Shown here in pieces: positions 1 to 64,000 of a DNA stretch of 64,000 nt; position 1 is the stretch's first letter; each line of letters begins with the position of its first letter. Position numbers and translations under genes: made by a program. Location: sequence record OZ240615.1, one strand, 5' to 3'. The notes below the pieces were generated by a model. It made no database searches. It saw only the letters and a program-made list of their open reading frames with translations, and had not been told where the DNA came from.

Positions 1-1
1 C

Positions 2-913
2 GTAGGTGGCGGTATTTTTAAACCCGGGGATATTATTCGGCCTTACATCCGTGTCGATAAACACAGCACTGATTTTAAATTCAATGCGACGCTAGATTCT
101 AATTATAGTGCTTACGATAAAATCGTTAAAAGCGGAATGACGTTAGACACCGTACTGAAAACGACATTCACCGCGCAAATTACGGCTGTGGATTCCGTTA
201 AGGGACAAACGTCAATTAAAATACCTGATGAATATGTTAAACTCGTTGTGATGGGTATTCCTCTTTATATTTCTTCGGGGTCTTCGACATCTGTAACTGA
301 TCAACAACGACTCATCAGGCGAGTATTAAACAGCAACGGTACCTATAGTTCTACTTATGTGATTGACGGTATTGTGGGCGCAGTTAACGACAATCTCGTC
401 ATTGACCAAACGAAAATACCAAGCTATACTTTTTATCCTTTTGAAGGTCTTTCGATCGCTGGATCGCTTTCGATGACATCCGATAACTCGATTTTATCTT
501 TCAGTAACAACGGTGATTTAGGTTTCCTGAAAAAATCTGGTGTCCCGTCTAAAGTGGCGATTGGCTCTGGGAATTCTTTCACTGTTGCAGCCTCGAATAA
601 ATCGACGATGTCGGTGACCGATACATTCACTGATGTTTTTAAAGTGGCGGCTAATGGTGTTGTCACCGTTAACAATACCGTTCTCCCTAATGCCTCTGGT
701 TCTGTGGATTTTGGTTCTTCTACCACTGCTTTCCGTAACGGTTATTTCACCGGAAGCGTAACTGTTAACGGTAACCCAGTAGGGACCAAAGTTGCTGTGC
801 CTTCTTCAGCTACTTCAGCTGGGTCGGTCGGGCAATGGGCAGCGGATACAAACTATTTTTACGTTTGCATTGCTGCAAACACATGGGTACGCGCACAACT
901 GGCAACATGGTAA
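2..913 (+). CDS. Tail fibre / receptor-binding protein, 5'-truncated by the window edge
   Basis: The frame of ORF 137..913 is open back to position 2 (VGGGIFKPGDIIRPY...KSG-MTLD), so ATG137 is internal. The sequence is Ser/Thr/Gly-rich and beta-like. The C-terminus VPSSATSAGSVGQWAADTNYFYVCIAANTWVR is typical of fibre/spike ends. Confidence 0.65.
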   Translation, partial: VGGGIFKPGDIIRPYIRVDKHSTDFKFNATLDSNYSAYDKIVKSGMTLDTVLKTTFTAQITAVDSVKGQTSIKIPDEYVKLVVMGIPLYISSGSSTSVTDQQRLIRRVLNSNGTYSSTYVIDGIVGAVNDNLVIDQTKIPSYTFYPFEGLSIAGSLSMTSDNSILSFSNNGDLGFLKKSGVPSKVAIGSGNSFTVAASNKSTMSVTDTFTDVFKVAANGVVTVNNTVLPNASGSVDFGSSTTAFRNGYFTGSVTVNGNPVGTKVAVPSSATSAGSVGQWAADTNYFYVCIAANTWVRAQLATW

Positions 914-914
914 T

Positions 915-950
915 AAACAGAGGAGGGTTTCGACCCTCCTCTGTTTTGTT
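915..950 (+). terminator. Intrinsic terminator (TTCG loop)
   Basis: AAACAGAGGAGGGT-TTCG-ACCCTCCTCTGTTT followed by TGTTT, directly after the stop codon. Confidence 0.9.
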
Positions 951-953
951 TCG

Positions 954-959
954 TATGAC
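954..959 (+). promoter_or_regulatory. Putative late promoter TATG(AC) for tailspike 1
   Basis: TATGAC directly after the terminator. TATG is the known phiKZ late-promoter core. The same arrangement precedes all three tailspikes. Confidence 0.5.
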
Positions 960-988
960 CATTTTCAAATAATAACCGGAGCCAGATA

Positions 989-3214
989 ATGTCCGATATT
1001 TTTTCTCAAAAGATCACTGAGTTACCTTTAAACTCAGCGCCCGCAGAAGGGACATTCATACCACTTTCCGATCCATTTAATAACCTCACTGGAAAAAGCA
1101 CTCTCACGGTAATGCGACAAAGTATAAACTTTGAAAATGCGTATACTTCCGTCGCGAATGCACTGCTGAAAACTAAAGAAAACGATGTCTTTTATGTTTT
1201 TGGCGATCAATCATTAAGCTATGTCCTCGGTTATGTCAATCGTGGTAACAATAGTTATACGGCGCTGTTAGACGGTACTGGAGAACAAGTAATTCGTGCT
1301 ACCGGGGCAGGTATTTCTAACAGCGCCCTTAACAACATGATTCTGAACGAATTTGAAGACCTTCGCCACTTTAAACCTGTATTTGATGGTCAGTTGATTT
1401 CTATTAAAGAACACTCCACTGGGACAGCCAAAGGCGGCGGGCAGTTTGTTGGTCATTTAGGAACCAAGACCGACGACGGCGGTATCGTTGCAGCGGGATC
1501 TGGGTTTTATTGGGAAAGGGTTATTGATAATAAAACTATTTCTCCGGAGATGTTTGGGGCAATAGGAGATGGAGCGACAGATGATACTACTCCTCTGCAG
1601 TTAGCCATGAATAACCCTGGATATGTTGTTTTCATTTCAAGTAATTATCTTACAACTAGGACGTTAGTCCCTTTAAGTAATGTCACAATTAGAGGTCATG
1701 GTACCATCACCCATGTAACAACCGAAAACTTCATTTGGTCCGGTAGCTCCCGCGTAAGTAATTATCCGGCTCTCAAGATTAGTTCCAAAAATGTGACTAT
1801 CGAAGAAATTACTATTGTTGGAACTTATGAATCTATCGCCTCTAACATTGGGGGTGATAATTTAATTATCCGCAATGTTACAGCAGGTGGTACGGAGGAT
1901 AAACGTTGTAAATCCTCTGTTTTCGTATTTTTTAATACTAAGGCAACCTCTGTTTTTGGATGCTCTCTAGGTTACGCTGGAAATCTGGCCACATGGAACG
2001 GGTCAGATATCGCAGCGGGCGGGTGTGATGGTATTGATTTTGGTGGGTGTAACGGGGTAACCATCAGCCAAACAAAATGTCACAATGTTGGTAGGAACGG
2101 CATTAACTGGTACGGTGCTGCTGACGTTTATATCGATAACTGTCATCAGACTTATTGCGGGCAATCGGGTATTCAACCTGGTCCGCACCCTAATTATCGC
2201 AATGTCTTCATTACTAATAATTTAGCGGACTACTGCTGCGCCGATGCGATCGATTGTCGTTATACAGGAAGTCCCGCCGTCGATGTTAACATGACAATAG
2301 ACAATTGTCAGTCTAACTGGATTGGGATGCTGTACGGCGACGTTACCTATATCAGTAATGACGGTACGGGGACTGTAACGCTTGCGATGGTAAACAAAGT
2401 CACGGTGAGTAATTGCATTTCAAATAATACCACAGGCGTTATTGCATGGTTTGAAGGCGTTTCTGACTGTGTCATGTCCAACATTGTAGGTAATTCACAA
2501 TACAGCAGATATGGCGTTGGTTTTTTCACTAGTTGTAATCGTGTGTCCTTAAACAACATCAATGTAGTTTGTAAAGGATCTGCCCTTTGGTTTGGTGGCG
2601 GCATGACGTTAACTGACGTCCGTATCGGTGGAAATAGTTACTTCGAATCAATCGACAGTTACTCGCTACTAATGCCTAACATTACATTAACACGGTTCAA
2701 GGTATCTCAGACGACGTTCGTAGGTTACAACGTCGCTAACGTAATTTTTCATACATCACGTTGTGAGTTTATCATGAAAGGAACAACCGCATCAGCGGTT
2801 TACCTCGGTGTAGCAAACACTAAACATGACCAACTGAGAGTGAGCGGAAGTACTAGTGCTTCTTTAGTTAATATTGGTGTTAGTACCGGAGTAATGATTG
2901 ATTCTTCTGAATTCATAAACTCTGGTACAGGTGCTGCACTAAGTATTGTTGGCGGTAACCTTTTTGTAATCTCAAAAAGCGTGATCTATAACACGGGGTC
3001 AGGTACGGGGAACGCCCTTGAAATAACAGGCGGGCAGAACGGTTCGGTATTTGCGTATAATGATATTTATTCTGCTTCTGGTTACTGGGTCAAATCAACC
3101 GCCGCTAGTCATACGAGACTCATTACCGATTCTAATAAAGAAAACGGGGCATTGGGTTCGTCGTGGGTAAGTATAACTAATGTTTTCAACATTAGTCCCG
3201 TACAAAGAACATAA
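989..3214 (+). CDS. Tailspike / polysaccharide depolymerase 1 (beta-helix, pectate-lyase-like), 741 aa
   Basis: N-terminal module shared with the next two genes (GGGxF...DDGGxxAAGxGxYWER). ISPEMFGAIGDGATDDT marks the beta-helix entry. The body is rich in Asn/Gly/Cys/Val short strands. Confidence 0.85.
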   Translation: MSDIFSQKITELPLNSAPAEGTFIPLSDPFNNLTGKSTLTVMRQSINFENAYTSVANALLKTKENDVFYVFGDQSLSYVLGYVNRGNNSYTALLDGTGEQVIRATGAGISNSALNNMILNEFEDLRHFKPVFDGQLISIKEHSTGTAKGGGQFVGHLGTKTDDGGIVAAGSGFYWERVIDNKTISPEMFGAIGDGATDDTTPLQLAMNNPGYVVFISSNYLTTRTLVPLSNVTIRGHGTITHVTTENFIWSGSSRVSNYPALKISSKNVTIEEITIVGTYESIASNIGGDNLIIRNVTAGGTEDKRCKSSVFVFFNTKATSVFGCSLGYAGNLATWNGSDIAAGGCDGIDFGGCNGVTISQTKCHNVGRNGINWYGAADVYIDNCHQTYCGQSGIQPGPHPNYRNVFITNNLADYCCADAIDCRYTGSPAVDVNMTIDNCQSNWIGMLYGDVTYISNDGTGTVTLAMVNKVTVSNCISNNTTGVIAWFEGVSDCVMSNIVGNSQYSRYGVGFFTSCNRVSLNNINVVCKGSALWFGGGMTLTDVRIGGNSYFESIDSYSLLMPNITLTRFKVSQTTFVGYNVANVIFHTSRCEFIMKGTTASAVYLGVANTKHDQLRVSGSTSASLVNIGVSTGVMIDSSEFINSGTGAALSIVGGNLFVISKSVIYNTGSGTGNALEITGGQNGSVFAYNDIYSASGYWVKSTAASHTRLITDSNKENGALGSSWVSITNVFNISPVQRT

Positions 3215-3219
3215 AGGGC

Positions 3220-3254
3220 AGAAAGAGAGGTTTACACCTCTCTTTCTTATTTTT
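3220..3254 (+). terminator. Intrinsic terminator
   Basis: AGAAAGAGAGGT-TTAC-ACCTCTCTTTCT followed by TATTTTT. Confidence 0.9.
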
Positions 3255-3255
3255 G

Positions 3256-3261
3256 TATGAC
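3256..3261 (+). promoter_or_regulatory. Putative late promoter TATG(AC) for tailspike 2
   Basis: TATGAC directly after the terminator T-tract, 28 nt before the ATG. Confidence 0.5.
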
Positions 3262-3288
3262 GATTAGCCCCCATTAAAGGGAAAGAAA

Positions 3289-5802
3289 ATGACTACTTAT
3301 TCGACGAAAATCAGCGCACTACCCAACGCCAATGACATACCCGAAGGAACTAAGATACCAGTTGTTGCTGAGCAAGGTACCACCGAACACATCGATGTTC
3401 GCAGTCTTCGTACTGCGCTTAATTTTGAAACCGCTTTTTCTACTGCCGCCGCGGGATCGCTCGCCACACCAGTGGGCGACGTTTTCTTTGTCTACAGTGA
3501 CGAAAATGCCATTGAAGTTAAAGCGTACGTCAGTCAAGGCGGTTCTACCTCTTACCCGTTAACGGATGATCAGGGGAAACAAATTACTTATCCTACAAAT
3601 AAACTTTTGACGCTGGTACCTTCTCTGGTAACGACAGTAAAAAGCTTTAGTAGTTTACGGACAACAAAACCCCTCTACGATGGTCAAACGGCATTCTTAA
3701 AAGGCTACAATGATGGGTCTTCTGTGGGCGGTGGGACCTTCATCGGTCGGATCGCCAGTAAAAACGATGACGGTGGAGTAGTCGCAGCAGGGAGTGGTTA
3801 CTACTGGGAACGTAGTCTCCACGATGCATTCGTCTTTCCAGAATATTTTGGTGCGATAGGTGACAGTCAGGTCGTAGACGACGTCATTTCCGGGGTTGAT
3901 GATACTGTTCCGTTAAAGGCATTTTTTAATTTCCTTTCCTCAAACCGAGTTAAGGGATCTTTAAAATCCGGGGCGCTTTATGGTGTAAGCGAAGCTATCA
4001 ATGTTATTGTCGGGGATTATGACTTTATTCTCGAGGGTAACGGCGGTGGGTTTGTTCAACTTAACGATACGACGGTTATTTCACTACAAAATACAACAAC
4101 TAACTCACCTAAGACTGTCAGTGAAATTAGTGTGGTCTCCTATAATTTAGGCGATGCTTCGGTCAACAGTATCGTTAACCGTTTCGTTTCCGACGGTCAC
4201 GGTTTTAAAAAGGGCGATATCGTTAAAGTCTTCTCTGATGACGTTTGTCCCGATAAGGAAAAAGATACTCAATTTATTGGTGAGTTTTTTGTTGTTGGTG
4301 ACGTAGTAGACGAAAACACCTTTGTCAGTACGGGTGTAGTTCTGGAGAATTACACGACCGGGATAAAAGTCGTTAAGCCAAAAACCGCAAATCTTGATAT
4401 CAAAAATCTCACTTTTGTATCTACATTACGTGACGGTTTTAACGCCAGTCTTTTTACCGTTCGCGGTTTTATCTCCCCGGTCATTGAAAATGTCGCTGTC
4501 TTTAATGTTAATGGAGTATTCCTGTCGTTGACTTCCTGTTATCATGCCAAGGTAAACGGGATCAAAGGTCGCGTACTTAAAAATGACCCGACAACCAGCA
4601 GCTATGGGTATTTAGTCAATGACTCAAGTAGCTACTACAGCGAAATTATTGGGATCGATTGTATCGAAGCGAGACACGCTTATACAACAACATCGGCTAA
4701 TTCTGTTGCGGGTGATGACCGCTGGGATTTACGTGGCCGCACCATCGGTTCTGTAATCAGGAATAGTTGGGCACAGGGTTGTCATTGTGCTTTTGATACG
4801 CACTCCCCTGCTTACGGAATTCAATTCATCAATTGTATCGTAGAAGACAATTTTAGAGGGGTTAATGTCGGCGGGGCAGGAATTCAAATCCGTGGAAACA
4901 ATTGCGCGGTGATTAATTGTACCGTCAAAAATTCTAAATACGGTATCGCTTTATCGTCGGCCTCAAAAACGAGCGACTCCAGTCTCTGCATCGACGGTTT
5001 TGTTTATTCTGGTGCTAACGGGAATATCCCAGTTAATCTGAGTGGCTCGACTACTCAGAAAATAACTGTGGTTTTCCGAGGCGGGGAAATTAGCACCAGT
5101 AATACGCAGTGTATCGTTTTGAATGATTGTCAGTTGGAAATATCTGGACTTAAATCAAATATTTCCAGTGTTAATAACGGTGCATCCGTGTTGTCGGTTG
5201 GTCAGAATACAATTGTCACCGGTGACTTAACTGCAGCATTTTCTGGGTCGGCCAATACCCATTCCATTGTCACACATACTGCAACAAACAGTCAAGTGAT
5301 TTTGAATACACTGAAAGTAACGGGGGTGACTAATGGTCTACGGTATTTAGATTCATCGGCTTCTCAGTACGATATTATCGGCTATTACCGTAACGTTTTA
5401 TTAGATGCGCCTTTACCGGGGATTGCTTTTTCTGGTTACCCTACCACGGCACCAAAAGTCGGGGCAGAAATCACCATCTACCCCACAATGGTAAGACCGC
5501 TAGCCTATCGTGCTATTAGCTACGGTGCGGCACAATCAGTGAACTTCGATCTTCAGTTTCCGCTCGACGACGTGATCATTGTCAGGTTAACGGTTACTGC
5601 GGATGGGGTTGTCGTGGGTTCGATGAGTCGCGGTGGGAAGGTTGGGCAAGTTGTGCATTTTAACAATAGCACGAACTCAACCAGTTCTATTGCGTTTACT
5701 AATAGCTCGGCTAACCTGTTAACTTTAGGTCAAACAACAACAATCGCACCTAATAGTAGTCTCAGTATCTACTGGGATGGAAGTACTTGGCGTAAAATAT
5801 AA
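3289..5802 (+). CDS. Tailspike / polysaccharide depolymerase 2, 837 aa
   Basis: Shared N-terminal module (GGGTFIG...DDGGVVAAGSGYYWER), VFPEYFGAIGDS motif, beta-helix-like body. Confidence 0.85.
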   Translation: MTTYSTKISALPNANDIPEGTKIPVVAEQGTTEHIDVRSLRTALNFETAFSTAAAGSLATPVGDVFFVYSDENAIEVKAYVSQGGSTSYPLTDDQGKQITYPTNKLLTLVPSLVTTVKSFSSLRTTKPLYDGQTAFLKGYNDGSSVGGGTFIGRIASKNDDGGVVAAGSGYYWERSLHDAFVFPEYFGAIGDSQVVDDVISGVDDTVPLKAFFNFLSSNRVKGSLKSGALYGVSEAINVIVGDYDFILEGNGGGFVQLNDTTVISLQNTTTNSPKTVSEISVVSYNLGDASVNSIVNRFVSDGHGFKKGDIVKVFSDDVCPDKEKDTQFIGEFFVVGDVVDENTFVSTGVVLENYTTGIKVVKPKTANLDIKNLTFVSTLRDGFNASLFTVRGFISPVIENVAVFNVNGVFLSLTSCYHAKVNGIKGRVLKNDPTTSSYGYLVNDSSSYYSEIIGIDCIEARHAYTTTSANSVAGDDRWDLRGRTIGSVIRNSWAQGCHCAFDTHSPAYGIQFINCIVEDNFRGVNVGGAGIQIRGNNCAVINCTVKNSKYGIALSSASKTSDSSLCIDGFVYSGANGNIPVNLSGSTTQKITVVFRGGEISTSNTQCIVLNDCQLEISGLKSNISSVNNGASVLSVGQNTIVTGDLTAAFSGSANTHSIVTHTATNSQVILNTLKVTGVTNGLRYLDSSASQYDIIGYYRNVLLDAPLPGIAFSGYPTTAPKVGAEITIYPTMVRPLAYRAISYGAAQSVNFDLQFPLDDVIIVRLTVTADGVVVGSMSRGGKVGQVVHFNNSTNSTSSIAFTNSSANLLTLGQTTTIAPNSSLSIYWDGSTWRKI

Positions 5803-5806
5803 AACT

Positions 5807-5846
5807 CAAGTGATAGGGTTGGTTTTAGCCGCCCTATCACTTGTTT
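5807..5846 (+). terminator. Intrinsic terminator after tailspike 2
   Basis: The 12-bp arms CAAGTGATAGGG (5807-5818) and CCCTATCACTTG (5832-5843) are followed by TTT. Confidence 0.85.
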
Positions 5847-5848
5847 CG

Positions 5849-5938
5849 TATGATTATTACCCGTACAAGATCACAGTACCTACTACCTCTGGCGGTATCT
5901 ACAAAGATGACACGGGTGCAGTAAAAGCTAAATCATAA
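5849..5938 (+). pseudogene. Probable 3'-end relic of a lost tailspike/fibre gene
   Basis: The frame reads YDYYPYKITVPTTSGGIYKDDTGAVKAKS-stop with no RBS/start pair. It lies between two terminator+TATGA units. Confidence 0.4.
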
Positions 5939-5943
5939 CTTGT

Positions 5944-5970
5944 AATCGGAGGGGAAACTCTCCGATTTTA
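5944..5970 (+). terminator. Second intrinsic terminator before tailspike 3
   Basis: AATCGGAGGG-GAAA-CTCTCCGATT (one G.U pair) followed by TT. Confidence 0.75.
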
Positions 5971-5974
5971 TGAC
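5969..5974 (+). promoter_or_regulatory. Putative late promoter TATG(AC) for tailspike 3
   Basis: TATGAC overlaps the end of the terminator T-run, 24 nt before the ATG. Confidence 0.5.
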
Positions 5975-5997
5975 CACCTCCATTCAGGATTAAAAAC

Positions 5998-7956
5998 ATG
6001 TCTAATGAAACACAGAAAATTAGCGAATTACTCAATACGTCCATCGTTTCAGAGAACACTATTCTTCCCGTAGTTGCTGCTGAAGGTGAGACCAATTCCA
6101 TTGATATTATCACTTTGCGCTCGGCGTTGTTATTTGATAAGGCGTTTGAGACTAATGAAGCAGGTAATGCGGCAACAAGTAAAAACGATTCTTATTTTGT
6201 TTATACCGATGCTACCAAAACAGCCGTATTGGGTTGGATGAACCAGGGCGGGGATTCTTATTCGCCTCTCCTCGATATTAACGGTGCACAAATCCGTTTT
6301 ATTGCGGGTCAAACTATCCGAGGGCTGGATTATTTCACAAATGGGGTTAACTCATTTGCGGATCTGAGAACACTGGCTCCGTTGTATTCTGGGCAGCGCA
6401 TTAAATTAAAGGCTTGGGCGGCGGGAGAAAAGACAGGCGGTGGTGAATTTATTGCTGTCTTCGGAACAGCGACCGACGACGGAGGGATAATAGCCGCGGG
6501 AAACGGGTATTACTGGGAAAGAGTGATCAATGGCGGGCTAAATCCAGAGATGTTCGGGGCTATTGGGAACGGTGTAGTTGACGATAGTAATAGTTTATCT
6601 AAGTTTCTACTGGCTTTAGCAAATAGAGCCAGATATTTAACGTCAATAACATTTGTTCCGGCTATAGGTTATCTCAACGGTATCTACAGAATAACAAAGA
6701 CTATTACTGTAGATGGCGGTAAAGTAAGGTTAACTACGAACACTGTCGGTTGCATCTTTTGTGACCCTACAGGAACTTACGAAAGTACCGGGTGTATTAA
6801 AGTAACCAATAATTACCTTAACTCTGCTTTTGTTGGGCAGTACGCAGCACTATTTGAAAATATTTCTTTCGTCACTACAGGAAGAACACTAACCGCAATT
6901 TATGCCGTTAGAGGAGACGCCGCGAGTGCTAATAATGGTGCGTGTCTTCATAATGTTTTTAAATGTTCGTTTAAAGGCTTCAGTAAAATTTTTACACATG
7001 GACCTGGTGGTTGGGGTTGGAACTGGGTGGGTTGTCAATTTTCTGATAGTACCAATTTGATGGTAATTGAAAATCAAGACGACACTTATGAAAGACACAG
7101 TTTCGATGGGTGTATTTTCCAAAATGGAGGGGTAGCGTTTACAATAAATAACCCAGATGGAAAGGTCTATTGGAAAAATGGTTCTATGGACTACTGTGCC
7201 GGCGCTGCTACGATTACTGCCGGTTTCATAGAGCTTAATGGTCACTTTGAGTGGTCGGCAAGAACCGTAGATTTCATTACACTTTTATCGAGTAATGCAG
7301 CTGCTTCTATCTCGGGTGCAATGTTTATTCGTAACAATATTTCTGGATCTACCTACTACGTCATTAATCAATATCAAGATAAGCAAGTAAAAGTAGATAA
7401 TTTGGTCGTTATATCTGACGGTAATTATATTGCTAGTGGTGTACTCTCAAATAAAGAGTTGTTAAAAGGAACGATTTTTGCGCAGAACGACGCGTCTAAA
7501 TCTGTGCTCTATCACTCCTCTGATGAAAATCTGATATCGGGAACTACGTCTTACCCTCAAGTAACTTTAACTAACACCACTCAGTTTTCTTATTCGGTGG
7601 CTGATGGTTCTTTGACAATTAGTTGTTCTGCGGGCGGACAAAGTGGTTTTCTTTACTTAGATGTTCCGGTAAATAATAAAAAATTCTACGCTTATAAAAT
7701 GACGGCGAGTAATACGTCTAATGGTTCTGTGTTCCTAGAAAAAACCGTATTGAATGCAAATAAAGATACGATAAGAACCGATACCAGTTCAGGTACTACC
7801 AGCTGGGCAGCAGGCTCTAGTTCGGTGGCAGGAGGTACTGTGACTCTTTTATCTTTACCTGCGGCGGCGGCTTTTATACGGATTAGATTTAATCTCTCAA
7901 GTATGACAACAGGAAGTACGTTTACTATCAGTTCATTGAAAACTTTCACTTTTTAA
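5998..7956 (+). CDS. Tailspike / exopolysaccharide depolymerase 3, 652 aa
   Basis: Shared N-terminal module (GGGEFIA...DDGGIIAAGNGYYWER), LNPEMFGAIGNGVVDDS motif, beta-helix body and a probable C-terminal carbohydrate-binding sandwich. Confidence 0.85.
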   Translation: MSNETQKISELLNTSIVSENTILPVVAAEGETNSIDIITLRSALLFDKAFETNEAGNAATSKNDSYFVYTDATKTAVLGWMNQGGDSYSPLLDINGAQIRFIAGQTIRGLDYFTNGVNSFADLRTLAPLYSGQRIKLKAWAAGEKTGGGEFIAVFGTATDDGGIIAAGNGYYWERVINGGLNPEMFGAIGNGVVDDSNSLSKFLLALANRARYLTSITFVPAIGYLNGIYRITKTITVDGGKVRLTTNTVGCIFCDPTGTYESTGCIKVTNNYLNSAFVGQYAALFENISFVTTGRTLTAIYAVRGDAASANNGACLHNVFKCSFKGFSKIFTHGPGGWGWNWVGCQFSDSTNLMVIENQDDTYERHSFDGCIFQNGGVAFTINNPDGKVYWKNGSMDYCAGAATITAGFIELNGHFEWSARTVDFITLLSSNAAASISGAMFIRNNISGSTYYVINQYQDKQVKVDNLVVISDGNYIASGVLSNKELLKGTIFAQNDASKSVLYHSSDENLISGTTSYPQVTLTNTTQFSYSVADGSLTISCSAGGQSGFLYLDVPVNNKKFYAYKMTASNTSNGSVFLEKTVLNANKDTIRTDTSSGTTSWAAGSSSVAGGTVTLLSLPAAAAFIRIRFNLSSMTTGSTFTISSLKTFTF

Positions 7957-7963
7957 CAAACAT

Positions 7964-7998
7964 AGACAGAGGAGCTTCTGCTCCTCTGTCTTATTTTC
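7964..7998. terminator. Bidirectional terminator at a convergent junction
   Basis: AGACAGAGGAGC-TTCT-GCTCCTCTGTCT with T-rich and A-rich flanks. Confidence 0.85.
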
Positions 7999-7999
7999 T

Positions 8000-8566
8000 T
8001 TATTCGTCGGCTTGTTCAACCAGAATGAATTTGCTGTCTTCGGTATTAATCGCTTTACCGCTCTCAGTAAGCAGTGAACCGCGAGGAATTTTGCTACCGC
8101 CACTACAGGTAACATCCAGATTACCAGACCAAACATGGCTGTTATAGGTTGTACCAGCTTTAGTCTGAATCGTCACCACCGCCGTTTCACCGGTCGGAAT
8201 GAATGGTAAATAATCTGACGCATTAGCGATATCTTCAACGTCGATGTACAGACTGTATTTTGCCTTGATCAGCGGTAAAAGATCCGCAATCGTCGACGCG
8301 GTCTCTGGTAACACAAGAGTCGGGCCGACGGATGACATCAGTTTGTTCAGTTCGATGCGAGTGTAGGTAAAGGTCTTGCTACCCGTCACCGGGGAACGAC
8401 CTGTAACGAGCACCGAGATACGATCTTCGGTACCTGGTACAGTTGAACCAGTGATGTTACCGAAGCTCAGATAACTCGCGTTAAGCGGCGTGGTGAGGTT
8501 ATTCTGCTGACTGATCAGATCAGCGAGAATCTCAAATTTGGGACGACCGAATAAATCGACGTACAT
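8000..8566 (-). CDS. phiKZ-like virion structural (tail/baseplate fibre-type) protein
   Basis: The likely start is ATG8566 (MYVDLFG), which has a GGAG RBS. The TFTYTRIELNKL module is shared with 58821, 61008 and 61584. It ends in an LLTESGKAINTED motif. Confidence 0.6.
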   Translation of the reverse strand: MYVDLFGRPKFEILADLISQQNNLTTPLNASYLSFGNITGSTVPGTEDRISVLVTGRSPVTGSKTFTYTRIELNKLMSSVGPTLVLPETASTIADLLPLIKAKYSLYIDVEDIANASDYLPFIPTGETAVVTIQTKAGTTYNSHVWSGNLDVTCSGGSKIPRGSLLTESGKAINTEDSKFILVEQADE

Positions 8567-8616
8567 GGGGTATACTCCATCTGATAATTGTAAGCTTACA
8601 CAATAATGCACGCTGC

Positions 8617-9003
8617 CTACCAGACAGGTTCTCCACGATCAATGAAACGAATCCTCTCTTTCTTACAGAGTTTCGCTAGAATATCCTTGAGTAAGTGGCG
8701 GTGACAAAAACAATCGTGTCCGCAATAGCAAGCCAAACAAATACGTCCTTGGTTGATCAACCATATCCAGGGTTCAGGATCTCTCTTAAATCGTTCACGG
8801 GTTAATTTATAGTATATCTCGACGTATTCCGCTTGATTCACAATTCCTTGTTTATACGGCCAGAGGAGTTCGGGTGTTGGGGCAAATATTTTCTCACCTG
8901 ACTTTAGCGTGGTGTCAACAAATAAAATATCTAATCCTTCCCACTTCCGCCAATCAGGGATTCTCCCAGTCCAAACCTCTAGCTGTTTAAAATCATGAAA
9001 CAT
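8617..9003 (-). CDS. DUF488-like protein
   Basis: Start ATG9003 follows GGAGG. Contains FAPTPELL and ICLACYC...FCHRHLL, the Cys/His signature of DUF488-type proteins. Confidence 0.6.
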   Translation of the reverse strand: MFHDFKQLEVWTGRIPDWRKWEGLDILFVDTTLKSGEKIFAPTPELLWPYKQGIVNQAEYVEIYYKLTRERFKRDPEPWIWLINQGRICLACYCGHDCFCHRHLLKDILAKLCKKERIRFIDRGEPVW

Positions 9004-9050
9004 TTTTCCTCCAAATTGAAGCAAAAAAAAAACAGTTTACGGATCCTTTT

Positions 9051-9072
9051 TCCTAGACCCGAAGGTCTAGGA
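9051..9072 (-). terminator. Hairpin with c(TTCG)g loop overlapping a stop codon
   Basis: On the minus strand TCCTAGACC-TTCG-GGTCTAGGA. A T10 run follows about 20 nt downstream. Confidence 0.55.
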
Positions 9073-9591
9073 ATTGTTGATATCAAGCCACAAAAGAAAA
9101 CGTTTGATTTTTTTATCAGCGTTATGGTCAAGCGGGTAATCGTCCTTGTAGGTATCGCTGAGTCTAACCTCGAAGAAATCAGGGTCTCTACCTAGCGGAT
9201 AAAGAAAGTGTAAAACATACCGCTGTTTGCCATAAGCATCAAGAAACGTCCAGAGCGCAAATCGTTGGAAAGGGTATTCAGTCACCGTCAATTGTAATTT
9301 ATCAAGTAGGCGATAGAGTTCCTTAATCCCAATATCTAAGGCTTCGATGGAGATTACTTGAATGGGGGCTTCTAATTGAGACGAAAACTTAAACCCTCTG
9401 GTCCGGTATTCTTTAATCGGCATGTTTAAATAATCTTTGAGTAATTTCCTGGCGTGTCTCTTATACCAGATATCAGGATGCCACTGACTTGGATCACTCA
9501 TGAGTTTACCGAATTCAAGGTGTTCTATTTCATACGCGGCGAGTTTTTCTACCGCGATAAAAAACTCTTTCTTGCTGACACTGAGTCGCAT
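9067..9591 (-). CDS. Hypothetical protein, 174 aa
   Basis: AAGGAG RBS, co-directional with its neighbours, protein-like composition. Confidence 0.8.
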   Translation of the reverse strand: MRLSVSKKEFFIAVEKLAAYEIEHLEFGKLMSDPSQWHPDIWYKRHARKLLKDYLNMPIKEYRTRGFKFSSQLEAPIQVISIEALDIGIKELYRLLDKLQLTVTEYPFQRFALWTFLDAYGKQRYVLHFLYPLGRDPDFFEVRLSDTYKDDYPLDHNADKKIKRFLLWLDINNS

Positions 9592-9605
9592 TGACGCTCT
9601 CCTTA

Positions 9606-9638
9606 AAATAAAAAAGGAGAGGAGCCAATGCCCCTCTC
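9606..9638 (-). terminator. Intrinsic terminator
   Basis: Minus strand GAGAGGGGC-ATTG-GCTCCTCTC (one G.U pair) followed by CTTTTTTATTTT. Confidence 0.75.
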
Positions 9639-9645
9639 ACTGTAT

Positions 9646-10209
9646 TTACGCCCGCAGGCTCTTAGCCCATTCATCATTGATGCCGGCAGCCAGCGCCGTT
9701 TTACGGTTGACGTATTCGGTCATATCCGGATCGTGACGGGTAGCAAGGAAATGCAAGGCGCGCAAGCCTGCTAGCCACGGGTCAGTTTCCAAGAATGTGT
9801 ATTCACACCCCGGATGAATAACTGTGAATTTCCAGTACTCTGTGGTTCCATCTTCATCTTCATCGATCTCATGCGTGAAAGAGATCTGCCCAGATGTACT
9901 GGCCAAGTAACGATCGACTGCGGCTTTAGAAAGCGCGTGACCCTTAGGCACTTCAAACCCAAGACCGAGGAACAGCGAATGCGTCAGGCTCATTTTAGTG
10001 ATGCGATCGATGTACTCTTCGTGCAATTCCAGGATCTTTTCTTTCGGCAGCGGCGGTTCGCCTTCTTTCATGGTCTCTGGATATCTCTCATCTATCATGA
10101 CGAAGTCTTCATGTTTGAAATCGTTCAGGAGTTCCTGACTCACTTCTGCACCAATACTTTTTGCCGCGGCGACTGCTTCGTTTACAATGGTGTTTTCCAT
10201 GCTACTCAA
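9646..10209 (-). CDS. Hypothetical protein, 187 aa (acidic)
   Basis: ORF bounded by terminators. No recognised motif. Confidence 0.8.
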   Translation of the reverse strand: MSSMENTIVNEAVAAAKSIGAEVSQELLNDFKHEDFVMIDERYPETMKEGEPPLPKEKILELHEEYIDRITKMSLTHSLFLGLGFEVPKGHALSKAAVDRYLASTSGQISFTHEIDEDEDGTTEYWKFTVIHPGCEYTFLETDPWLAGLRALHFLATRHDPDMTEYVNRKTALAAGINDEWAKSLRA

Positions 10210-10223
10210 TACCTAATTTTGAT

Positions 10224-10258
10224 AAAAGAAAAAAGCGGGGAAATCCCCGCTTTTGTTT
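10224..10258 (-). terminator. Intrinsic (bidirectional-type) terminator
   Basis: AAAAGCGGGG-AAAT-CCCCGCTTTT. Confidence 0.85.
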
Positions 10259-10292
10259 TACGGTTACTTAAGAATACTGCGTCGATTATTTA

Positions 10293-10754
10293 TTAATCGA
10301 ACAGCTCTTTAGTTTTGCTGTAAATTTCGCGACGGACCAGCTCGTGGTCGGCGTGCTCTTTACGGCGGTACGCGATAGTGACGGACGGGTCTTTCATAGT
10401 GCCATCGGCCTTTTTGCCGGTCGGCGGCGTGTAGTTGGCAGCAATGCCAGTTTCGCCGGTGCGGATGATACCCCAGACGCGTTTGTTATCGCGGTGCTCT
10501 TTCAGGTGCTCGATTGCTTTCGGGCCGATGTTGTGCAGGACGGCGGTTGCGTAGAGACTTTCGTAACGCTGGACAGCTTCGATGCTGTCTTTGATTTCAG
10601 CCGGCGCATTTTCCATGAAGGTGTCAACACCTTCTTTTTGGGAGATAGTGCCGTGTTCGGTGATAAACAGGTTATCGCCAATTTTACCGGAGAGGTCGAT
10701 AACCTCTTTGGAGATTTCAGCAACGACTTCTTTCTTTTCTTTTACTTCAGACAT
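10293..10754 (-). CDS. Hypothetical protein, 153 aa
   Basis: GAGG RBS. Strongly biased codon usage by eye, suggesting high expression. Confidence 0.8.
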   Translation of the reverse strand: MSEVKEKKEVVAEISKEVIDLSGKIGDNLFITEHGTISQKEGVDTFMENAPAEIKDSIEAVQRYESLYATAVLHNIGPKAIEHLKEHRDNKRVWGIIRTGETGIAANYTPPTGKKADGTMKDPSVTIAYRRKEHADHELVRREIYSKTKELFD

Positions 10755-10887
10755 GTGTACATCCTCAATTGAGTGTTTTTTCGATGAGATAAAATAACTG
10801 CAGTTTTTACTACTTCACTGTCGACTGACGATCAACTCAGTACGACGGAACGGTTTTACTTGTAGCGGCGGCGGAATTTAATTCGGC

Positions 10888-11298
10888 TTATTCTCCCTGC
10901 TCGGTAGGCTGGGCCGTATCTTCCCAAGACAACTCAGCAAGAATGTTGCGGACTTCATAGATCTTTCCGTAGAGGTATTCAAAGTCTATACCTCTACGGG
11001 CGCGGGTGAATCTTGCGCGTCTTTGGTCGAGATCTGATTCGGTTTCACGGTTAACAATCCAAGAACATTCGGACAGAATACATGCTACAGGGTGCGCCAA
11101 AGCATAGTCGTTCAATTTGATATCCAGCGCCCTGAGTTCTTTTACGAAACCGGCGATGGCTACTTCGAGACTGGAATAATCGCCTCTCCGGTTCACGATA
11201 AGTGCATCGGAGATGAGCAGTCGTATTTTGTCTGTAGCATCCATCCCGGTTTGAATCAATTCTTTTACTTCTTCGACGGTCATTTTTTCTGTGGACAT
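10888..11298 (-). CDS. Hypothetical protein, 136 aa
   Basis: AAGGAG RBS. First gene downstream of the TATATCAC motif. Confidence 0.8.
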   Translation of the reverse strand: MSTEKMTVEEVKELIQTGMDATDKIRLLISDALIVNRRGDYSSLEVAIAGFVKELRALDIKLNDYALAHPVACILSECSWIVNRETESDLDQRRARFTRARRGIDFEYLYGKIYEVRNILAELSWEDTAQPTEQGE

Positions 11299-11325
11299 AT
11301 AACCACTCCTTAATTTAATTTTAGG

Positions 11326-11345
11326 AAGGTAGATTTCTCTACCTT
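11326..11345. other. Stem-loop in the putative 5' leader
   Basis: AAGGTAGA-TTTC-TCTACCTT. No U-tract follows on the coding strand. Confidence 0.5.
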
Positions 11346-11348
11346 ATT

Positions 11349-11364
11349 TCAATAGAGTGATATA
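11349..11364 (-). promoter_or_regulatory. Putative early promoter TATATCAC-TC-TATTGA
   Basis: Identical 16-mer at 35499-35514 and a 14/16 match at 47157-47172. All are intergenic, on the minus strand and upstream of genes. It resembles the phiKZ early consensus TATATTAC. Confidence 0.65.
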
Positions 11365-11373
11365 TATCTTAAA

Positions 11374-12105
11374 TTAGTTTGAAACGACCCCGAGACACTC
11401 AAAGAGATAACCCGACATGAACTCTGCCGATGACGGATTAGTATACTGGCCGCCAGCGTTATCCGAACGACGAATGGCAGAATAAATGTCAGCGAAGGCG
11501 GTAGCTTTTGCATCATCAAATACGACCTTCAGAAGCCCTCTACGGGTCGCAGCATAAAAGTCAGCCGCTTCTACTGCCTCAGCAACAAAATCGTTGACAA
11601 AGCTTTCTTGGTCGTTATATTGGTCAACTACCAGCGGATGTGCATTCTTCAACAGGACGTAAAACTCTCTGCCGATGGAACTCATTATTTCCGTGCGCTG
11701 ATCGACTTGGGTTTGAAATGACTTATACAGTTCGTTACTGTACGATGTCACCCAGTTGGTACCGATCTGCCGAGCCTCTTCACGGAACTTGGTTTCTGGG
11801 CTGAGGTAATACCCGATCCCTTCGGTCAACGTCAAGTAGCTCAACGCATTGGGTTGATTAAAGTCAACGTTCAAGTGAAGAACGTTACCTTCTACTCTAT
11901 AAGTCTGAACGTCAGGGTCGCTGACAATCGAAATGTCTTCCAGTTGGTATTTCTCACTGATTGCGTGCATTGCATAAACAAACACTTGACCAGGAGTAAA
12001 AATCCCTTCGATCGTTTCTTTCACAGTTTGTGCTAATGCGATATTGAATTGATTCGCATTTGAGTTAATGCCTTTCAGACCGTTTAACAGGCTGGATGCT
12101 TGCAT
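11374..12105 (-). CDS. Hypothetical / probable virion protein, 243 aa
   Basis: GAGG RBS. TATG motifs lie upstream at 12142-12145 and 12197-12200 (minus strand). Confidence 0.75.
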   Translation of the reverse strand: MQASSLLNGLKGINSNANQFNIALAQTVKETIEGIFTPGQVFVYAMHAISEKYQLEDISIVSDPDVQTYRVEGNVLHLNVDFNQPNALSYLTLTEGIGYYLSPETKFREEARQIGTNWVTSYSNELYKSFQTQVDQRTEIMSSIGREFYVLLKNAHPLVVDQYNDQESFVNDFVAEAVEAADFYAATRRGLLKVVFDDAKATAFADIYSAIRRSDNAGGQYTNPSSAEFMSGYLFECLGVVSN

Positions 12106-12200
12106 CGTGGTATTCCTCTGCGGGCGGAGTGAGTATCTTTACATATTAGAAAACGCACTGTAAAGTTTAAAAGATTACGTACTGCTAGTTATAGAGCATA

Positions 12201-12225
12201 GAGAGAGGGGTAAGACCCCTCTCTC
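12201..12225 (-). terminator. Hairpin terminator followed by TATG
   Basis: GAGAGAGGGGT-AAG-ACCCCTCTCTC. TATG follows immediately on the minus strand (12200-12197). Confidence 0.7.
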
Positions 12226-12231
12226 CTTTGG

Positions 12232-12393
12232 TTAGTGTCGTTGCTTTTCGTCGGTGACTGTCGGGAGGTTTACTCCTTTATACTTGCATTCTTTAAAGAC
12301 ATTACGCAAGAATCGCTGACGTGTCTCTTCACGTTGTTTTTCAACGCGTTCATCGCCAGGGTATCTGGCAATATAGCATGGACGTTTAACCAT
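12232..12393 (-). CDS. Small basic protein, 53 aa (absent from the ORF track)
   Basis: MVKRPCYIARYPGDERVEKQREETRQRFLRNVFKECKYKGVNLPTVTDEKQRH-stop. It has an AAAGGTG RBS, fills the gap, and its stop abuts the terminator. Confidence 0.7.
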   Translation of the reverse strand: MVKRPCYIARYPGDERVEKQREETRQRFLRNVFKECKYKGVNLPTVTDEKQRH

Positions 12394-12431
12394 AGTTTCA
12401 CCTTTAGTTTTCGTGGGCTTTACCGACCCGG

Positions 12432-13121
12432 TTAGACTGTGGGGTTACTTTTGCTCGCTATCCACTGACTTGTAAGTGTTTTTAGTGTATTGCCGTTGTC
12501 GACATACGTACTCAAATTACTGTTGTCAGTGTATACTACATTACGGTCCTCGCTATTGGTAGTAGCGGAGACAATGACTAAATTTCCCTTGACCAATGGA
12601 TTGGCCGTCAAAATAGTACGAAGCGTGTAACCCACGATTTCGATAAGATCAGACAACTGCTTGTAACGGTACTGTCCATCATTGGTCGTGTCCTCTTCGT
12701 AATCTTTACGGAAGGATTCGAATAAATAGTAACCTACCCATAACGGTGCCACCGCATAGATACTCGGATTGAAAACGTTATCAATCCGTGGCAGGAGACT
12801 ATACTGATACAGCGTCGTCACGCCATAACCCAGATTTGCCAGTGTGTTAAGAACATAGTTATCTGGGAGGGCGTTGATCTTGGCTTCAATACCCGAAGCG
12901 CTATTCGGGAGTGCAACCTTTAAATGCGCAATAAGTTTTGCACGAATATCGGTTTCACGTAAATTGATTGGCCAAGATAAAAGTGGGACCTGTTTAAACG
13001 GTTTGTTGACACCTGCGAAATCTCCAACGACAGGGGTAACTACCCAAGGCGTTAAAAGATTGACCGATTGGACAATCGCAGGTAAAGTACTGTCATCGTA
13101 AATTCCAACGGATGTCGGCAT
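12432..13121 (-). CDS. Hypothetical / probable virion protein, 229 aa
   Basis: GAGGG RBS. TATGTAA lies upstream at 13180-13174. Confidence 0.75.
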   Translation of the reverse strand: MPTSVGIYDDSTLPAIVQSVNLLTPWVVTPVVGDFAGVNKPFKQVPLLSWPINLRETDIRAKLIAHLKVALPNSASGIEAKINALPDNYVLNTLANLGYGVTTLYQYSLLPRIDNVFNPSIYAVAPLWVGYYLFESFRKDYEEDTTNDGQYRYKQLSDLIEIVGYTLRTILTANPLVKGNLVIVSATTNSEDRNVVYTDNSNLSTYVDNGNTLKTLTSQWIASKSNPTV

Positions 13122-13197
13122 TACATTCCCCTCTTCGTAATAAATATAACTTATATTAAATCGGATTTAACCGTTACATAGAGTAACAAGATAAAAT

Positions 13198-13225
13198 AAA
13201 AAGAGGAGCAAATGCTCCTCTTTTT
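13198..13225 (-). terminator. Intrinsic terminator
   Basis: AAAAAGAGGAGC-AAAT-GCTCCTCTTTTT. Confidence 0.9.
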
Positions 13226-13226
13226 A

Positions 13227-13973
13227 TTACCATTTAGAGACAAGACCCGTTTTACCAGAAATAAACGGAGTACGATCCATCTGACGAATAGCATCAACCG
13301 TGGCTTTGAAACTCGACTCCACGGAGACCAAACTTTGGTCATTGGCCATACTGCGAATAATCGCTGGTTGTACCGGGACGATCAGTGCCGACTCGCAAGA
13401 CGGTGACATGTATTTGTTTGCGCAAGACAAACCGGGTTCGTTTACGAGATCCCAGGTAATGATGTTATCAACGTATTTACGAACCTTACCGCCAACCACT
13501 CTGTCGGTCGCCATACTGCGAATACTGAACGCCAGATTCTCGTCTGGGTTAGACATGATTTTCTCAAAATCTTCACGTCTAGCTCCCGTAGAACAAATCT
13601 CGCCCATGATGGCGCAAATACGCTGACCGTTAGGTAGAACGAAATTCGGCACAACCCAAACCTTGCGGATATGAAATGCCCAGTTACGTTCATCAATGGT
13701 GTGGATACGTTGAATGAATTTACGATAGTCGGCGTAATCGTATTCTTTGGGATGACCCCATTCGCCGCGTAAATACCCTTCTCTCACGCGTTTCTGGAAA
13801 AGACCATTCTCCGCTAATATACGCTCAACACGTTGCTGGTCGTATACCGCCCCAATGCTGTTGTCGAACTCTAACGCCCCTAAAATAACTTCAAGGTAGT
13901 TGTTGTCCAGACGTTTAATATTCCCTACTCGGTTTACACCTTTCAGTGCTGTTACCTCAAATGACATCCCCAT
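13227..13973 (-). CDS. Prohead protease (phiKZ gp175 / SPN3US gp245 type)
   Basis: Motifs GYLRGEWGHP, AFSIRS and ITWDLVNEPG. It lies near the vRNAP genes, as in phiKZ-like phages. Confidence 0.9.
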   Translation of the reverse strand: MGMSFEVTALKGVNRVGNIKRLDNNYLEVILGALEFDNSIGAVYDQQRVERILAENGLFQKRVREGYLRGEWGHPKEYDYADYRKFIQRIHTIDERNWAFHIRKVWVVPNFVLPNGQRICAIMGEICSTGARREDFEKIMSNPDENLAFSIRSMATDRVVGGKVRKYVDNIITWDLVNEPGLSCANKYMSPSCESALIVPVQPAIIRSMANDQSLVSVESSFKATVDAIRQMDRTPFISGKTGLVSKW

Positions 13974-13976
13974 GGC

Positions 13977-14705
13977 TTACCACCGCACAATATTAGAATG
14001 ATTCATGAACTCATACGATAGCAGACCCGCCTTACGTTCTTTCGCCCGATTGAATTCGCTTTCCGATAGCGGGAACATTTCAACCTGACTTTGATCGAAA
14101 GGTTCTTCTTTATACTTTTCCAGGGCAGGGATAATCATTCGATAAAACCCTCTTTTCAGATCGAAGAAGGGTGAGAATTTTACCGATGGGCTGTCAACCT
14201 GAATCAGTATTCGGGTTTCAATGGCTTTACTGTAGTCGTCTTTGATGACTCTGAGTTCATCGATGAAACACTTTCCGACAACACGGGAGGGGTATCGTTG
14301 ATCTTCAGTGTCGACGTTGACAAGCCATCTTTCTTCTGACCACTCTGCCATAGGGCAGATGACTTTCGTCGGACGGAGCGAACCTTCAACGGACAACGCA
14401 TAAATCGTATACCCTCCTAACCATTCGTCCTTGCCCGCGCAATGTGCTTTACTGTCCATGAAGTCACGCAACGCCACGCCATAGCCCCGTAAGCAATCAA
14501 TGATTGTAATCCCGGTACAAACCCGTTTAACGGATTCATCTTCTCCGTTCATGGTTCGTTGGATCTCCCGAGGAATAAAAACCGGGATATTGGGATTAGG
14601 AGAGATATGGTAAAGTGTGCGGTGATGGGTATCGACTTCGAGCTCATTAACGGCGTGCTCTTGTTGTTTACTGATGAAACTTTGCAATCTCTCGTATGGG
14701 CTCAT
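13977..14705 (-). CDS. Hypothetical protein, possible ADP-ribosyltransferase-like fold, 242 aa
   Basis: LYHISP...FIPR, RVCTGITIIDCLRGY, YTIYAL, EERWL. The ORF is secure; the fold assignment is inference. Confidence 0.55.
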   Translation of the reverse strand: MSPYERLQSFISKQQEHAVNELEVDTHHRTLYHISPNPNIPVFIPREIQRTMNGEDESVKRVCTGITIIDCLRGYGVALRDFMDSKAHCAGKDEWLGGYTIYALSVEGSLRPTKVICPMAEWSEERWLVNVDTEDQRYPSRVVGKCFIDELRVIKDDYSKAIETRILIQVDSPSVKFSPFFDLKRGFYRMIIPALEKYKEEPFDQSQVEMFPLSESEFNRAKERKAGLLSYEFMNHSNIVRW

Positions 14706-14706
14706 G

Positions 14707-15432
14707 TTACGCCCTCAGTAAACGTTCGATCGGTTGGGTTACTTCGTTCGGGTTAACAATAGCCGAATCCAGACCATCTCCGGTATAACTCCCCGAGATT
14801 TTCGCAGTGGTATCGGAAGACCCATCCACAACGTTACGTAAAGGTATCCAGGTGAACGGCGTAGTACGCAGCTCACTGTAGCTGTGGATATGCTCACGTA
14901 AAGGAACTTTACGGTTACTTTCAATACGGGCTAACTGGGCGATGATCATTTCACCGATAGTCGGTGTCGCAACCAATTTTGTTCCCGTATACTCTTCGGT
15001 TTCCGCAAAGAAGCTACCCAACGTAATGTAGTTGTAAAAGAACGGAATTCTTCCTCGTGCTAAGATCTCTTCGAACAGGTAATAAAGAAGACCGTTGTCT
15101 TTTACCAAATCGATGCTTTTAACCACCGTGCTACCGGGACGGAAATAAAAGTCATAATAGCTTCGTCCAGCATATTCGAGTTGACGAATTTCCGTCGGTG
15201 TAATTTCCATCATACTCGGGGTGGTAGCAACCGCAAAATCACCCGCTTCGCTACAGATAGCAAAGAAGCCGATGATCATAATGCGTTTGCCCATACTGAT
15301 TAACTGCTTCGCGCGAAAGGACTCTTGGATCACAATCCGGCAGCCGGTCGTGGTGACCAGACTGCCGTTTGGGAGTTCACGTAAAGTCGCTTGCAGCGCA
15401 TCGGCATTGTGTTTCCACTGCGCGATATTCAC
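14707..15432 (-). CDS. Probable virion RNA polymerase beta' C-terminal subunit (SPN3US gp244 type)
   Basis: EMIIAQLAR and WIPLRNVVDGSSDTTAKISGSYTGDGLDSAIVN...IERLL parallel the bacterial beta' C-terminal motifs IEVIVRQMLR and LLGITKASL..ESFISAASF..T..L..AA....LKENV. Confidence 0.7.
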   Translation of the reverse strand: MNIAQWKHNADALQATLRELPNGSLVTTTGCRIVIQESFRAKQLISMGKRIMIIGFFAICSEAGDFAVATTPSMMEITPTEIRQLEYAGRSYYDFYFRPGSTVVKSIDLVKDNGLLYYLFEEILARGRIPFFYNYITLGSFFAETEEYTGTKLVATPTIGEMIIAQLARIESNRKVPLREHIHSYSELRTTPFTWIPLRNVVDGSSDTTAKISGSYTGDGLDSAIVNPNEVTQPIERLLRA

Positions 15433-15443
15433 TGTTCGACTCC

Positions 15444-16976
15444 TTAGTACACGGTGGCGTCATCCTGTTCGATAATACCCACTTTCTCTGCCTGTTTAAA
15501 AGTCAGGACATCGAAGTTAGCCACAAGCCATTTTGCCAGATAACGGATAGCCGCAGTATAGGCAGCAGTCGTGCCGTCCTGATCAGAATCCTGCATTTCA
15601 CTTTCTACGATATCGATAATGTCTTCGGCGTCGATGAACGTGAAGATGTGCTGGCAGACTTTCTGTTTGACCAATTCGAACAGATTGGGATCGTTGTCGA
15701 TGTTCCAATTCGCGTAGAACTTACCGGACTTCAGATCTTCCATCACTTTGTTCAGTGCCGCTTCTTTACTGAACCCGCTTGGCAGTTGATCTTCATTGAG
15801 ATTGTTCAACGCTTGCGCCAGTTCCGGTACGAAACAGTTCGAAAGACGTTTCAGGAACGTGTCATGGGAATAACGTTGACGCTGAATCTCAAGCGCCTGC
15901 CAACGTTTCAGGTTTTGCTGGTCGTTGGCAATAAACTGGCCCAGTAAACGTTGACCACCACGTGGGTCTAACACGCCACCAATCACGCTTTCTGGCGTCA
16001 GTCCCTGAGAAAGTCCCTGGCGGTATACCGGGCCGAATACCACGATTTCCGCGTCTTCTGCAGAGGTAGCTACTTGGCTTTTTCCGGTGAAACGAATGAT
16101 CATCTGACCGCGGCGGTTACAACCACTTAGCCAGCCCAGACCATTTTTGATCAGATAGCCGTATTGCAGCTTCATCGCATTGATCGCTGCCTCGTACTCG
16201 GGTAAAGTCATACCCGTACCCGGGAGCGGGTCTTGTGACATACTGTCAACCAGGAAATAGACCACGATGCCCAGATCGGTCAGAGAAGCGTCACTGAATT
16301 TCCCTTCGCAACGTTGACCGTCTTTTTGTTGGACGAGTTCTGAAACGAAGCGAGTCACCGGACAGATTGGGGTAATCGCACAGTTGCGGAAGAGGACGTT
16401 GTAAATGGAGACAATCGTATCGGCGCCATATTTTGCGATCGCGTCGGCCAATGCGTCGTCCAGTTCACTCACGCCAGTTTTCATCCCGTCAATTAAATCT
16501 ACGTCCGTTTTTTCCGGGGCGTTTTTAATACGGGTAAAAAGAGGTGCGTTGGGTTTGAACTGGGCAAACGTATCAACTACGTAAGGGTCGTAAATGATCG
16601 GTGCAGGATCGTATTGCGTAATAGTGAACTCTTTTGGTTCTACGCCTTTCATCCTGTCCAGAATTTTACCCGTTACATCAGTGATCAGTGGTACTACCGT
16701 GTTGCGGACATACCCGATCTGACGCAGCAATGCACCGCCAACAACTTCAACCGCGCCAGCGACTGCACCTTCATGCGGTTCAACCATCCCGATGGTACGT
16801 TGGGAGTTATCAAACAACACCTGGTCATACGCTTCCAGTGAAGGTTTGTGACTCTGGAAGAACGGGAGTGATTCAGCGACCGGGCTGAATAACAGAGACC
16901 CGGTGCGCGGGAAAAGGAATAACCCTTCGTTACTGACTACCGTCTTCGCGAGGGCAATAGACTTTTTGTTTAACAT
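15444..16976 (-). CDS. Virion (inner head) structural protein, 510 aa
   Basis: Syntenic position between vRNAP subunit genes. No catalytic motif. Confidence 0.65.
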   Translation of the reverse strand: MLNKKSIALAKTVVSNEGLFLFPRTGSLLFSPVAESLPFFQSHKPSLEAYDQVLFDNSQRTIGMVEPHEGAVAGAVEVVGGALLRQIGYVRNTVVPLITDVTGKILDRMKGVEPKEFTITQYDPAPIIYDPYVVDTFAQFKPNAPLFTRIKNAPEKTDVDLIDGMKTGVSELDDALADAIAKYGADTIVSIYNVLFRNCAITPICPVTRFVSELVQQKDGQRCEGKFSDASLTDLGIVVYFLVDSMSQDPLPGTGMTLPEYEAAINAMKLQYGYLIKNGLGWLSGCNRRGQMIIRFTGKSQVATSAEDAEIVVFGPVYRQGLSQGLTPESVIGGVLDPRGGQRLLGQFIANDQQNLKRWQALEIQRQRYSHDTFLKRLSNCFVPELAQALNNLNEDQLPSGFSKEAALNKVMEDLKSGKFYANWNIDNDPNLFELVKQKVCQHIFTFIDAEDIIDIVESEMQDSDQDGTTAAYTAAIRYLAKWLVANFDVLTFKQAEKVGIIEQDDATVY

Positions 16977-17167
16977 CAGACAATCCCCTCTTGTACACGG
17001 CGGGCGGCGATAGCAGCGCCAATAGCGGCGGCCAGATCTTCTTCGATGTTCGCACCGTCTGGAATTCTGAGATCTTCGCTGCGCGCATTCAACATGACGC
17101 GGCGACCCACCTCAAGAATATTCGCAACGCTGGTTTGCGCAATTTCTTGCAAGCCTTCATTATTCAT
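16976..17167 (-). CDS. Small hypothetical protein, 63 aa
   Basis: Its stop overlaps the next start, indicating translational coupling. AAGAAG lies upstream. Confidence 0.7.
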   Translation of the reverse strand: MNNEGLQEIAQTSVANILEVGRRVMLNARSEDLRIPDGANIEEDLAAAIGAAIAARRVQEGIV

Positions 17168-17211
17168 CTTCTTAACCTTATTTTACAAAGCGCTTTGGAA
17201 AGTAACGGGTG

Positions 17212-17238
17212 ACGAGGGGAGTACGTTTCTCCCCTCGT
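17212..17238. other. Strong hairpin lacking a U-tract after the vRNAP beta-N gene
   Basis: ACGAGGGGAG-TACGTTT-CTCCCCTCGT. Confidence 0.6.
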
Positions 17239-17247
17239 TGTACACAA

Positions 17248-20200
17248 CTATTCGCTATCGTACGCTTTCAGCATTTCCTGCTGAATGTTTTCAATAAGAA
17301 TGTTGCCCATCCCCAGAAGTAAAGCGGAGTTTACAATACGTGCGTTAATTGCACGGTAGGAAAATTGTAAATCAATATCCCACGGTTGACCGCCTGGTAA
17401 GACTGGTGTTGTCGTCCGACAGATTCCTTTATAGACACCACTCACTACGGACTTCTTCTGGTTACCAACAACTAACTTATCGCCATCGCCCATACCGCGC
17501 TGATGGGTAATGTAGATACGAATCGCCATCATATCAATCTCTAATGGCATCCCGTCAATACGGCTTGGGGTAAAGACCTGACCCGTTAAGGCGGTTTCGG
17601 TCCCCAATAACTTAGCATTCTTTGCCCGAATGCTGTCATACTTGTCAGCGATCTTACGCACCGAATCCGACATATCTTCTTTTTCACCGAAATAGAAGAC
17701 TTCGATCTTTTCAACCTTACCAACGTGTTTTGCACGCGGTGCCGGGTTACCTAAACGTTTCAACGTTTCCATTGTCGATTCGTCAAAGTAGTCGAAGGTT
17801 GCGGAAACTTCGTCCTCTATAAAAGCCAGCGTGTCTTCATTATCGACGTGCTGCCCTTCACTGACCAAGTTACGGATGGCCTGATTGAAGTTCACCATCA
17901 GCACACGAGTGTGCGTTACCAAGGTAGTCATCTTTTGCGATAAGCGTTCCGAAATCAAACTGGCATCTTCGAACGTGTTATTGTTCTCGACCAGCGCAAT
18001 GTTCGTTGTTACGCCATTCTTAAAAGCGACCTGAGTAGGTTCACGCCAATCTCGCGCAAAGAATCCAGGGTGGTAAGCCACGACATGGTCTTTATCTACC
18101 TTTGCCCCGACCTCAAGATCGCATACAACTTCATGCGGCTCAGTGTGACCGGTGACGATACCGAATTTACGCCCTAACTCAATCCGGTCTTCGCCAAGTT
18201 CAGGGTCGTCGTACTTGATCACAACATACCCTTTGGTTTTTTCGGTGATTGTCCCCGGACCTTTCGCCACAGAAGAGAAAAGGTCATCGGTACGCTGCGC
18301 CATCATTAACTCGTACCCTGTCCGGATATAACCTAAATCGTCTCCGACGGAATAGCGTTTATGACTGCTCTGTATGCCGATAAAGTTTACGCGCTTAGGG
18401 TCGTCGTATGTTGAAAAAGGCGAGACCAGTGCACTTGTAGATAGTACGTTACTGAACCCTTTCTCTTTGCTGAGATCAGTCTCAGTTCGTGCCGTCCCAC
18501 GCAGACTTGTCAGGTTAGGGTTAGCCGATAAGTAACAGTTAATCCCAACGTCGCCGTTATCCACCGAGGATTCAGAACGTATTCCGATGTCACTAGGATG
18601 GAAGGCACGTGTACGACGAGTCATGGATCGTTTTCCGCGACCACCCGTACCAGAGTAAGTCAAGTTCTCTTTCTCTTTAAGGTTCTGTATCGGGTTGGAA
18701 TCCTCTACCAAGGAAACAGAAGGGTCTTTCTGAATCGCTGAAAGGATTTCAAACGGCGGGAAATCCAACTGCGCCCTTGAACTCAAATTACTCGAGCTTT
18801 GTCTTCTCACGGCTTCAGCGAACGTTCTGTAGACCGCACCAGCCATCCTTTCATAGCCTTTGAAGAGTGAGCCCTGTGAACTCAGGTCACTTGGGTATTC
18901 ATCGGTTGCAAGATAGAAGGCGGCTTTTTTCAGTAGCGGAATAAACTCAGTCGGTTCATTCATCGCCTCCAGGTTTTCTTCAGCGATAGGGTCAATGAAC
19001 AGCGCTTTCAGGTTACTGAACTCGTACAGATATCTTCCCGATAGCTGCATGTCAGACAGTAAAGCGTTATAGTTGTCTTGATTGTCAAGTTCCGCGACCG
19101 AATAGTTTTTCAGTGCGTTTTTCCACAATTGGAGAGAGCTATAAATCAACACATCCGGATGAGTAATACGAGGGATCCGCCAAATCTCATCGGCAAAAAC
19201 GATTTCAAATGTATTTTGATCCGGTTGAACTCGGGCACCCTTTGTTCTACGTTGGGGTTTAATCTCCATCTTATCAACGAACTGAGTGAAACCCTCAAGA
19301 TACATTAAGACGATGGCCAACGGGAACTCTTGTCCTAATATTGAAATTGTGACAAGTTCATTAGGGCGGTTTACAGGGTCTGCACCAAAGAGTTTTGAGA
19401 TATGACCCAATCTCTCTGGACCGACCTGAAGATAGCCCTCTCTGTCCATGGTAACGGTAGACCTGCCACGTTTACCTACCGGGATATTTCCTTGCCCATT
19501 CCAATCCGGGAAATTCTTCCCAATGTTCGGATAGTCAAAGAAAAAGTTCATTCCCGCAGCGTCAAACGAAATGACTTCCTTCGCTATTGCCGAATAGGTA
19601 CGGGGAACGGGTTGTGAATCCGTGAATGAATTTCCGTAAACGATCTCGGTCATCAATGGTGGATTAGAAAGCGCCGCAACGTTCATAGCGTCTTTTAACC
19701 ATTCACCGTAATCGTGGCGACGTTTATCGCTACGGTCTACGAAGAGTTTTCCGTAGTAAGTTGAGAGCGCGACTGTGGATGGAGAAATTTTGCGGATCGG
19801 TTTATCGAAACGCAGTTTACGCATAAAGTATTTGATACCGCCAACTTTATACTTACCATTTTTATCCACTACCGGAAGCTGGAATCGCACTGTCGAAGGT
19901 GCACCTTTTACCGGGGAGATCTTCACGGTATAATCGTAAAGGTCATTCAGCGCATCGACCTGACGTTCAACTTTGAAGTCAGTGATGGCGTATCCGGCCT
20001 TCTGGAATCCGAGCACCAGATTGATCACGTCTTTCTGCATGACTTCTTCGACATACTTTCGATCGTAATCGATCAACGTACTCTTGAGCATACTTTTATC
20101 TTTGACGTGAGCAATATCAACCACTTCTTTCGGTTTAAAGTCCCAGACAATTTCCTTCGGAATTTGCCGATACTCTTCTAACGATATTTCCTCGTTAAAA

Positions 20201-21726
20201 GGAGAAGGGATCGTTTTGTAACTTTCCGCCAATCTGAGATGGCGTTTATATTCACCTTGGGTTATTAAGCCTTTGGAAAGAAGCGACTCAGCCTGGATCC
20301 GTATCCCAGAAATTAGCGGGTCTTCTACCTTATCTTCCAGAGGTGGCTCTATAACCGTCTCAGCGTCAACGTCAGGGGCTGAAACTAAACGCAAGGCCCT
20401 AGGGGCTTCAGTTGTCTCGATCTCTTCTGTCAGACTTTTAAATGCGTCTACAATCTGAGTACGGATTCCTGGTTGTCCCGCGTTAATTTTATCCCGAATT
20501 TCTTTTACCGTAACGGTTTTCTTCGGAATACCAGTCGGTGTTTCGTCTTCCGCGACAACTGTCTCAATTACAACGTCATCTTCAACCGTCTCGCTAACTT
20601 CCAGAATCTCGCTTTCACCCGTGTTCTCATCCGGGATGGTTTCTTCGATTGTGGCCTGTTCCTGAACACCCGTCAGTAATTTCAATGCCGTGAGATGCTG
20701 GAGCATTAACCGAGAGACCTGGGCGTATGCATCACCCTTCGGGTTTTCTTTGGATTTTGTCCAACGACTTAGACGCCCGAGGTTAAGTACTGTAAATTTC
20801 CCCATCCGTAAAAAGACAAAGTTGATCTTGTCGTAGTGGTCAGAGGGAATGATGTTTAACAGGGACTCTTCCCGCTTCTCAGAAAGCCATTGCCAAAGAT
20901 CTTGAATGAAAAGTGAGTCGTCATTCTGGAAATAACCCAAACGAATACGGTTCATCTCTTCCAACGCTAACCCGGAATGCTCTATAAAGCTGGAGTCCGT
21001 TTCAAACCCTAACGCGGATTCGTCGAAAGATTCTCTCGCTACATCACCTGGGAACTCGGATGAAATCCCTGGGAAATGCAGATCGAAAACGTCGCTGTAT
21101 GTTTGTACCAGTGATTTATTACGGTGTTGATTCTGATACGCGTTTAACAGCGGCACCCCGCCATCCTCTACGGAGATATTCAGCTGCATCTTAGTAGGCA
21201 TCTCATCAGGCACATTGACGAGAATGAATTGATGGCGGTCAGAATGTTCTGCGTAGTATTTCGCCTGAGTATAAAGCGTAGAGAGCAAATTCTGGAAACG
21301 CCAGAATCTCGCCATCGGCAACGGAAGATAACGCCATTGCATCGGGATCAGTGAGTAGTTTGCAAGGATCGCAGTATTTCTGTCATCCAGAGCGCGATTG
21401 ATATCGGTTACTCGACGAAAACCACGACGCTTTTGTATCCAAGTCCGTTTAAGGTTGGATACATTAAACGCACCTTTACGGCGAGGGGAACCGATAAAGC
21501 TGGTCATCTCCGTAACGTTGTCCGCATAAGGGCGGATACGCTCCCGTTGCAACGCAAAGAATGTTTCATCTGGACCGAGGTCAGTCGCGTTAGTCGGGAG
21601 GTAATGAACAATACTATTTTTTGGTAACGCGAAGTTTTCAATGTTAAAAGCACGAGGGTTCGATAATGTCGTACGATTACGAATTCCGTACGACATGTAA
21701 AATTGTTGGTACTGAATGTTGCTCAT
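17248..21726 (-). CDS. Virion RNA polymerase beta subunit, N-terminal part (phiKZ gp178 type), 1492 aa
   Basis: Beta motifs SESSVDNGDVGIN, GDGDKLVVGNQKKSV and DIDLQFSYRAINARIV. Confidence 0.92.
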   Translation of the reverse strand: MSNIQYQQFYMSYGIRNRTTLSNPRAFNIENFALPKNSIVHYLPTNATDLGPDETFFALQRERIRPYADNVTEMTSFIGSPRRKGAFNVSNLKRTWIQKRRGFRRVTDINRALDDRNTAILANYSLIPMQWRYLPLPMARFWRFQNLLSTLYTQAKYYAEHSDRHQFILVNVPDEMPTKMQLNISVEDGGVPLLNAYQNQHRNKSLVQTYSDVFDLHFPGISSEFPGDVARESFDESALGFETDSSFIEHSGLALEEMNRIRLGYFQNDDSLFIQDLWQWLSEKREESLLNIIPSDHYDKINFVFLRMGKFTVLNLGRLSRWTKSKENPKGDAYAQVSRLMLQHLTALKLLTGVQEQATIEETIPDENTGESEILEVSETVEDDVVIETVVAEDETPTGIPKKTVTVKEIRDKINAGQPGIRTQIVDAFKSLTEEIETTEAPRALRLVSAPDVDAETVIEPPLEDKVEDPLISGIRIQAESLLSKGLITQGEYKRHLRLAESYKTIPSPFNEEISLEEYRQIPKEIVWDFKPKEVVDIAHVKDKSMLKSTLIDYDRKYVEEVMQKDVINLVLGFQKAGYAITDFKVERQVDALNDLYDYTVKISPVKGAPSTVRFQLPVVDKNGKYKVGGIKYFMRKLRFDKPIRKISPSTVALSTYYGKLFVDRSDKRRHDYGEWLKDAMNVAALSNPPLMTEIVYGNSFTDSQPVPRTYSAIAKEVISFDAAGMNFFFDYPNIGKNFPDWNGQGNIPVGKRGRSTVTMDREGYLQVGPERLGHISKLFGADPVNRPNELVTISILGQEFPLAIVLMYLEGFTQFVDKMEIKPQRRTKGARVQPDQNTFEIVFADEIWRIPRITHPDVLIYSSLQLWKNALKNYSVAELDNQDNYNALLSDMQLSGRYLYEFSNLKALFIDPIAEENLEAMNEPTEFIPLLKKAAFYLATDEYPSDLSSQGSLFKGYERMAGAVYRTFAEAVRRQSSSNLSSRAQLDFPPFEILSAIQKDPSVSLVEDSNPIQNLKEKENLTYSGTGGRGKRSMTRRTRAFHPSDIGIRSESSVDNGDVGINCYLSANPNLTSLRGTARTETDLSKEKGFSNVLSTSALVSPFSTYDDPKRVNFIGIQSSHKRYSVGDDLGYIRTGYELMMAQRTDDLFSSVAKGPGTITEKTKGYVVIKYDDPELGEDRIELGRKFGIVTGHTEPHEVVCDLEVGAKVDKDHVVAYHPGFFARDWREPTQVAFKNGVTTNIALVENNNTFEDASLISERLSQKMTTLVTHTRVLMVNFNQAIRNLVSEGQHVDNEDTLAFIEDEVSATFDYFDESTMETLKRLGNPAPRAKHVGKVEKIEVFYFGEKEDMSDSVRKIADKYDSIRAKNAKLLGTETALTGQVFTPSRIDGMPLEIDMMAIRIYITHQRGMGDGDKLVVGNQKKSVVSGVYKGICRTTTPVLPGGQPWDIDLQFSYRAINARIVNSALLLGMGNILIENIQQEMLKAYDSE

Positions 21727-21742
21727 TACAGTGAAACTCCTG

Positions 21743-23374
21743 TTATGCGTCGCCAGTGATATTACGTAAAACTAACTGTACGTTGTCAACGTCAGCGCTC
21801 TTAGAGAGTGTGCCACGTGAAGATAGATACCACTCTTTGCGACTCTTTAATCTATTAAATTCCGCCAGGGAATCAGAAGCGTAAATAGCCGTGAAGGTAC
21901 AACGGTCACCGTCGAAGTCGGCCCCTAAGGGATTGAGGTAACTCACTCCTATCCCCATCGAGTTAACGTATTCTACTGACTTAGTTTGGTCAGGGAATTC
22001 AAAGCAAATATAGTCTTCGCCCAATCTTCGCCAGTCGTGACCAAGTTCAGGTTTCACGCTAGAAACAATGGTCGGTTTACAGTAAATATTTGCTATGAAG
22101 GTTGAACCTTGCCCTGTGACAGGGTAACGAGTTACAACACCCGCCAGTTTTCCCCATTCCCGATATCCCGATAAGTAATAAAGGGAGGTCATGTTGATAG
22201 GACTCACGAATCGCTTATCGAAACCCGCCGGGAGTTCATTAATGTCGGAGAAGAACCGGAAACCTTCCTCGCCCCAATAAAGAAGACCGAGATAAAAGCC
22301 ATCCACCATGATCGGCTTACTGCGGAACGCAGGGGTTTTGTACCGGGTTATTTGTGCGTCAAGACCATCGCGGGTCGTCCAGCGTTCAATCGCCTCCGGT
22401 GAGGGTTGAACATATTCTGCCCGCAGCGTTTTTGGGTTAGTCAGTCGGATTTCATCTTCGCTATTACCAGAGAAGACTTCACCTAACCAGCCTGACCGTA
22501 AGAAGTAACGTGTTTTCGGCAACACCGCTTTGATCGTCTGGTAAAGACCTAACTGAACATGGTTGACCCCAGGCGTATTTGTTTCACCGATTCGACCCCC
22601 GGTAATTTTCATCGGTGAAATGACGTTCGCCGTACCGTTGAGTATTTTACGAGAAGCCCATTTGGCTGCAGCGAAACCCTTTTTACCTTTAATCATGTTA
22701 AAGATACTTTCAAAGATTTCGTTGAACTGACGCTGGAGCTGTAAACGACTGTTGTTGATTACGGGGTCTTCGGAAGGTTCTCTTCCCGTGTCAAGACTAC
22801 TTGAAATAGAAATGATTGAGCGATAATATTTATTAATTTCATCTTCACTGGTTCTACCGGTGGGCTCAACCATTAAATCTCGTAGCCCGGCTGGCATGAC
22901 AAGTACTTTATCGACGAGGGCGTTTTCTTTGTTTTTGTTAATCAGCTTAACCCGGAGATTGCGAATTTCCGAATCTCCTTCCTCGATCTTCAGTTCAGGG
23001 AAGTGACGAACAAAGAAAGCGAAACCCGTATCGCCCTCCATTTCGTTGCTGGGTTCGAAATCAAAGGTTTCTGTGTTAAAGACCGCGTAACGTCTACCCT
23101 CTAAAATATCCAGGTATAAGCGTTTTAAAGAACCTAGGCGCTTATAAATGAGGGGGTGGAAAATTCGCGTGTTAAGATTAATGTAACTGAATCGACCGTC
23201 TCGTTCGGGAGAACCGAGGGGACCAAAAGTTTCAATAGAAAATAACCCATCCTTATGGAAGTTCCGCGTGCCCGTTTCAAATATTTCTGTTGTAACAGTC
23301 GGGCGCATACTCCGAATCAATTGCGGGGTTAGTTCCATGAGGAAGATATTGAAAGGAATATCATTGGTACGCAT
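21743..23374 (-). CDS. Virion RNA polymerase beta' subunit carrying the catalytic DFDGD (phiKZ gp180 type), 543 aa
   Basis: LGADFDGDRC, GKKGFAAAKWASRKI, DGLFSIETFG and VTRYPV. Confidence 0.95.
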   Translation of the reverse strand: MRTNDIPFNIFLMELTPQLIRSMRPTVTTEIFETGTRNFHKDGLFSIETFGPLGSPERDGRFSYINLNTRIFHPLIYKRLGSLKRLYLDILEGRRYAVFNTETFDFEPSNEMEGDTGFAFFVRHFPELKIEEGDSEIRNLRVKLINKNKENALVDKVLVMPAGLRDLMVEPTGRTSEDEINKYYRSIISISSSLDTGREPSEDPVINNSRLQLQRQFNEIFESIFNMIKGKKGFAAAKWASRKILNGTANVISPMKITGGRIGETNTPGVNHVQLGLYQTIKAVLPKTRYFLRSGWLGEVFSGNSEDEIRLTNPKTLRAEYVQPSPEAIERWTTRDGLDAQITRYKTPAFRSKPIMVDGFYLGLLYWGEEGFRFFSDINELPAGFDKRFVSPINMTSLYYLSGYREWGKLAGVVTRYPVTGQGSTFIANIYCKPTIVSSVKPELGHDWRRLGEDYICFEFPDQTKSVEYVNSMGIGVSYLNPLGADFDGDRCTFTAIYASDSLAEFNRLKSRKEWYLSSRGTLSKSADVDNVQLVLRNITGDA

Positions 23375-23420
23375 TGTTTAAATCCTGTTAACAGATGATT
23401 AACCTTTTTAAGGGAACAAA

Positions 23421-26400
23421 ATGGCCAAAAGAGAAAAAATAGATCTTGATCGTTTTGACGATTTTGATCTCGAAGATAACTGGGGTATGGACAGAGAACC
23501 TACTCCGGCGCGCGACGGTAGCGGGAAGCGCGAAGCGGTTAAAAAAGCAGGGAAGACCGTATTACGGGAAATGGGGAAAACTACCTTCACCACGCAGATG
23601 GCGAAAGCCATTCTGAAAGAGGCGATGCCGCGTTCTTTTACGACAACCCTGGATAACATCGACCGCGGACTCATCGACACCCGTGCACTCTATGCTGAGG
23701 TCCGGCGCGATGCCTCCCCGATGGTCAGGGAGATGAAGGTATTAGGTAGAACGGTCAACCGTTTAGTGCCTACACCATACCAAAAGAAAATTGACGCGTA
23801 CCTCAGTCGCCAGAGTGCCACCGATAACTCTGGGAAACAACTCGCAGCACTGAATATCGAAGATGCGGCGGTTCTACAATCCCTGGCGCAAGTTTTCAAC
23901 CAGGAAGAAAGTAAAACTAAACAAGAGAGTACGGACGAGCTCACTGAGAAATTAACGGATCAGAAATACAAAGTGAAGCTGGGTACCGCTATTGCGAGTA
24001 TTCAGAATTTACTGGCGAAGCAAACTGCTTATCAATTTGGTGCACAACGTGCATTTCAAAAGAAAAGTATGGAGCTTCAAATAAGACAGCTGATGGTCTC
24101 ACGGGCCCATTTGGATGTCGCTCAAAAATCCGCGATTGAAACGTCGAATCTGTTAAGAAGCATCGTGGAAAACTCTGCGTTACCGGACGTCGTTAAACAG
24201 CACCGTTCGGAAGAATTTATGCGCATGGGTCGCGAAAAGATCTTTGGACGTATTCAATCTTCAATGTACGACTGGACGAGTAATTATCGTCAACAGTTTA
24301 AAGACCGAGTTAAACAAGTAGTTGGGGACAGAGTACAGAAGTTCCAGACGGGCATGGGGTTAGCGAATAGTACCCTCGAACAACTGGAAATGCAGCGTGA
24401 GCTTTTAGCCTCAATGGGCGTAACCCCAGAAGAGTTCTTATCCGGTGCGGCCGGGAACTGGGGTGCGCTGCAAATTGGTAAACGCATCGGTCGCAGTATT
24501 AATCGCCGAGCACCGGCCCTCCGCCGTTTGGATGGATCGTTCCAGGGCGTTAACTACCTTTTTAATAATAAAGAACGTTTAGCAGCAGATTGGGGTAATT
24601 CAGGATACCGTTACGGAAAATGGTATAACCCGATTGAAAACTTCCTGAAAGACACACTGCGCAGTAGTTACAAAGATGGTGGCGTTGTTCGTGCAGGTGG
24701 GTTAGGGAACGGTGATAAAATCTCGTCTGTGGATGAGCGTAAACTCGGTTACATGGAGGAGATGTCAGGTTACCTGTCCCGAATCTTACATAGTATCGAT
24801 CTCCTAAGAACCGGAGACAGTAAGGCGCCACGTACGGTTTTCAATCGTCAAAAAGGGATCTTTACCACCTTCGATGAATCCGTCGCGAGTACCCGGGAAG
24901 CCCTATTAAAAGACACGGATATCAATGCCCAGCGAGAAAACGTTGAGCGGTTAATTACCTCCATCGACGGCAATAACCGACTGTCGCCACAGGCACGAGG
25001 AAAAATCTCTGATCACTTAATGGCACGTGCCAGAACCTCAAAAGCCTTTAACCCTGGTCAGATTGCCAACGAAAAAATCAATGGTCTTTCTCGTGACGAG
25101 ATGCGTTTATGGCAAGGGTTATTGGCGAAACGTTACGGTCTCAAACTTAACGAAAAAAGCGAATGGACACTCAACCCGTTCTCTTCTTCTAACGTTAACC
25201 TGAACATCGATGCAGGACAGTACAATTACGCTTCGAACCAGACACAGGGTATTTTTAATCGGGCACATGGACTAGCGCAAACCGGGAATCTGGAAGAGTT
25301 GATCTCTGAAGGGGCGGTTATCTTTAAAAACGGGAACTGGGAACTGAACCCGGAATATTACGGTAACCGGGTCGGTGGGAAGCGAAGCGGGAGTAATAAC
25401 CCGCCTTCAAACCCGGGAGATATGGGACCACCGAGACCGGGCGATCGTCCGCCAGTTCCGCCGACACCTGGTGGTAACCCGCCAGACCTGCGGCGTTTTG
25501 GACAAGACTGGACCAACCCCAATTCCGTTAACTTCAACCTCGGCGGATCTCAATTCGCGAGTGTCCTGACGGCACAAACTGATCGCATTCTGGAACGAAT
25601 GGAAAAAAGCCAACTGTTCTGGGACGAACAGATGGCACGTATCGAAAGTCAATTGGCTGGGTTAGGGTCAGCAGGGACTGGCGGCGGCGATGGTTCTGGT
25701 CAACCCCCTGGCTCAGGACCTCGTCGTCGGTTCAGTCGTGGTTGGTTAGGGCGAGGTTTACGTAGTGGGTTACGTGGTGCAGGTCGCGGCGTAAAAGGAA
25801 TATGGGACTTAGGTGGTCTACCATTTAAAGCCGCCGGTGAAGCATTCCGCAGGATCCGTCGACCCGCCTTTAATGCGGCGATGACCATTGGTACGTTTGG
25901 ACTTAACAAAGTCTTTGGTTACGGGATGCAAGCATTCGAGCGAGCCCAGGATGGGTACATTACCACAGTTAACGGTCTGAAGAAGGTTTTAACAAAGGAA
26001 GGGTTGGAATCGGGTCAGTATGTTGATCAGGCCACCGGGAAAATTATCAAAAAACTCTCCGATGTCAGAGGAGCGGTTTGGGACGTTGTTAATAATACCC
26101 AAGTCATCTCCGATGATGAAGCAAGGGGCGGATTATTCAATGCTGCCGGTACCCGAGTTAAAACTGCATTTAGTAAGACAGTGGGCGCGATTGGTTCTCT
26201 GATCAACGGGCGGTTTACACCCTATAACCTCATGAAAGGTGCGTTGGGTCTCGGCGGGAAAGGACTGGGTAGTTTATTAACCCGGTTACCTGACATCTAC
26301 GTCAAAGGGGAAAGTAAACCACGTCTTTACGCAAGTAAATTAGCGAATGGGGAATACTTCTCCATGCGGACGGGTAAACGAATTTCTAAGCTGTCCGACA

Positions 26401-29400
26401 TCGATGGTGATGTGGGTACTTTAGATCCCCGCACGCGAACAATGACGCCTGTAATGACCGCAGAAGACGCTGCCAAAGGTCTTGTTGATCGCAATGGGCA
26501 GGCTATCCGTACCGGCCTCGGAAGACTGGTAGGAATGTTAGGTAGCGGTTTAAGGGGTGCATTTAACTTTGCAGCGTCACCGTTTAAACTGTTAAACGCT
26601 ATGGGTAGAACCGCTGCTAATATCGCGACCTCCGGTATCCGAACAGTAGGGAATATTTTCACCGGCGGGGCGTTTGGTGGGCGTAGTATGGGTACTGGTC
26701 CTAATACGTGGCTGAAACGCATCTACCGATTACTTGTTAATCAATTCACGGGTAAGAATCCGTTAGACGGTTTAGAAGAGACCGAGGATGGTTTAGGCGG
26801 AATCAAAAACCGTCTAACGGGCGGCTTCGAGCGACTGAAGAACCGCGCTGGAAGTTGGTGGAATCGTTTACAGAAGAAAAAACCGGATGAGGCAAAGCCG
26901 GAACACGCCGAAAGGGCAGCGAAGGAATCAGGCGGTTGGGGAAAACTGATCTGGGCGGCCATCACTGGTGTGGGAGCGATTGTTAGTAAAGTTGCTTCTG
27001 GTTTTGGAAGTTTCTGGAAATGGATAAAAGAATTACCACGTTGGATTGGTGCCAGTAAAGCCGTGGGAGCGGCAGGCGATTTAGCAGGAGATGCCTTAGA
27101 CGGTGCGGGAAGAAGGAGAGGCGGGTTGTTACGCCGCGCCGGTGGCGTCCTGAAAAAAGTGGGTAAAGGTGCGTTAGGAGTAGCCGGGTTCTTAGGACGG
27201 GGTTTATTCAGCGGGGCCGGAATGTTGGCTCGCGGTGCGGCTGTCGCTGCTGGTTCGTTACTTTCAGCACCGGTGTTAATTGGGGCGGCTGTCGCGGTGG
27301 GGGTTGGGTATCTGATTTATAAAGGATACCAAGCGTACAAAAACAAACTCACCTTGCTCCGTAAATACCGAGTAGCGCAATACGGCGTTAACCCCAAAGA
27401 CGACGATAAAGCAGGTAAGGTTTTAGCACTGGAAGAAGCGGTACTGAAGTCCAGTCAAATCGACGGACAAGGGAAACTGAAAATCGGTTCATTACCTTTC
27501 CAAGATCTTGTTACGGCGTTCGGTATAGAGATCACCGACCAACGCGCTGTACAGCGTTGGGTACGTTGGTACCAAATGCGTTTTGCCCCGGTGTTCTCTC
27601 GTAACGTAGAGATTCTTCATCAAATGGATCCGAAAGCAAAAATCACTGACGCCGAATTTCTGAAAGATTCTCAGCGCGGTGATTTTGCAAGGAGCACCTT
27701 TATCGCTTCCGGCGGCGCGCAATCTCCTTACCTGGTTTCTGACTCACCGTTCCCGGAAATCTCTTCGGTCACCGGCGACCGGTTCGTTGCGGGCTGGCGA
27801 GACCAGGTGATTGCGGAATACGCCAAGGCAGAGAAAGCGGCTGTAGCGAGTGGTGAGAAGAAAGTGCTGGCAGTAGGGGAAGCGAAGAAACCGCGCGGAC
27901 TGGATGCGCTAAATCAAAAAGCACAACAGATGCAAGCGGCTAACGCAAACCGAAACATTAACCCAAGCACCGACCTCTACTATTCTCCTGGCGATACCCG
28001 TAAAGGTATGACATCTCTAACGGGCGACAGTCGTAAAGATGAGCTGATCGAGATCGGGAACCGTATCGATGACCTTACTTCGATACGGATGAAACTGTAC
28101 GGTCTGCCTGAGTTGGTGAAAGGTGACGTCAATACGTTGGTGGCGCTGGAAGCCGAGGCGATTAAACAGGTTCGTTATGGAGATAAAGGCGTCGCCTATT
28201 GGACCGGAAATACCGAGCAATTCTTCGCTAACTGGAATGGGCAATTCGCGGTTAACGTGAATAACCCAGACGAGAAAACGAGGTGGTTGTTCTGGTTTAA
28301 TAAACGTTTCCTTCCGGTCTTCCTGAACTTCTGCTCGGAAAGTAACTACCTGTCCCCGAACACGTCACCGCTTCAAGCATGGAAGAAATTGAATGCCAGC
28401 GATTTACTTAAAATCGCCAATTTCATGAACGGTGCGACAACTGAGGTCAATGGAAACCGGGTGTCGGTCTGGACGATCAAAGCTTCTCCTTGGCCTAATC
28501 GGATTTCCAATCTCGACAGTAGCGTCATTCAGTCTAACCTGGACGCACTACGTCTCGAGAGTAAGAAAGAAATTTACCAGGAGAAAGTAAAGACCGAGAC
28601 CGAGATCAGTCAAATGACTTTTGCCGGAAAACCGCTACGTGCCACAGTTACCGGGAATAAGATTGCCGATCTGATGACGGACGTTTCGGCGATTACGGCG
28701 GCAGGTAAAGGACGGGCGACTGGTAAAAACGGTGTAGGGATATATGGTCAGCGACTGGGCTCTATGGGAACCTCCTATGAGCGCGCGGAATCAGGCAGCA
28801 GCTTCACGGATACTAACTTGTTACATTCCGGGGAAGGAACAGGTGGTTCAATTAACGACATCCCTGAACCGAAAGGGGACGGGTGGGAAAACGTTAAAGA
28901 TTCGCTTGTAGCGGTCGCGAAAATGGTGGGGGTTGACCCCGGCTCATTGGCGGCGATGATTGCGCAAGAATCTGGGTTTGAGCTCAGAGCCAAGAATGGT
29001 AGTTCTTCGGCGGCGGGTCTGGGTCAGTTCATTGATGGTACCTGGAAAGAGATGCTCCCAATACTCGTGAAGAAATACGGCGTGAACCCTAATACGTCTC
29101 AGTACGACCCGAGAGCTTCCCTATTGGCAACAGCAGAGTACATGAAGAAAAACGCGGCGATTATCGGGGATATCGGAAGACCGTTAACGACCACCGATAT
29201 TTACATGGCACATTTCTTAGGTCCAGGAGGGGCGAAGAACGTTTTAAGAGTGCCGAGTAATACGCCGATTGCCACCGCGATGGGTGATCAGTATGCGTCC
29301 GCGGCCAAAGCAAACAAAGAGATCTTTAACGGTGTGAGAACAACGGGCGATCTCGTTGCAAGCTTGGGCAGGTACCTTTCCAACAACGGCGGGCGGTACA

Positions 29401-30026
29401 TTCAGGAAGCCAACGCAATGGCGAATAAGGCCGGACCTGCTGTGCCTAACAGTACAGACTCTGGCGCAGTGACGAATGTCACGCCTTCTACTACTACCCC
29501 AACGTCAGACAATGGAACGGCTGAAACACCGGCAGTAGTAGCGAGCGCTAAAAGTGTGGCAAATAACCCTGCTAAGGGGGAGCTGCCTACAGGGAATACT
29601 ACTAGCGCAGCCGTGGTTAACCGCGGGACTGATACTTTAACACCTGCGGTTACAAGGGCAACAGACAAGCGTGACGAAACTGCCATTGTCCAACAGTCTG
29701 TCCAACGCGACAAAGCAGCAGCGGCGGGTCGTGCGGCTGTGGCAGCGGCGCGTCAGCAAACTGCGCAGACGACCAGCGAGACTAATGGTTGGGCAAATGT
29801 GTTGAACGATCAACTGACCGTCCAGAAATCAATGGACAGTACGTTGATTGAAATCAAAGAGCTGATTCAAAAAGGCGGTCTACTGGGCGGGAACGGGGGT
29901 AGTGACAATTCCCCGAAAGCCAGTCCAAATACAGACGAGTTAAAAGGGAAAAGTTTGAACGTCAACGGAAACGGTCCTCGTCCGTATGAACCGTTTGATA
30001 CATCGCTCTCATCGCAGTATCGTTAA
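23421..30026 (+). CDS. Large tail protein (tape-measure-like) with C-terminal lytic transglycosylase (phiKZ gp181 type), 2201 aa
   Basis: SLT motifs AAMIAQESGF...SSAAGLGQFIDGTW and IYMAHFLGPGGA. Divergent from the vRNAP beta' gene, as in phiKZ. Confidence 0.9.
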   Translation: MAKREKIDLDRFDDFDLEDNWGMDREPTPARDGSGKREAVKKAGKTVLREMGKTTFTTQMAKAILKEAMPRSFTTTLDNIDRGLIDTRALYAEVRRDASPMVREMKVLGRTVNRLVPTPYQKKIDAYLSRQSATDNSGKQLAALNIEDAAVLQSLAQVFNQEESKTKQESTDELTEKLTDQKYKVKLGTAIASIQNLLAKQTAYQFGAQRAFQKKSMELQIRQLMVSRAHLDVAQKSAIETSNLLRSIVENSALPDVVKQHRSEEFMRMGREKIFGRIQSSMYDWTSNYRQQFKDRVKQVVGDRVQKFQTGMGLANSTLEQLEMQRELLASMGVTPEEFLSGAAGNWGALQIGKRIGRSINRRAPALRRLDGSFQGVNYLFNNKERLAADWGNSGYRYGKWYNPIENFLKDTLRSSYKDGGVVRAGGLGNGDKISSVDERKLGYMEEMSGYLSRILHSIDLLRTGDSKAPRTVFNRQKGIFTTFDESVASTREALLKDTDINAQRENVERLITSIDGNNRLSPQARGKISDHLMARARTSKAFNPGQIANEKINGLSRDEMRLWQGLLAKRYGLKLNEKSEWTLNPFSSSNVNLNIDAGQYNYASNQTQGIFNRAHGLAQTGNLEELISEGAVIFKNGNWELNPEYYGNRVGGKRSGSNNPPSNPGDMGPPRPGDRPPVPPTPGGNPPDLRRFGQDWTNPNSVNFNLGGSQFASVLTAQTDRILERMEKSQLFWDEQMARIESQLAGLGSAGTGGGDGSGQPPGSGPRRRFSRGWLGRGLRSGLRGAGRGVKGIWDLGGLPFKAAGEAFRRIRRPAFNAAMTIGTFGLNKVFGYGMQAFERAQDGYITTVNGLKKVLTKEGLESGQYVDQATGKIIKKLSDVRGAVWDVVNNTQVISDDEARGGLFNAAGTRVKTAFSKTVGAIGSLINGRFTPYNLMKGALGLGGKGLGSLLTRLPDIYVKGESKPRLYASKLANGEYFSMRTGKRISKLSDIDGDVGTLDPRTRTMTPVMTAEDAAKGLVDRNGQAIRTGLGRLVGMLGSGLRGAFNFAASPFKLLNAMGRTAANIATSGIRTVGNIFTGGAFGGRSMGTGPNTWLKRIYRLLVNQFTGKNPLDGLEETEDGLGGIKNRLTGGFERLKNRAGSWWNRLQKKKPDEAKPEHAERAAKESGGWGKLIWAAITGVGAIVSKVASGFGSFWKWIKELPRWIGASKAVGAAGDLAGDALDGAGRRRGGLLRRAGGVLKKVGKGALGVAGFLGRGLFSGAGMLARGAAVAAGSLLSAPVLIGAAVAVGVGYLIYKGYQAYKNKLTLLRKYRVAQYGVNPKDDDKAGKVLALEEAVLKSSQIDGQGKLKIGSLPFQDLVTAFGIEITDQRAVQRWVRWYQMRFAPVFSRNVEILHQMDPKAKITDAEFLKDSQRGDFARSTFIASGGAQSPYLVSDSPFPEISSVTGDRFVAGWRDQVIAEYAKAEKAAVASGEKKVLAVGEAKKPRGLDALNQKAQQMQAANANRNINPSTDLYYSPGDTRKGMTSLTGDSRKDELIEIGNRIDDLTSIRMKLYGLPELVKGDVNTLVALEAEAIKQVRYGDKGVAYWTGNTEQFFANWNGQFAVNVNNPDEKTRWLFWFNKRFLPVFLNFCSESNYLSPNTSPLQAWKKLNASDLLKIANFMNGATTEVNGNRVSVWTIKASPWPNRISNLDSSVIQSNLDALRLESKKEIYQEKVKTETEISQMTFAGKPLRATVTGNKIADLMTDVSAITAAGKGRATGKNGVGIYGQRLGSMGTSYERAESGSSFTDTNLLHSGEGTGGSINDIPEPKGDGWENVKDSLVAVAKMVGVDPGSLAAMIAQESGFELRAKNGSSSAAGLGQFIDGTWKEMLPILVKKYGVNPNTSQYDPRASLLATAEYMKKNAAIIGDIGRPLTTTDIYMAHFLGPGGAKNVLRVPSNTPIATAMGDQYASAAKANKEIFNGVRTTGDLVASLGRYLSNNGGRYIQEANAMANKAGPAVPNSTDSGAVTNVTPSTTTPTSDNGTAETPAVVASAKSVANNPAKGELPTGNTTSAAVVNRGTDTLTPAVTRATDKRDETAIVQQSVQRDKAAAAGRAAVAAARQQTAQTTSETNGWANVLNDQLTVQKSMDSTLIEIKELIQKGGLLGGNGGSDNSPKASPNTDELKGKSLNVNGNGPRPYEPFDTSLSSQYR

Positions 30027-30033
30027 TAGGGTT

Positions 30034-30062
30034 AAGGGAGGGTCATCCTCCCTTTTCTTTTT
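30034..30062 (+). terminator. Intrinsic terminator
   Basis: AAGGGAGG-GTCAT-CCTCCCTT followed by TTCTTTTT. Confidence 0.8.
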
Positions 30063-30079
30063 CTAACTGGAGAACATAC

Positions 30080-32224
30080 ATGGCAACGCTTGACACAATT
30101 ACAGATGACAGCTGGACCAGGCAGTCATTTTTATTACCCGCAGACGCCGTGGATGACGATGACATTTATTACCGTAATCACTCGGCCGCGTATTTCAAAT
30201 TTACCGATACGACGCTCGGTGGTAATTGGGCGTTAAATGCCCCTCCCCAACCTTGTTTATTTTCCGACCCGGTTCTAGACCGTTATGTGGAAATTGGTGA
30301 AGGTCAAGGGGCGTGGTATTCCGAAAATATCGATGATAACGCTGTCCTGCTCCATATGCGTTTCGGTGTACCTAACTATAACAGTTTGACCAGTTTCTTT
30401 GGAAACTTCTACAGTTCTGATGACGCCCGATTAGTGCGTACAGGACGGGCGGCTGGAATAGGGAACTTAATTGGTCGCGCGTTGGGTTGGGCCTTCTCTG
30501 TCAGACTAATCCCGTTTATCATGACCTTCACCGCTATCAAGTGGTTTACCGGGACAGTCAGTACTAAATTCTATTACCTTAAACCCACCATGGGCCTGTA
30601 CTGGAAATACGTCAACGACTTTGCCAACAATATCGCATCCAATCTTGACTTGGCGGCGAAACCAACAGGTGACTCATGGGTTCGTCTTTCTGAGGCGGTG
30701 AACCTTAAAGGAACCACACCGATGTCAGAGTCGGGAGACCCTGGTACAGAATCCATCGAGTCTGCTGCCAAAACAGCTTTCGAAATCGGGGCCAGAGAGA
30801 AATCGGTTTATGACCAGATGGTCCCTGAGCTTTTCCGTTCCGAAGGACTTACTGGTATTGATATTTACGCGACAGCCACAAGAGCACAGGCTTACGCTAA
30901 TGCTTGGCATGAAGCCGTCAATGAAATTGCTGCTCAGAACCAAAGCAATGGTAACGGGGTAATGTCTAGTGTTTACGCCTGGATGACAGGGGGCGGGGCT
31001 ACATCTTCATTAAATAAAGCTAAGAAGAAAACATACGCCACCACGGAAGAGTTCCTCAATGCTTATTTGAAAGACCCAGATGGTCGTTTAAGTGAATCTC
31101 CTGCAAACGGATCAGCTGACACAAACAACGCGGAAGTTAATACCACCGCACAACCGACTGCGACCACTACGGATACAAACGGCAACGCAATCTCTGCTGC
31201 GGGAGAAAACGGAACAGAAGAGACACAGATGGGGGTCATTGAACAGGCTTACGAGAGCGTGAAGGACTACTTCACCGATGAGGTCATTGGCCGTGCTTAC
31301 GCAACCTTTAAGGCCGCTCAGCGAGACGGTAGTCAGTGGTTAACACTTCGTATCGACGGAAGGGAAGCCGCCAGCGAATCTTTCTCTAGTAGTACGCGGG
31401 AATCGGATATCCAATCTACGATTAACAGTACTTCTTCTCGCGCTGCGAGTATGCGATTCAGCATGGCCCAAGGTAACTTTGTCGGTATCCCCGGAATGCA
31501 ACAGATCATGGATACGGTCAAAGACATTGCTGGCGGAGTGATGGATTCTTTGCACATCTCGGGTGTCGGGGCAATAGCGGGGAACGCGTTTGTTGATATT
31601 CCTAAACACTACGACAGTTCCTCTGCAACATTTAACCAAATGTCTGTTACCATTCCATTACGGGCATGGGCGGCCGATAACTTCAATCGTTTCCAGTGTG
31701 AAATCCTTCCCCTTATTACCATGCTCGTTGGTGCCTTACCAAGAGCAACGGGGACAGGTTCCTACACTGCACCCTTTATCGGTGAGTTCTACTGCCAAGG
31801 TCGTTGCTCTATTCCGTTGGGGATGATTACCGCGATTGACATTACCCGTGGGACATCCAATATGCCCTGGACGAGTAAAGGCGAGTATTTAGGAATTGAT
31901 GTTCGTCTCACGATCAGCGATATGTCCTCTGTTGCAGCAATGAACCTGAACGAGGCATTCGGGTTACGAAACTTTGATCCAACTACCTGGAACCGTTTAC
32001 TGTTCCCTCAGGATTCTTCGTTTGAGATGTACACTAACGTATTATCCAGCTTAGGGTTACAGGATCAGATCTACATGCTTCCACGATTCAAGCGAAACTG
32101 GAACCGTGTAGTAACAAGTTTCGATAAGTTCTTCTCGTACTCTAACGTAGCGAATACGATTTTCAGCGGCAACATGGGAGGGTTGATTTTATCTGCCCTG
32201 AGTAAAACCGACCGCGGTCTATAA
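30080..32224 (+). CDS. Tail/baseplate structural protein (phiKZ gp182 type), 714 aa
   Basis: Follows the gp181-like gene. FTDTTLGGNWALN and FDIPKHY-like/LGMITAIDITRG hub-type motifs. Confidence 0.7.
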   Translation: MATLDTITDDSWTRQSFLLPADAVDDDDIYYRNHSAAYFKFTDTTLGGNWALNAPPQPCLFSDPVLDRYVEIGEGQGAWYSENIDDNAVLLHMRFGVPNYNSLTSFFGNFYSSDDARLVRTGRAAGIGNLIGRALGWAFSVRLIPFIMTFTAIKWFTGTVSTKFYYLKPTMGLYWKYVNDFANNIASNLDLAAKPTGDSWVRLSEAVNLKGTTPMSESGDPGTESIESAAKTAFEIGAREKSVYDQMVPELFRSEGLTGIDIYATATRAQAYANAWHEAVNEIAAQNQSNGNGVMSSVYAWMTGGGATSSLNKAKKKTYATTEEFLNAYLKDPDGRLSESPANGSADTNNAEVNTTAQPTATTTDTNGNAISAAGENGTEETQMGVIEQAYESVKDYFTDEVIGRAYATFKAAQRDGSQWLTLRIDGREAASESFSSSTRESDIQSTINSTSSRAASMRFSMAQGNFVGIPGMQQIMDTVKDIAGGVMDSLHISGVGAIAGNAFVDIPKHYDSSSATFNQMSVTIPLRAWAADNFNRFQCEILPLITMLVGALPRATGTGSYTAPFIGEFYCQGRCSIPLGMITAIDITRGTSNMPWTSKGEYLGIDVRLTISDMSSVAAMNLNEAFGLRNFDPTTWNRLLFPQDSSFEMYTNVLSSLGLQDQIYMLPRFKRNWNRVVTSFDKFFSYSNVANTIFSGNMGGLILSALSKTDRGL

Positions 32225-32230
32225 ACAAAA

Positions 32231-32265
32231 AAAAAAGAGAGAGGGATTTACCCTCTCTCTTTTTT
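32231..32265. terminator. Bidirectional terminator
   Basis: AAAAAAGAGAGAGGG-ATTTA-CCCTCTCTCTTTTTT between convergent genes. Confidence 0.9.
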
Positions 32266-32608
32266 ATACGGTTTCTGGGTGTTCTTTTTTAGCTTGGCGT
32301 TCCAGGATAACTGATACGCTATCACCCCGGAATAATGAAGACTGAGTACTGCGGTAATTTAATTGGTACCGATCAACAATCTCGCGCAAAGATAAGAGTT
32401 CATCGTTGACCTGATAACGACGTTTCTTGAATCCAACCGGATTTAAGAAGAGTGACCCGACATCTTTTAGTCCTGGGTTTTTAATCAATGCTCGTTTGAT
32501 TCTCTGATAGACCGTGATTCTTTTCATACCGGTTATTTCAACAATTTCCGGTACTGTCCGGTCGACCCCATTAAAACGGTATTTAGGTTGATTTTTTCCT
32601 GCTGGCAT
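32264..32608 (-). CDS. Small basic protein with two tandem HTH-like modules
   Basis: YRFNGVDRTVPEIVEITGMKRITVYQRI and YQVNDELLSLREIVDRYQLNYRSTQSSL. AAGGA RBS. Confidence 0.65.
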   Translation of the reverse strand: MPAGKNQPKYRFNGVDRTVPEIVEITGMKRITVYQRIKRALIKNPGLKDVGSLFLNPVGFKKRRYQVNDELLSLREIVDRYQLNYRSTQSSLFRGDSVSVILERQAKKEHPETV

Positions 32609-32661
32609 AGGTTGTTCCTTTTTCTTTTGCGTCTACAAAAATAAAAAAGACTGTGGAAATA

Positions 32662-32689
32662 GAATAGAGAGCGCACGCGCTCTCTATTC
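32662..32689 (-). terminator. Hairpin terminator
   Basis: GAATAGAGAGCG-CACG-CGCTCTCTATTC. Confidence 0.8.
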
Positions 32690-32691
32690 CC

Positions 32692-33759
32692 TTATGCCAG
32701 TGCAATATACGAGTATTGTTGTTTTGCCAGGGTCAATATGTCGTTATCGCTATAGTGTTGGACAACGGCGATTTGATACGCGTACTCCGGTAAAGTGTTC
32801 AATACTGTTTTGGCATTACTGGAGATACTACGGAAGACATCCAGTCGATGACCTGCCGGAGTGAATTGGGAACTGTTCCAGCGTGGGTCAATCATAGCTA
32901 AAACTGTTACCAGTTCAGTGGCATAGCTGCTGTAGCTATTAGCGTCCACAACTTTACCGAACTTATAATTTTGCAAAACCTGTTGAACCGCATCAGGGGC
33001 TTTCTGAAGAATGTACGTCCCACCCAATGACTCAACCATCGTTTTGACAAGGGTGAGGTTCCCTGATGCCAGAACTGTCGGTAGGCTGTCCCCCATGGCT
33101 GCAGTGAGAGTTGGATTACTGGAATCACTACTGTAAACTGAAGAGACTACATTAGACAGCCCCAAATACGCCGCCTGTTGCAATATAGAGGACTTTAACG
33201 CTGTAATCGATAGTTTGTCTTCTAAGTTCTGGAACGTATATTCTGTGCTATTCAGGAGTGTTTTAACGCTATTGATCAAATTATTAGCGCCCAGTATATC
33301 GCCTGCCGAATTTAACTGGTAAACAGCGCCATTGATATCGTTAAACGTACTGTCGACCGTATTGTTGATTTCTTGTAAGGTGGAGGTCGCGCCGTTGATG
33401 ACTTCGTCGGAAATCCCTTTTACAGTGGAAATAGACTGACCGATCTCGTTACTTAACTGGGAAGTAAACGCTGTAACATCTTGTTTGACCTGACTGGCTT
33501 GAGTTAAGAGGTCATTTAATGACCCTAGGTCGCTGATCTTGGTATTCAGGAGATAGTTTTTAGTATCTGACAATTTCCCTAGTAACGTGTTTTTCATGTT
33601 ACTGAGAACATTGGCGGTGGTCTTCCCATAACCGTCCACTGCCACCATGGAATCTTTAACCCCAGTTGCTACCAACGAACTTTGGGTCTGTGCGGCGGCT
33701 TTTGCGGTACTCGCTGAGTTACTCAACGTATCAACGAAGTTACTGACGTCTAACGCCAT
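32692..33759 (-). CDS. Probable virion structural protein, 355 aa
   Basis: Ser/Thr/Ala-rich helical N-terminal half. AAGGGG RBS. Confidence 0.65.
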   Translation of the reverse strand: MALDVSNFVDTLSNSASTAKAAAQTQSSLVATGVKDSMVAVDGYGKTTANVLSNMKNTLLGKLSDTKNYLLNTKISDLGSLNDLLTQASQVKQDVTAFTSQLSNEIGQSISTVKGISDEVINGATSTLQEINNTVDSTFNDINGAVYQLNSAGDILGANNLINSVKTLLNSTEYTFQNLEDKLSITALKSSILQQAAYLGLSNVVSSVYSSDSSNPTLTAAMGDSLPTVLASGNLTLVKTMVESLGGTYILQKAPDAVQQVLQNYKFGKVVDANSYSSYATELVTVLAMIDPRWNSSQFTPAGHRLDVFRSISSNAKTVLNTLPEYAYQIAVVQHYSDNDILTLAKQQYSYIALA

Positions 33760-34043
33760 AAATCCCCCTTAGAAAAAACAAACTGTATCCGCTCCCAGAG
33801 TGTCTTTGGTTGACGTTGACGTAATTCTCTCAACCCGTGACTATAAAACTTACTGGCGGCGATGGCGATAAACTCGATCTTCTCTTCCTTAGAAAAGATT
33901 GTTGTGAAAATACGAGCATTCAATTGCTCTAGAAAATACACTGCGTCGTCCTCAGAGTGACTGTCTTCCTGGAAAAAGAGCTCAATATCCTCTTCGATGC
34001 TACGGAGTAGATTTTTTACAGCAGTTGAATTTAAATCCGACAT
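33750..34043 (-). CDS. Hypothetical protein, 97 aa
   Basis: GGAG RBS. Overlaps the next start by 10 nt. Confidence 0.7.
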   Translation of the reverse strand: MSDLNSTAVKNLLRSIEEDIELFFQEDSHSEDDAVYFLEQLNARIFTTIFSKEEKIEFIAIAASKFYSHGLRELRQRQPKTLWERIQFVFSKGDLWR

Positions 34044-34081
34044 AGCGGGTACGCTCCAAAAAAAAATAGATTAAGGTGCAT

Positions 34082-34116
34082 AAAGAAGAACGGTGTAAAG
34101 ACACCGTTCTTCTTTT
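34082..34116 (-). terminator. Intrinsic terminator with TATG at the end of its T-tract
   Basis: AAAGAAGAACGGTGT-AAAG-ACACCGTTCTTCTTT. TATG lies on the minus strand at 34082-34079. Confidence 0.9.
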
Positions 34117-34124
34117 AGCTTTTA

Positions 34125-34880
34125 TTATTCCTCACCGTCATCAGAGACTACTAAGTACCGACCATCCATTCTGACTTCGTGCAAAGTAATCACATCGCCC
34201 GGGAACGTCAATTCCAGTGTCAGATAGATTCTCAGCGGATCGATGACTTTGAGCGCTTTAGTAAACACCTTAATAGACATATCCGCATTCCGGATTCCTC
34301 GGTTCAGATTGCTCCGTTCCGTACTTTGTCGGTTCCTTTCTACAAAACCATTCAACGGGTCATTCACGTATCGGTTCACACGTTCTGACCAGTCTTCTTC
34401 GTCTTTAATCACCTGATGCTTAATGTCCTTGAAAAGACGATGAAGGACATTATAGCGGGTAGGATACTTTTCGTTATGGTAGTGCGTGTAAAGATCTTCT
34501 TCATCAACTTCATCGACGTGGGACGTTCGAGTACCATCACGGTGTTCGAGAAGAAGGATAAACTTCAAATTGATGGGGCGAATAACTCGCATCCCACGAA
34601 TGAAGTTGTGTAACGTCATCTCTTGCTTTGCCAGCTCGCGGTTCAGATTGCTCCGTTCCGTTGATTTACCACGACTCGTCTGTACAACACCGTTTCGTGG
34701 ATCTTTTACATACTGCGTTAATCTATTATTCCAGAAGATAGACGAGATGTTAAGGTCATTCCGAACTTCCCGGAACATCAAAGACAACAAGTTCATCGGA
34801 CCGGTGTGCTCGTTTACGCGGTTGCGGCGTAATTCCTCTGCCAGGCGAAATCGGGCTGGGATTCCTCGGCGTTTGATCAT
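34125..34880 (-). CDS. Hypothetical protein built from two homologous halves, 251 aa
   Basis: YVKDPRNG...STERSNLNRELAKQEMTLHNFIRGMRVIRP versus YVNDPLNG...STERSNLNRGIRNADMSIKVFTKALKVIDP. Confidence 0.8.
   Translation of the reverse strand: MIKRRGIPARFRLAEELRRNRVNEHTGPMNLLSLMFREVRNDLNISSIFWNNRLTQYVKDPRNGVVQTSRGKSTERSNLNRELAKQEMTLHNFIRGMRVIRPINLKFILLLEHRDGTRTSHVDEVDEEDLYTHYHNEKYPTRYNVLHRLFKDIKHQVIKDEEDWSERVNRYVNDPLNGFVERNRQSTERSNLNRGIRNADMSIKVFTKALKVIDPLRIYLTLELTFPGDVITLHEVRMDGRYLVVSDDGEE
34300..34661 (+). repeat. 23-bp exact direct repeat (34300-34322 and 34639-34661)
   Basis: CGGTTCAGATTGCTCCGTTCCGT occurs twice and encodes TERSNLNR on the minus strand. Confidence 0.95.
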
Positions 34881-34892
34881 GGAGTAAACCTT

Positions 34893-35411
34893 TTAACGTT
34901 GACTGTAATAACGTAGGTGCGCCTCTGCTAAGGATAGCATATCGCAGTGCACACTGTATAATGAAAGCAGCATTCCTTGATATTGGCTTTTACTGACTTC
35001 TTTTTTGATTTGTTCCAGTAGCACGATGTTCTCGACCACCAGAGGAATGAAGTTATCAATAAACGCATAATAATCAGCGCGACGCTTTTCCGAGTCAATC
35101 AACCATTCGTCCAAACTGTATTTCTCAATAGAACGTTTCAGGTTGTAGTTTTCCTCGACAGAACGACTCTCTGCTAGATCGTCGTTTATCTTCACGATCA
35201 CGTCTTGAAGCTCTTTCAGTGTACGGTATAACTCTACGTATTGTTCACGGAAAACAACGTCATTTTCATGGCGGTCTCGTAGCTCTGAGACGGCGAGGTA
35301 CAATTTCTGTATGTTTTCTGTTGTGACTGCATATTTTTCTCCTTTGTTGATGAGGTGTAACGCAGCGCGAATAACTTTATCGCCTGTGGGTCGCTTAAAG
35401 AAGGCAAACAC
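34893..35411 (-). CDS. Hypothetical protein, 172 aa
   Basis: GTG start after GGAGGG. Helical composition. Confidence 0.75.
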   Translation of the reverse strand: MFAFFKRPTGDKVIRAALHLINKGEKYAVTTENIQKLYLAVSELRDRHENDVVFREQYVELYRTLKELQDVIVKINDDLAESRSVEENYNLKRSIEKYSLDEWLIDSEKRRADYYAFIDNFIPLVVENIVLLEQIKKEVSKSQYQGMLLSLYSVHCDMLSLAEAHLRYYSQR

Positions 35412-35498
35412 ATTCCCTCCTGTTATTGATTATGATTAAACGTTTTAGCGCTTACATAGAAGTAGTTAACGCATCTTTTTAAACAGATTAGGGCGTTC

Positions 35499-35514
35499 TC
35501 AATAGAGTGATATA
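35499..35514 (-). promoter_or_regulatory. Putative early promoter TATATCAC-TC-TATTGA
   Basis: Exact copy of 11349-11364, in a divergent intergenic region. Confidence 0.65.
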
Positions 35515-35527
35515 GTCCTAAAAAATA

Positions 35528-36061
35528 ATGGAGAATCTTATGGCTGCTTACGAACAGGTCGACGAGTTCGAACCCATTCCCGAAGAAAAAGAAGGGGAAG
35601 TTTTAAGTTCCCGTCCTGCTGACGGAATGCCGGACACCCCAGACGAACGGTTAGACTTCACCCAGAATATTCGAGCGATGATTATCAATGAGGTAATTAA
35701 GGGCGGAAATATTCCTGTTGGCGATAAAGACCAGATGAGTGTGCTAAAAGACGCTCTCGATGGTATTGATCGACAAGAACTGGGCAAGAAGAAAATTAGC
35801 GCGAAACGAGAAGAGACCGCTGCAAACATCAATAACGTGGCCAAGATGCTGGAGAAGTTCAGTATGGAGGTTAGCCGAGCAACTAATGGCGCGCCGATGG
35901 AAAAAATGTTGGCAGATAAACCTAAGCGCGATCCAAGTGTATTTAACCGCGATGTCCGGGATCAGTTCCCAGATATTCACGCGTCTGAGCTTGAACTAAC
36001 TCGCCGCGAAGAGAACAGCGAGGAGTTCTTCGAGCGCATGAAAGAAGAAGACAACGAATGA
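35528..36061 (+). CDS. Hypothetical protein, 177 aa (acidic)
   Basis: The ORF ends at a terminator. An alternative start at ATG35540 has a GGAG RBS. Confidence 0.75.
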   Translation: MENLMAAYEQVDEFEPIPEEKEGEVLSSRPADGMPDTPDERLDFTQNIRAMIINEVIKGGNIPVGDKDQMSVLKDALDGIDRQELGKKKISAKREETAANINNVAKMLEKFSMEVSRATNGAPMEKMLADKPKRDPSVFNRDVRDQFPDIHASELELTRREENSEEFFERMKEEDNE

Positions 36062-36063
36062 TA

Positions 36064-36099
36064 ACAAACAGAGGGAAGCGTTTGCTTCCCTCTGTTTGT
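36064..36099. terminator. Bidirectional terminator (GTTT loop family)
   Basis: ACAAACAGAGGGAAGC-GTTT-GCTTCCCTCTGTTTGT. Confidence 0.9.
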
Positions 36100-36100
36100 G

Positions 36101-36802
36101 TTAAAACGGGACATTAAAGTATTCAATGCTGATAAACCGGATCGTCCAGGAAGGGGAAACGTATTGCTCGGATAATTGATGAACATCATCAAGGAGATCC
36201 TTAAAATACGCAAAGTCTTCTGTTTTGGGTTTATCCTGGAAGAGTGCAGGGCCAATTAATTCTGTGTTTAATAGGTTCACTGCATCCTGAGTGTCGATGT
36301 GTTTTTCTAACCATGGGATAATGTCATAGTGAATAAAATGCGTATATTCACTGGCGACCTTTTGCGGTGTGAGTTGTTTATCGCTTTGCCGTATCCAATC
36401 GATTTTAACTTGGGGGTGCAAAAATACTCGCATGGCTTTAGCAAAGGACGTTCTCACTTTCGGTGAGAGCCGATAAGGGTACTCATTCAACGTGATCGCA
36501 ACATTAAGATCAGTTGGCGAAATACGTGGTCCTTGTTCGGTACCCTCTATGATCTCCTTGATCACCCCGATGAGCTTACTCCGTTTAGCTTTCATCAAGA
36601 TCTCACTATCGCGCCCTTGGTAGCGTTTTCTCCACTCCTCTTCCGTGATTCCTAACCCTTCCCAGATCACCCAATCCCCTCTTCGCCGACCATAACCTTT
36701 TACGATCAGCTCTACTGCTTTTTTAAAATCGATACTCAAAGCAGTGGACATCCGAGTGTCTAAGATATCATCTAAACGAACATGTATATGGATGGGTTTC
36801 AT
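36101..36802 (-). CDS. Conserved hypothetical protein, 233 aa
   Basis: N-terminal IHVRLDDILDTR (weakly HAD-like). Coupled to the upstream gene. Confidence 0.7.
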   Translation of the reverse strand: MKPIHIHVRLDDILDTRMSTALSIDFKKAVELIVKGYGRRRGDWVIWEGLGITEEEWRKRYQGRDSEILMKAKRSKLIGVIKEIIEGTEQGPRISPTDLNVAITLNEYPYRLSPKVRTSFAKAMRVFLHPQVKIDWIRQSDKQLTPQKVASEYTHFIHYDIIPWLEKHIDTQDAVNLLNTELIGPALFQDKPKTEDFAYFKDLLDDVHQLSEQYVSPSWTIRFISIEYFNVPF

Positions 36803-37275
36803 TGAACAATGTTCTCATCGCTAAAGCTCGGGAAAATGAATCCCAAGGCCATGAGTGGGAGCACCCACAAATTCGCCTCATAGAGCAACACCAGTTCGTT
36901 GTATTTCACCTTCCACATTTGAGCGTCCTCGGGCAACGCCGTCAGACCACTGGCTTCGTTTGCTACTGGGCGGTTAGCGTTGGCGTTAGCAAAACATTCT
37001 GCGATTAACGAGACTTCTTTACGGGTGAATAAAGACAACGCAGTAAATCGTAAGCCGAAAACGTAATTAACAAGGATGTCTCGACTATGGACTTCGTTCT
37101 GCACACTAAACAACTGCTCTTTCGTGACAAGGAGAGGCTGTGCGGTCACCGAATAGTACTGCGAAACGAATGCGTTAAATGTGTTAATATCCGTTTCGTC
37201 TTTTAAGGTGGTTTTAAAGGCGCTAGTATATTGGTGAGCTTGCCCGGAAAGAAGTTCAATTTCATCTTTGAGCAT
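36799..37275 (-). CDS. Hypothetical protein, about 158 aa
   Basis: The likely start is ATG37275, just after the beta-C stop. Its TGA overlaps the next ATG. The C-terminus is hydrophobic. Confidence 0.65.
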   Translation of the reverse strand: MLKDEIELLSGQAHQYTSAFKTTLKDETDINTFNAFVSQYYSVTAQPLLVTKEQLFSVQNEVHSRDILVNYVFGLRFTALSLFTRKEVSLIAECFANANANRPVANEASGLTALPEDAQMWKVKYNELVLLYEANLWVLPLMALGFIFPSFSDENIVQ

Positions 37276-37279
37276 AAGG

Positions 37280-37951
37280 TTATTTATCCAGCGTTGTATC
37301 AAGGTGAGCCGTGCGGAGTAAGGTTGCAAAGTTCTTAGTGGCAGTGACGCCCGTTCCCCACTCTTTAGCGTTTTGGACGGTCCCTTCTCCAGTTAAGGAG
37401 ATATCTGATTCCAACTTCTGGTTGGCCGCCTCATCCCCGCCACGCACGGAAATCAGTTCAATAATCCCGACGTCCATCTTCAGCGATTCAAGGTTACTTA
37501 GTTCCGGGAAAGAAATACGTGAACCCTTCGAAGGCCCGGTAACCTGTCCCGTCAGATCGTCAACATGGGTGTTGTCATCGGGGATACTCTGTTTGTCTTC
37601 GATCATCTGTTGGAGTCGAATTACCCCTTCGCGGATCACCATATATCGCACAGGGGTAGTGAAGATTTTCTTCGTTTCGGGATCTTCCATTTCTAGATGA
37701 TGCCAGAACTGTACGCCCCAGCGCTCAGCGACTGCTTTAAGGTGAGCGTTATCGTAAACTGGAGAGGTAAGGTTAGGTAACGTGGCCGATATCATCGGGC
37801 GACCTTCCCGAATCCCTTCCATGATTTTATCGAACTCGGTATCGGATAACGACTCTAAGTCTTTAGCTAACTGCGTGGCGTTTCCGGATCCGGGAAAGAG
37901 TTCTTCCATCAACCTTACGCCAATTGCGGTGGCTGCGGCGCGGTTTTTCAT
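37280..37951 (-). CDS. Virion RNA polymerase beta subunit, C-terminal part (phiKZ gp149 type)
   Basis: HVDDLTGQVTGPSKGSRISFPE corresponds to beta Y..VTQQP..GK...GGQRFGEME. ELISVRGGD is also present. Start ATG37951 follows AAGGAGGG. Confidence 0.85.
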   Translation of the reverse strand: MKNRAAATAIGVRLMEELFPGSGNATQLAKDLESLSDTEFDKIMEGIREGRPMISATLPNLTSPVYDNAHLKAVAERWGVQFWHHLEMEDPETKKIFTTPVRYMVIREGVIRLQQMIEDKQSIPDDNTHVDDLTGQVTGPSKGSRISFPELSNLESLKMDVGIIELISVRGGDEAANQKLESDISLTGEGTVQNAKEWGTGVTATKNFATLLRTAHLDTTLDK

Positions 37952-38327
37952 TTTTCCCTCCTTTAGGGATAGTAACACTACGATAAGAGACGTGGTATTC
38001 AGCAATGCGGCGAACCACATCACCGGTCCCTTTTGATTCTCCATCCCAGAACGTAACACAATGGGTGGCTGCTGCCATCATTTCAGCATTACGGATGAAG
38101 CCGGCGCTTTTCCCTTTATTATCCCAATCCGCTGGAAAGGTCAGACAAGGTATACCTCGACGGAGCGCATAAAGAAATGCTAAATAGTTGCACCCTGCGT
38201 CACCGCCTTCCAAAATAACAACCTCGTCGCGAGGGAAACGCGCAATCAGTTTATCCATATGCCGAGCAAAGAGAAAGTAATTACGGTAATGGCGGCAGCC
38301 GGAAACCATGACCTTAAACCTGGCCAT
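37863..38327 (-). CDS. SLOG-superfamily protein (YspA/DUF2493-like)
   Basis: KVMVSGCR, ILEGGDAGCN, FPADWD..GKSAGFIRNAEM and FWDGESKGT. Confidence 0.85.
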   Translation of the reverse strand: MARFKVMVSGCRHYRNYFLFARHMDKLIARFPRDEVVILEGGDAGCNYLAFLYALRRGIPCLTFPADWDNKGKSAGFIRNAEMMAAATHCVTFWDGESKGTGDVVRRIAEYHVSYRSVTIPKGGKNEKPRRSHRNWRKVDGRTLSRIRKRHAVS

Positions 38328-38614
38328 TATTTACCCCAACGAAAAATAATGTCCGGTAGTACGTTCTCGCCAAAATCGGACAACCACGCATCAATGCCGT
38401 TTTCGGTAGATACGCGGATAGCATTGCGCGACGCTTTAGGGGAAATAGCTTTCAGCTCCTTTTCCCAGAATTCGTTAATTTCCTGCATCTCAACCCGATT
38501 ACTGGAGCGTACTCGCTCTTCGTGCTCAAACTTGTTAGTAAACAAATTCGCCACGCCGTGCGAGTACTGCGACAGTAACATGGTCATGTGGAAACGTGCT
38601 TCTTGTCGTACCAT
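38327..38614 (-). CDS. Hypothetical protein, 95 aa
   Basis: GAGG RBS. Its stop overlaps the SLOG start. Confidence 0.7.
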   Translation of the reverse strand: MVRQEARFHMTMLLSQYSHGVANLFTNKFEHEERVRSSNRVEMQEINEFWEKELKAISPKASRNAIRVSTENGIDAWLSDFGENVLPDIIFRWGK

Positions 38615-38632
38615 GTTACACCTCTACACTGT

Positions 38633-40048
38633 TTACTGTTTCCAGTAAGGTTTATATTTCCCGGTGGCCATTCGAATTAAGTCGTAGCTGCTCAGGAAAT
38701 GTTTCTCTTCTTTGATCTCTTTAAACTGCCAGTGACCACGAGTTTCACCCAACAGTTCGTCCCAGTCATAACCCTGTTCTTTGATTTTCTCAAAGATCTC
38801 TGGCGGGGTCATTGCGTGACCTTCCAACTTCCACATGAAGTTACGAATTTGACAAAGTCCAGAGGTCAGCTCCAACGCGCGGCGAAGTTTATAATCTTCA
38901 TCGATTTTGTCACGGACCGCGTTACGAGTAAATGAAACTTCTGGGTAAATAGAGAGACTGAGGTTGGTGTTGTTGCTTCCCATCCCGTAATATTTGTTAG
39001 TTTCGCGCAGATAATGCAATTGGGTCAGGTGGACCAATAACCCCTCTGCCTGGGAGAAGATCAGCTCAAAAGGCGCGCCGGATTGACCGTACTTCCCACG
39101 CAGGTTCATACAGCGAACACGAACGAGGTCTTTGTCTTCTTTGGTGCCCATTTCCCCACGCCCGTATAATGGCAGGCGGGCGCCGTCGGTTAATGGTGAA
39201 CGTCCGTGGACAAACCACATGTTGTTCGGAATGAAAGTGAACTTTTCAGTGGCGTTCTTGATGGTTTTACCCGATTGGAGATCGGCCATGATTTTGTGCG
39301 GCGGCGCATTGGGATCCATGTTCGCTTTTGCACCAATGTGTGCTGTCAACATGGAGTAGAAAGAATGACGTCCATTCAGACCCGGCATCTGCATCATGAT
39401 CTGGGTTTTATATCGCCCGTCGTTCATGAAGATCATGTTGTTGTCTTTCGAACCGATTTCGTTATCGCCAAATTTCTCTTCGATGGCATCGAATGACATC
39501 ATTGACCAGGAATCAATCTCCTCCATTGTTGGCGGGTACATCTTGATCAGCTGGCCGTTATGATTCGGGAACGGGGTGGTAAGTTGCGGGAGTTTTGTCT
39601 TCTTATCGATCTTCATCTCGCCGTATTTCTTTCGCACATCCCAGTAATCGTTCCCCGACATCTTTAGCATATTAGTGAAGAGGAATTTTTCATTCTCTTC
39701 TAACCCGTGCGCGGAGATGTTGGGCATACGAGTAGCGCGATACCCTAGACCTTCGATATCTTTAGAGCCTTCAGTTTCGTAATAGAAACTGTTAGCTGCA
39801 TCGTAATAGAGTTCCTGGGACTGTAGCATGAAGAAATCAGCCAGGGTTGATTTAAACTGGTTGTTTTCACCGACGACGGCGTTGATATTAGCAACCCCGC
39901 CATTCAAATACATTTCACCTGCTTCGCCCTGAACGTAACGTCCTGAGAAATGATCAAACAAACAATTTGTATTTAACTTCGGAGTAGAAGCGTCGGCTTT
40001 TTTATCGTCGCTCATAACACCAGCCGGGCTCAATGAAAATCCACTCAT
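38633..40048 (-). CDS. uvsX: RecA/UvsX-like recombinase (phiKZ gp152 type), 471 aa
   Basis: Walker A VGENNQFKST, YYETEGS, Walker B EEIDSWS and MLTAHIG. Confidence 0.85.
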   Translation of the reverse strand: MSGFSLSPAGVMSDDKKADASTPKLNTNCLFDHFSGRYVQGEAGEMYLNGGVANINAVVGENNQFKSTLADFFMLQSQELYYDAANSFYYETEGSKDIEGLGYRATRMPNISAHGLEENEKFLFTNMLKMSGNDYWDVRKKYGEMKIDKKTKLPQLTTPFPNHNGQLIKMYPPTMEEIDSWSMMSFDAIEEKFGDNEIGSKDNNMIFMNDGRYKTQIMMQMPGLNGRHSFYSMLTAHIGAKANMDPNAPPHKIMADLQSGKTIKNATEKFTFIPNNMWFVHGRSPLTDGARLPLYGRGEMGTKEDKDLVRVRCMNLRGKYGQSGAPFELIFSQAEGLLVHLTQLHYLRETNKYYGMGSNNTNLSLSIYPEVSFTRNAVRDKIDEDYKLRRALELTSGLCQIRNFMWKLEGHAMTPPEIFEKIKEQGYDWDELLGETRGHWQFKEIKEEKHFLSSYDLIRMATGKYKPYWKQ

Positions 40049-40156
40049 CGTTGATCCTTGTTTCTGAATTAGGAATTGTCTTCATTACAATTAGGAGAGG
40101 TATTTAATTTTATGTTAAACCCTTCTACATTACACTGAGTACATAAGGTACAGATT

Positions 40157-41029
40157 ATGCCATTATCACTTGATTACCTGGCCGCCGAAAAAGACGCAAT
40201 CATTGCGATGACAAAGGAGACGCCGGTTTATTCTCAACCCAGTAATGAAGCGTTAGCTATCCAAAGAGCGGCAATGGCTGTCGTTGATAGATTTTCTGCT
40301 TTCTTAGGGAAAGTCTCTGCGCGCTTTAACAGCCCAATCGATGAACTGAAAGATTTTAAAACTTCGCCGGTAAAACAGAGTCGTGAATATGACCTTTTAG
40401 AAAAGGCACTTAGCGATACGCCTTATACGGAACTGATGGCGCTGCGCGTCCAAGTTATCCCCGGTCTTTCCACTACCTGGCTTGAACTCCTCGACGCATG
40501 GAAAACCCCAGTTAAGTTCTCCGTTGATTTTTTTGACGATTACCTGAATCCGTTCGAGAAATTCCTGTCAGTTGCTATCACCAGCCCAGAAAAATTCACT
40601 ACTGTAGGTTCCGTTAACCGAATCGGTCAGTTGGATATCGATTCGTACATCGACGCACTGACTACCGGACTGAAGGGAAACAGCAAGACTAACTTGCGCG
40701 CTTACAGCGAATGTGCCGAGCGTAACCGCGATACTCTCGTTGCGTATAGCAAAACGCAAAAGATGGCGCTGGCTTTACACAAAGGTAATCTCGACCTTGT
40801 AAAAGGTTCGGTAGATCGGTGTGCGGATTTGTTAGCGACCCTGTCCAAACAAATCAAGGACAGTAACCTCCCTTACCGTCTGAATGCCAAAACTATCAAT
40901 GATCTCACTGAAGCTGTTTTCCAGATGGCGAAAATGGCAGAACTGTACGCTGCGACATTCACCTATGTCGAGTCGCAGAAAGTGGCGATGGAAGAAACGG
41001 CGAAAAAGCTGATCGAAACAACGAAATAA
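40157..41029 (+). CDS. Probable inner-head virion protein with a short propeptide, 290 aa
   Basis: AAGG RBS, TATG at 40111, helical composition and an N-terminal PSNE|AL candidate cleavage site. Confidence 0.6.
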   Translation: MPLSLDYLAAEKDAIIAMTKETPVYSQPSNEALAIQRAAMAVVDRFSAFLGKVSARFNSPIDELKDFKTSPVKQSREYDLLEKALSDTPYTELMALRVQVIPGLSTTWLELLDAWKTPVKFSVDFFDDYLNPFEKFLSVAITSPEKFTTVGSVNRIGQLDIDSYIDALTTGLKGNSKTNLRAYSECAERNRDTLVAYSKTQKMALALHKGNLDLVKGSVDRCADLLATLSKQIKDSNLPYRLNAKTINDLTEAVFQMAKMAELYAATFTYVESQKVAMEETAKKLIETTK

Positions 41030-41034
41030 ACCAT

Positions 41035-41073
41035 AAGAGAATGAGAGAGGTTTCCCTCTCTCATTCTCTCTTT
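41035..41073. terminator. Bidirectional terminator
   Basis: AGAGAATGAGAGAGG-TTTC-CCTCTCTCATTCTCT. Confidence 0.9.
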
Positions 41074-41449
41074 ATGGTGCAACCGATAACGTGTGTAAAT
41101 TGACAATCTGTTTTAACTCTTGACGCAGTATGAAACTGCTGTCTTCCACACCGTCCTTTAGCCAGTGCGGAATCATCTCTTCAAAGTAATTGGCAACCTT
41201 TTCGCTGGGCAGTTTACGAATGATCTCGCATTGCTCATCGTTCCACAAGATTTCAGGGAGAATAGTACCTAACAATAATCCCCGAGAATCCTGCGCCAAA
41301 TTAAGTCGCCGATTCATCGTGCACGCCAATCTCTGACATCCTCCAGATCGCCCGGAAAGCAACGTGTAGAATGACCCTAAGATCAGCAAACGTCTGCCCT
41401 TAGGCGTGAAGAGTTTTGGCCCTAAGGCCGCTAAGAGTAGTTTGATCAT
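41072..41449 (-). CDS. Hypothetical protein, 125 aa
   Basis: Its ATG overlaps the RNase H stop. Confidence 0.7.
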   Translation of the reverse strand: MIKLLLAALGPKLFTPKGRRLLILGSFYTLLSGRSGGCQRLACTMNRRLNLAQDSRGLLLGTILPEILWNDEQCEIIRKLPSEKVANYFEEMIPHWLKDGVEDSSFILRQELKQIVNLHTLSVAP

Positions 41450-43065
41450 AGTTTACCCGTGATCTCAAAGAGGTTTGAGTTAAGTGATGCGGTAAACAAC
41501 GTGTCCCCTTCTACTTCCAATAATGTAGCATATCGGAAGGCACGTGTCCCATCAGGCCAGGTGATAACACGCAATCTGAGATCTTCTGATGCCAGTGCGT
41601 TGATGGTGTTTCGAAGCGGGATATCCTGCCCCAACTTTAATTTTACTTTAACATTGCCTTCAGTGCCGTTAGCCAGTTTATAGTTGACCGGAACAGTGAT
41701 GGCTTTATTAGGCGGATCCATTGCCTCGGTAGGTTTAGTGACCGGTTTCTTTTTCCCTTCCTGGGTAGTCTGTACACAGTGTTCGGTGATATCGGTGATG
41801 ACCGAATTTCCTTTACCTGTAAACGCATACCCTAGAATCGTCAATAGACTTTCAAAGCGGGTCAATAAACGGAAACCGAGAAACGTCGGGCGTAATTCTT
41901 CGATTAACGGTACTTTATCCGGCGAGCGAATAGTACTTTTTTCTGCGTCATCCCATAACACCGACTGTTTATCTTGTATTAAGCTGACATAACGATCTGC
42001 GTTGAGAATGTTTTCCAAATGCCCCAACGTCATGATTTGCGTGCCATCATAATACCGCCGTTTAAGAAAGTCCCCCAACAACTCTAATACTGGTTCTTTC
42101 TCTTTAGCGAACAAGATCGCAACTTTTGCTGTGGCGGTGGCTTTACCGATCATGTCCACTTCGGTGTCGTTCCCGTGGTTACCAAAGAAATAAACATGAC
42201 GAGGATCGTAATCAACTGAATAATGGGTTCGGTCAGTTAACGCATACCACCACCGCTGCTCGAGTAAACGATTACTCGTTTTACTGTTTTGCGTATACCC
42301 TTTCCGGTCAGAGACCAGATAGACTGTTTTCCCGGGTTCATCACGTTCAAGGATCATTCCACGGTTGGCGTTGTAATCCGCCCGTTCGTTTCCGGTAAAT
42401 CCGGAGTGACCCGGGATATAACCAAACAACATCCGAGATTGTCCTTCGGCGACCAGTTCATCGAAGAGCGTGGTAATCAAAACCCAAAGGTCTTTATTCT
42501 GTACCGGCTTACGTTCGGTCGTCAACCAACCATTACGTTCCCAGTTTCGCCGATTGATCAACAAACCTTCCAGTACGTATTTGGAATCAGCAAGGATACT
42601 GACTTCTTTTGGCTGGTATTTCTTGACAATCACCAGACTGTTCAACATTCCCATCAGTTCGGTAAAATTATTGCTGGTTTTATACTGACCACCGTAAGCG
42701 TCGATGAAATGCGTTGGATTTACGGGTTTAACATTTTTGTTGTCGTCAGCATGAGTAATCCAAAAATCCCGGTCGACCTGACCAGAGAAGGAAGGGTCTT
42801 TACCCGGAGGCAGCTCTACGTCCTTACAACGATGCTGGCGGCCATCGACGTAACCGATGTTTGTGAAAGCGCCTTTTGCTTTCTTAATTTTTGCTTCTTT
42901 CGAATCCGAGACCGGGAACATATAACCATGAATTCCCCAACCTGAAAGTAGCGTTTGTGTGTTACTTCCGCCATCGCAGTAAAGCACCAGACTAAAAGTG
43001 CCTTTCTCAGGGAATTCCCCTTCCCATGATTGTTCAATCGTCATTTCTCGAATGTCCTGTATCAA
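41446..43065 (-). CDS. rnhA: Ribonuclease HI with a long C-terminal extension (phiKZ gp155 type)
   Basis: LYCDGG, SNNFTEL, ILADSKYV, VQNKDLW and GHSGFTGNERAD, which supply the D-E-D-D acidic residues and the His loop. Confidence 0.9.
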   Translation of the reverse strand: MIQDIREMTIEQSWEGEFPEKGTFSLVLYCDGGSNTQTLLSGWGIHGYMFPVSDSKEAKIKKAKGAFTNIGYVDGRQHRCKDVELPPGKDPSFSGQVDRDFWITHADDNKNVKPVNPTHFIDAYGGQYKTSNNFTELMGMLNSLVIVKKYQPKEVSILADSKYVLEGLLINRRNWERNGWLTTERKPVQNKDLWVLITTLFDELVAEGQSRMLFGYIPGHSGFTGNERADYNANRGMILERDEPGKTVYLVSDRKGYTQNSKTSNRLLEQRWWYALTDRTHYSVDYDPRHVYFFGNHGNDTEVDMIGKATATAKVAILFAKEKEPVLELLGDFLKRRYYDGTQIMTLGHLENILNADRYVSLIQDKQSVLWDDAEKSTIRSPDKVPLIEELRPTFLGFRLLTRFESLLTILGYAFTGKGNSVITDITEHCVQTTQEGKKKPVTKPTEAMDPPNKAITVPVNYKLANGTEGNVKVKLKLGQDIPLRNTINALASEDLRLRVITWPDGTRAFRYATLLEVEGDTLFTASLNSNLFEITGKL

Positions 43066-43100
43066 AGTGAGTTCAGAAGAATAAACCCGCGCGTAAGAAA

Positions 43101-43529
43101 TCAGGGGTGCTTCCGCTGAAATTCCTCAATGATGTGATGAGTTTGGGCGTCGCAAGCGGTCGGGTGTTCAGTACAAACCCGTTGGAGCTCGGCGAGCTCC
43201 AACCGTGCATCGTTCTCCCAAGCAAACTTATCCATCGTGAGTTTATGGACATCGGTTTCGTAACGATCTCGACTGATCCCTACAGTACTAGGTTCTGCCT
43301 TTTTATCGGCCAGTTCCTTTAAGGTGATCTTGTGTATCCGGTAGAGTTCACGGTACTTCACAATACCTACTGTTGTAGTCAAACCAAGAGTAAAAATCAA
43401 AATCGTTATTATCGTACGGTAAAAATACCGCTTTCTTTTGGTCGGCGGTTCTCGTGTATTATCCAGCCGGTATTGTTCCCGGATGAAATAATACAAGTAC
43501 GGTAAAAAACGCAAGAAAAAGTAATTCAC
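43101..43529 (-). CDS. Single-pass membrane protein, 142 aa
   Basis: Hydrophobic segment TIITILIFTLGLTTTVGIV, preceded by basic KRKR. GGAGG RBS with a GTG start. Confidence 0.7.
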   Translation of the reverse strand: MNYFFLRFLPYLYYFIREQYRLDNTREPPTKRKRYFYRTIITILIFTLGLTTTVGIVKYRELYRIHKITLKELADKKAEPSTVGISRDRYETDVHKLTMDKFAWENDARLELAELQRVCTEHPTACDAQTHHIIEEFQRKHP

Positions 43530-43587
43530 GGCGGTACCTCCGCTAGCAGGTTCTTTCCTGTTTAATAATAGTTATGGAGTAGAAACA

Positions 43588-44889
43588 ATGTTGAATGCGT
43601 ATAGTTTTGTTACAATAAAAAACTTTATCAATAATGCGATTGGACAGACAGCAAAAGTAGGTGAGCTCACCACCTACGGTGAGACCTACAGTACGGACGT
43701 AGGAACTTATTCTGTACCTGACTATACAGACGTTATCTTGAAAACGCTCTCTGTGACTCGCGACGGTACCAAAACAGATTTAGGACTGACCTATTACACC
43801 CAAATCCTGGAAATCTCCCAGTGGCTTTATCAGCGCAGCATCAACGGTTTGATCACCGCCGATAGTGCTGCTTTATTACAGGCGTTAAACGCCCAGTTCA
43901 GTGACTTTGCTACCGTGAGTGAAGTTGGTAGTATTGTTAACAATGGCTCATATAATTTTCCTTCCAGCCTCCATTTGTCCTTTAGTAACGCTGGCGAGGC
44001 AAATGACCTGTATGTCTGGTACGCGATCGATAACTTTTTGGTGGAATACCCGCTCTACGAGCTGAGTGTTGTGATGCCGTTTGATGACATCGATATTCTG
44101 GTGGGTGATGCCGACACGGCTGTCAGTACGATTAACGCTATTACCCCGGTTAGCAATACCGCCAGGATCACTGCGGCCATTGCCCAGAATCCACAAACAG
44201 ATATCTGGACAGGTTATTTTACCTGGGTGGCGAAAGACAACGACGAAATCACAAAACAAATCCCGATTAACGTCGTCATCTACGGATCCGCAGGGAAAAA
44301 CCTCGATTACATCAAAGACGCTATTCGAGACCATATTCTGGGGAACAGTGCTTCGGGTACGGACGTTTGGGAAATCGTCCTTCCTGACCTGTTCACGCCA
44401 ACAGAATATTACGTGGTTCCGGTATGGGATCGGATCTCACTGCCTAATCAGCTGGACAGTACGGCACTCTATTCTCCGGTCTTACCGTATAAAGACTTCC
44501 TGACTTACACCGATAAGTACATGGCGGATTATGAACAGAGTCACGTCATCAATGCCGGTGAGATCGTCTTCAGTGTTTATCAGAACCTACAGTTACTGGT
44601 GTGCGGTCATGTACGAAACTATAATGTCTCGTATATCTTCTCTGACCTTTGGCCTCGTTACGCGGCAATTCCTACGACCAGTTCTGAATTTGGTAAAATT
44701 CCCGAAGCGACCCGCAACTTTATTATTTCACTGATTGCCCTGCTGAAAACAGCGGAAACGGCGACCGGGACGTCAATTCTTCCTACCGGCTACACCCGAG
44801 CTAATCGTAACGGTACGTACTACATCACCATGACGGTTGACACGGTACAATACCTTGTTCCTATCAAATCGGGTTTCAGTAAGGACTAA
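43588..44889 (+). CDS. Virion structural protein, 433 aa
   Basis: GGAG RBS with TATG at 43573. Synteny matches the phiKZ-like structural pair. Confidence 0.65.
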   Translation: MLNAYSFVTIKNFINNAIGQTAKVGELTTYGETYSTDVGTYSVPDYTDVILKTLSVTRDGTKTDLGLTYYTQILEISQWLYQRSINGLITADSAALLQALNAQFSDFATVSEVGSIVNNGSYNFPSSLHLSFSNAGEANDLYVWYAIDNFLVEYPLYELSVVMPFDDIDILVGDADTAVSTINAITPVSNTARITAAIAQNPQTDIWTGYFTWVAKDNDEITKQIPINVVIYGSAGKNLDYIKDAIRDHILGNSASGTDVWEIVLPDLFTPTEYYVVPVWDRISLPNQLDSTALYSPVLPYKDFLTYTDKYMADYEQSHVINAGEIVFSVYQNLQLLVCGHVRNYNVSYIFSDLWPRYAAIPTTSSEFGKIPEATRNFIISLIALLKTAETATGTSILPTGYTRANRNGTYYITMTVDTVQYLVPIKSGFSKD

Positions 44890-44891
44890 AG

Positions 44892-45494
44892 ATGGCCAGA
44901 ACACGTAATACTCCGGCACTCGGGTTAAAAGGTAGGTGGTCGCTTACCCAACCGTGGAGCGCCAATCAAACCTTAATTTATCAATGCACCGCAATCCGTT
45001 TCTTCACTGAGATGGTGGCGGAAGGAATTGATATTTTTACGGTCTACTACGAACCAAAAGGTTTAAGTCAATCGGATTACAACGCGGACTTGGCGGCCGG
45101 TGCCGCGATGTGCGTTCTCTATTCGTCGTCGGGTAGCGTTATTACGGTCCCTGATACGTACATCGAGAGTTTCCCAGGAATTGGAATGTCCAACTGGGGA
45201 CAGGTGATCCTTTCGGCTTCTTTGGGTCCGATGCGTTTAGACCTCGACCTGACATTCTTAAAAGAGCAAACCGGGAATCTGATTTCCAACACGATCGGGG
45301 TGGTTCCAGAAATCTACATCGATCAGCTCTCCACGGTAGAAGCGATTAGCAACACTGATGCAGACGCAATCGAGGCGGCAAGATTGTCCGCGATCACAAA
45401 CCGGACAAGTACGTATGCGGAAAATCTGGCACTCAAAAAAGAGAACGCTAATCTTCGCTTGCAAATCCAAGCGCTGATTGCTGCGCGATCGTAA
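44892..45494 (+). CDS. Virion structural protein, 200 aa, with C-terminal coiled coil
   Basis: AAGGA RBS, coupled to the upstream gene. Ends ...LKKENANLRLQIQAL. Confidence 0.65.
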   Translation: MARTRNTPALGLKGRWSLTQPWSANQTLIYQCTAIRFFTEMVAEGIDIFTVYYEPKGLSQSDYNADLAAGAAMCVLYSSSGSVITVPDTYIESFPGIGMSNWGQVILSASLGPMRLDLDLTFLKEQTGNLISNTIGVVPEIYIDQLSTVEAISNTDADAIEAARLSAITNRTSTYAENLALKKENANLRLQIQALIAARS

Positions 45495-45516
45495 AAAAAA
45501 AGAAAGACAACAAGTA

Positions 45517-45548
45517 CTCCCCTTCTCCGCTAAAGCGGAGAAGGGGAG
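45517..45548. terminator. Hairpin at a convergent junction (pyrimidine arm first)
   Basis: CTCCCCTTCTCCGC-TAAA-GCGGAGAAGGGGAG. Confidence 0.7.
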
Positions 45549-45567
45549 CGTGTGTCTTTATCGCCGA

Positions 45568-45819
45568 TTATTCAGCAGCAGCGGGTTCTTTATCTTCCGC
45601 ATACAGCGCAGTGAGGACTTCGGCTGCCGGGTAAAACTCTTCTTCGGTCCAGCCGTCATCACCGGCTTTGGCAGCGAGAACATTTTTCCCTTCGTCCAGG
45701 GAGGATTTGATCCAGCACAGAGAATCGACGGCCATATCGATCACGGTTTCGGCCGATACGTTGTCGGTAGTCAGAGAATTGATTTTTTCAGCGGTAGTTT
45801 CGTTCAGCGTTACTTTCAT
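45568..45819 (-). CDS. Small acidic hypothetical protein, 83 aa
   Basis: CAGGA RBS and strongly biased codon usage. Confidence 0.75.
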   Translation of the reverse strand: MKVTLNETTAEKINSLTTDNVSAETVIDMAVDSLCWIKSSLDEGKNVLAAKAGDDGWTEEEFYPAAEVLTALYAEDKEPAAAE

Positions 45820-45926
45820 GGTAGTTTCCTGTTTAATAAGTTAACGTGTTAATAGTCACATGTGTTTCACGGTTTGTTCAAAAGATAACCGAGTGGTTTA
45901 AAACTTGAAATTGACGGATGGGATAA

Positions 45927-46172
45927 TTAGCAGAAGGGTTTTAGCCCGGAGAAACTGTTTGCCTGCATTTTAAGGGCGGCGATTTCTTTTTCCAATTCCA
46001 TCTCCGCATGGGTAGTTTGCACTTTCCTTCTAACCATCACGTAATCATTGTCCTTGATCACGAGACTGGCGCGAGTGACTGTGATAATATCCTCTGGTTT
46101 CCGGTTCTCCCGTAAAAGTTGCAGTTCTTTCTTTAGCACTTGACGCTTCTTGATGATTTCTACGAAGTCCAT
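45927..46172 (-). CDS. Hypothetical protein, 81 aa
   Basis: GGGGG RBS. Starts 1 nt after the upstream stop. Confidence 0.7.
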   Translation of the reverse strand: MDFVEIIKKRQVLKKELQLLRENRKPEDIITVTRASLVIKDNDYVMVRRKVQTTHAEMELEKEIAALKMQANSFSGLKPFC

Positions 46173-46173
46173 T

Positions 46174-46497
46174 TTACCCCCGAGTATTGGTTTCTTCCAA
46201 CCCGCTCAGAACGGTCTCCAGATCATCCAGGAACAACGTTTCATTTCCGATATAGATCGGGAAGCTGGGTTCTACTTCGACCTTCTCAACGAGTTTGGCG
46301 AGCTCTGGCATGATCATCGGCGTATAGCCGAGAAACTTCACTACTTTTTTCGCACCGAGAGTCTGAACGGTTTGTTCGTAGCTCCTTACTTCAGCACGAA
46401 CGGCCTGAATATAAGGTTTGTTTTCTGCGCTCAGCTCGTCACGAAGGGCCGAAAGCGCAGTGATAATTTTCCCGGCCTCAGAATCACTAAAACGCAT
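46174..46497 (-). CDS. Hypothetical protein, 107 aa
   Basis: The likely start is ATG46497 (MRFSDSEAGK) after AAGGGA. Confidence 0.7.
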   Translation of the reverse strand: MRFSDSEAGKIITALSALRDELSAENKPYIQAVRAEVRSYEQTVQTLGAKKVVKFLGYTPMIMPELAKLVEKVEVEPSFPIYIGNETLFLDDLETVLSGLEETNTRG

Positions 46498-47128
46498 AGC
46501 TTTTCCCTTTGGTAATCTGATTGAAGTTTCCGATGACGCGACCCGGGACAAACATAGCGTCCTTTGCGGTTTCCCGGAGAACAATACTGAAGATGGTCAT
46601 CAGCTCGTACATCTGCGCCAGCGTCACGGAGTTCGGAACAGTGAAGATCAGGTTTACTGTTTCGGCAGGTAAGTCATTTTCTGCCAGCATTTGACGAAAC
46701 TGATCTTCGAACTCGCTGACGTCCTTTTTATTTTTTACAAAATAGTAAACGTTTTGCGAAAAGACCTGCGCCTGACGAATTTCAATACGCACTTCCGTCA
46801 ACGCCGGCAGACTTTTAATTTCTTCCTGACAAAAAGTTTCGTACGGCGAGTTAAAATTCTGCACCGGAAAAAACTGGTCGTCTGTGTTTGCGACGTTGTC
46901 TTCGAAACATTGGCCGATACGATCAACCATTGCCTTAAAGGGTTCAGTGCGCATCACATCCAGTAAACGTCCTCCCGAAAAACCGGAGTAGTTATTGTCA
47001 ACCAGATCGTCATCGTCCAGCGCCGCTGTGCGAATAAACACAGTCTGGTGCTGAATACCGATTTCACCGGTTCGTGTCGCTTTACCGTAGCTGGTAAGAC
47101 GGTCTGCCATTTTAGTAATATTTTGCAT
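46487..47128 (-). CDS. Hypothetical protein, about 213 aa
   Basis: AGGAG RBS. First gene after the third TATATCAC motif. Confidence 0.75.
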   Translation of the reverse strand: MQNITKMADRLTSYGKATRTGEIGIQHQTVFIRTAALDDDDLVDNNYSGFSGGRLLDVMRTEPFKAMVDRIGQCFEDNVANTDDQFFPVQNFNSPYETFCQEEIKSLPALTEVRIEIRQAQVFSQNVYYFVKNKKDVSEFEDQFRQMLAENDLPAETVNLIFTVPNSVTLAQMYELMTIFSIVLRETAKDAMFVPGRVIGNFNQITKGKSYAF

Positions 47129-47156
47129 TTATGACTCCTGTGTCAGTGGTCTTTGT

Positions 47157-47172
47157 TCAATAAGGTGATATA
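47157..47172 (-). promoter_or_regulatory. Putative early promoter TATATCAC-CT-TATTGA
   Basis: 14/16 match to the other two copies. Lies directly downstream of the sbcC terminator. Confidence 0.6.
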
Positions 47173-47177
47173 TGCAC

Positions 47178-47210
47178 AAAAGAGACTGGAAACGACTTCC
47201 AGTCTTTCTT
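47178..47210 (-). terminator. Intrinsic terminator after sbcC
   Basis: AGACTGGAA-ACGAC-TTCCAGTCT with A-rich and T-rich flanks. Confidence 0.8.
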
Positions 47211-47220
47211 CGTTATTAGA

Positions 47221-49692
47221 CTACGAAAATAAAGCCACGTTGTTCACCCCGTCCTTCGCCTGACGAAAATCAAAATCAATGATATCCGAAAAAGGAAGGG
47301 CGCCATGGGAAACTGCGTGGTGGGAAATTAAAAACACCTGTGAAAATCTTTCATTCTCAACTCCTCGGGTAATGAATTGCATTAAACGAGCTTTGTGTTC
47401 CGGGGAAAGCGGGCGGTCAACTTCATCCAGACAAAGCGGGACATTGTTCAGGTTCAGGTATAACATCGCTGTTATCTGAAAGGCGAAATCAATGATTTTC
47501 ATTTGTCCGTCTGAGCCGGTACGCATATCGGGAACAACATAATCGTCCGAGTCATGTAATCGTAAAGGGAAGTCGTATGAGAGGTCGGTATCGTTCGGTT
47601 TCCCAATCAGTAATTCCATAGGGTGTGTCCAGATCTCGGCAATTACCTCATTTAACTGCGAGATAAAGAGTTTAATAAAACCGTTCATCTGTTCGGCTAC
47701 TACCCCAGACTTCGGCGAAAGCGTGGAAACCAATAACCGGTAACTCTCTACTTTCTTTTTTTGTTTCTCTAGCTGCTTTCGAAGGTCATCAATTTGGTCT
47801 ATCAATGTTTTAGCGTCGTTCAGGGTTTTGGTCAGCGTTCCAATATGTCCTTGTAAGTCCTGTATCAACAGCAGACGCGTTTGATTAAAGAGGTGATCAA
47901 TACCGTCCACCGTATCCGAAACCAGTCTCTCGTAGTTTTGTGTGGCATTATCCACAGCTTCGGCATATTGGTCAGCGTACTTCAATCCTTGTTCCCAGCT
48001 TCGCTGTTCTTCTCGAGCACGAGCCAGTTCATGATAAATCCCTTCCATCCCCTCTTTTACTTTATCATACCGGCTTCTTACCCCTTCAATCCCCGCTACA
48101 ACATTTTCCTGTAACCGAGAAAGTACCAATTGCGCATCCTGCATTTTCTGTTTGGCTCGATAAACCTCCAGACGTTTTTCCAGATCCTCTTTGAGTAATA
48201 ACATGACCTGTACTGCACGTAGCGGTTCGTCTTTCATGGTAACACGACGATCAAGTTCTAAGAATAACGACTGGGCGGCAGGGGCTTGATTACGGAGTCC
48301 CACTAAATTACGGAATTGATTCAGCCAGGTTTCGATATTGTCGATTGCTAAGCGATTATCCTCAATAGCCTTTTCACCCTGACGCAAACTCTCACCGACG
48401 TCGGTCAGTAATTTCATGAGACGGGGTCGGGCATCGGACGAAACTCCGGGGATGAAATGAAATTTACATTGCGGGCAATGAACTTCTTTCCCCTGTTCGA
48501 GATGATGGAGTTGTTCACGGTATTGCGCTTGTTTCGCGGACAAAGCGTTATAGTGGTCTTGAAAGCGTTGACGATTCTTGAGCAACTCTTCGTAATTTTG
48601 TCGGGTGAATTTCCCTTCTGGATCAGGGTTCATCTCTGTCAGTGTCCGAGACCACTCCGGGAAGATCATGCTCAGCTGTTCCAGGGCCATTTCTAACGCA
48701 TTATCATCGATCTCCAGTTCAGGGGCGTAATATTGCTCCTGTGAAGCTACGTGAAATTGTCGTTCCCAATAGTTGACTTCATTACGTAAACGACTGAGGT
48801 TCTCTTCGCTGGCATCAGCGTTTCTTTTCAGTATTAATTCTAATTCGTCATATTCTTCCTGTAACGCTTTCTTACGCGTTTCCATGCCAAAGATATACTC
48901 TTTTAGCTTACTGATGCGTTCGACCCATACAGCGCGATCTGTGGCGTTTAAAGGGGCATCTGGCATAAGCTTGAGCGCAGACTTTATTTGTTCCGGGATT
49001 TGTTGCCACTGATATTGTAAGGCAACTGAGTCTTGTGCGGTATTTTTTGTTTCCCGGTAATCCTTCAGTACCTCAGTGACAATAGACTGATATTCGACCA
49101 GTCGTTCTTTCAACACGCGGTACTCTTCTTCTGAGATACGCTGGGCTTCTTTTTCTGCTAGCGCTTCTTCTAATGCATTGACTGCGCCGGTAGCGTGCGA
49201 TAACTTCTTCCGGGCTTTATGAAAAAGATTATTAGCAAACGACATATCCGAATCGGCTAATGCCGTCAATACCTCTTGTCGTTTTGCACTCCCTGCTGCT
49301 GAAAACGAAAATTGCCCCGACTGAATAAGTGCAGAGAATTTATCGCCGTTAAGGTACTTTTGGACAAGATCCCTTTGAACACTTGCGGTCCCGCCGTCAT
49401 TAAGGTTTTCTCCGTTTAACCAAAATTCGTGTTTAGCATCGGAGCCCACAAGGGTTTTAGTTTCAATAATCCCGTGATCGGTCTCCAGTACCAAGCGAGA
49501 TAAGCCGTTTTTTTCGAAGGCGTTACTTGCAGAAGGAAAGGCGGTGATTTCGTCCAGCAGTGCAGATTTACCGAATCCGTTTGGTCCTACGATAATCTGA
49601 TAAGGACTTTTTGGCTTGTAGAGAATTCTTTCAATTAAGCCTGAACGCAGGCGCTTGTTATGAGAAATCTCGGCCTCAATTACTTTGATCAT
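47221..49692 (-). CDS. sbcC: SbcC/Rad50-like SMC ATPase (phiKZ gp165 type), 823 aa
   Basis: Walker A GPNGFGKS, central zinc hook CPQC within coiled coils, signature SDGQ, Walker B LCLDEVD and H-loop LISHH. Confidence 0.92.
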   Translation of the reverse strand: MIKVIEAEISHNKRLRSGLIERILYKPKSPYQIIVGPNGFGKSALLDEITAFPSASNAFEKNGLSRLVLETDHGIIETKTLVGSDAKHEFWLNGENLNDGGTASVQRDLVQKYLNGDKFSALIQSGQFSFSAAGSAKRQEVLTALADSDMSFANNLFHKARKKLSHATGAVNALEEALAEKEAQRISEEEYRVLKERLVEYQSIVTEVLKDYRETKNTAQDSVALQYQWQQIPEQIKSALKLMPDAPLNATDRAVWVERISKLKEYIFGMETRKKALQEEYDELELILKRNADASEENLSRLRNEVNYWERQFHVASQEQYYAPELEIDDNALEMALEQLSMIFPEWSRTLTEMNPDPEGKFTRQNYEELLKNRQRFQDHYNALSAKQAQYREQLHHLEQGKEVHCPQCKFHFIPGVSSDARPRLMKLLTDVGESLRQGEKAIEDNRLAIDNIETWLNQFRNLVGLRNQAPAAQSLFLELDRRVTMKDEPLRAVQVMLLLKEDLEKRLEVYRAKQKMQDAQLVLSRLQENVVAGIEGVRSRYDKVKEGMEGIYHELARAREEQRSWEQGLKYADQYAEAVDNATQNYERLVSDTVDGIDHLFNQTRLLLIQDLQGHIGTLTKTLNDAKTLIDQIDDLRKQLEKQKKKVESYRLLVSTLSPKSGVVAEQMNGFIKLFISQLNEVIAEIWTHPMELLIGKPNDTDLSYDFPLRLHDSDDYVVPDMRTGSDGQMKIIDFAFQITAMLYLNLNNVPLCLDEVDRPLSPEHKARLMQFITRGVENERFSQVFLISHHAVSHGALPFSDIIDFDFRQAKDGVNNVALFS

Positions 49693-49770
49693 TTTTATCC
49701 CTTGTTTCGCCGGAATTATTTGTCTATTGGAATAGGCCGGAAAGTGAAAAAATAAAAGGAGAACACTTTT

Positions 49771-50760
49771 GTGAATACCGATGACATTGTTGAACGGACG
49801 TACGGAATTGTTGCTGAAAACAAAGTTTTAGGCCAAAATAATATTTTGGTTTGGCCACACCAAAAGACACCGTGGATGCAAGGCGACGTACAAAGCCAAA
49901 TGCAAAAGGTGACGGTGAAAACCGTTGACGGTAACGGAAAGAAAGTGGAAGGCGCGGCGGTGACGAGTACTGCTGTTGAGGCACGATGGCGCCCGACTGA
50001 CAGCAACTGGAACACAGCACCTGACGTTCAACGTGGTGAGGTCGTTGAGCTTATTCGTTACGCGGACATGAATACCTACTTCTGGCGCGAACGAGGAGAC
50101 GGTTCTGTAGCCCGGCGATTAGAAACTAAACGTCTTTTAGTTTCTGCTAATCAAACTGCCGGCGAACCTAACCCTGATACCCATTACATGATCGAAATCT
50201 CAGGTCATACCGGTGCTATCAATATCTCAACGTCCAAAGCTAACGGTGAAGTAAGTAGTTATCACATCACGTTGAATGGGAAAGGTGGTGCAATTAGCCT
50301 TGGTGATTCCGACGGGCAAGAAATATTCCTTGAGACGTCAACGAAAACCATTCGCGCCAGAAACTCCTCAGGTACATTAGTAGAAATAAATGATAAAGAC
50401 TTAGGACTCTACTGCTTAGAGAATTTAGTAGCAGCAGGAAAAGAAAACATTATCATGCAAGCTAAAAACGTTACGGTGCAGGCCGGTGAAACCCTTAGAA
50501 TGGACGCGGGGAAAACCATGAGCTTGAGCGCGGGTGAGCGCCACGATACTACTGCGCCCATTATTGCGTTGAACGGTGCCATTCAACTTAACGGACCAAT
50601 TTCGCAGGTATCTACTGACACCAACTATGACGCGACGTTACAAGGGACATTGCGCGTAGTAACAGATGTTATTGGTGGTAATGTGAGTCTGGTTAATCAC
50701 CCTCACAGCGGTGTGCAAAAAGGTAATGACAATACCGGTAAACCTGTTGTCACTGGGTAA
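49771..50760 (+). CDS. Baseplate central spike (phiKZ gp164 / P2 gpV-like), 329 aa
   Basis: OB-fold-like N-terminus (TAPDVQRGEVVEL), beta-helix-like repeats and the C-terminal HxH apex SLVNHPHSGV...TGKP. Confidence 0.85.
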   Translation: MNTDDIVERTYGIVAENKVLGQNNILVWPHQKTPWMQGDVQSQMQKVTVKTVDGNGKKVEGAAVTSTAVEARWRPTDSNWNTAPDVQRGEVVELIRYADMNTYFWRERGDGSVARRLETKRLLVSANQTAGEPNPDTHYMIEISGHTGAINISTSKANGEVSSYHITLNGKGGAISLGDSDGQEIFLETSTKTIRARNSSGTLVEINDKDLGLYCLENLVAAGKENIIMQAKNVTVQAGETLRMDAGKTMSLSAGERHDTTAPIIALNGAIQLNGPISQVSTDTNYDATLQGTLRVVTDVIGGNVSLVNHPHSGVQKGNDNTGKPVVTG

Positions 50761-50762
50761 CA

Positions 50763-50798
50763 AAACAAACAGGGAGGCGTTTGCCTCCCTGTTTGTTT
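50763..50798. terminator. Bidirectional terminator (GTTT loop family)
   Basis: AAACAAACAGGGAGGC-GTTT-GCCTCCCTGTTTGTTT. Confidence 0.9.
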
Positions 50799-50803
50799 AT
50801 TCT

Positions 50804-51334
50804 TTACTCGTAAATGACATCAACTAAAGTGATGGCCTTTAGCCCTTTTCCGTCACCGGAGTCGGAACCGCCACCGTAAGCCCAGACGGTGATTCGCTCC
50901 CCGGCCGCAAAATTGCACGCCAATACAGGAGAACGTTTTACACCGCTTCCTGAAGGCGCTTCCCACGGCCAGTCACTTGGCTGAGTTTGACCAACACCAT
51001 ATTTACCGCCAGAACCGTGCCAACCGCCTTGATATCCCTGAAGCGTGACCTCAATGACCACACCCACTACTCGCTTAACCGTGGGTAGATCCCAGTAAGT
51101 CATCAAGCGAGTGTTTCCCCAAAGGGTACCGCCAATTGACCCGCTACGACCACCAACGTGTTGGCTGTTCCAGTTAACTTGCGGTAGATCGATCTTGTCC
51201 CATAAGGGTCGCCACTGACCAGACAGACAGACCCAAGCGTTATCGATTCGACGCCAGCTACCGCCCATCTTAAGCCAAGGGAGATCGAGACTACGCCACC
51301 CACCGCCAATATCCACTGAAGGCATACTACGCAT
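50804..51334 (-). CDS. Short tail-fibre tip/adhesin-like protein, 176 aa
   Basis: N-terminal GGxWR repeats (GGGWRSL, GGSWRRI, SGQWRPL) and a Gly/Trp-rich C-terminal domain. Follows the fibre genes. Confidence 0.55.
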   Translation of the reverse strand: MRSMPSVDIGGGWRSLDLPWLKMGGSWRRIDNAWVCLSGQWRPLWDKIDLPQVNWNSQHVGGRSGSIGGTLWGNTRLMTYWDLPTVKRVVGVVIEVTLQGYQGGWHGSGGKYGVGQTQPSDWPWEAPSGSGVKRSPVLACNFAAGERITVWAYGGGSDSGDGKGLKAITLVDVIYE

Positions 51335-51349
51335 AACTACATACCTCTC

Positions 51350-52705
51350 TTATAGATATTTCCACCAGATATGCCCGTCGCGATAACCGCTAGTGCTCCC
51401 AGGTGGGTTACTGCCGGAGAAAGTTCGGTAGCCGTCTGTGTAACGTCGAATACTGTACGGCGTAGCAAAGACACTCCCGGCGTTACCATCATAGTTTTCC
51501 TGATCAGTAGCTTCTCGCCAGTTCGGGACACTACCTAATCCGACCTGCGCTTTCGTAACGTTGTGGGGGTTAGACTTATTATTCGCGTGCGAGGCAATAT
51601 TCGGATCGGGTTGGTTCGTGGTATGTACGCGACCCATCGAGGTGTTGTCAACCTGCGCTAAAATTTGCGTGCCGTCCCACCCAATACGGATCGTGTTGGT
51701 TAACATATTGGTACCGCCACCACGAATTACCTGCGCATTATTCGTCACGTTCCCTAATCCGACTTGGGCAGCGGTGGTGTTATGCGGGTTAGAGGTGTTT
51801 TGCACGTGGCTTGTGATTACCGGGGTAACATTGGTGCTCACGTATTTGCTAATTTGTTGCATTCCCCTTAATGGGGTCATGACAACGTTAAGGGCAGTTC
51901 CGTCTTCCGCTTCTGTCTGAGTTGCCGGGCGATAGTTTTCAACTGCCCCTAAACCGACTTGTGCCTTCGTAACCTTGTGTGGGTTGGAAACGTCCTCGGT
52001 ATGCGTTGTCAGATTATTTTGCACCGCATTAACACTATTGATCACGCCATCAATACGATTGTCTAAACGTTCGATCTCTGCGTACAGATCGGTATCGGTC
52101 TGACGCAACGAATCTAGCGTTTCATCGAGATACGCCTTGATACGATCGATGTAATTGTAAAGGACATCGTGAGAAGAAACGTCGCCAGTATAAGCCGCCT
52201 GTACCAGTTCTTCTAACGCTAACACAACGTACTCAAGACCGTAGAGGTCGGTTGCAGAGTGCAAGTGTTTCGACGGGTTAAACTCAACAGGCTTCCCTAG
52301 AATGGCGTCCCAGGTCACGGCGCGGTTGTCTTGTTGCAGATCCGAAATAAGCTGCACTAAAACATCACGGGCTGTGGTGTAGGGACCACCGACGCATTGA
52401 TACGTTAAATAAACATCGGTGACATTGGCGCTGAGTATCTGAACAATGGTGCAAATAGGTTTACCAATTTCAAGTTCCGCTTCCTGATAAGGATAGAGGA
52501 TTTTGTAATCGGTATTCAGCGTTAGCTCTGCGCCGGTCGCTTGATCAACCACTACCATACTTTTAGTAAAGAAAGCGCCGGCATAGGGCGCAATCGCACG
52601 ATAGACTTCACGGCCTACTGAACGAGCTTCGTTAACAATTTTATTACTGGTCGCTGTCCCTGTGCGGTCCAGGGGATATTTTAATGCCGCAGTACTGACT
52701 GTCAT
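51350..52705 (-). CDS. Tail fibre / baseplate fibre protein with HxxxxxNPHxVTxAQVGLG repeats, 451 aa
   Basis: Three copies of the repeat. The C-terminus is YRDGHIWWKY. Confidence 0.75.
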   Translation of the reverse strand: MTVSTAALKYPLDRTGTATSNKIVNEARSVGREVYRAIAPYAGAFFTKSMVVVDQATGAELTLNTDYKILYPYQEAELEIGKPICTIVQILSANVTDVYLTYQCVGGPYTTARDVLVQLISDLQQDNRAVTWDAILGKPVEFNPSKHLHSATDLYGLEYVVLALEELVQAAYTGDVSSHDVLYNYIDRIKAYLDETLDSLRQTDTDLYAEIERLDNRIDGVINSVNAVQNNLTTHTEDVSNPHKVTKAQVGLGAVENYRPATQTEAEDGTALNVVMTPLRGMQQISKYVSTNVTPVITSHVQNTSNPHNTTAAQVGLGNVTNNAQVIRGGGTNMLTNTIRIGWDGTQILAQVDNTSMGRVHTTNQPDPNIASHANNKSNPHNVTKAQVGLGSVPNWREATDQENYDGNAGSVFATPYSIRRYTDGYRTFSGSNPPGSTSGYRDGHIWWKYL

Positions 52706-52718
52706 TTTAGGACCTCAC

Positions 52719-54950
52719 TTATACTGCAGTCGGTGGATTGATAACGGCGAACCCTGAACTTGAGACAGGAACAAAACTCTCCCCGCTACCCAAGTTACAG
52801 ATCAGACGCCCAACTCTAAGTTCGGCTGGCAGACCACTTAAATCTACCACAGTGTCTACCGCCCAAGCCGACGCACTGTACTTGTAGCTTTGATGACTTA
52901 TGACGTCAACAATGCTGTATGTCAACCCACCGAAGCTCGTTGGTGTAAACACCAGCGCATCCTTACCATTGACAATGAAGCCTGCCATACTTGCGAAGGT
53001 CGTTGGGGTAAAGGTCACGCTACTCACGTTGACCGTGACGGTCGTTGATGCAACGGTCACTGACATTGTGGTCCCGGAAAGGGTACAAGTAACCTGAACA
53101 GAAGCCCCTGTTAGAGCGGCCAAAGCAACGTCGCTACCCGTTGTCCAGACACCCGCAATATAAGTACCTAAATACACGGCACCGTTCTTAAAAAAGATCC
53201 CCGCGTAATTTTCATTACCGTTGCTGTCTTGGTAATAACCAAAGATAAAGCCGGGGATAGACGTACCTGTGGCTACGTCGACATAAGCGCGTTGCGAGTA
53301 GGTTGCTGGAGCGGGCGTGATTAACGCACTCACTTGACTGGCGCTGTGCAGTGGGGAAGTCACAGTACGGAGAGTTGAGCTCCATTCTTTATTAACGCCC
53401 GTCGAGGACCTGGTACTACTGGCCACCAACCCGCCTGCCGGAAAACCGGAAATCAGTTTGGCGATATATGAGGGTTGACAGGAGTAGTTGCGAACCAACA
53501 CATTGCTCGTCAGCGCAGTAGTGACCCCCGCCGGGTCGACATAAGTCTGAGTTGCTGTTCCGGTCTGGTTTTCTGCGGTCGTCGCAAATCCCGCATTAAC
53601 TACATTCCCAAGACCCACATCCCCTGCGGTTAAGTTGGTGCCTTGTTCAATTGCCTGATCGACGTACATTTTCGCCGAATTGGTCCACCAGTAGGCGATG
53701 CCTGCCGGAGTAGTGAACAGATTCGTTGCGGTACCCAGCAAGGTTTGGTCGTTGGTGGCGGTACCGTAGTTACTCACGTTTCCAAGACCGACTTGCGTAG
53801 CAGTGACCTGGTGCGGGTTGTTGTAATCCAGTAAGTGCGCAGCTAAAGGTTGGTCTGTCGAGTTCGTCAACATCAAGTTGGCTAAGTACGGCGTTAAGAG
53901 CGTCGTTTTACTGACGCCTGCCAGGGCCTCTTCTTCTGTCGCCGTTGCATAGTTAGGGACATTCCCTAAACCGACCTGAGTCTTTGTGACGCCGTGAGGG
54001 TTATTGGTATTAGCGGTATGGAATTCCATAATACCCGGCACTAACGCGTTGGCTAAAATACGCCCGCCAGACGGAGTCAATAAGAGGTTATCTGCCACCC
54101 CTGCCGAAGATTCAAGTGAGTTTGCTGTGCGGTAGTTAGGAACTAAATCTAACCCGACTTGTGCTTTAGTAACGCCGTGCGGGTTAGACTGGTCGTCTTC
54201 GTGTTCTTGCAGCATCGGCTGGAAAATAGCCTGGAACTGCTGTGAGGTACGAAGAGACGTCATGTAATAGACGTTGTCTGTCCCGCCTTCTGCTTGTTCT
54301 TTCGAAGCCGGTACTAAGTTACCGAGATCATCGATCCCTAAATCGGCCAGCGTAATATGGTGCGGGTTGTTGTGGTCGGCAATGTGCTCCAGCAGGGATT
54401 GCATTGCTTTATTGAATCCGGCAGTTTGCGAATCGGACAGCGAATAGATGGCCGAGATAACTTCGCTGAAACCTGTCATGTCATCTGCGTCATGACGATG
54501 CGCGATCGGCGGGAATTCGGTCGGTAAATTGACTACAGCACCCCACTGCAATGAACGAGGATCTTGAGCCTTATTTGCCATTAACTGGAGAATACTGTTC
54601 TCATCCAGACAGAATTCACCGCCTAATGTGTGGTAGTCAATTTCAATATTTGCGCTGAGTGATTTGTCATTAAAGACAATAGCGCCATAAACAGGTAATT
54701 GACTCCCGCTGACAATAATTTGGTCAAAACGAAAACCGAAGAAATAATCCACATCGGGTCGTAAAGTTACCCCAGTGGTCTTGTTGCGGCAGACAAAACC
54801 GCGGCGAAAGAACGGGGCGTAACGCGGGACAATAAAGTTAAAGTCCGTTCCGTTAGCCGCCGTTATCGTATGAGCCTCACTTGAGATCTGATTACTGCTA
54901 TTCTCTTGGTAAGGATCGAAGTCATATGGGAATACAATTTCGTCGCTCAT
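52719..54950 (-). CDS. Tail fibre / baseplate fibre protein with NPH...QVGLGNV repeats, about 743 aa
   Basis: Start ATG54950 follows GAGG. Four full or near-full repeats plus one partial. The N-terminus is paralogous to 51350..52705. Confidence 0.75.
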   Translation of the reverse strand: MSDEIVFPYDFDPYQENSSNQISSEAHTITAANGTDFNFIVPRYAPFFRRGFVCRNKTTGVTLRPDVDYFFGFRFDQIIVSGSQLPVYGAIVFNDKSLSANIEIDYHTLGGEFCLDENSILQLMANKAQDPRSLQWGAVVNLPTEFPPIAHRHDADDMTGFSEVISAIYSLSDSQTAGFNKAMQSLLEHIADHNNPHHITLADLGIDDLGNLVPASKEQAEGGTDNVYYMTSLRTSQQFQAIFQPMLQEHEDDQSNPHGVTKAQVGLDLVPNYRTANSLESSAGVADNLLLTPSGGRILANALVPGIMEFHTANTNNPHGVTKTQVGLGNVPNYATATEEEALAGVSKTTLLTPYLANLMLTNSTDQPLAAHLLDYNNPHQVTATQVGLGNVSNYGTATNDQTLLGTATNLFTTPAGIAYWWTNSAKMYVDQAIEQGTNLTAGDVGLGNVVNAGFATTAENQTGTATQTYVDPAGVTTALTSNVLVRNYSCQPSYIAKLISGFPAGGLVASSTRSSTGVNKEWSSTLRTVTSPLHSASQVSALITPAPATYSQRAYVDVATGTSIPGFIFGYYQDSNGNENYAGIFFKNGAVYLGTYIAGVWTTGSDVALAALTGASVQVTCTLSGTTMSVTVASTTVTVNVSSVTFTPTTFASMAGFIVNGKDALVFTPTSFGGLTYSIVDVISHQSYKYSASAWAVDTVVDLSGLPAELRVGRLICNLGSGESFVPVSSSGFAVINPPTAV

Positions 54951-55015
54951 GATTATCCTCAATGTACCATCGGCCGATGGATCAACATACCAATACTCAT
55001 CAAAAAGGACCAGAC

Positions 55016-56260
55016 ATGTATCAGCTTATACAGGCACAGACGCGTACAAAAGGAAGTTTTAATGATTGGGTAAGAACCGACATTGGTGAACAACGGCTTT
55101 TATCTATTTTTACTCTGTACAGCAATGTTCTCGTTTACCTTTACGATGTGACCAATGAGAAGAATGGGTGGTTAGATCTTTATTCTCTTCCGGTGTCCGT
55201 ACGCGACTCCGTAGCCACACTCAACCAATATCTTTCTCTGGCCAGTGGCCTGACCCTCGTTGAGGATGACCCACGCGGTGAACGCGGTGAACGCTACGTA
55301 CGTTTCCTCAACGCGATGGCCTATAAGTTCACCTTCCGAGGGACTAATGCCAACTTCAGTACTGATGAAACATTACTTCCCGACCAACGCGTAGACCTTC
55401 TCTTACAACGAGATGGGATCACCGATTACACCACAATCGTCAATAAGACATTATGGACAGTGAACGGGTTATGTTTTCGGGCATGGCCTATCGATGGCCT
55501 CGGTATCACTCTGAACCACGCCGGGAAATTTGCGTCTAAGTTTAATGATCTTCGCGTCGGGATTCTGGATTTCAGTACAATCGGCGCAGTGAGCACTTAC
55601 CCTATTACGGAAAGTATGATTCAGGGCGGAGGGACAGAACTCCCGTTATCGCGAGGGTTCTTTTTGCGGTCCCCCGAAGCATTGACCGGAAAGTCGGTAG
55701 GGTTAGTCATTGCAGGTAAGTTATATTTATTGGACAAAGAGGTATCTATCACTGGAGAAACTCGCATCCAGGTCCATATGCAAAATATCAACCTGATTAA
55801 CCATTTCTTTGAAACGCACAATTATCTGGACTATTCGGATATTCCATTATCCGAAGACATTAATGAACCAGAACAGGTCGTCGCCAATCAGTTTTTAACG
55901 GATGCGATTATCAAGGCGTTTCTGACCTCCGTTTACTCGTACCTGATTATTATTGACAGCGCGAATCTCGAAAAAGAACATCTGTCGTTAAAACGGACAA
56001 AGATTGACGGAACGTACCTTTCTCCGGGTTCAGTACTCCCTGACCTCCCTGTACAAATAGGGAACGGTTATTTAGCTGAATACACGCTTTGGGAGCAGGA
56101 CGGCTTCTATGCGCTACGATTACCCCATTCCACCATCAACAACTGGTTTTACGAAACCATTCCCATGAACGAACGACAGTTAGTCCAAAATCAACGCTAC
56201 GGCTATCACCCGGTTACTCCGTCTGAGGCTCGGTTTCTACTCATTAAAAAGGTTGCTTAA
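55016..56260 (+). CDS. Virion structural protein, about 414 aa
   Basis: The likely start is ATG55016 after AAGGA. It is divergent from the fibre genes. Confidence 0.6.
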   Translation: MYQLIQAQTRTKGSFNDWVRTDIGEQRLLSIFTLYSNVLVYLYDVTNEKNGWLDLYSLPVSVRDSVATLNQYLSLASGLTLVEDDPRGERGERYVRFLNAMAYKFTFRGTNANFSTDETLLPDQRVDLLLQRDGITDYTTIVNKTLWTVNGLCFRAWPIDGLGITLNHAGKFASKFNDLRVGILDFSTIGAVSTYPITESMIQGGGTELPLSRGFFLRSPEALTGKSVGLVIAGKLYLLDKEVSITGETRIQVHMQNINLINHFFETHNYLDYSDIPLSEDINEPEQVVANQFLTDAIIKAFLTSVYSYLIIIDSANLEKEHLSLKRTKIDGTYLSPGSVLPDLPVQIGNGYLAEYTLWEQDGFYALRLPHSTINNWFYETIPMNERQLVQNQRYGYHPVTPSEARFLLIKKVA

Positions 56261-56262
56261 CC

Positions 56263-56862
56263 ATGTGGACAACGCTTGCCGGTAATAGGTACTTTCGCTG
56301 CTTAATCGTGATCCTTTTGATTATGTTACTCGTCTTCGGTATCTATCAGGCCGGGAAGTACGTACAAAAGAAAATTAACGATACCGTTGCACAAGTCACC
56401 AACCAGATTACAAAGAATGTTCAAGAGAGCCTTCAAAAATCTCTCAATGAACAAATGGGCGGTTTGCAGAATCAAATCGACAACAATTTCAGTTCTATAA
56501 ACGGTAAATTCGATGAACAGCAACAAAGTATTAATGACACTAAGCTTAAGCTTAATAATATTGGCGATGTCTGGTTGCGCGTCGAAAGAGTACGTACCGA
56601 CGCAGAACACGTCAGTAACGCTAAAGGTACCGGAAGTAAAAGTGCCGGAAGTTCGGGAGGAAGTGATGGAACCTATTACGCCAAACTTCCAGATTCGAAT
56701 GTGCAATTTCTTAAAGGGGAAGCCTTTAGAGCAGATCAATGCGCCGTGCGACTCGGGGCAGCCCAACAAGTAATTGTGCAGTACAAAGGAGCGTTCGAGA
56801 AGTATCAAAGTCTGGTCGCTACTTATTTGGCGGCAGCACAAATCGGCGAACAAACGAAATAG
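56263..56862 (+). CDS. Inner-membrane spanin (Rz-like i-spanin), 199 aa
   Basis: One N-terminal TM (CLIVILLIMLLVFGIY), a long Gln/Asn coiled coil, WLRV followed by a flexible Gly/Ser linker, and a final helix FRADQCAVRLGAAQQVI. Confidence 0.75.
   Translation: MWTTLAGNRYFRCLIVILLIMLLVFGIYQAGKYVQKKINDTVAQVTNQITKNVQESLQKSLNEQMGGLQNQIDNNFSSINGKFDEQQQSINDTKLKLNNIGDVWLRVERVRTDAEHVSNAKGTGSKSAGSSGGSDGTYYAKLPDSNVQFLKGEAFRADQCAVRLGAAQQVIVQYKGAFEKYQSLVATYLAAAQIGEQTK
56513..56773 (+). CDS. Outer-membrane lipoprotein spanin (Rz1-like o-spanin), embedded in the +1 frame, 86 aa
   Basis: Signal peptide MNSNKVLMTLSLSLIILAMSG|C with a lipobox. The mature part is Pro-rich with two more Cys. It lies entirely inside the i-spanin gene. 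Confidence 0.75.
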   Translation: MNSNKVLMTLSLSLIILAMSGCASKEYVPTQNTSVTLKVPEVKVPEVREEVMEPITPNFQIRMCNFLKGKPLEQINAPCDSGQPNK

Positions 56863-56863
56863 C

Positions 56864-56906
56864 AAACACAGACAGAGAGGCGTTTGCCTCTCTGTCTGCT
56901 TTGTTT
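56864..56906. terminator. Bidirectional terminator (GTTT loop family)
   Basis: CAGACAGAGAGGC-GTTT-GCCTCTCTGTCTG. Confidence 0.9.
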
Positions 56907-57524
56907 TCATCGACGGTTTCGCAATGCGTTGACTACATCAGCGATTACACTACTGTTAATTTTGTCACCGACCACCGCAGACAGGATATCGCGGCGTTCC
57001 CGGTTGATGATCCCCATGTAATACCAGGTTACCATCATGGTGGGAAGGATAATAATCCCCGCAAGAGTGGCGGAAGGAAGTTCCTTTTTGTCGATACAGA
57101 CTACCGCTACAACAGATGTGAATACCAGGATAGTAAACGCCAACACCATGGCAAACATGGCGCCTATCAGTCGACGTGAACGTATCTCGTATTTATCCGG
57201 TTTTGCAATTTCATTAATGACTTCGGGATGAATAACTGGGGTAGGTTGCGGAGGCGTATCGACCTCTGGTTCGGCAACATCTGGTTCAGGGTGCTCTATT
57301 TCCGAAGCATCAACCGGGGCGATTTCCAATTGCAGCCAAATTGCTTTGTTATTGTCATCCGGGTGCGCAGCGATATAATCGCGTAGATCCTTTACCGTTG
57401 AGCCGGTAGGAGGGATAGCCGGTGCAAAGAGGTGTGCCCGCATTGACAACGAATTACCTTCACCGTCAACATAATCACTTAACTGAGTTTCATCCGGTAG
57501 TACAAGAAGTTCGCTTAATAACAT
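56907..57524 (-). CDS. Membrane protein with two C-terminal TM helices (holin candidate), 205 aa
   Basis: TMs LIGAMFAMVLAFTILVFTSVVAVVCI and LAGIIILPTMMVTWYYMGII, followed by a basic tail. The N-terminus is acidic and Pro-rich. Confidence 0.6.
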   Translation of the reverse strand: MLLSELLVLPDETQLSDYVDGEGNSLSMRAHLFAPAIPPTGSTVKDLRDYIAAHPDDNNKAIWLQLEIAPVDASEIEHPEPDVAEPEVDTPPQPTPVIHPEVINEIAKPDKYEIRSRRLIGAMFAMVLAFTILVFTSVVAVVCIDKKELPSATLAGIIILPTMMVTWYYMGIINRERRDILSAVVGDKINSSVIADVVNALRNRR

Positions 57525-58141
57525 CAGTACACCTCGTCGTAACTCGCCATCAATTGAAGGAAGACCTCGTTTAAAGGGGCTTTTGCATTAATCGTAAATA
57601 CACGAGCATTTGCTTCTGGGGCGATTTGATTAATGGCCGACAAGTAACGTCTACGATAAAAATCAAATTGGTCGATCAGTTCTTCTTCGATAGTGTCTTT
57701 CTTTCGATTACCAAGACGCTTGACGTGAGTGTCGTAATCAATGTCGAGATAAAAGATTGTTGGTTTATGATCAAAGATCCCGAGACCTTCATGAAGATTA
57801 AACAACCAATCCCAATCTTCGTCGGGGCTGTATGCGAAAGTAGAAAGCCACGAACGATCAAGAATAACTGTGTGTCCGCCTTCTAATGCGAAATTGACTT
57901 TGGCGTCAAACAATTCTTTCCGGGCCGCCACAAAGAGCAATGCTCGAGCAGCGGGTGAGGCAGGTCGTTTATTGGATGTGACAATTTCACGAATGGCCTC
58001 TGCGGGTACTGTGCTGCCCGGTTCACGGAAAACAACAACAGATTCTCCACGTTCTTTTAATGCTTGTTGTAATAAAGCCACTGCTTCTGTTTTGCCGGCG
58101 CCATCTAAACCTTCTACAATCAGTAATTTTGTTCTCGACAT
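57524..58141 (-). CDS. tmk: Thymidylate kinase
   Basis: LIVEGLDGAGKT, FREPG, LLFVAAR and ILDRSWLSTFAY. Confidence 0.95.
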   Translation of the reverse strand: MSRTKLLIVEGLDGAGKTEAVALLQQALKERGESVVVFREPGSTVPAEAIREIVTSNKRPASPAARALLFVAARKELFDAKVNFALEGGHTVILDRSWLSTFAYSPDEDWDWLFNLHEGLGIFDHKPTIFYLDIDYDTHVKRLGNRKKDTIEEELIDQFDFYRRRYLSAINQIAPEANARVFTINAKAPLNEVFLQLMASYDEVY

Positions 58142-58153
58142 GTTTAATCTCTT

Positions 58154-58744
58154 TTAAATAATACCTTGGAGTTCCAGTTGCCATTTTAAGCACAGCCAGA
58201 ATCCAATGGCGATAGAGTCGATACTGTGTTCGTCAAGGTCATCTATAACGACGTCGTCATCGACCAATAATTTCTTTTCTTTAATCAGAAGTTTAATAGC
58301 CTTTCTGACCGATTCTTTGTCTCCACCTCTTCCAGGTGCGCCGACTGCCTTTTTCGCGGTCGGGGGATCAATGAGGAACAAAGGGAGAGTATTTTTGTAT
58401 GCCCATACCGCTTCCCTGGCCATCACGATTCCTTCGACCAACGACTGAAACGCAGAAACAAACTTCAGTTTCATGTATGCCGATTCACACGATACTAATT
58501 GGGGCGCAAAATAATTTAACCGCTCGATAAGAAATTCCCTACACTTCGAATGACGCGCCCCACGATCGCCTAAGACGAGTTCCATACTGGTTTCAGTTAA
58601 TACACGGTTCGCATGAAAAGTTTCTGCGTGCCGGAGAATGAATTTTTTCTTTTCGAAATCATAATCGATAACGGAAATCCCAAAGCAATGGCTACCAGGA
58701 TCAATACCCACAATACGGAAACACTCGTCGTTCATGATCTTCAC
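58154..58744 (-). CDS. ruvC: RuvC-like Holliday junction resolvase
   Basis: IVGIDPG, VSCESAY, PPTAKKAVG...KESV and DEHSIDSIAIG. Confidence 0.9.
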   Translation of the reverse strand: MKIMNDECFRIVGIDPGSHCFGISVIDYDFEKKKFILRHAETFHANRVLTETSMELVLGDRGARHSKCREFLIERLNYFAPQLVSCESAYMKLKFVSAFQSLVEGIVMAREAVWAYKNTLPLFLIDPPTAKKAVGAPGRGGDKESVRKAIKLLIKEKKLLVDDDVVIDDLDEHSIDSIAIGFWLCLKWQLELQGII

Positions 58745-58783
58745 CTGTCCCTACCTCATTATAAATGTTGATTCCATAAAATA

Positions 58784-58811
58784 AGAAAGAGGGTCCGAGG
58801 ACCCTCTTTCT
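58784..58811 (-). terminator. Intrinsic terminator followed by TATG
   Basis: AGAAAGAGGGTC-CGAG-GACCCTCTTTCT. The minus strand continues TATTTTATGG (TATG at 58778-58775). Confidence 0.85.
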
Positions 58812-58820
58812 ACCTGGTGA

Positions 58821-59966
58821 TTATTCAACGCTTTCAATATCGTAACGCAGTTGTGCCTGACCTACAATGAAGGACGTCGTTGACGGAGTGAGCGTCACAG
58901 TTTCGGTCCAACCGTAAACAGAACGAACGCGATTAATAGCGGTCACCCTCGCGTTGGTAAATGCGGTAGTCAACCGCGCTTTATTCGCTTCGGTATTCAT
59001 TGTACTCCAGTTTGCGGCAATTTTACCTACAATAGCCTGTACCAAACTGCCGTCGGTGATTTCCGTGCCGATACGATAAAGCTGGATTGCATTCTGGTAA
59101 TCAGAGAAATCTAGCGGGCGAGTTAATAACAGTGCAGAATAACGGTTGGTTCCGATACCAGTCGGATAATCCATTCCCACCATTGCACCTACCTGCAGGC
59201 TGTTCAACGATATCGTCGGCGGGTATTCTAACCCCTCCAGTACGGAAACAAAATTGTCCAGTGCGACAGCGGATGGGTATTTCAGACCATCGAGTGTAGT
59301 CACGGTGATCAGACTATTAAGGTCCTGACTTCCCGGGTATTCCAGTCCATCCAGATCGGTTTCCAGAATCACACTGTCCAGATCAAAAATAGACGGGTAA
59401 TAAAGCCCGTCCATCGCCGTCTGGCGAACACTCCACGTAATTCCCGCAAAACTATTCGGTTCAAACGCTTCGAGGTTGTCAGTGATTATCGAAGCGAGGG
59501 AGGTTTTGGTGTTTCTCAGGTAGAAGTTTACTGATCCTACCCAACTCCAACTCGTTTCGGCAATTGGCCAGCTGATGAAGATCTCGCTATCTCCGGCATC
59601 GGTGTTAAGGTCAAGTAACCCTGGAGCAAAATCGCTGTCTTCAAACGGCGGAAGGCCATAGGTCGCACAGAGAGATTCGAGGATTTTTCGGTTGGTTAAC
59701 CCTGACCCTGCTTGTACGTGCAGCTCGATGCCTTTGAATAACGTTTGGAAATTACGTTTAAAAACCCCGATGTCATCCCGAACGCCAAAGTAACGCCCCG
59801 ATAGGTCTTTAACAATAAACCGCTGACGAGATTCGAAAGAATCAAATTCCCCACGCTGGACATCAAGGTTTTCAGCTGTGAAATCTGACCCATAATCAGC
59901 ATTGGCCTTATTGATTAACCCGACAATCTCAGCTTCTATAGTAGGATAACCAAAAATAGTGCTCAT
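58821..59966 (-). CDS. Virion structural (tail/baseplate fibre) protein with LDGLxYP repeats, 381 aa
   Basis: Five tandem repeats of about 19 aa ending MDGLYYP, LDGLEYP, LDGLKYP, LEGLEYP and MVGMDYP. Confidence 0.7.
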   Translation of the reverse strand: MSTIFGYPTIEAEIVGLINKANADYGSDFTAENLDVQRGEFDSFESRQRFIVKDLSGRYFGVRDDIGVFKRNFQTLFKGIELHVQAGSGLTNRKILESLCATYGLPPFEDSDFAPGLLDLNTDAGDSEIFISWPIAETSWSWVGSVNFYLRNTKTSLASIITDNLEAFEPNSFAGITWSVRQTAMDGLYYPSIFDLDSVILETDLDGLEYPGSQDLNSLITVTTLDGLKYPSAVALDNFVSVLEGLEYPPTISLNSLQVGAMVGMDYPTGIGTNRYSALLLTRPLDFSDYQNAIQLYRIGTEITDGSLVQAIVGKIAANWSTMNTEANKARLTTAFTNARVTAINRVRSVYGWTETVTLTPSTTSFIVGQAQLRYDIESVE

Positions 59967-59980
59967 TCAGTCATCCTCTT

Positions 59981-60898
59981 TTAAGCCAGCGATTTAATGG
60001 TCGCCGTGATTCCTGAAGTTGTGGAGGCGGTTGTCACACTGTTACTTGTCAGCATAGGTTCGTTAGCCCCCATTTCGAGAGTAATCACAAAACCTTGGTT
60101 ATCGAAGGACAACTGCCGATAAGTGGAGAGCCAGGTAAGTACCTGAGCGTAAATCGCCTCGACCATGTTAATCTGTGCACCACCCGGACCTGTGGCTTGT
60201 ACGCTGCGCTGAATAGCGGAAACCAACCCGATTTCAGAGATGATCGCCCGCTTCTGGGAACCGTAGAGAATACTGGCAACGTTGTTCAATTCAGCAACGT
60301 CGTTCTCATCAAACGGAACGTCGACTTCCATACTGGCGGTGAGATATTCCGAGTTAGTGGTGGTCGCTTGTGCCGAAGTCAACGTCGGGCGAGTCGGGAA
60401 AAGGTTCGATGAGTTTGGTACGAATTCGGTGGTCGTAGACTCACCGTCAATCACGACGGTATGACGCAACGTTGGTTTAGCGGCTGACAAGTCGATCTTC
60501 TTCAGGTAGTAAGAAAAATAGTTTACACCGTTTAAATTCTCTAACTTACGCAGAGCGTAGTTAGCTCGTTCGGATGCGGAAAGGTCGTTGGTTTCTAAAC
60601 GCATGACAAACGGGATCATGTTAAACGGACCGAAATCAGCAGCGGTATGCTGAGCTGGTTCGATAATGATTTCGTTATCAGCAGTGGGAACGTTATAGTG
60701 ACCTTTATCGCCAATGCAGTAGTACCCGAAGGCAGGGCGATCGGTGGTTGCGATCTGTGCATCTGCGTTAATGCTCAGTCTTTCATTCAGCGTAGTGTAC
60801 GCAAGCTTCGTGATTGAAAGTCCAGGTAAGAGGTGGGTTTGCAGTAAACCGCTAAGCGCCGTCCGCGCGATAAGGTTAGTGTTTGTGCTGGCACTCAT
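59981..60898 (-). CDS. Virion structural (baseplate) protein, 305 aa
   Basis: AGGA RBS within the structural cluster. FGYYCIGDKGH and FSYYLKKID motifs. Confidence 0.65.
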   Translation of the reverse strand: MSASTNTNLIARTALSGLLQTHLLPGLSITKLAYTTLNERLSINADAQIATTDRPAFGYYCIGDKGHYNVPTADNEIIIEPAQHTAADFGPFNMIPFVMRLETNDLSASERANYALRKLENLNGVNYFSYYLKKIDLSAAKPTLRHTVVIDGESTTTEFVPNSSNLFPTRPTLTSAQATTTNSEYLTASMEVDVPFDENDVAELNNVASILYGSQKRAIISEIGLVSAIQRSVQATGPGGAQINMVEAIYAQVLTWLSTYRQLSFDNQGFVITLEMGANEPMLTSNSVTTASTTSGITATIKSLA

Positions 60899-60954
60899 TT
60901 TTAAGTCCTATGCAATAAACGAGAAATGGGTCACGCCGAAACAGGACGGCGAAT

Positions 60955-60995
60955 GTCATAAAAAGCGAAGGAGAGCAGAAACGCTCTCCTTCGCT
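60955..60995 (-). terminator. Intrinsic terminator followed by TATGAC
   Basis: AGCGAAGGAGAGC-loop-GCTCTCCTTCGCT (60964-60995). The minus strand continues TTTTATGAC (TATGAC at 60960-60955). Confidence 0.85.
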
Positions 60996-61007
60996 ATATT
61001 TTATCGA

Positions 61008-61550
61008 TTAAGAACCGGCAGAGAATCCGTCCTGAGTATTAGGGATTTCGTCAGTGTTCAATCTTGTTTCGGAGGACGTAATCACAAGAGTGATATTGCC
61101 AAACAACGTCAAGTGATCAGCAACGATGGTAACGCCAACCGATACGGTTTCATCAACATTCGTCACCGGTGCAGCAACTGTAATGTCGGACGCAACCATC
61201 GATGAAGAAAAATTGGCCACGAGATAAGCCAGTGCAGAGGCGGCGGCATGTGAAGCGTCCCAGTTACTGAGGTCGTCAGTAATGGCTTTCTCGATGTTAT
61301 AGCTCGCAATGTCTTTACGAACGTAATAAACGGTTTTCGCTTCCCCATAAACCAGGGTTGAGGTCGAAACTGGCGTGAGTAGAACGCTAGTATTGGCGCC
61401 ATCATCTCTTCCCGATACTGCGGTAATCGCAGTAGCAGTGAGATCGTCGTCAGTAAATACCGCTCCATCCGGAAGCGCGGTTGTTGACTTGGTTAACAGG
61501 TCATAGAACGCGGCTTTGGGAGTTTTGGTTAAATCAAGAGCGACTGCCAT
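61008..61550 (-). CDS. Virion structural protein, 180 aa
   Basis: AAGGA RBS. The TVYYVRKDI module is paralogous to 8000 and 61584. Confidence 0.65.
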   Translation of the reverse strand: MAVALDLTKTPKAAFYDLLTKSTTALPDGAVFTDDDLTATAITAVSGRDDGANTSVLLTPVSTSTLVYGEAKTVYYVRKDIASYNIEKAITDDLSNWDASHAAASALAYLVANFSSSMVASDITVAAPVTNVDETVSVGVTIVADHLTLFGNITLVITSSETRLNTDEIPNTQDGFSAGS

Positions 61551-61583
61551 AATATCGTTTTCCTTTTCTGTTTACTACGTATC

Positions 61584-62426
61584 TTAACTCAAATTGTAGT
61601 GTAAGATTAAATGCCCTGCGACATTCGTACATAAGGTGGTGTCCAGATGGATCACAACGCAGCGCTCGTAATTGGTATTAACGTAAACCGGGGCGGATGA
61701 CGTGAGGCCGTTATACCAGACAGTTGCGCCGGCCATATTCCATTCAGCCGGAGTAGGTGTGTTGACCCACTGATCTGGAGATTTACGGTTTAGAATAGTG
61801 AGTAGTTCACCCTCGATCAAATCCCCGTAACCAAAACGTTGCATGTTATCAGCATCGTAGGTATAATCCTGAGCGTAGAGATAAAGCGGTCCCTGAATTT
61901 TTACTGACTGATTAGTCGGGTAAGCTAACCCAGCAAGATCGGTGTTACGAATGACGGTATCGATGGCCTTTTTCGGGTCGCCGATGTTGACTTCTAAAAT
62001 CCCAGTAAAAGCAGGGCAGGTTGGCCTGACTCGTAACTGGGTCACAGTGGGGACAGTACTGAGGTTCAGGACTTCGTCATAGATGTCTTCTGCGGCTAAC
62101 TGGAAACCGAAGTTCAAGTTAATCTCCGCTAGAAGATCTGATTTTTTAAACTTGTTACTGGCGGAAACGTACACTTGGACATCACTGAAAATCTGGGCAA
62201 GGTTCGGACGGTTCCAGGTTAATGTCACTTCCCCTTCACGTCCCATCCCGGGAATAGCCATCAATTTACCGACAGTATTACGGGCAGTATCGCCGTTCGT
62301 ATTTTCGGTAAAATTGGTTAAGCGTACTTGGTCTTGTGTAAAGTCACTGTCCGGGTTCGCCTCTTTGATCAGGTCGAAAACCAGCTCATCCGTCGGCTTA
62401 TTGTAATACCCATTCGCTGCAGCCAT
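61584..62426 (-). CDS. Virion structural (tail fibre-type) protein, 280 aa
   Basis: GGAG RBS, TLTWNRPNLAQIF module and one IRNTDLAGLAYP repeat. Confidence 0.7.
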   Translation of the reverse strand: MAAANGYYNKPTDELVFDLIKEANPDSDFTQDQVRLTNFTENTNGDTARNTVGKLMAIPGMGREGEVTLTWNRPNLAQIFSDVQVYVSASNKFKKSDLLAEINLNFGFQLAAEDIYDEVLNLSTVPTVTQLRVRPTCPAFTGILEVNIGDPKKAIDTVIRNTDLAGLAYPTNQSVKIQGPLYLYAQDYTYDADNMQRFGYGDLIEGELLTILNRKSPDQWVNTPTPAEWNMAGATVWYNGLTSSAPVYVNTNYERCVVIHLDTTLCTNVAGHLILHYNLS

Positions 62427-62457
62427 TATAGACTCCGTTAAAATAAAATTCGATTAT

Positions 62458-62490
62458 GTCATAACAAAAAAGGCGGTCTCCCGCCTTTTT
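62458..62490 (-). terminator. Intrinsic terminator followed by TATGAC
   Basis: AAAAAGGCGG-TCTC-CCGCCTTTTT (62467-62490). The minus strand continues TGTTATGAC (TATGAC at 62463-62458). Confidence 0.85.
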
Positions 62491-62505
62491 CATTTATTGT
62501 ACGTA

Positions 62506-63999
62506 TTACTCGAAAGTGAGAAGCGTATCAGTGGGGAAGTACTCATTTAACCGTAAAGGTTCGGCGAACCCCAACAGGGTATCTGGCATGACTTGCCAGA
62601 GCTGTACTCTCGGAATGTCTTTAACCCACAGACCGTCTAAGACAGTATTGGACAGCGACAATGCAGGATCAGATTGGACCTTGTTGACCCACAGACCATT
62701 AAGGTTCCGAACGAGGACTTCCGTCTGGAGTAAGTCATCCACTTGCGGCGGGTAGACCCAGAGACCCGGTAGCGCTAACGTCCTGATTATGTCTTCTATC
62801 GGCCGGTATGTAACATGGTATAGCCACAATCCGTTAAGCGCTGTATTACTGACATCCAGCTCAATATCTTTGGTCAAGGAGCCTTTGAAACGAACTTCAG
62901 CAATCGGGATACGATGAATCGTTTTGATCGCAGTGTCGCAAAGGAACCCAATTCCCCAATCCAGTTTGTAGTAGTAATTGGCGTAGATCTGTTTCAGGTC
63001 AAGGTTAATCGCTCTGAACGGAGGAACGTCCGTCGAGGACTTCGCCCTTTGTTTCTGGTTGATCACTTCCACTCGTGACGGAAGTTGAACTTTACCATAA
63101 CCTTTACTCTCAACATTACCATACCGGACCGCTAGATTATCCAAAACAATACCGGGGGCAGCAATCGTTTTATGAACGTACTGGACGCCATAAGACGAAA
63201 GCTGAGTCATGATCCCGATCATCGCTGTGTGGATATCTGATATACTGATCGTTGAGCGCAAGTCAGACCCGGTTGCTACGGTAAAAATACTCAGCGCAAA
63301 CTCGGACCATTCTGTCGGGGTGGTCATGCTCAACTTCCAGTTCTTCTCTTTAAACCACTCTGTGTAAGTGGTAGGCGTGTCAATCAGTACGCACAATTCA
63401 TCGCAATAAAACTTACGACACAGAACTTCCCACTCCCCGCGTTGATAGAAATCTTCCATCGAAGTATACATCATACGGTGTGCAGAGATGTTCCCTTGAA
63501 TAGCCACTGCGGTCGAATAAAAGGCTTCGGTAGAGATAATACTGTTGACCAAGGTGGTTTCCGTCATGGCGACCTGAATCCCTAACTCAGTCACATATTT
63601 TTTCTGCGTGGCGCGACGTAACTCCGAAAATGTTGGAGTCGGGATTCGTTGCGCAAAGAAAGCCGTGAGGTTGGGGATATCTGTCAACGTCACTTCAAAT
63701 TGTTGCATGACGCTATACACCCAAAGAATCAACGCCTCTTTAACTGACATTGACATCGCTTCCTGACTAACAGGATCAGTCAGAATGATGTTCGCCGTGT
63801 ACTTCCCGTGTGAAGCTAAATAGATCCACTCGGTCAGTAATGTGTCGGTCAACTTCCGTGGCATCGCATCTGACTGGTCAACCATCACCGATTCAAGTAC
63901 TTTTGTCGGCAGGATGTTAGTGATTGCATTCTTCACCATGTCAGGAACGACGGTCTGTTGTGTTTCCAGATAATCAGCGTTATCTTTTGCCGAGTTCAC
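62506..63999 (-). CDS. Baseplate wedge-type structural protein, C-terminal part (5' end outside the window)
   Basis: The ORF runs off the window edge. QLSSYGVQY motif and C-terminal LxGLW repeats. Confidence 0.65.
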   Translation of the reverse strand: MNSAKDNADYLETQQTVVPDMVKNAITNILPTKVLESVMVDQSDAMPRKLTDTLLTEWIYLASHGKYTANIILTDPVSQEAMSMSVKEALILWVYSVMQQFEVTLTDIPNLTAFFAQRIPTPTFSELRRATQKKYVTELGIQVAMTETTLVNSIISTEAFYSTAVAIQGNISAHRMMYTSMEDFYQRGEWEVLCRKFYCDELCVLIDTPTTYTEWFKEKNWKLSMTTPTEWSEFALSIFTVATGSDLRSTISISDIHTAMIGIMTQLSSYGVQYVHKTIAAPGIVLDNLAVRYGNVESKGYGKVQLPSRVEVINQKQRAKSSTDVPPFRAINLDLKQIYANYYYKLDWGIGFLCDTAIKTIHRIPIAEVRFKGSLTKDIELDVSNTALNGLWLYHVTYRPIEDIIRTLALPGLWVYPPQVDDLLQTEVLVRNLNGLWVNKVQSDPALSLSNTVLDGLWVKDIPRVQLWQVMPDTLLGFAEPLRLNEYFPTDTLLTFE

Positions 64000-64000
64000 T

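Follow-up and report, generated by a model that had tools for sequence, protein, structure and literature searches.

The predicted spanin pair and its genomic setting

A gene of Klebsiella phage vB_KpM_Centimanus, together with an open reading frame lying wholly within it, very probably encodes a two-component spanin in an embedded arrangement like that of lambda Rz/Rz1, the function of the two products being predicted from their sequences. The reading is supported by the topology of the products, the lipobox, the nested position and the amino acid composition, all of which match the definition of an embedded spanin (Summer 2007; Kongari 2018); it had been proposed in an earlier note made from the letters of this DNA, and it held on every point open to computation (topology, motifs, conservation and dual coding). 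The window analysed, a stretch of 64,000 nucleotides, corresponds to bases 1–64000 of the Centimanus record OZ240615.1, which is 299,730 bp in full; the region 56000–57600 showed 100% identity by megablast to OZ240615.1 at identical coordinates, and 99.4% identity to Klebsiella phage vB_KpM_FBKp24. The features under discussion are listed in Table 1.

Table 1. Features of the predicted Centimanus lysis genes, with coordinates in OZ240615.1 and the basis of each call
Feature	Coordinates	Strand	Description and basis
i-spanin gene (predicted), CENTIMANUS_00050	56263..56862	+	ATG open reading frame, 199 aa; hydropathy, AF2, PHROG matches, annotated orthologues
o-spanin gene (predicted)	56513..56773	+	ATG, 86 aa, +1 frame within the outer reading frame; uncalled in the record; motif, conservation, Moabite orthologue
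Bidirectional intrinsic-terminator-like hairpin	56869..56898		13–14 bp stem with 8 G-C pairs, T-runs on both strands
Candidate holin gene, CENTIMANUS_00051 ("hypothetical protein")	56907..57524	-	205 aa, convergent neighbour; hydropathy, alignments, AF2, hhalign
Endolysin gene, gp144-type transglycosylase	167907-168587		About 111 kb from the spanin pair, outside the window

The window encodes split RNA polymerase beta subunits along with virion genes, as is typical of phiKZ-like phages, and also a homologue of phiKZ gp130 (on the basis of an annotation note) and a RuvC-like gene (58154–58744) homologous to phiKZ gp140 (29% identity, E 2e-26). The paper describing the FBKp24 genome reports that the tubulin and nucleus shell protein of that phage group with their counterparts in Serratia phages 2050HW and PCH45 and in Erwinia phage PhiEaH1. 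Because of the polymerase subunits, the virion genes, the gp140 homologue and the FBKp24 nucleus shell protein and tubulin, the earlier label of a phiKZ-like jumbo phage is a fair one, and Centimanus, as judged from these genes, is a nucleus-forming phage of this kind.

The outer gene is entered in the Centimanus record as a "hypothetical protein", and the inner reading frame is without any CDS call. The FBKp24 outer protein, which is 99.5% identical, is labelled "putative spanin", with the inner frame uncalled there too; a search of some 15 billion predicted proteins did not return the exact 86-residue inner sequence. Among the relatives the outer gene carries the label "Rz-like spanin" in MJ359 and "i-spanin" in BUCT660 and Yaphecito. 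In Serratia phage Moabite (MK994515), at the syntenic position, CPT_Moabite_142 is annotated as the i-spanin and the embedded CPT_Moabite_143 as the o-spanin, and the 2019 genome announcement for that phage names an i-spanin, an o-spanin and an endolysin while reporting the holin as not identifiable. The description of the pair as hidden was thus right for the Centimanus and FBKp24 records, where the inner frame is uncalled, and wrong for Moabite, where both genes were annotated and published in 2019. The pair is not new: what we describe is an annotation gap at a locus orthologous to the published Moabite pair, with the o-spanin call alone missing in Centimanus. Omissions of this sort are on record, since the survey by Kongari et al. 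(2018) counted 196 o-spanins that were entirely unannotated. The annotation should be amended so that CENTIMANUS_00050 becomes the i-spanin and the inner frame is added as a new CDS for the o-spanin; FBKp24 and about 20 related records need the same correction, Moabite being the only one among them to annotate the inner gene. The amended pair would extend the set of lysis genes in Klebsiella jumbo phages that are therapeutic candidates and whose papers state that no holin was found.

The two products and the evidence for a gene in the inner frame

The outer protein contains a single strong hydrophobic segment (aa 4–34) and none elsewhere (Kyte-Doolittle, 19-residue window, maximum 2.57), from which an N-terminal transmembrane helix is predicted at about aa 10–32. 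Its type II orientation in the membrane is a prediction, positive charges flanking the segment on both sides. An AF2 model, calculated from an alignment that was built from database hits, was of low confidence (mean pLDDT only 54) and was read for secondary structure only; DSSP assigned a helix at 9–98, a disordered Gly/Ser-rich stretch at 108–136 and a second helix at 144–196. The periplasmic domain of an i-spanin typically comprises two helical or coiled-coil segments with a linker between them; in the test for a coiled coil, the periodicity of 3.5 residues in hydrophobicity (heptad test) was not significant in this protein, and 11 of the 15 a/d positions in the second helix were hydrophobic. 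Of 14 aligned sequences, 13 retain Cys160 in that C-terminal helix, the PhiEaH1 sequence among them.

The inner frame starts 250 nt into the outer one, which places it in the +1 frame, and it runs from 0.42 to 0.85 of the length of the outer gene; in the survey of Kongari et al. (2018) about 70% of embedded o-spanins span from 0.4–0.5 to 0.9–1.0 of the i-spanin length. Its precursor begins with a signal peptide-like stretch (aa 1–21) made of MNSNK and a 14-residue hydrophobic core, and the lipobox LAMSG is followed by Cys22, whose codon is 56576–56578. The residue at +2 is Ala; an Asp there would keep a lipoprotein in the inner membrane. The mature part of 65 aa holds 8 Pro and further Cys residues at 64 and 79, which are conserved across the Klebsiella/Serratia clade and missing from the PhiEaH1 homologue; together with Cys160 of the outer protein they would offer periplasmic cysteines for disulfides between the subunits. 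The lipobox call was made from the motif pattern [ILMFTV][^REKD][GAS]C only; by this pattern the lipobox was found in Centimanus and in 18 of 18 relatives, and Asp stood at +2 in none of the 11 sequences checked. The parts described in the earlier note, its coiled coil excepted, were in place, namely a 199-aa reading frame with an N-terminal transmembrane segment, a linker and a final helix (the last two as modelled at low confidence), and within it an 86-aa frame with a signal peptide, an AMSG-C lipobox, a Pro-rich mature region and extra Cys residues, these last features being motif-based.

Profile comparisons placed both products near spanin families. The outer protein matched two families: phrog_37839 (E 5.7e-44), which carries no functional label, and, over residues 14–173, phrog_2466 ("Rz-like spanin"; E 8.6e-6), the latter similarity being weak but real; the best match of the inner protein was phrog_3198 (also "Rz-like spanin"), which is marginal at E 1.2e-3. 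Neither protein reached a Pfam family, and direct membership of the Centimanus i-spanin in PF03245 (Phage_lysis) was discarded, the protein giving no match to that family at E <= 1. A distant relative found through its gene neighbourhood, L032, matches residues 128–187 of the Centimanus i-spanin (BLAST E 2e-7), and its own i-spanin passes PF03245 with 37.3 bits against a gathering cut-off of 25.4, the PhiEaH1 protein scoring 14.1. The link that L032 suggests between the Centimanus i-spanin and the Rz family is thus a transitive one.

We examined how readily such an inner frame could arise by chance. When the outer reading frame was re-coded synonymously 5000 times, a +1 frame of at least 86 aa appeared in 167 of the re-codings (3.3%), and an alternative-frame product with both a signal and a lipobox in 16 (0.3%); no nested frame with signal and lipobox was found in the 34 other long reading frames of the window. 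On the single sequence, the inner frame is only moderately unlikely to be due to chance. It could be argued that it is merely open by accident in a gene rich in Gln, Asn and Lys codons, that it is untranslated and that the 199-aa protein alone is real; the 3.3% of re-codings with a frame of this length would allow it, the inner ATG is preceded by a weak Shine-Dalgarno sequence (GGT, spacer of 9 nt), and no gene caller reported the exact protein. The comparison with relatives makes this account barely credible. The +1 frame with its lipobox was open in all 10 GenBank relatives examined (FBKp24; the group of KpLz-2_45, MJ359 and KpXa_1; Totoro; Moabite, Kodama, 2050HW and ParM-25; PhiEaH1), and it was found as well in eight metagenomic homologues, six from one set and two still more distant. 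In PhiEaH1 the outer protein is only about 22–25% identical and yet the inner frame and its lipobox are retained, and within the Klebsiella/Serratia branch the inner motif MEPITPNFQxRxCNFLKGKPxEQINAPC is nearly invariant. Frame, lipobox Cys and motif persist through 18 relatives.

The pattern of substitutions pointed the same way. Identity between Centimanus and the KpLz-2_45 group is higher for the inner protein (85%) than for the outer (68%). In the codon alignment of Centimanus with KpLz-2_45, divergence at third positions of the outer frame was 0.15 inside the overlap, compared with 0.66 in the upstream flank and 0.76 in the downstream flank (Fisher p = 1.6e-14), so that synonymous change in the outer frame is all but halted, and this across the overlap only. 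The same suppression was seen in the overlap for Totoro against Moabite (p = 8e-6) and for Centimanus against Moabite (p = 1.8e-6). Megablast matches to phages of the Serratia clade (Moabitevirus), at 80–84% identity, covered 56559–56807 of the window only, which is essentially the overlap. Conservation of both frames, offered in the earlier note as a check on the pair, was borne out: the inner frame is uninterrupted, its lipobox Cys is kept in 18 of 18 relatives, and the substitutions bear a dual-coding signature. Because of this conservation and this signature we regard the inner frame as a real, conserved gene, with both frames evidently under purifying selection across several genera, and the accidental frame is rejected as effectively refuted.

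From its sequence the 199-aa product is predicted to be an inner-membrane protein of type II whose periplasmic portion is largely helical. The 86-aa product, with its signal peptide and lipobox, would be lipidated on Cys22, and the Ala at +2 would direct it to the outer membrane, where it would sit in the inner leaflet. On the lambda and phiKZ models, the two spanins would bind each other across the periplasm through their C-terminal parts; the C-terminal DNA that the genes share encodes the best-conserved stretch of both proteins. In the same models the meshwork of peptidoglycan would keep the complexes separate until it is degraded by the endolysin, whereupon the freed complexes would collapse, the inner and outer membranes would fuse and the progeny would be released. 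The i-spanin gene starts 2 nt past the stop codon of a gene for a phiKZ gp130-like virion protein, and the hairpin listed in Table 1 follows its end, at a position equivalent to that of a terminator annotated in the Moabite record. The pair is probably made late, along with the structural genes, because of the 2-nt gap after the virion gene and the strong terminator at the end.

Two other uses of the locus were weighed. Both proteins might be made and serve elsewhere, the lipoprotein in superinfection exclusion or receptor masking (as do the lipoproteins Cor and Llp) and the outer protein as a membrane-anchored virion or assembly factor; the neighbouring proteins of the lysis cassette do carry the label "virion structural protein" in annotations of the 201phi2-1 and phiKZ type, and the outer gene here comes after a virion protein gene. 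Such roles are very unlikely, as the nesting of a lipoprotein at 0.42–0.85 of the length of a type II membrane protein is specific to spanins, the HMM matches are to Rz-like spanin families, the strongest co-conservation falls in the shared C-terminal DNA, as expected of products that bind each other, and a holin-like gene adjoins the pair. Alternatively the pair could be a dispensable relic, with the outer membrane disrupted, or open to disruption, by something else. About 13% of phages of Gram-negative hosts are without a recognizable spanin, and shaken cultures do without spanins; against this stand the clear purifying selection on both frames across several genera and, from transposon-insertion sequencing (Tn-seq) as cited in the phiKZ work, the essentiality of four of the five genes of the phiKZ lysis cassette, its spanins included. 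We hold a relic to be extremely improbable, and a functional embedded spanin remains the preferred reading.

Comparison with known spanin systems

The closest published system is that of Moabite. Its i-spanin is orthologous to that of Centimanus (tblastn E 8e-31, 44.7% over 80% of the length), as is its o-spanin (E 1e-11, 45% over 92%), and the embedded +1 arrangement and the LAMSGC lipobox are the same. So is the gene order, with the gp130-like virion protein upstream and, downstream, the terminator, a convergent membrane protein, thymidylate kinase and the RuvC-like resolvase; in Moabite, too, the endolysin is encoded far off, about 112 kb from the pair. The two phages differ in that Moabite is a Moabitevirus of Serratia, whereas Centimanus is Maaswegvirus-like and infects Klebsiella; the N-terminal half of the i-spanin is heavily diverged between them, and the Centimanus o-spanin is 7 residues longer at its C-terminus.

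With lambda Rz/Rz1 the pair shares an o-spanin gene contained entirely within the +1 frame of the i-spanin gene, matching topologies, the domain order (in Centimanus as modelled at low confidence) of transmembrane domain, helix, linker and helix, a Pro-rich mature lipoprotein and periplasmic Cys residues on both subunits. Profile comparison showed no similarity between the proteins themselves: hhalign gave a probability of 0.2% for the Centimanus i-spanin against lambda Rz, and no homology between the two was found. The lambda i-spanin is 153 aa long as against 199 aa in Centimanus, and its mature o-spanin is 40 aa with 25% Pro as against 65 aa with 12%. Unlike the lambda genes, the Centimanus pair stands outside any cassette of holin, endolysin and spanins.

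The spanins gp141 and gp141.1 of phiKZ, which are verified by experiment, come from a nucleus-forming jumbo phage as well, and have the function that is predicted for the Centimanus pair; in both phages the spanin genes lie near a RuvC-like resolvase gene (gp140 in phiKZ) and beside a gene with a gp142-type N-terminal domain. Homology of the i-spanin to gp141 was looked for and not found (BLAST E 2.1; hhalign 23.5%, over the transmembrane helix only). The phiKZ spanin genes are overlapped, the o-spanin gene extending beyond the i-spanin stop, whereas the Centimanus o-spanin gene is fully embedded. Furthermore, in phiKZ the spanins, holin, regulator and endolysin form one co-directional cassette, whereas the Centimanus endolysin is encoded 111 kb away, as the earlier note had anticipated in placing the spanin pair apart from any endolysin gene. 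That note had also described lysis genes other than the endolysin as poorly defined in this group of phages, a statement that is out of date. Spanins of phiKZ, EL, 201phi2-1 and OBP were catalogued already in 2018, and Manohar et al. (2026) found that the overlapped phiKZ gp141/gp141.1 pair complements lambda RzamRz1am and that the phiKZ cassette also comprises the holin gp142, the regulator gp143 and the endolysin gp144.

A candidate holin gene beside the pair and the distant endolysin

In each of the 28 phage records that matched it, the gene convergent with the spanin pair is annotated as "hypothetical". Wherever Klebsiella phages, Serratia phages or metagenomic contigs were examined, it adjoins the pair; in PhiEaH1 about 3 kb separate the two. 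Its product has a soluble N-terminal domain (aa 1–70; AF2 pLDDT 85–92, with 78.5 overall) followed by a disordered linker, two hydrophobic helices (about 111–146 and 152–170 in the AF2 model; 116–147 and 155–173 by hydropathy), and a strongly conserved, charged tail, W-YMGIINxERRDILSA.

The family of this protein was enlarged by a profile search of 1.84 billion representatives into a profile of 19 sequences, which was compared with a second profile, made from seven Pseudomonas jumbo phages, for the holin family of phiKZ gp142. By hhalign the two aligned with a probability of 94.2% (E 1.1e-7) over 69 columns that fall in their N-terminal domains; two negative controls scored 0.9% and 0.2%. The match was convincing with the 19-sequence profile only, a smaller profile of the neighbour family giving 32% against the gp142 family profile and 4% against the single gp142 sequence. 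Other searches were less telling. The neighbour matched neither gp142 nor gp143 of phiKZ in pairwise BLAST, a word-indexed search with gp142 returned one near-identical protein only, and in a Foldseek search of viral models only members of the neighbour family were significant, the gp142 homologue gp227 of 201phi2-1 standing at rank 21 with E 1.9. Homologues of the lysis regulator gp143 were found by tblastn in Pseudomonas phages only.

The neighbour and the class IIIb holin gp142 are therefore alike in having a homologous N-terminal cytoplasmic domain (hhalign), and they differ in their membrane parts: gp142 spans the membrane once, N-in and C-out, and ends in a short periplasmic tail, whereas the neighbour has two helices and its topology would be N-in, C-in. 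In the phiKZ lysis work the N-terminal domain of gp142 is regulatory and dispensable. Holin function is put forward here as a hypothesis because the homology covers this dispensable domain of gp142 and because the membrane part differs. The gene orders can be set side by side: in phiKZ gp140 (RuvC-like) is followed by the spanins gp141/141.1 and then by the holin gp142; in Centimanus the RuvC-like gene, thymidylate kinase and the 205-aa gene follow one another on the minus strand, and the spanin pair comes next on the plus strand. The neighbour would seem to belong to the lysis module. Rather more tentatively, with the balance leaning slightly against it, we suggest that the neighbour is the holin of the Klebsiella/Serratia/Erwinia branch, a two-helix variant of gp142 that has kept the cytoplasmic regulatory domain, in a split lysis module whose endolysin, with a segment like a signal or signal-arrest-release (SAR) sequence, is encoded 111 kb off.

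A holin gene next to the endolysin was looked for and dismissed, as no gene flanking the Centimanus endolysin gene encodes a hydrophobic segment, only the endolysin itself having one; the genes flanking the Moabite endolysin gave no BLAST match to gp141, gp142 or gp143. The endolysins of Centimanus and Moabite are without the N-terminal peptidoglycan-binding domain of gp144, and each has a hydrophobic N-terminal segment (MPNYFWALVLCVVSVFATSATA|SV in Centimanus and MRMVFWTLVLCLVTFSFPATA|SV in Moabite) with the look of a signal peptide or of a SAR domain. Should this segment be real, export of the endolysin in the Centimanus/Moabite branch would differ from that in phiKZ, and if the lysis module is indeed split, the endolysin would be delivered in a different manner, either pinholin/SAR-like or Sec-dependent. 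The gp142-like neighbour and an endolysin of the signal or SAR type together provide a testable hypothesis for lysis by this nucleus-forming branch.

Holin candidate and gene neighbourhood

The gene converging on the spanin pair, labelled "hypothetical", is a holin candidate for the Klebsiella/Serratia/Erwinia clade of phiKZ-like jumbo phages. The N-terminal domain of its product resembled the cytoplasmic domain of gp142, the proven holin of phiKZ (hhalign 94%, E 1.1e-7), and the tail W-YMGIINxERRDILSA was conserved; unlike phiKZ gp142, the protein has two predicted membrane helices.

A RuvC-like resolvase homologous to gp140 (E 2e-26) lay near the spanins here and in phiKZ. Its closeness to them in both suggests that part of an ancestral neighbourhood of gp140, spanins and holin has survived; on that reading the clade would have inserted a thymidylate kinase, inverted the spanin pair and lost the endolysin from the cluster.

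Coordinates of lysis-related and flanking features (plain coordinates are those of the window)
Feature	Location	Strand	Remark
205-aa membrane protein gene	56907-57524	-	labelled "hypothetical"; convergent with spanin pair
Region compared for resolvase-spanin proximity, window	57524-58744	-	
Region compared for resolvase-spanin proximity, phiKZ	L013:15909-17611		
gp130-like virion protein gene	54962-56260	+	open frame; upstream of spanins
gp144-type transglycosylase endolysin, Centimanus	L016:3989-4669 = OZ240615.1:167907-168587		outside window
gp144-type transglycosylase endolysin, Moabite (Serratia phage)	L015:10205-10873		
Spanin locus, PhiEaH1 (Erwinia phage)	L010:2423-3007		

The open frame of the gp130-like gene starts from the ATG at 54962 (432 aa), versus 55016 (414 aa) in the GenBank records.

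Endolysin N-terminus

At the start of the clade endolysins, aa 4-26 form a hydrophobic segment that resembles a signal or SAR sequence and ends in ATA|SV, whereas phiKZ gp144 has a peptidoglycan-binding domain in that position. This difference suggests that export of the clade endolysin is Sec-dependent or of SAR type.

Spanin cysteines and dual-frame coding

In PhiEaH1, the o-spanin homologue has a lipobox, LMLGC, and the motif PNFQTRL is likewise retained, but it has neither of the extra cysteines present in the Klebsiella/Serratia clade; the i-spanin Cys was retained. Any disulfide linkage of the o-spanin would thus not be family-wide.

At window positions 56707-56719, TTTCTTAAAGGGG, both frames encode the same tetrapeptide, FLKG (i-spanin F149-G152; o-spanin F66-G69), and this dual-frame sequence was kept in nearly all relatives of the Klebsiella/Serratia clade. 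The heptamer A_AAG_GGG within it, read in the o-spanin frame, has the form of a putative -1 slippery site leading into the i-spanin frame; the FLKG/slippery-like sequence is probably explained by dual-coding constraint.

Distant members in metagenomic contigs

Thymidylate kinase was found upstream of, and on the same strand as, the member of the holin-candidate family in four metagenomic contigs (L029-L032), directly adjacent in L030 and L031 and 1-4 genes away in L032 and L029. An embedded spanin pair was nearby wherever flanks were available. The i-spanin of L032 is a member of Pfam PF03245 (Rz), which gives a transitive link between the spanins of these jumbo phages and classical Rz proteins.
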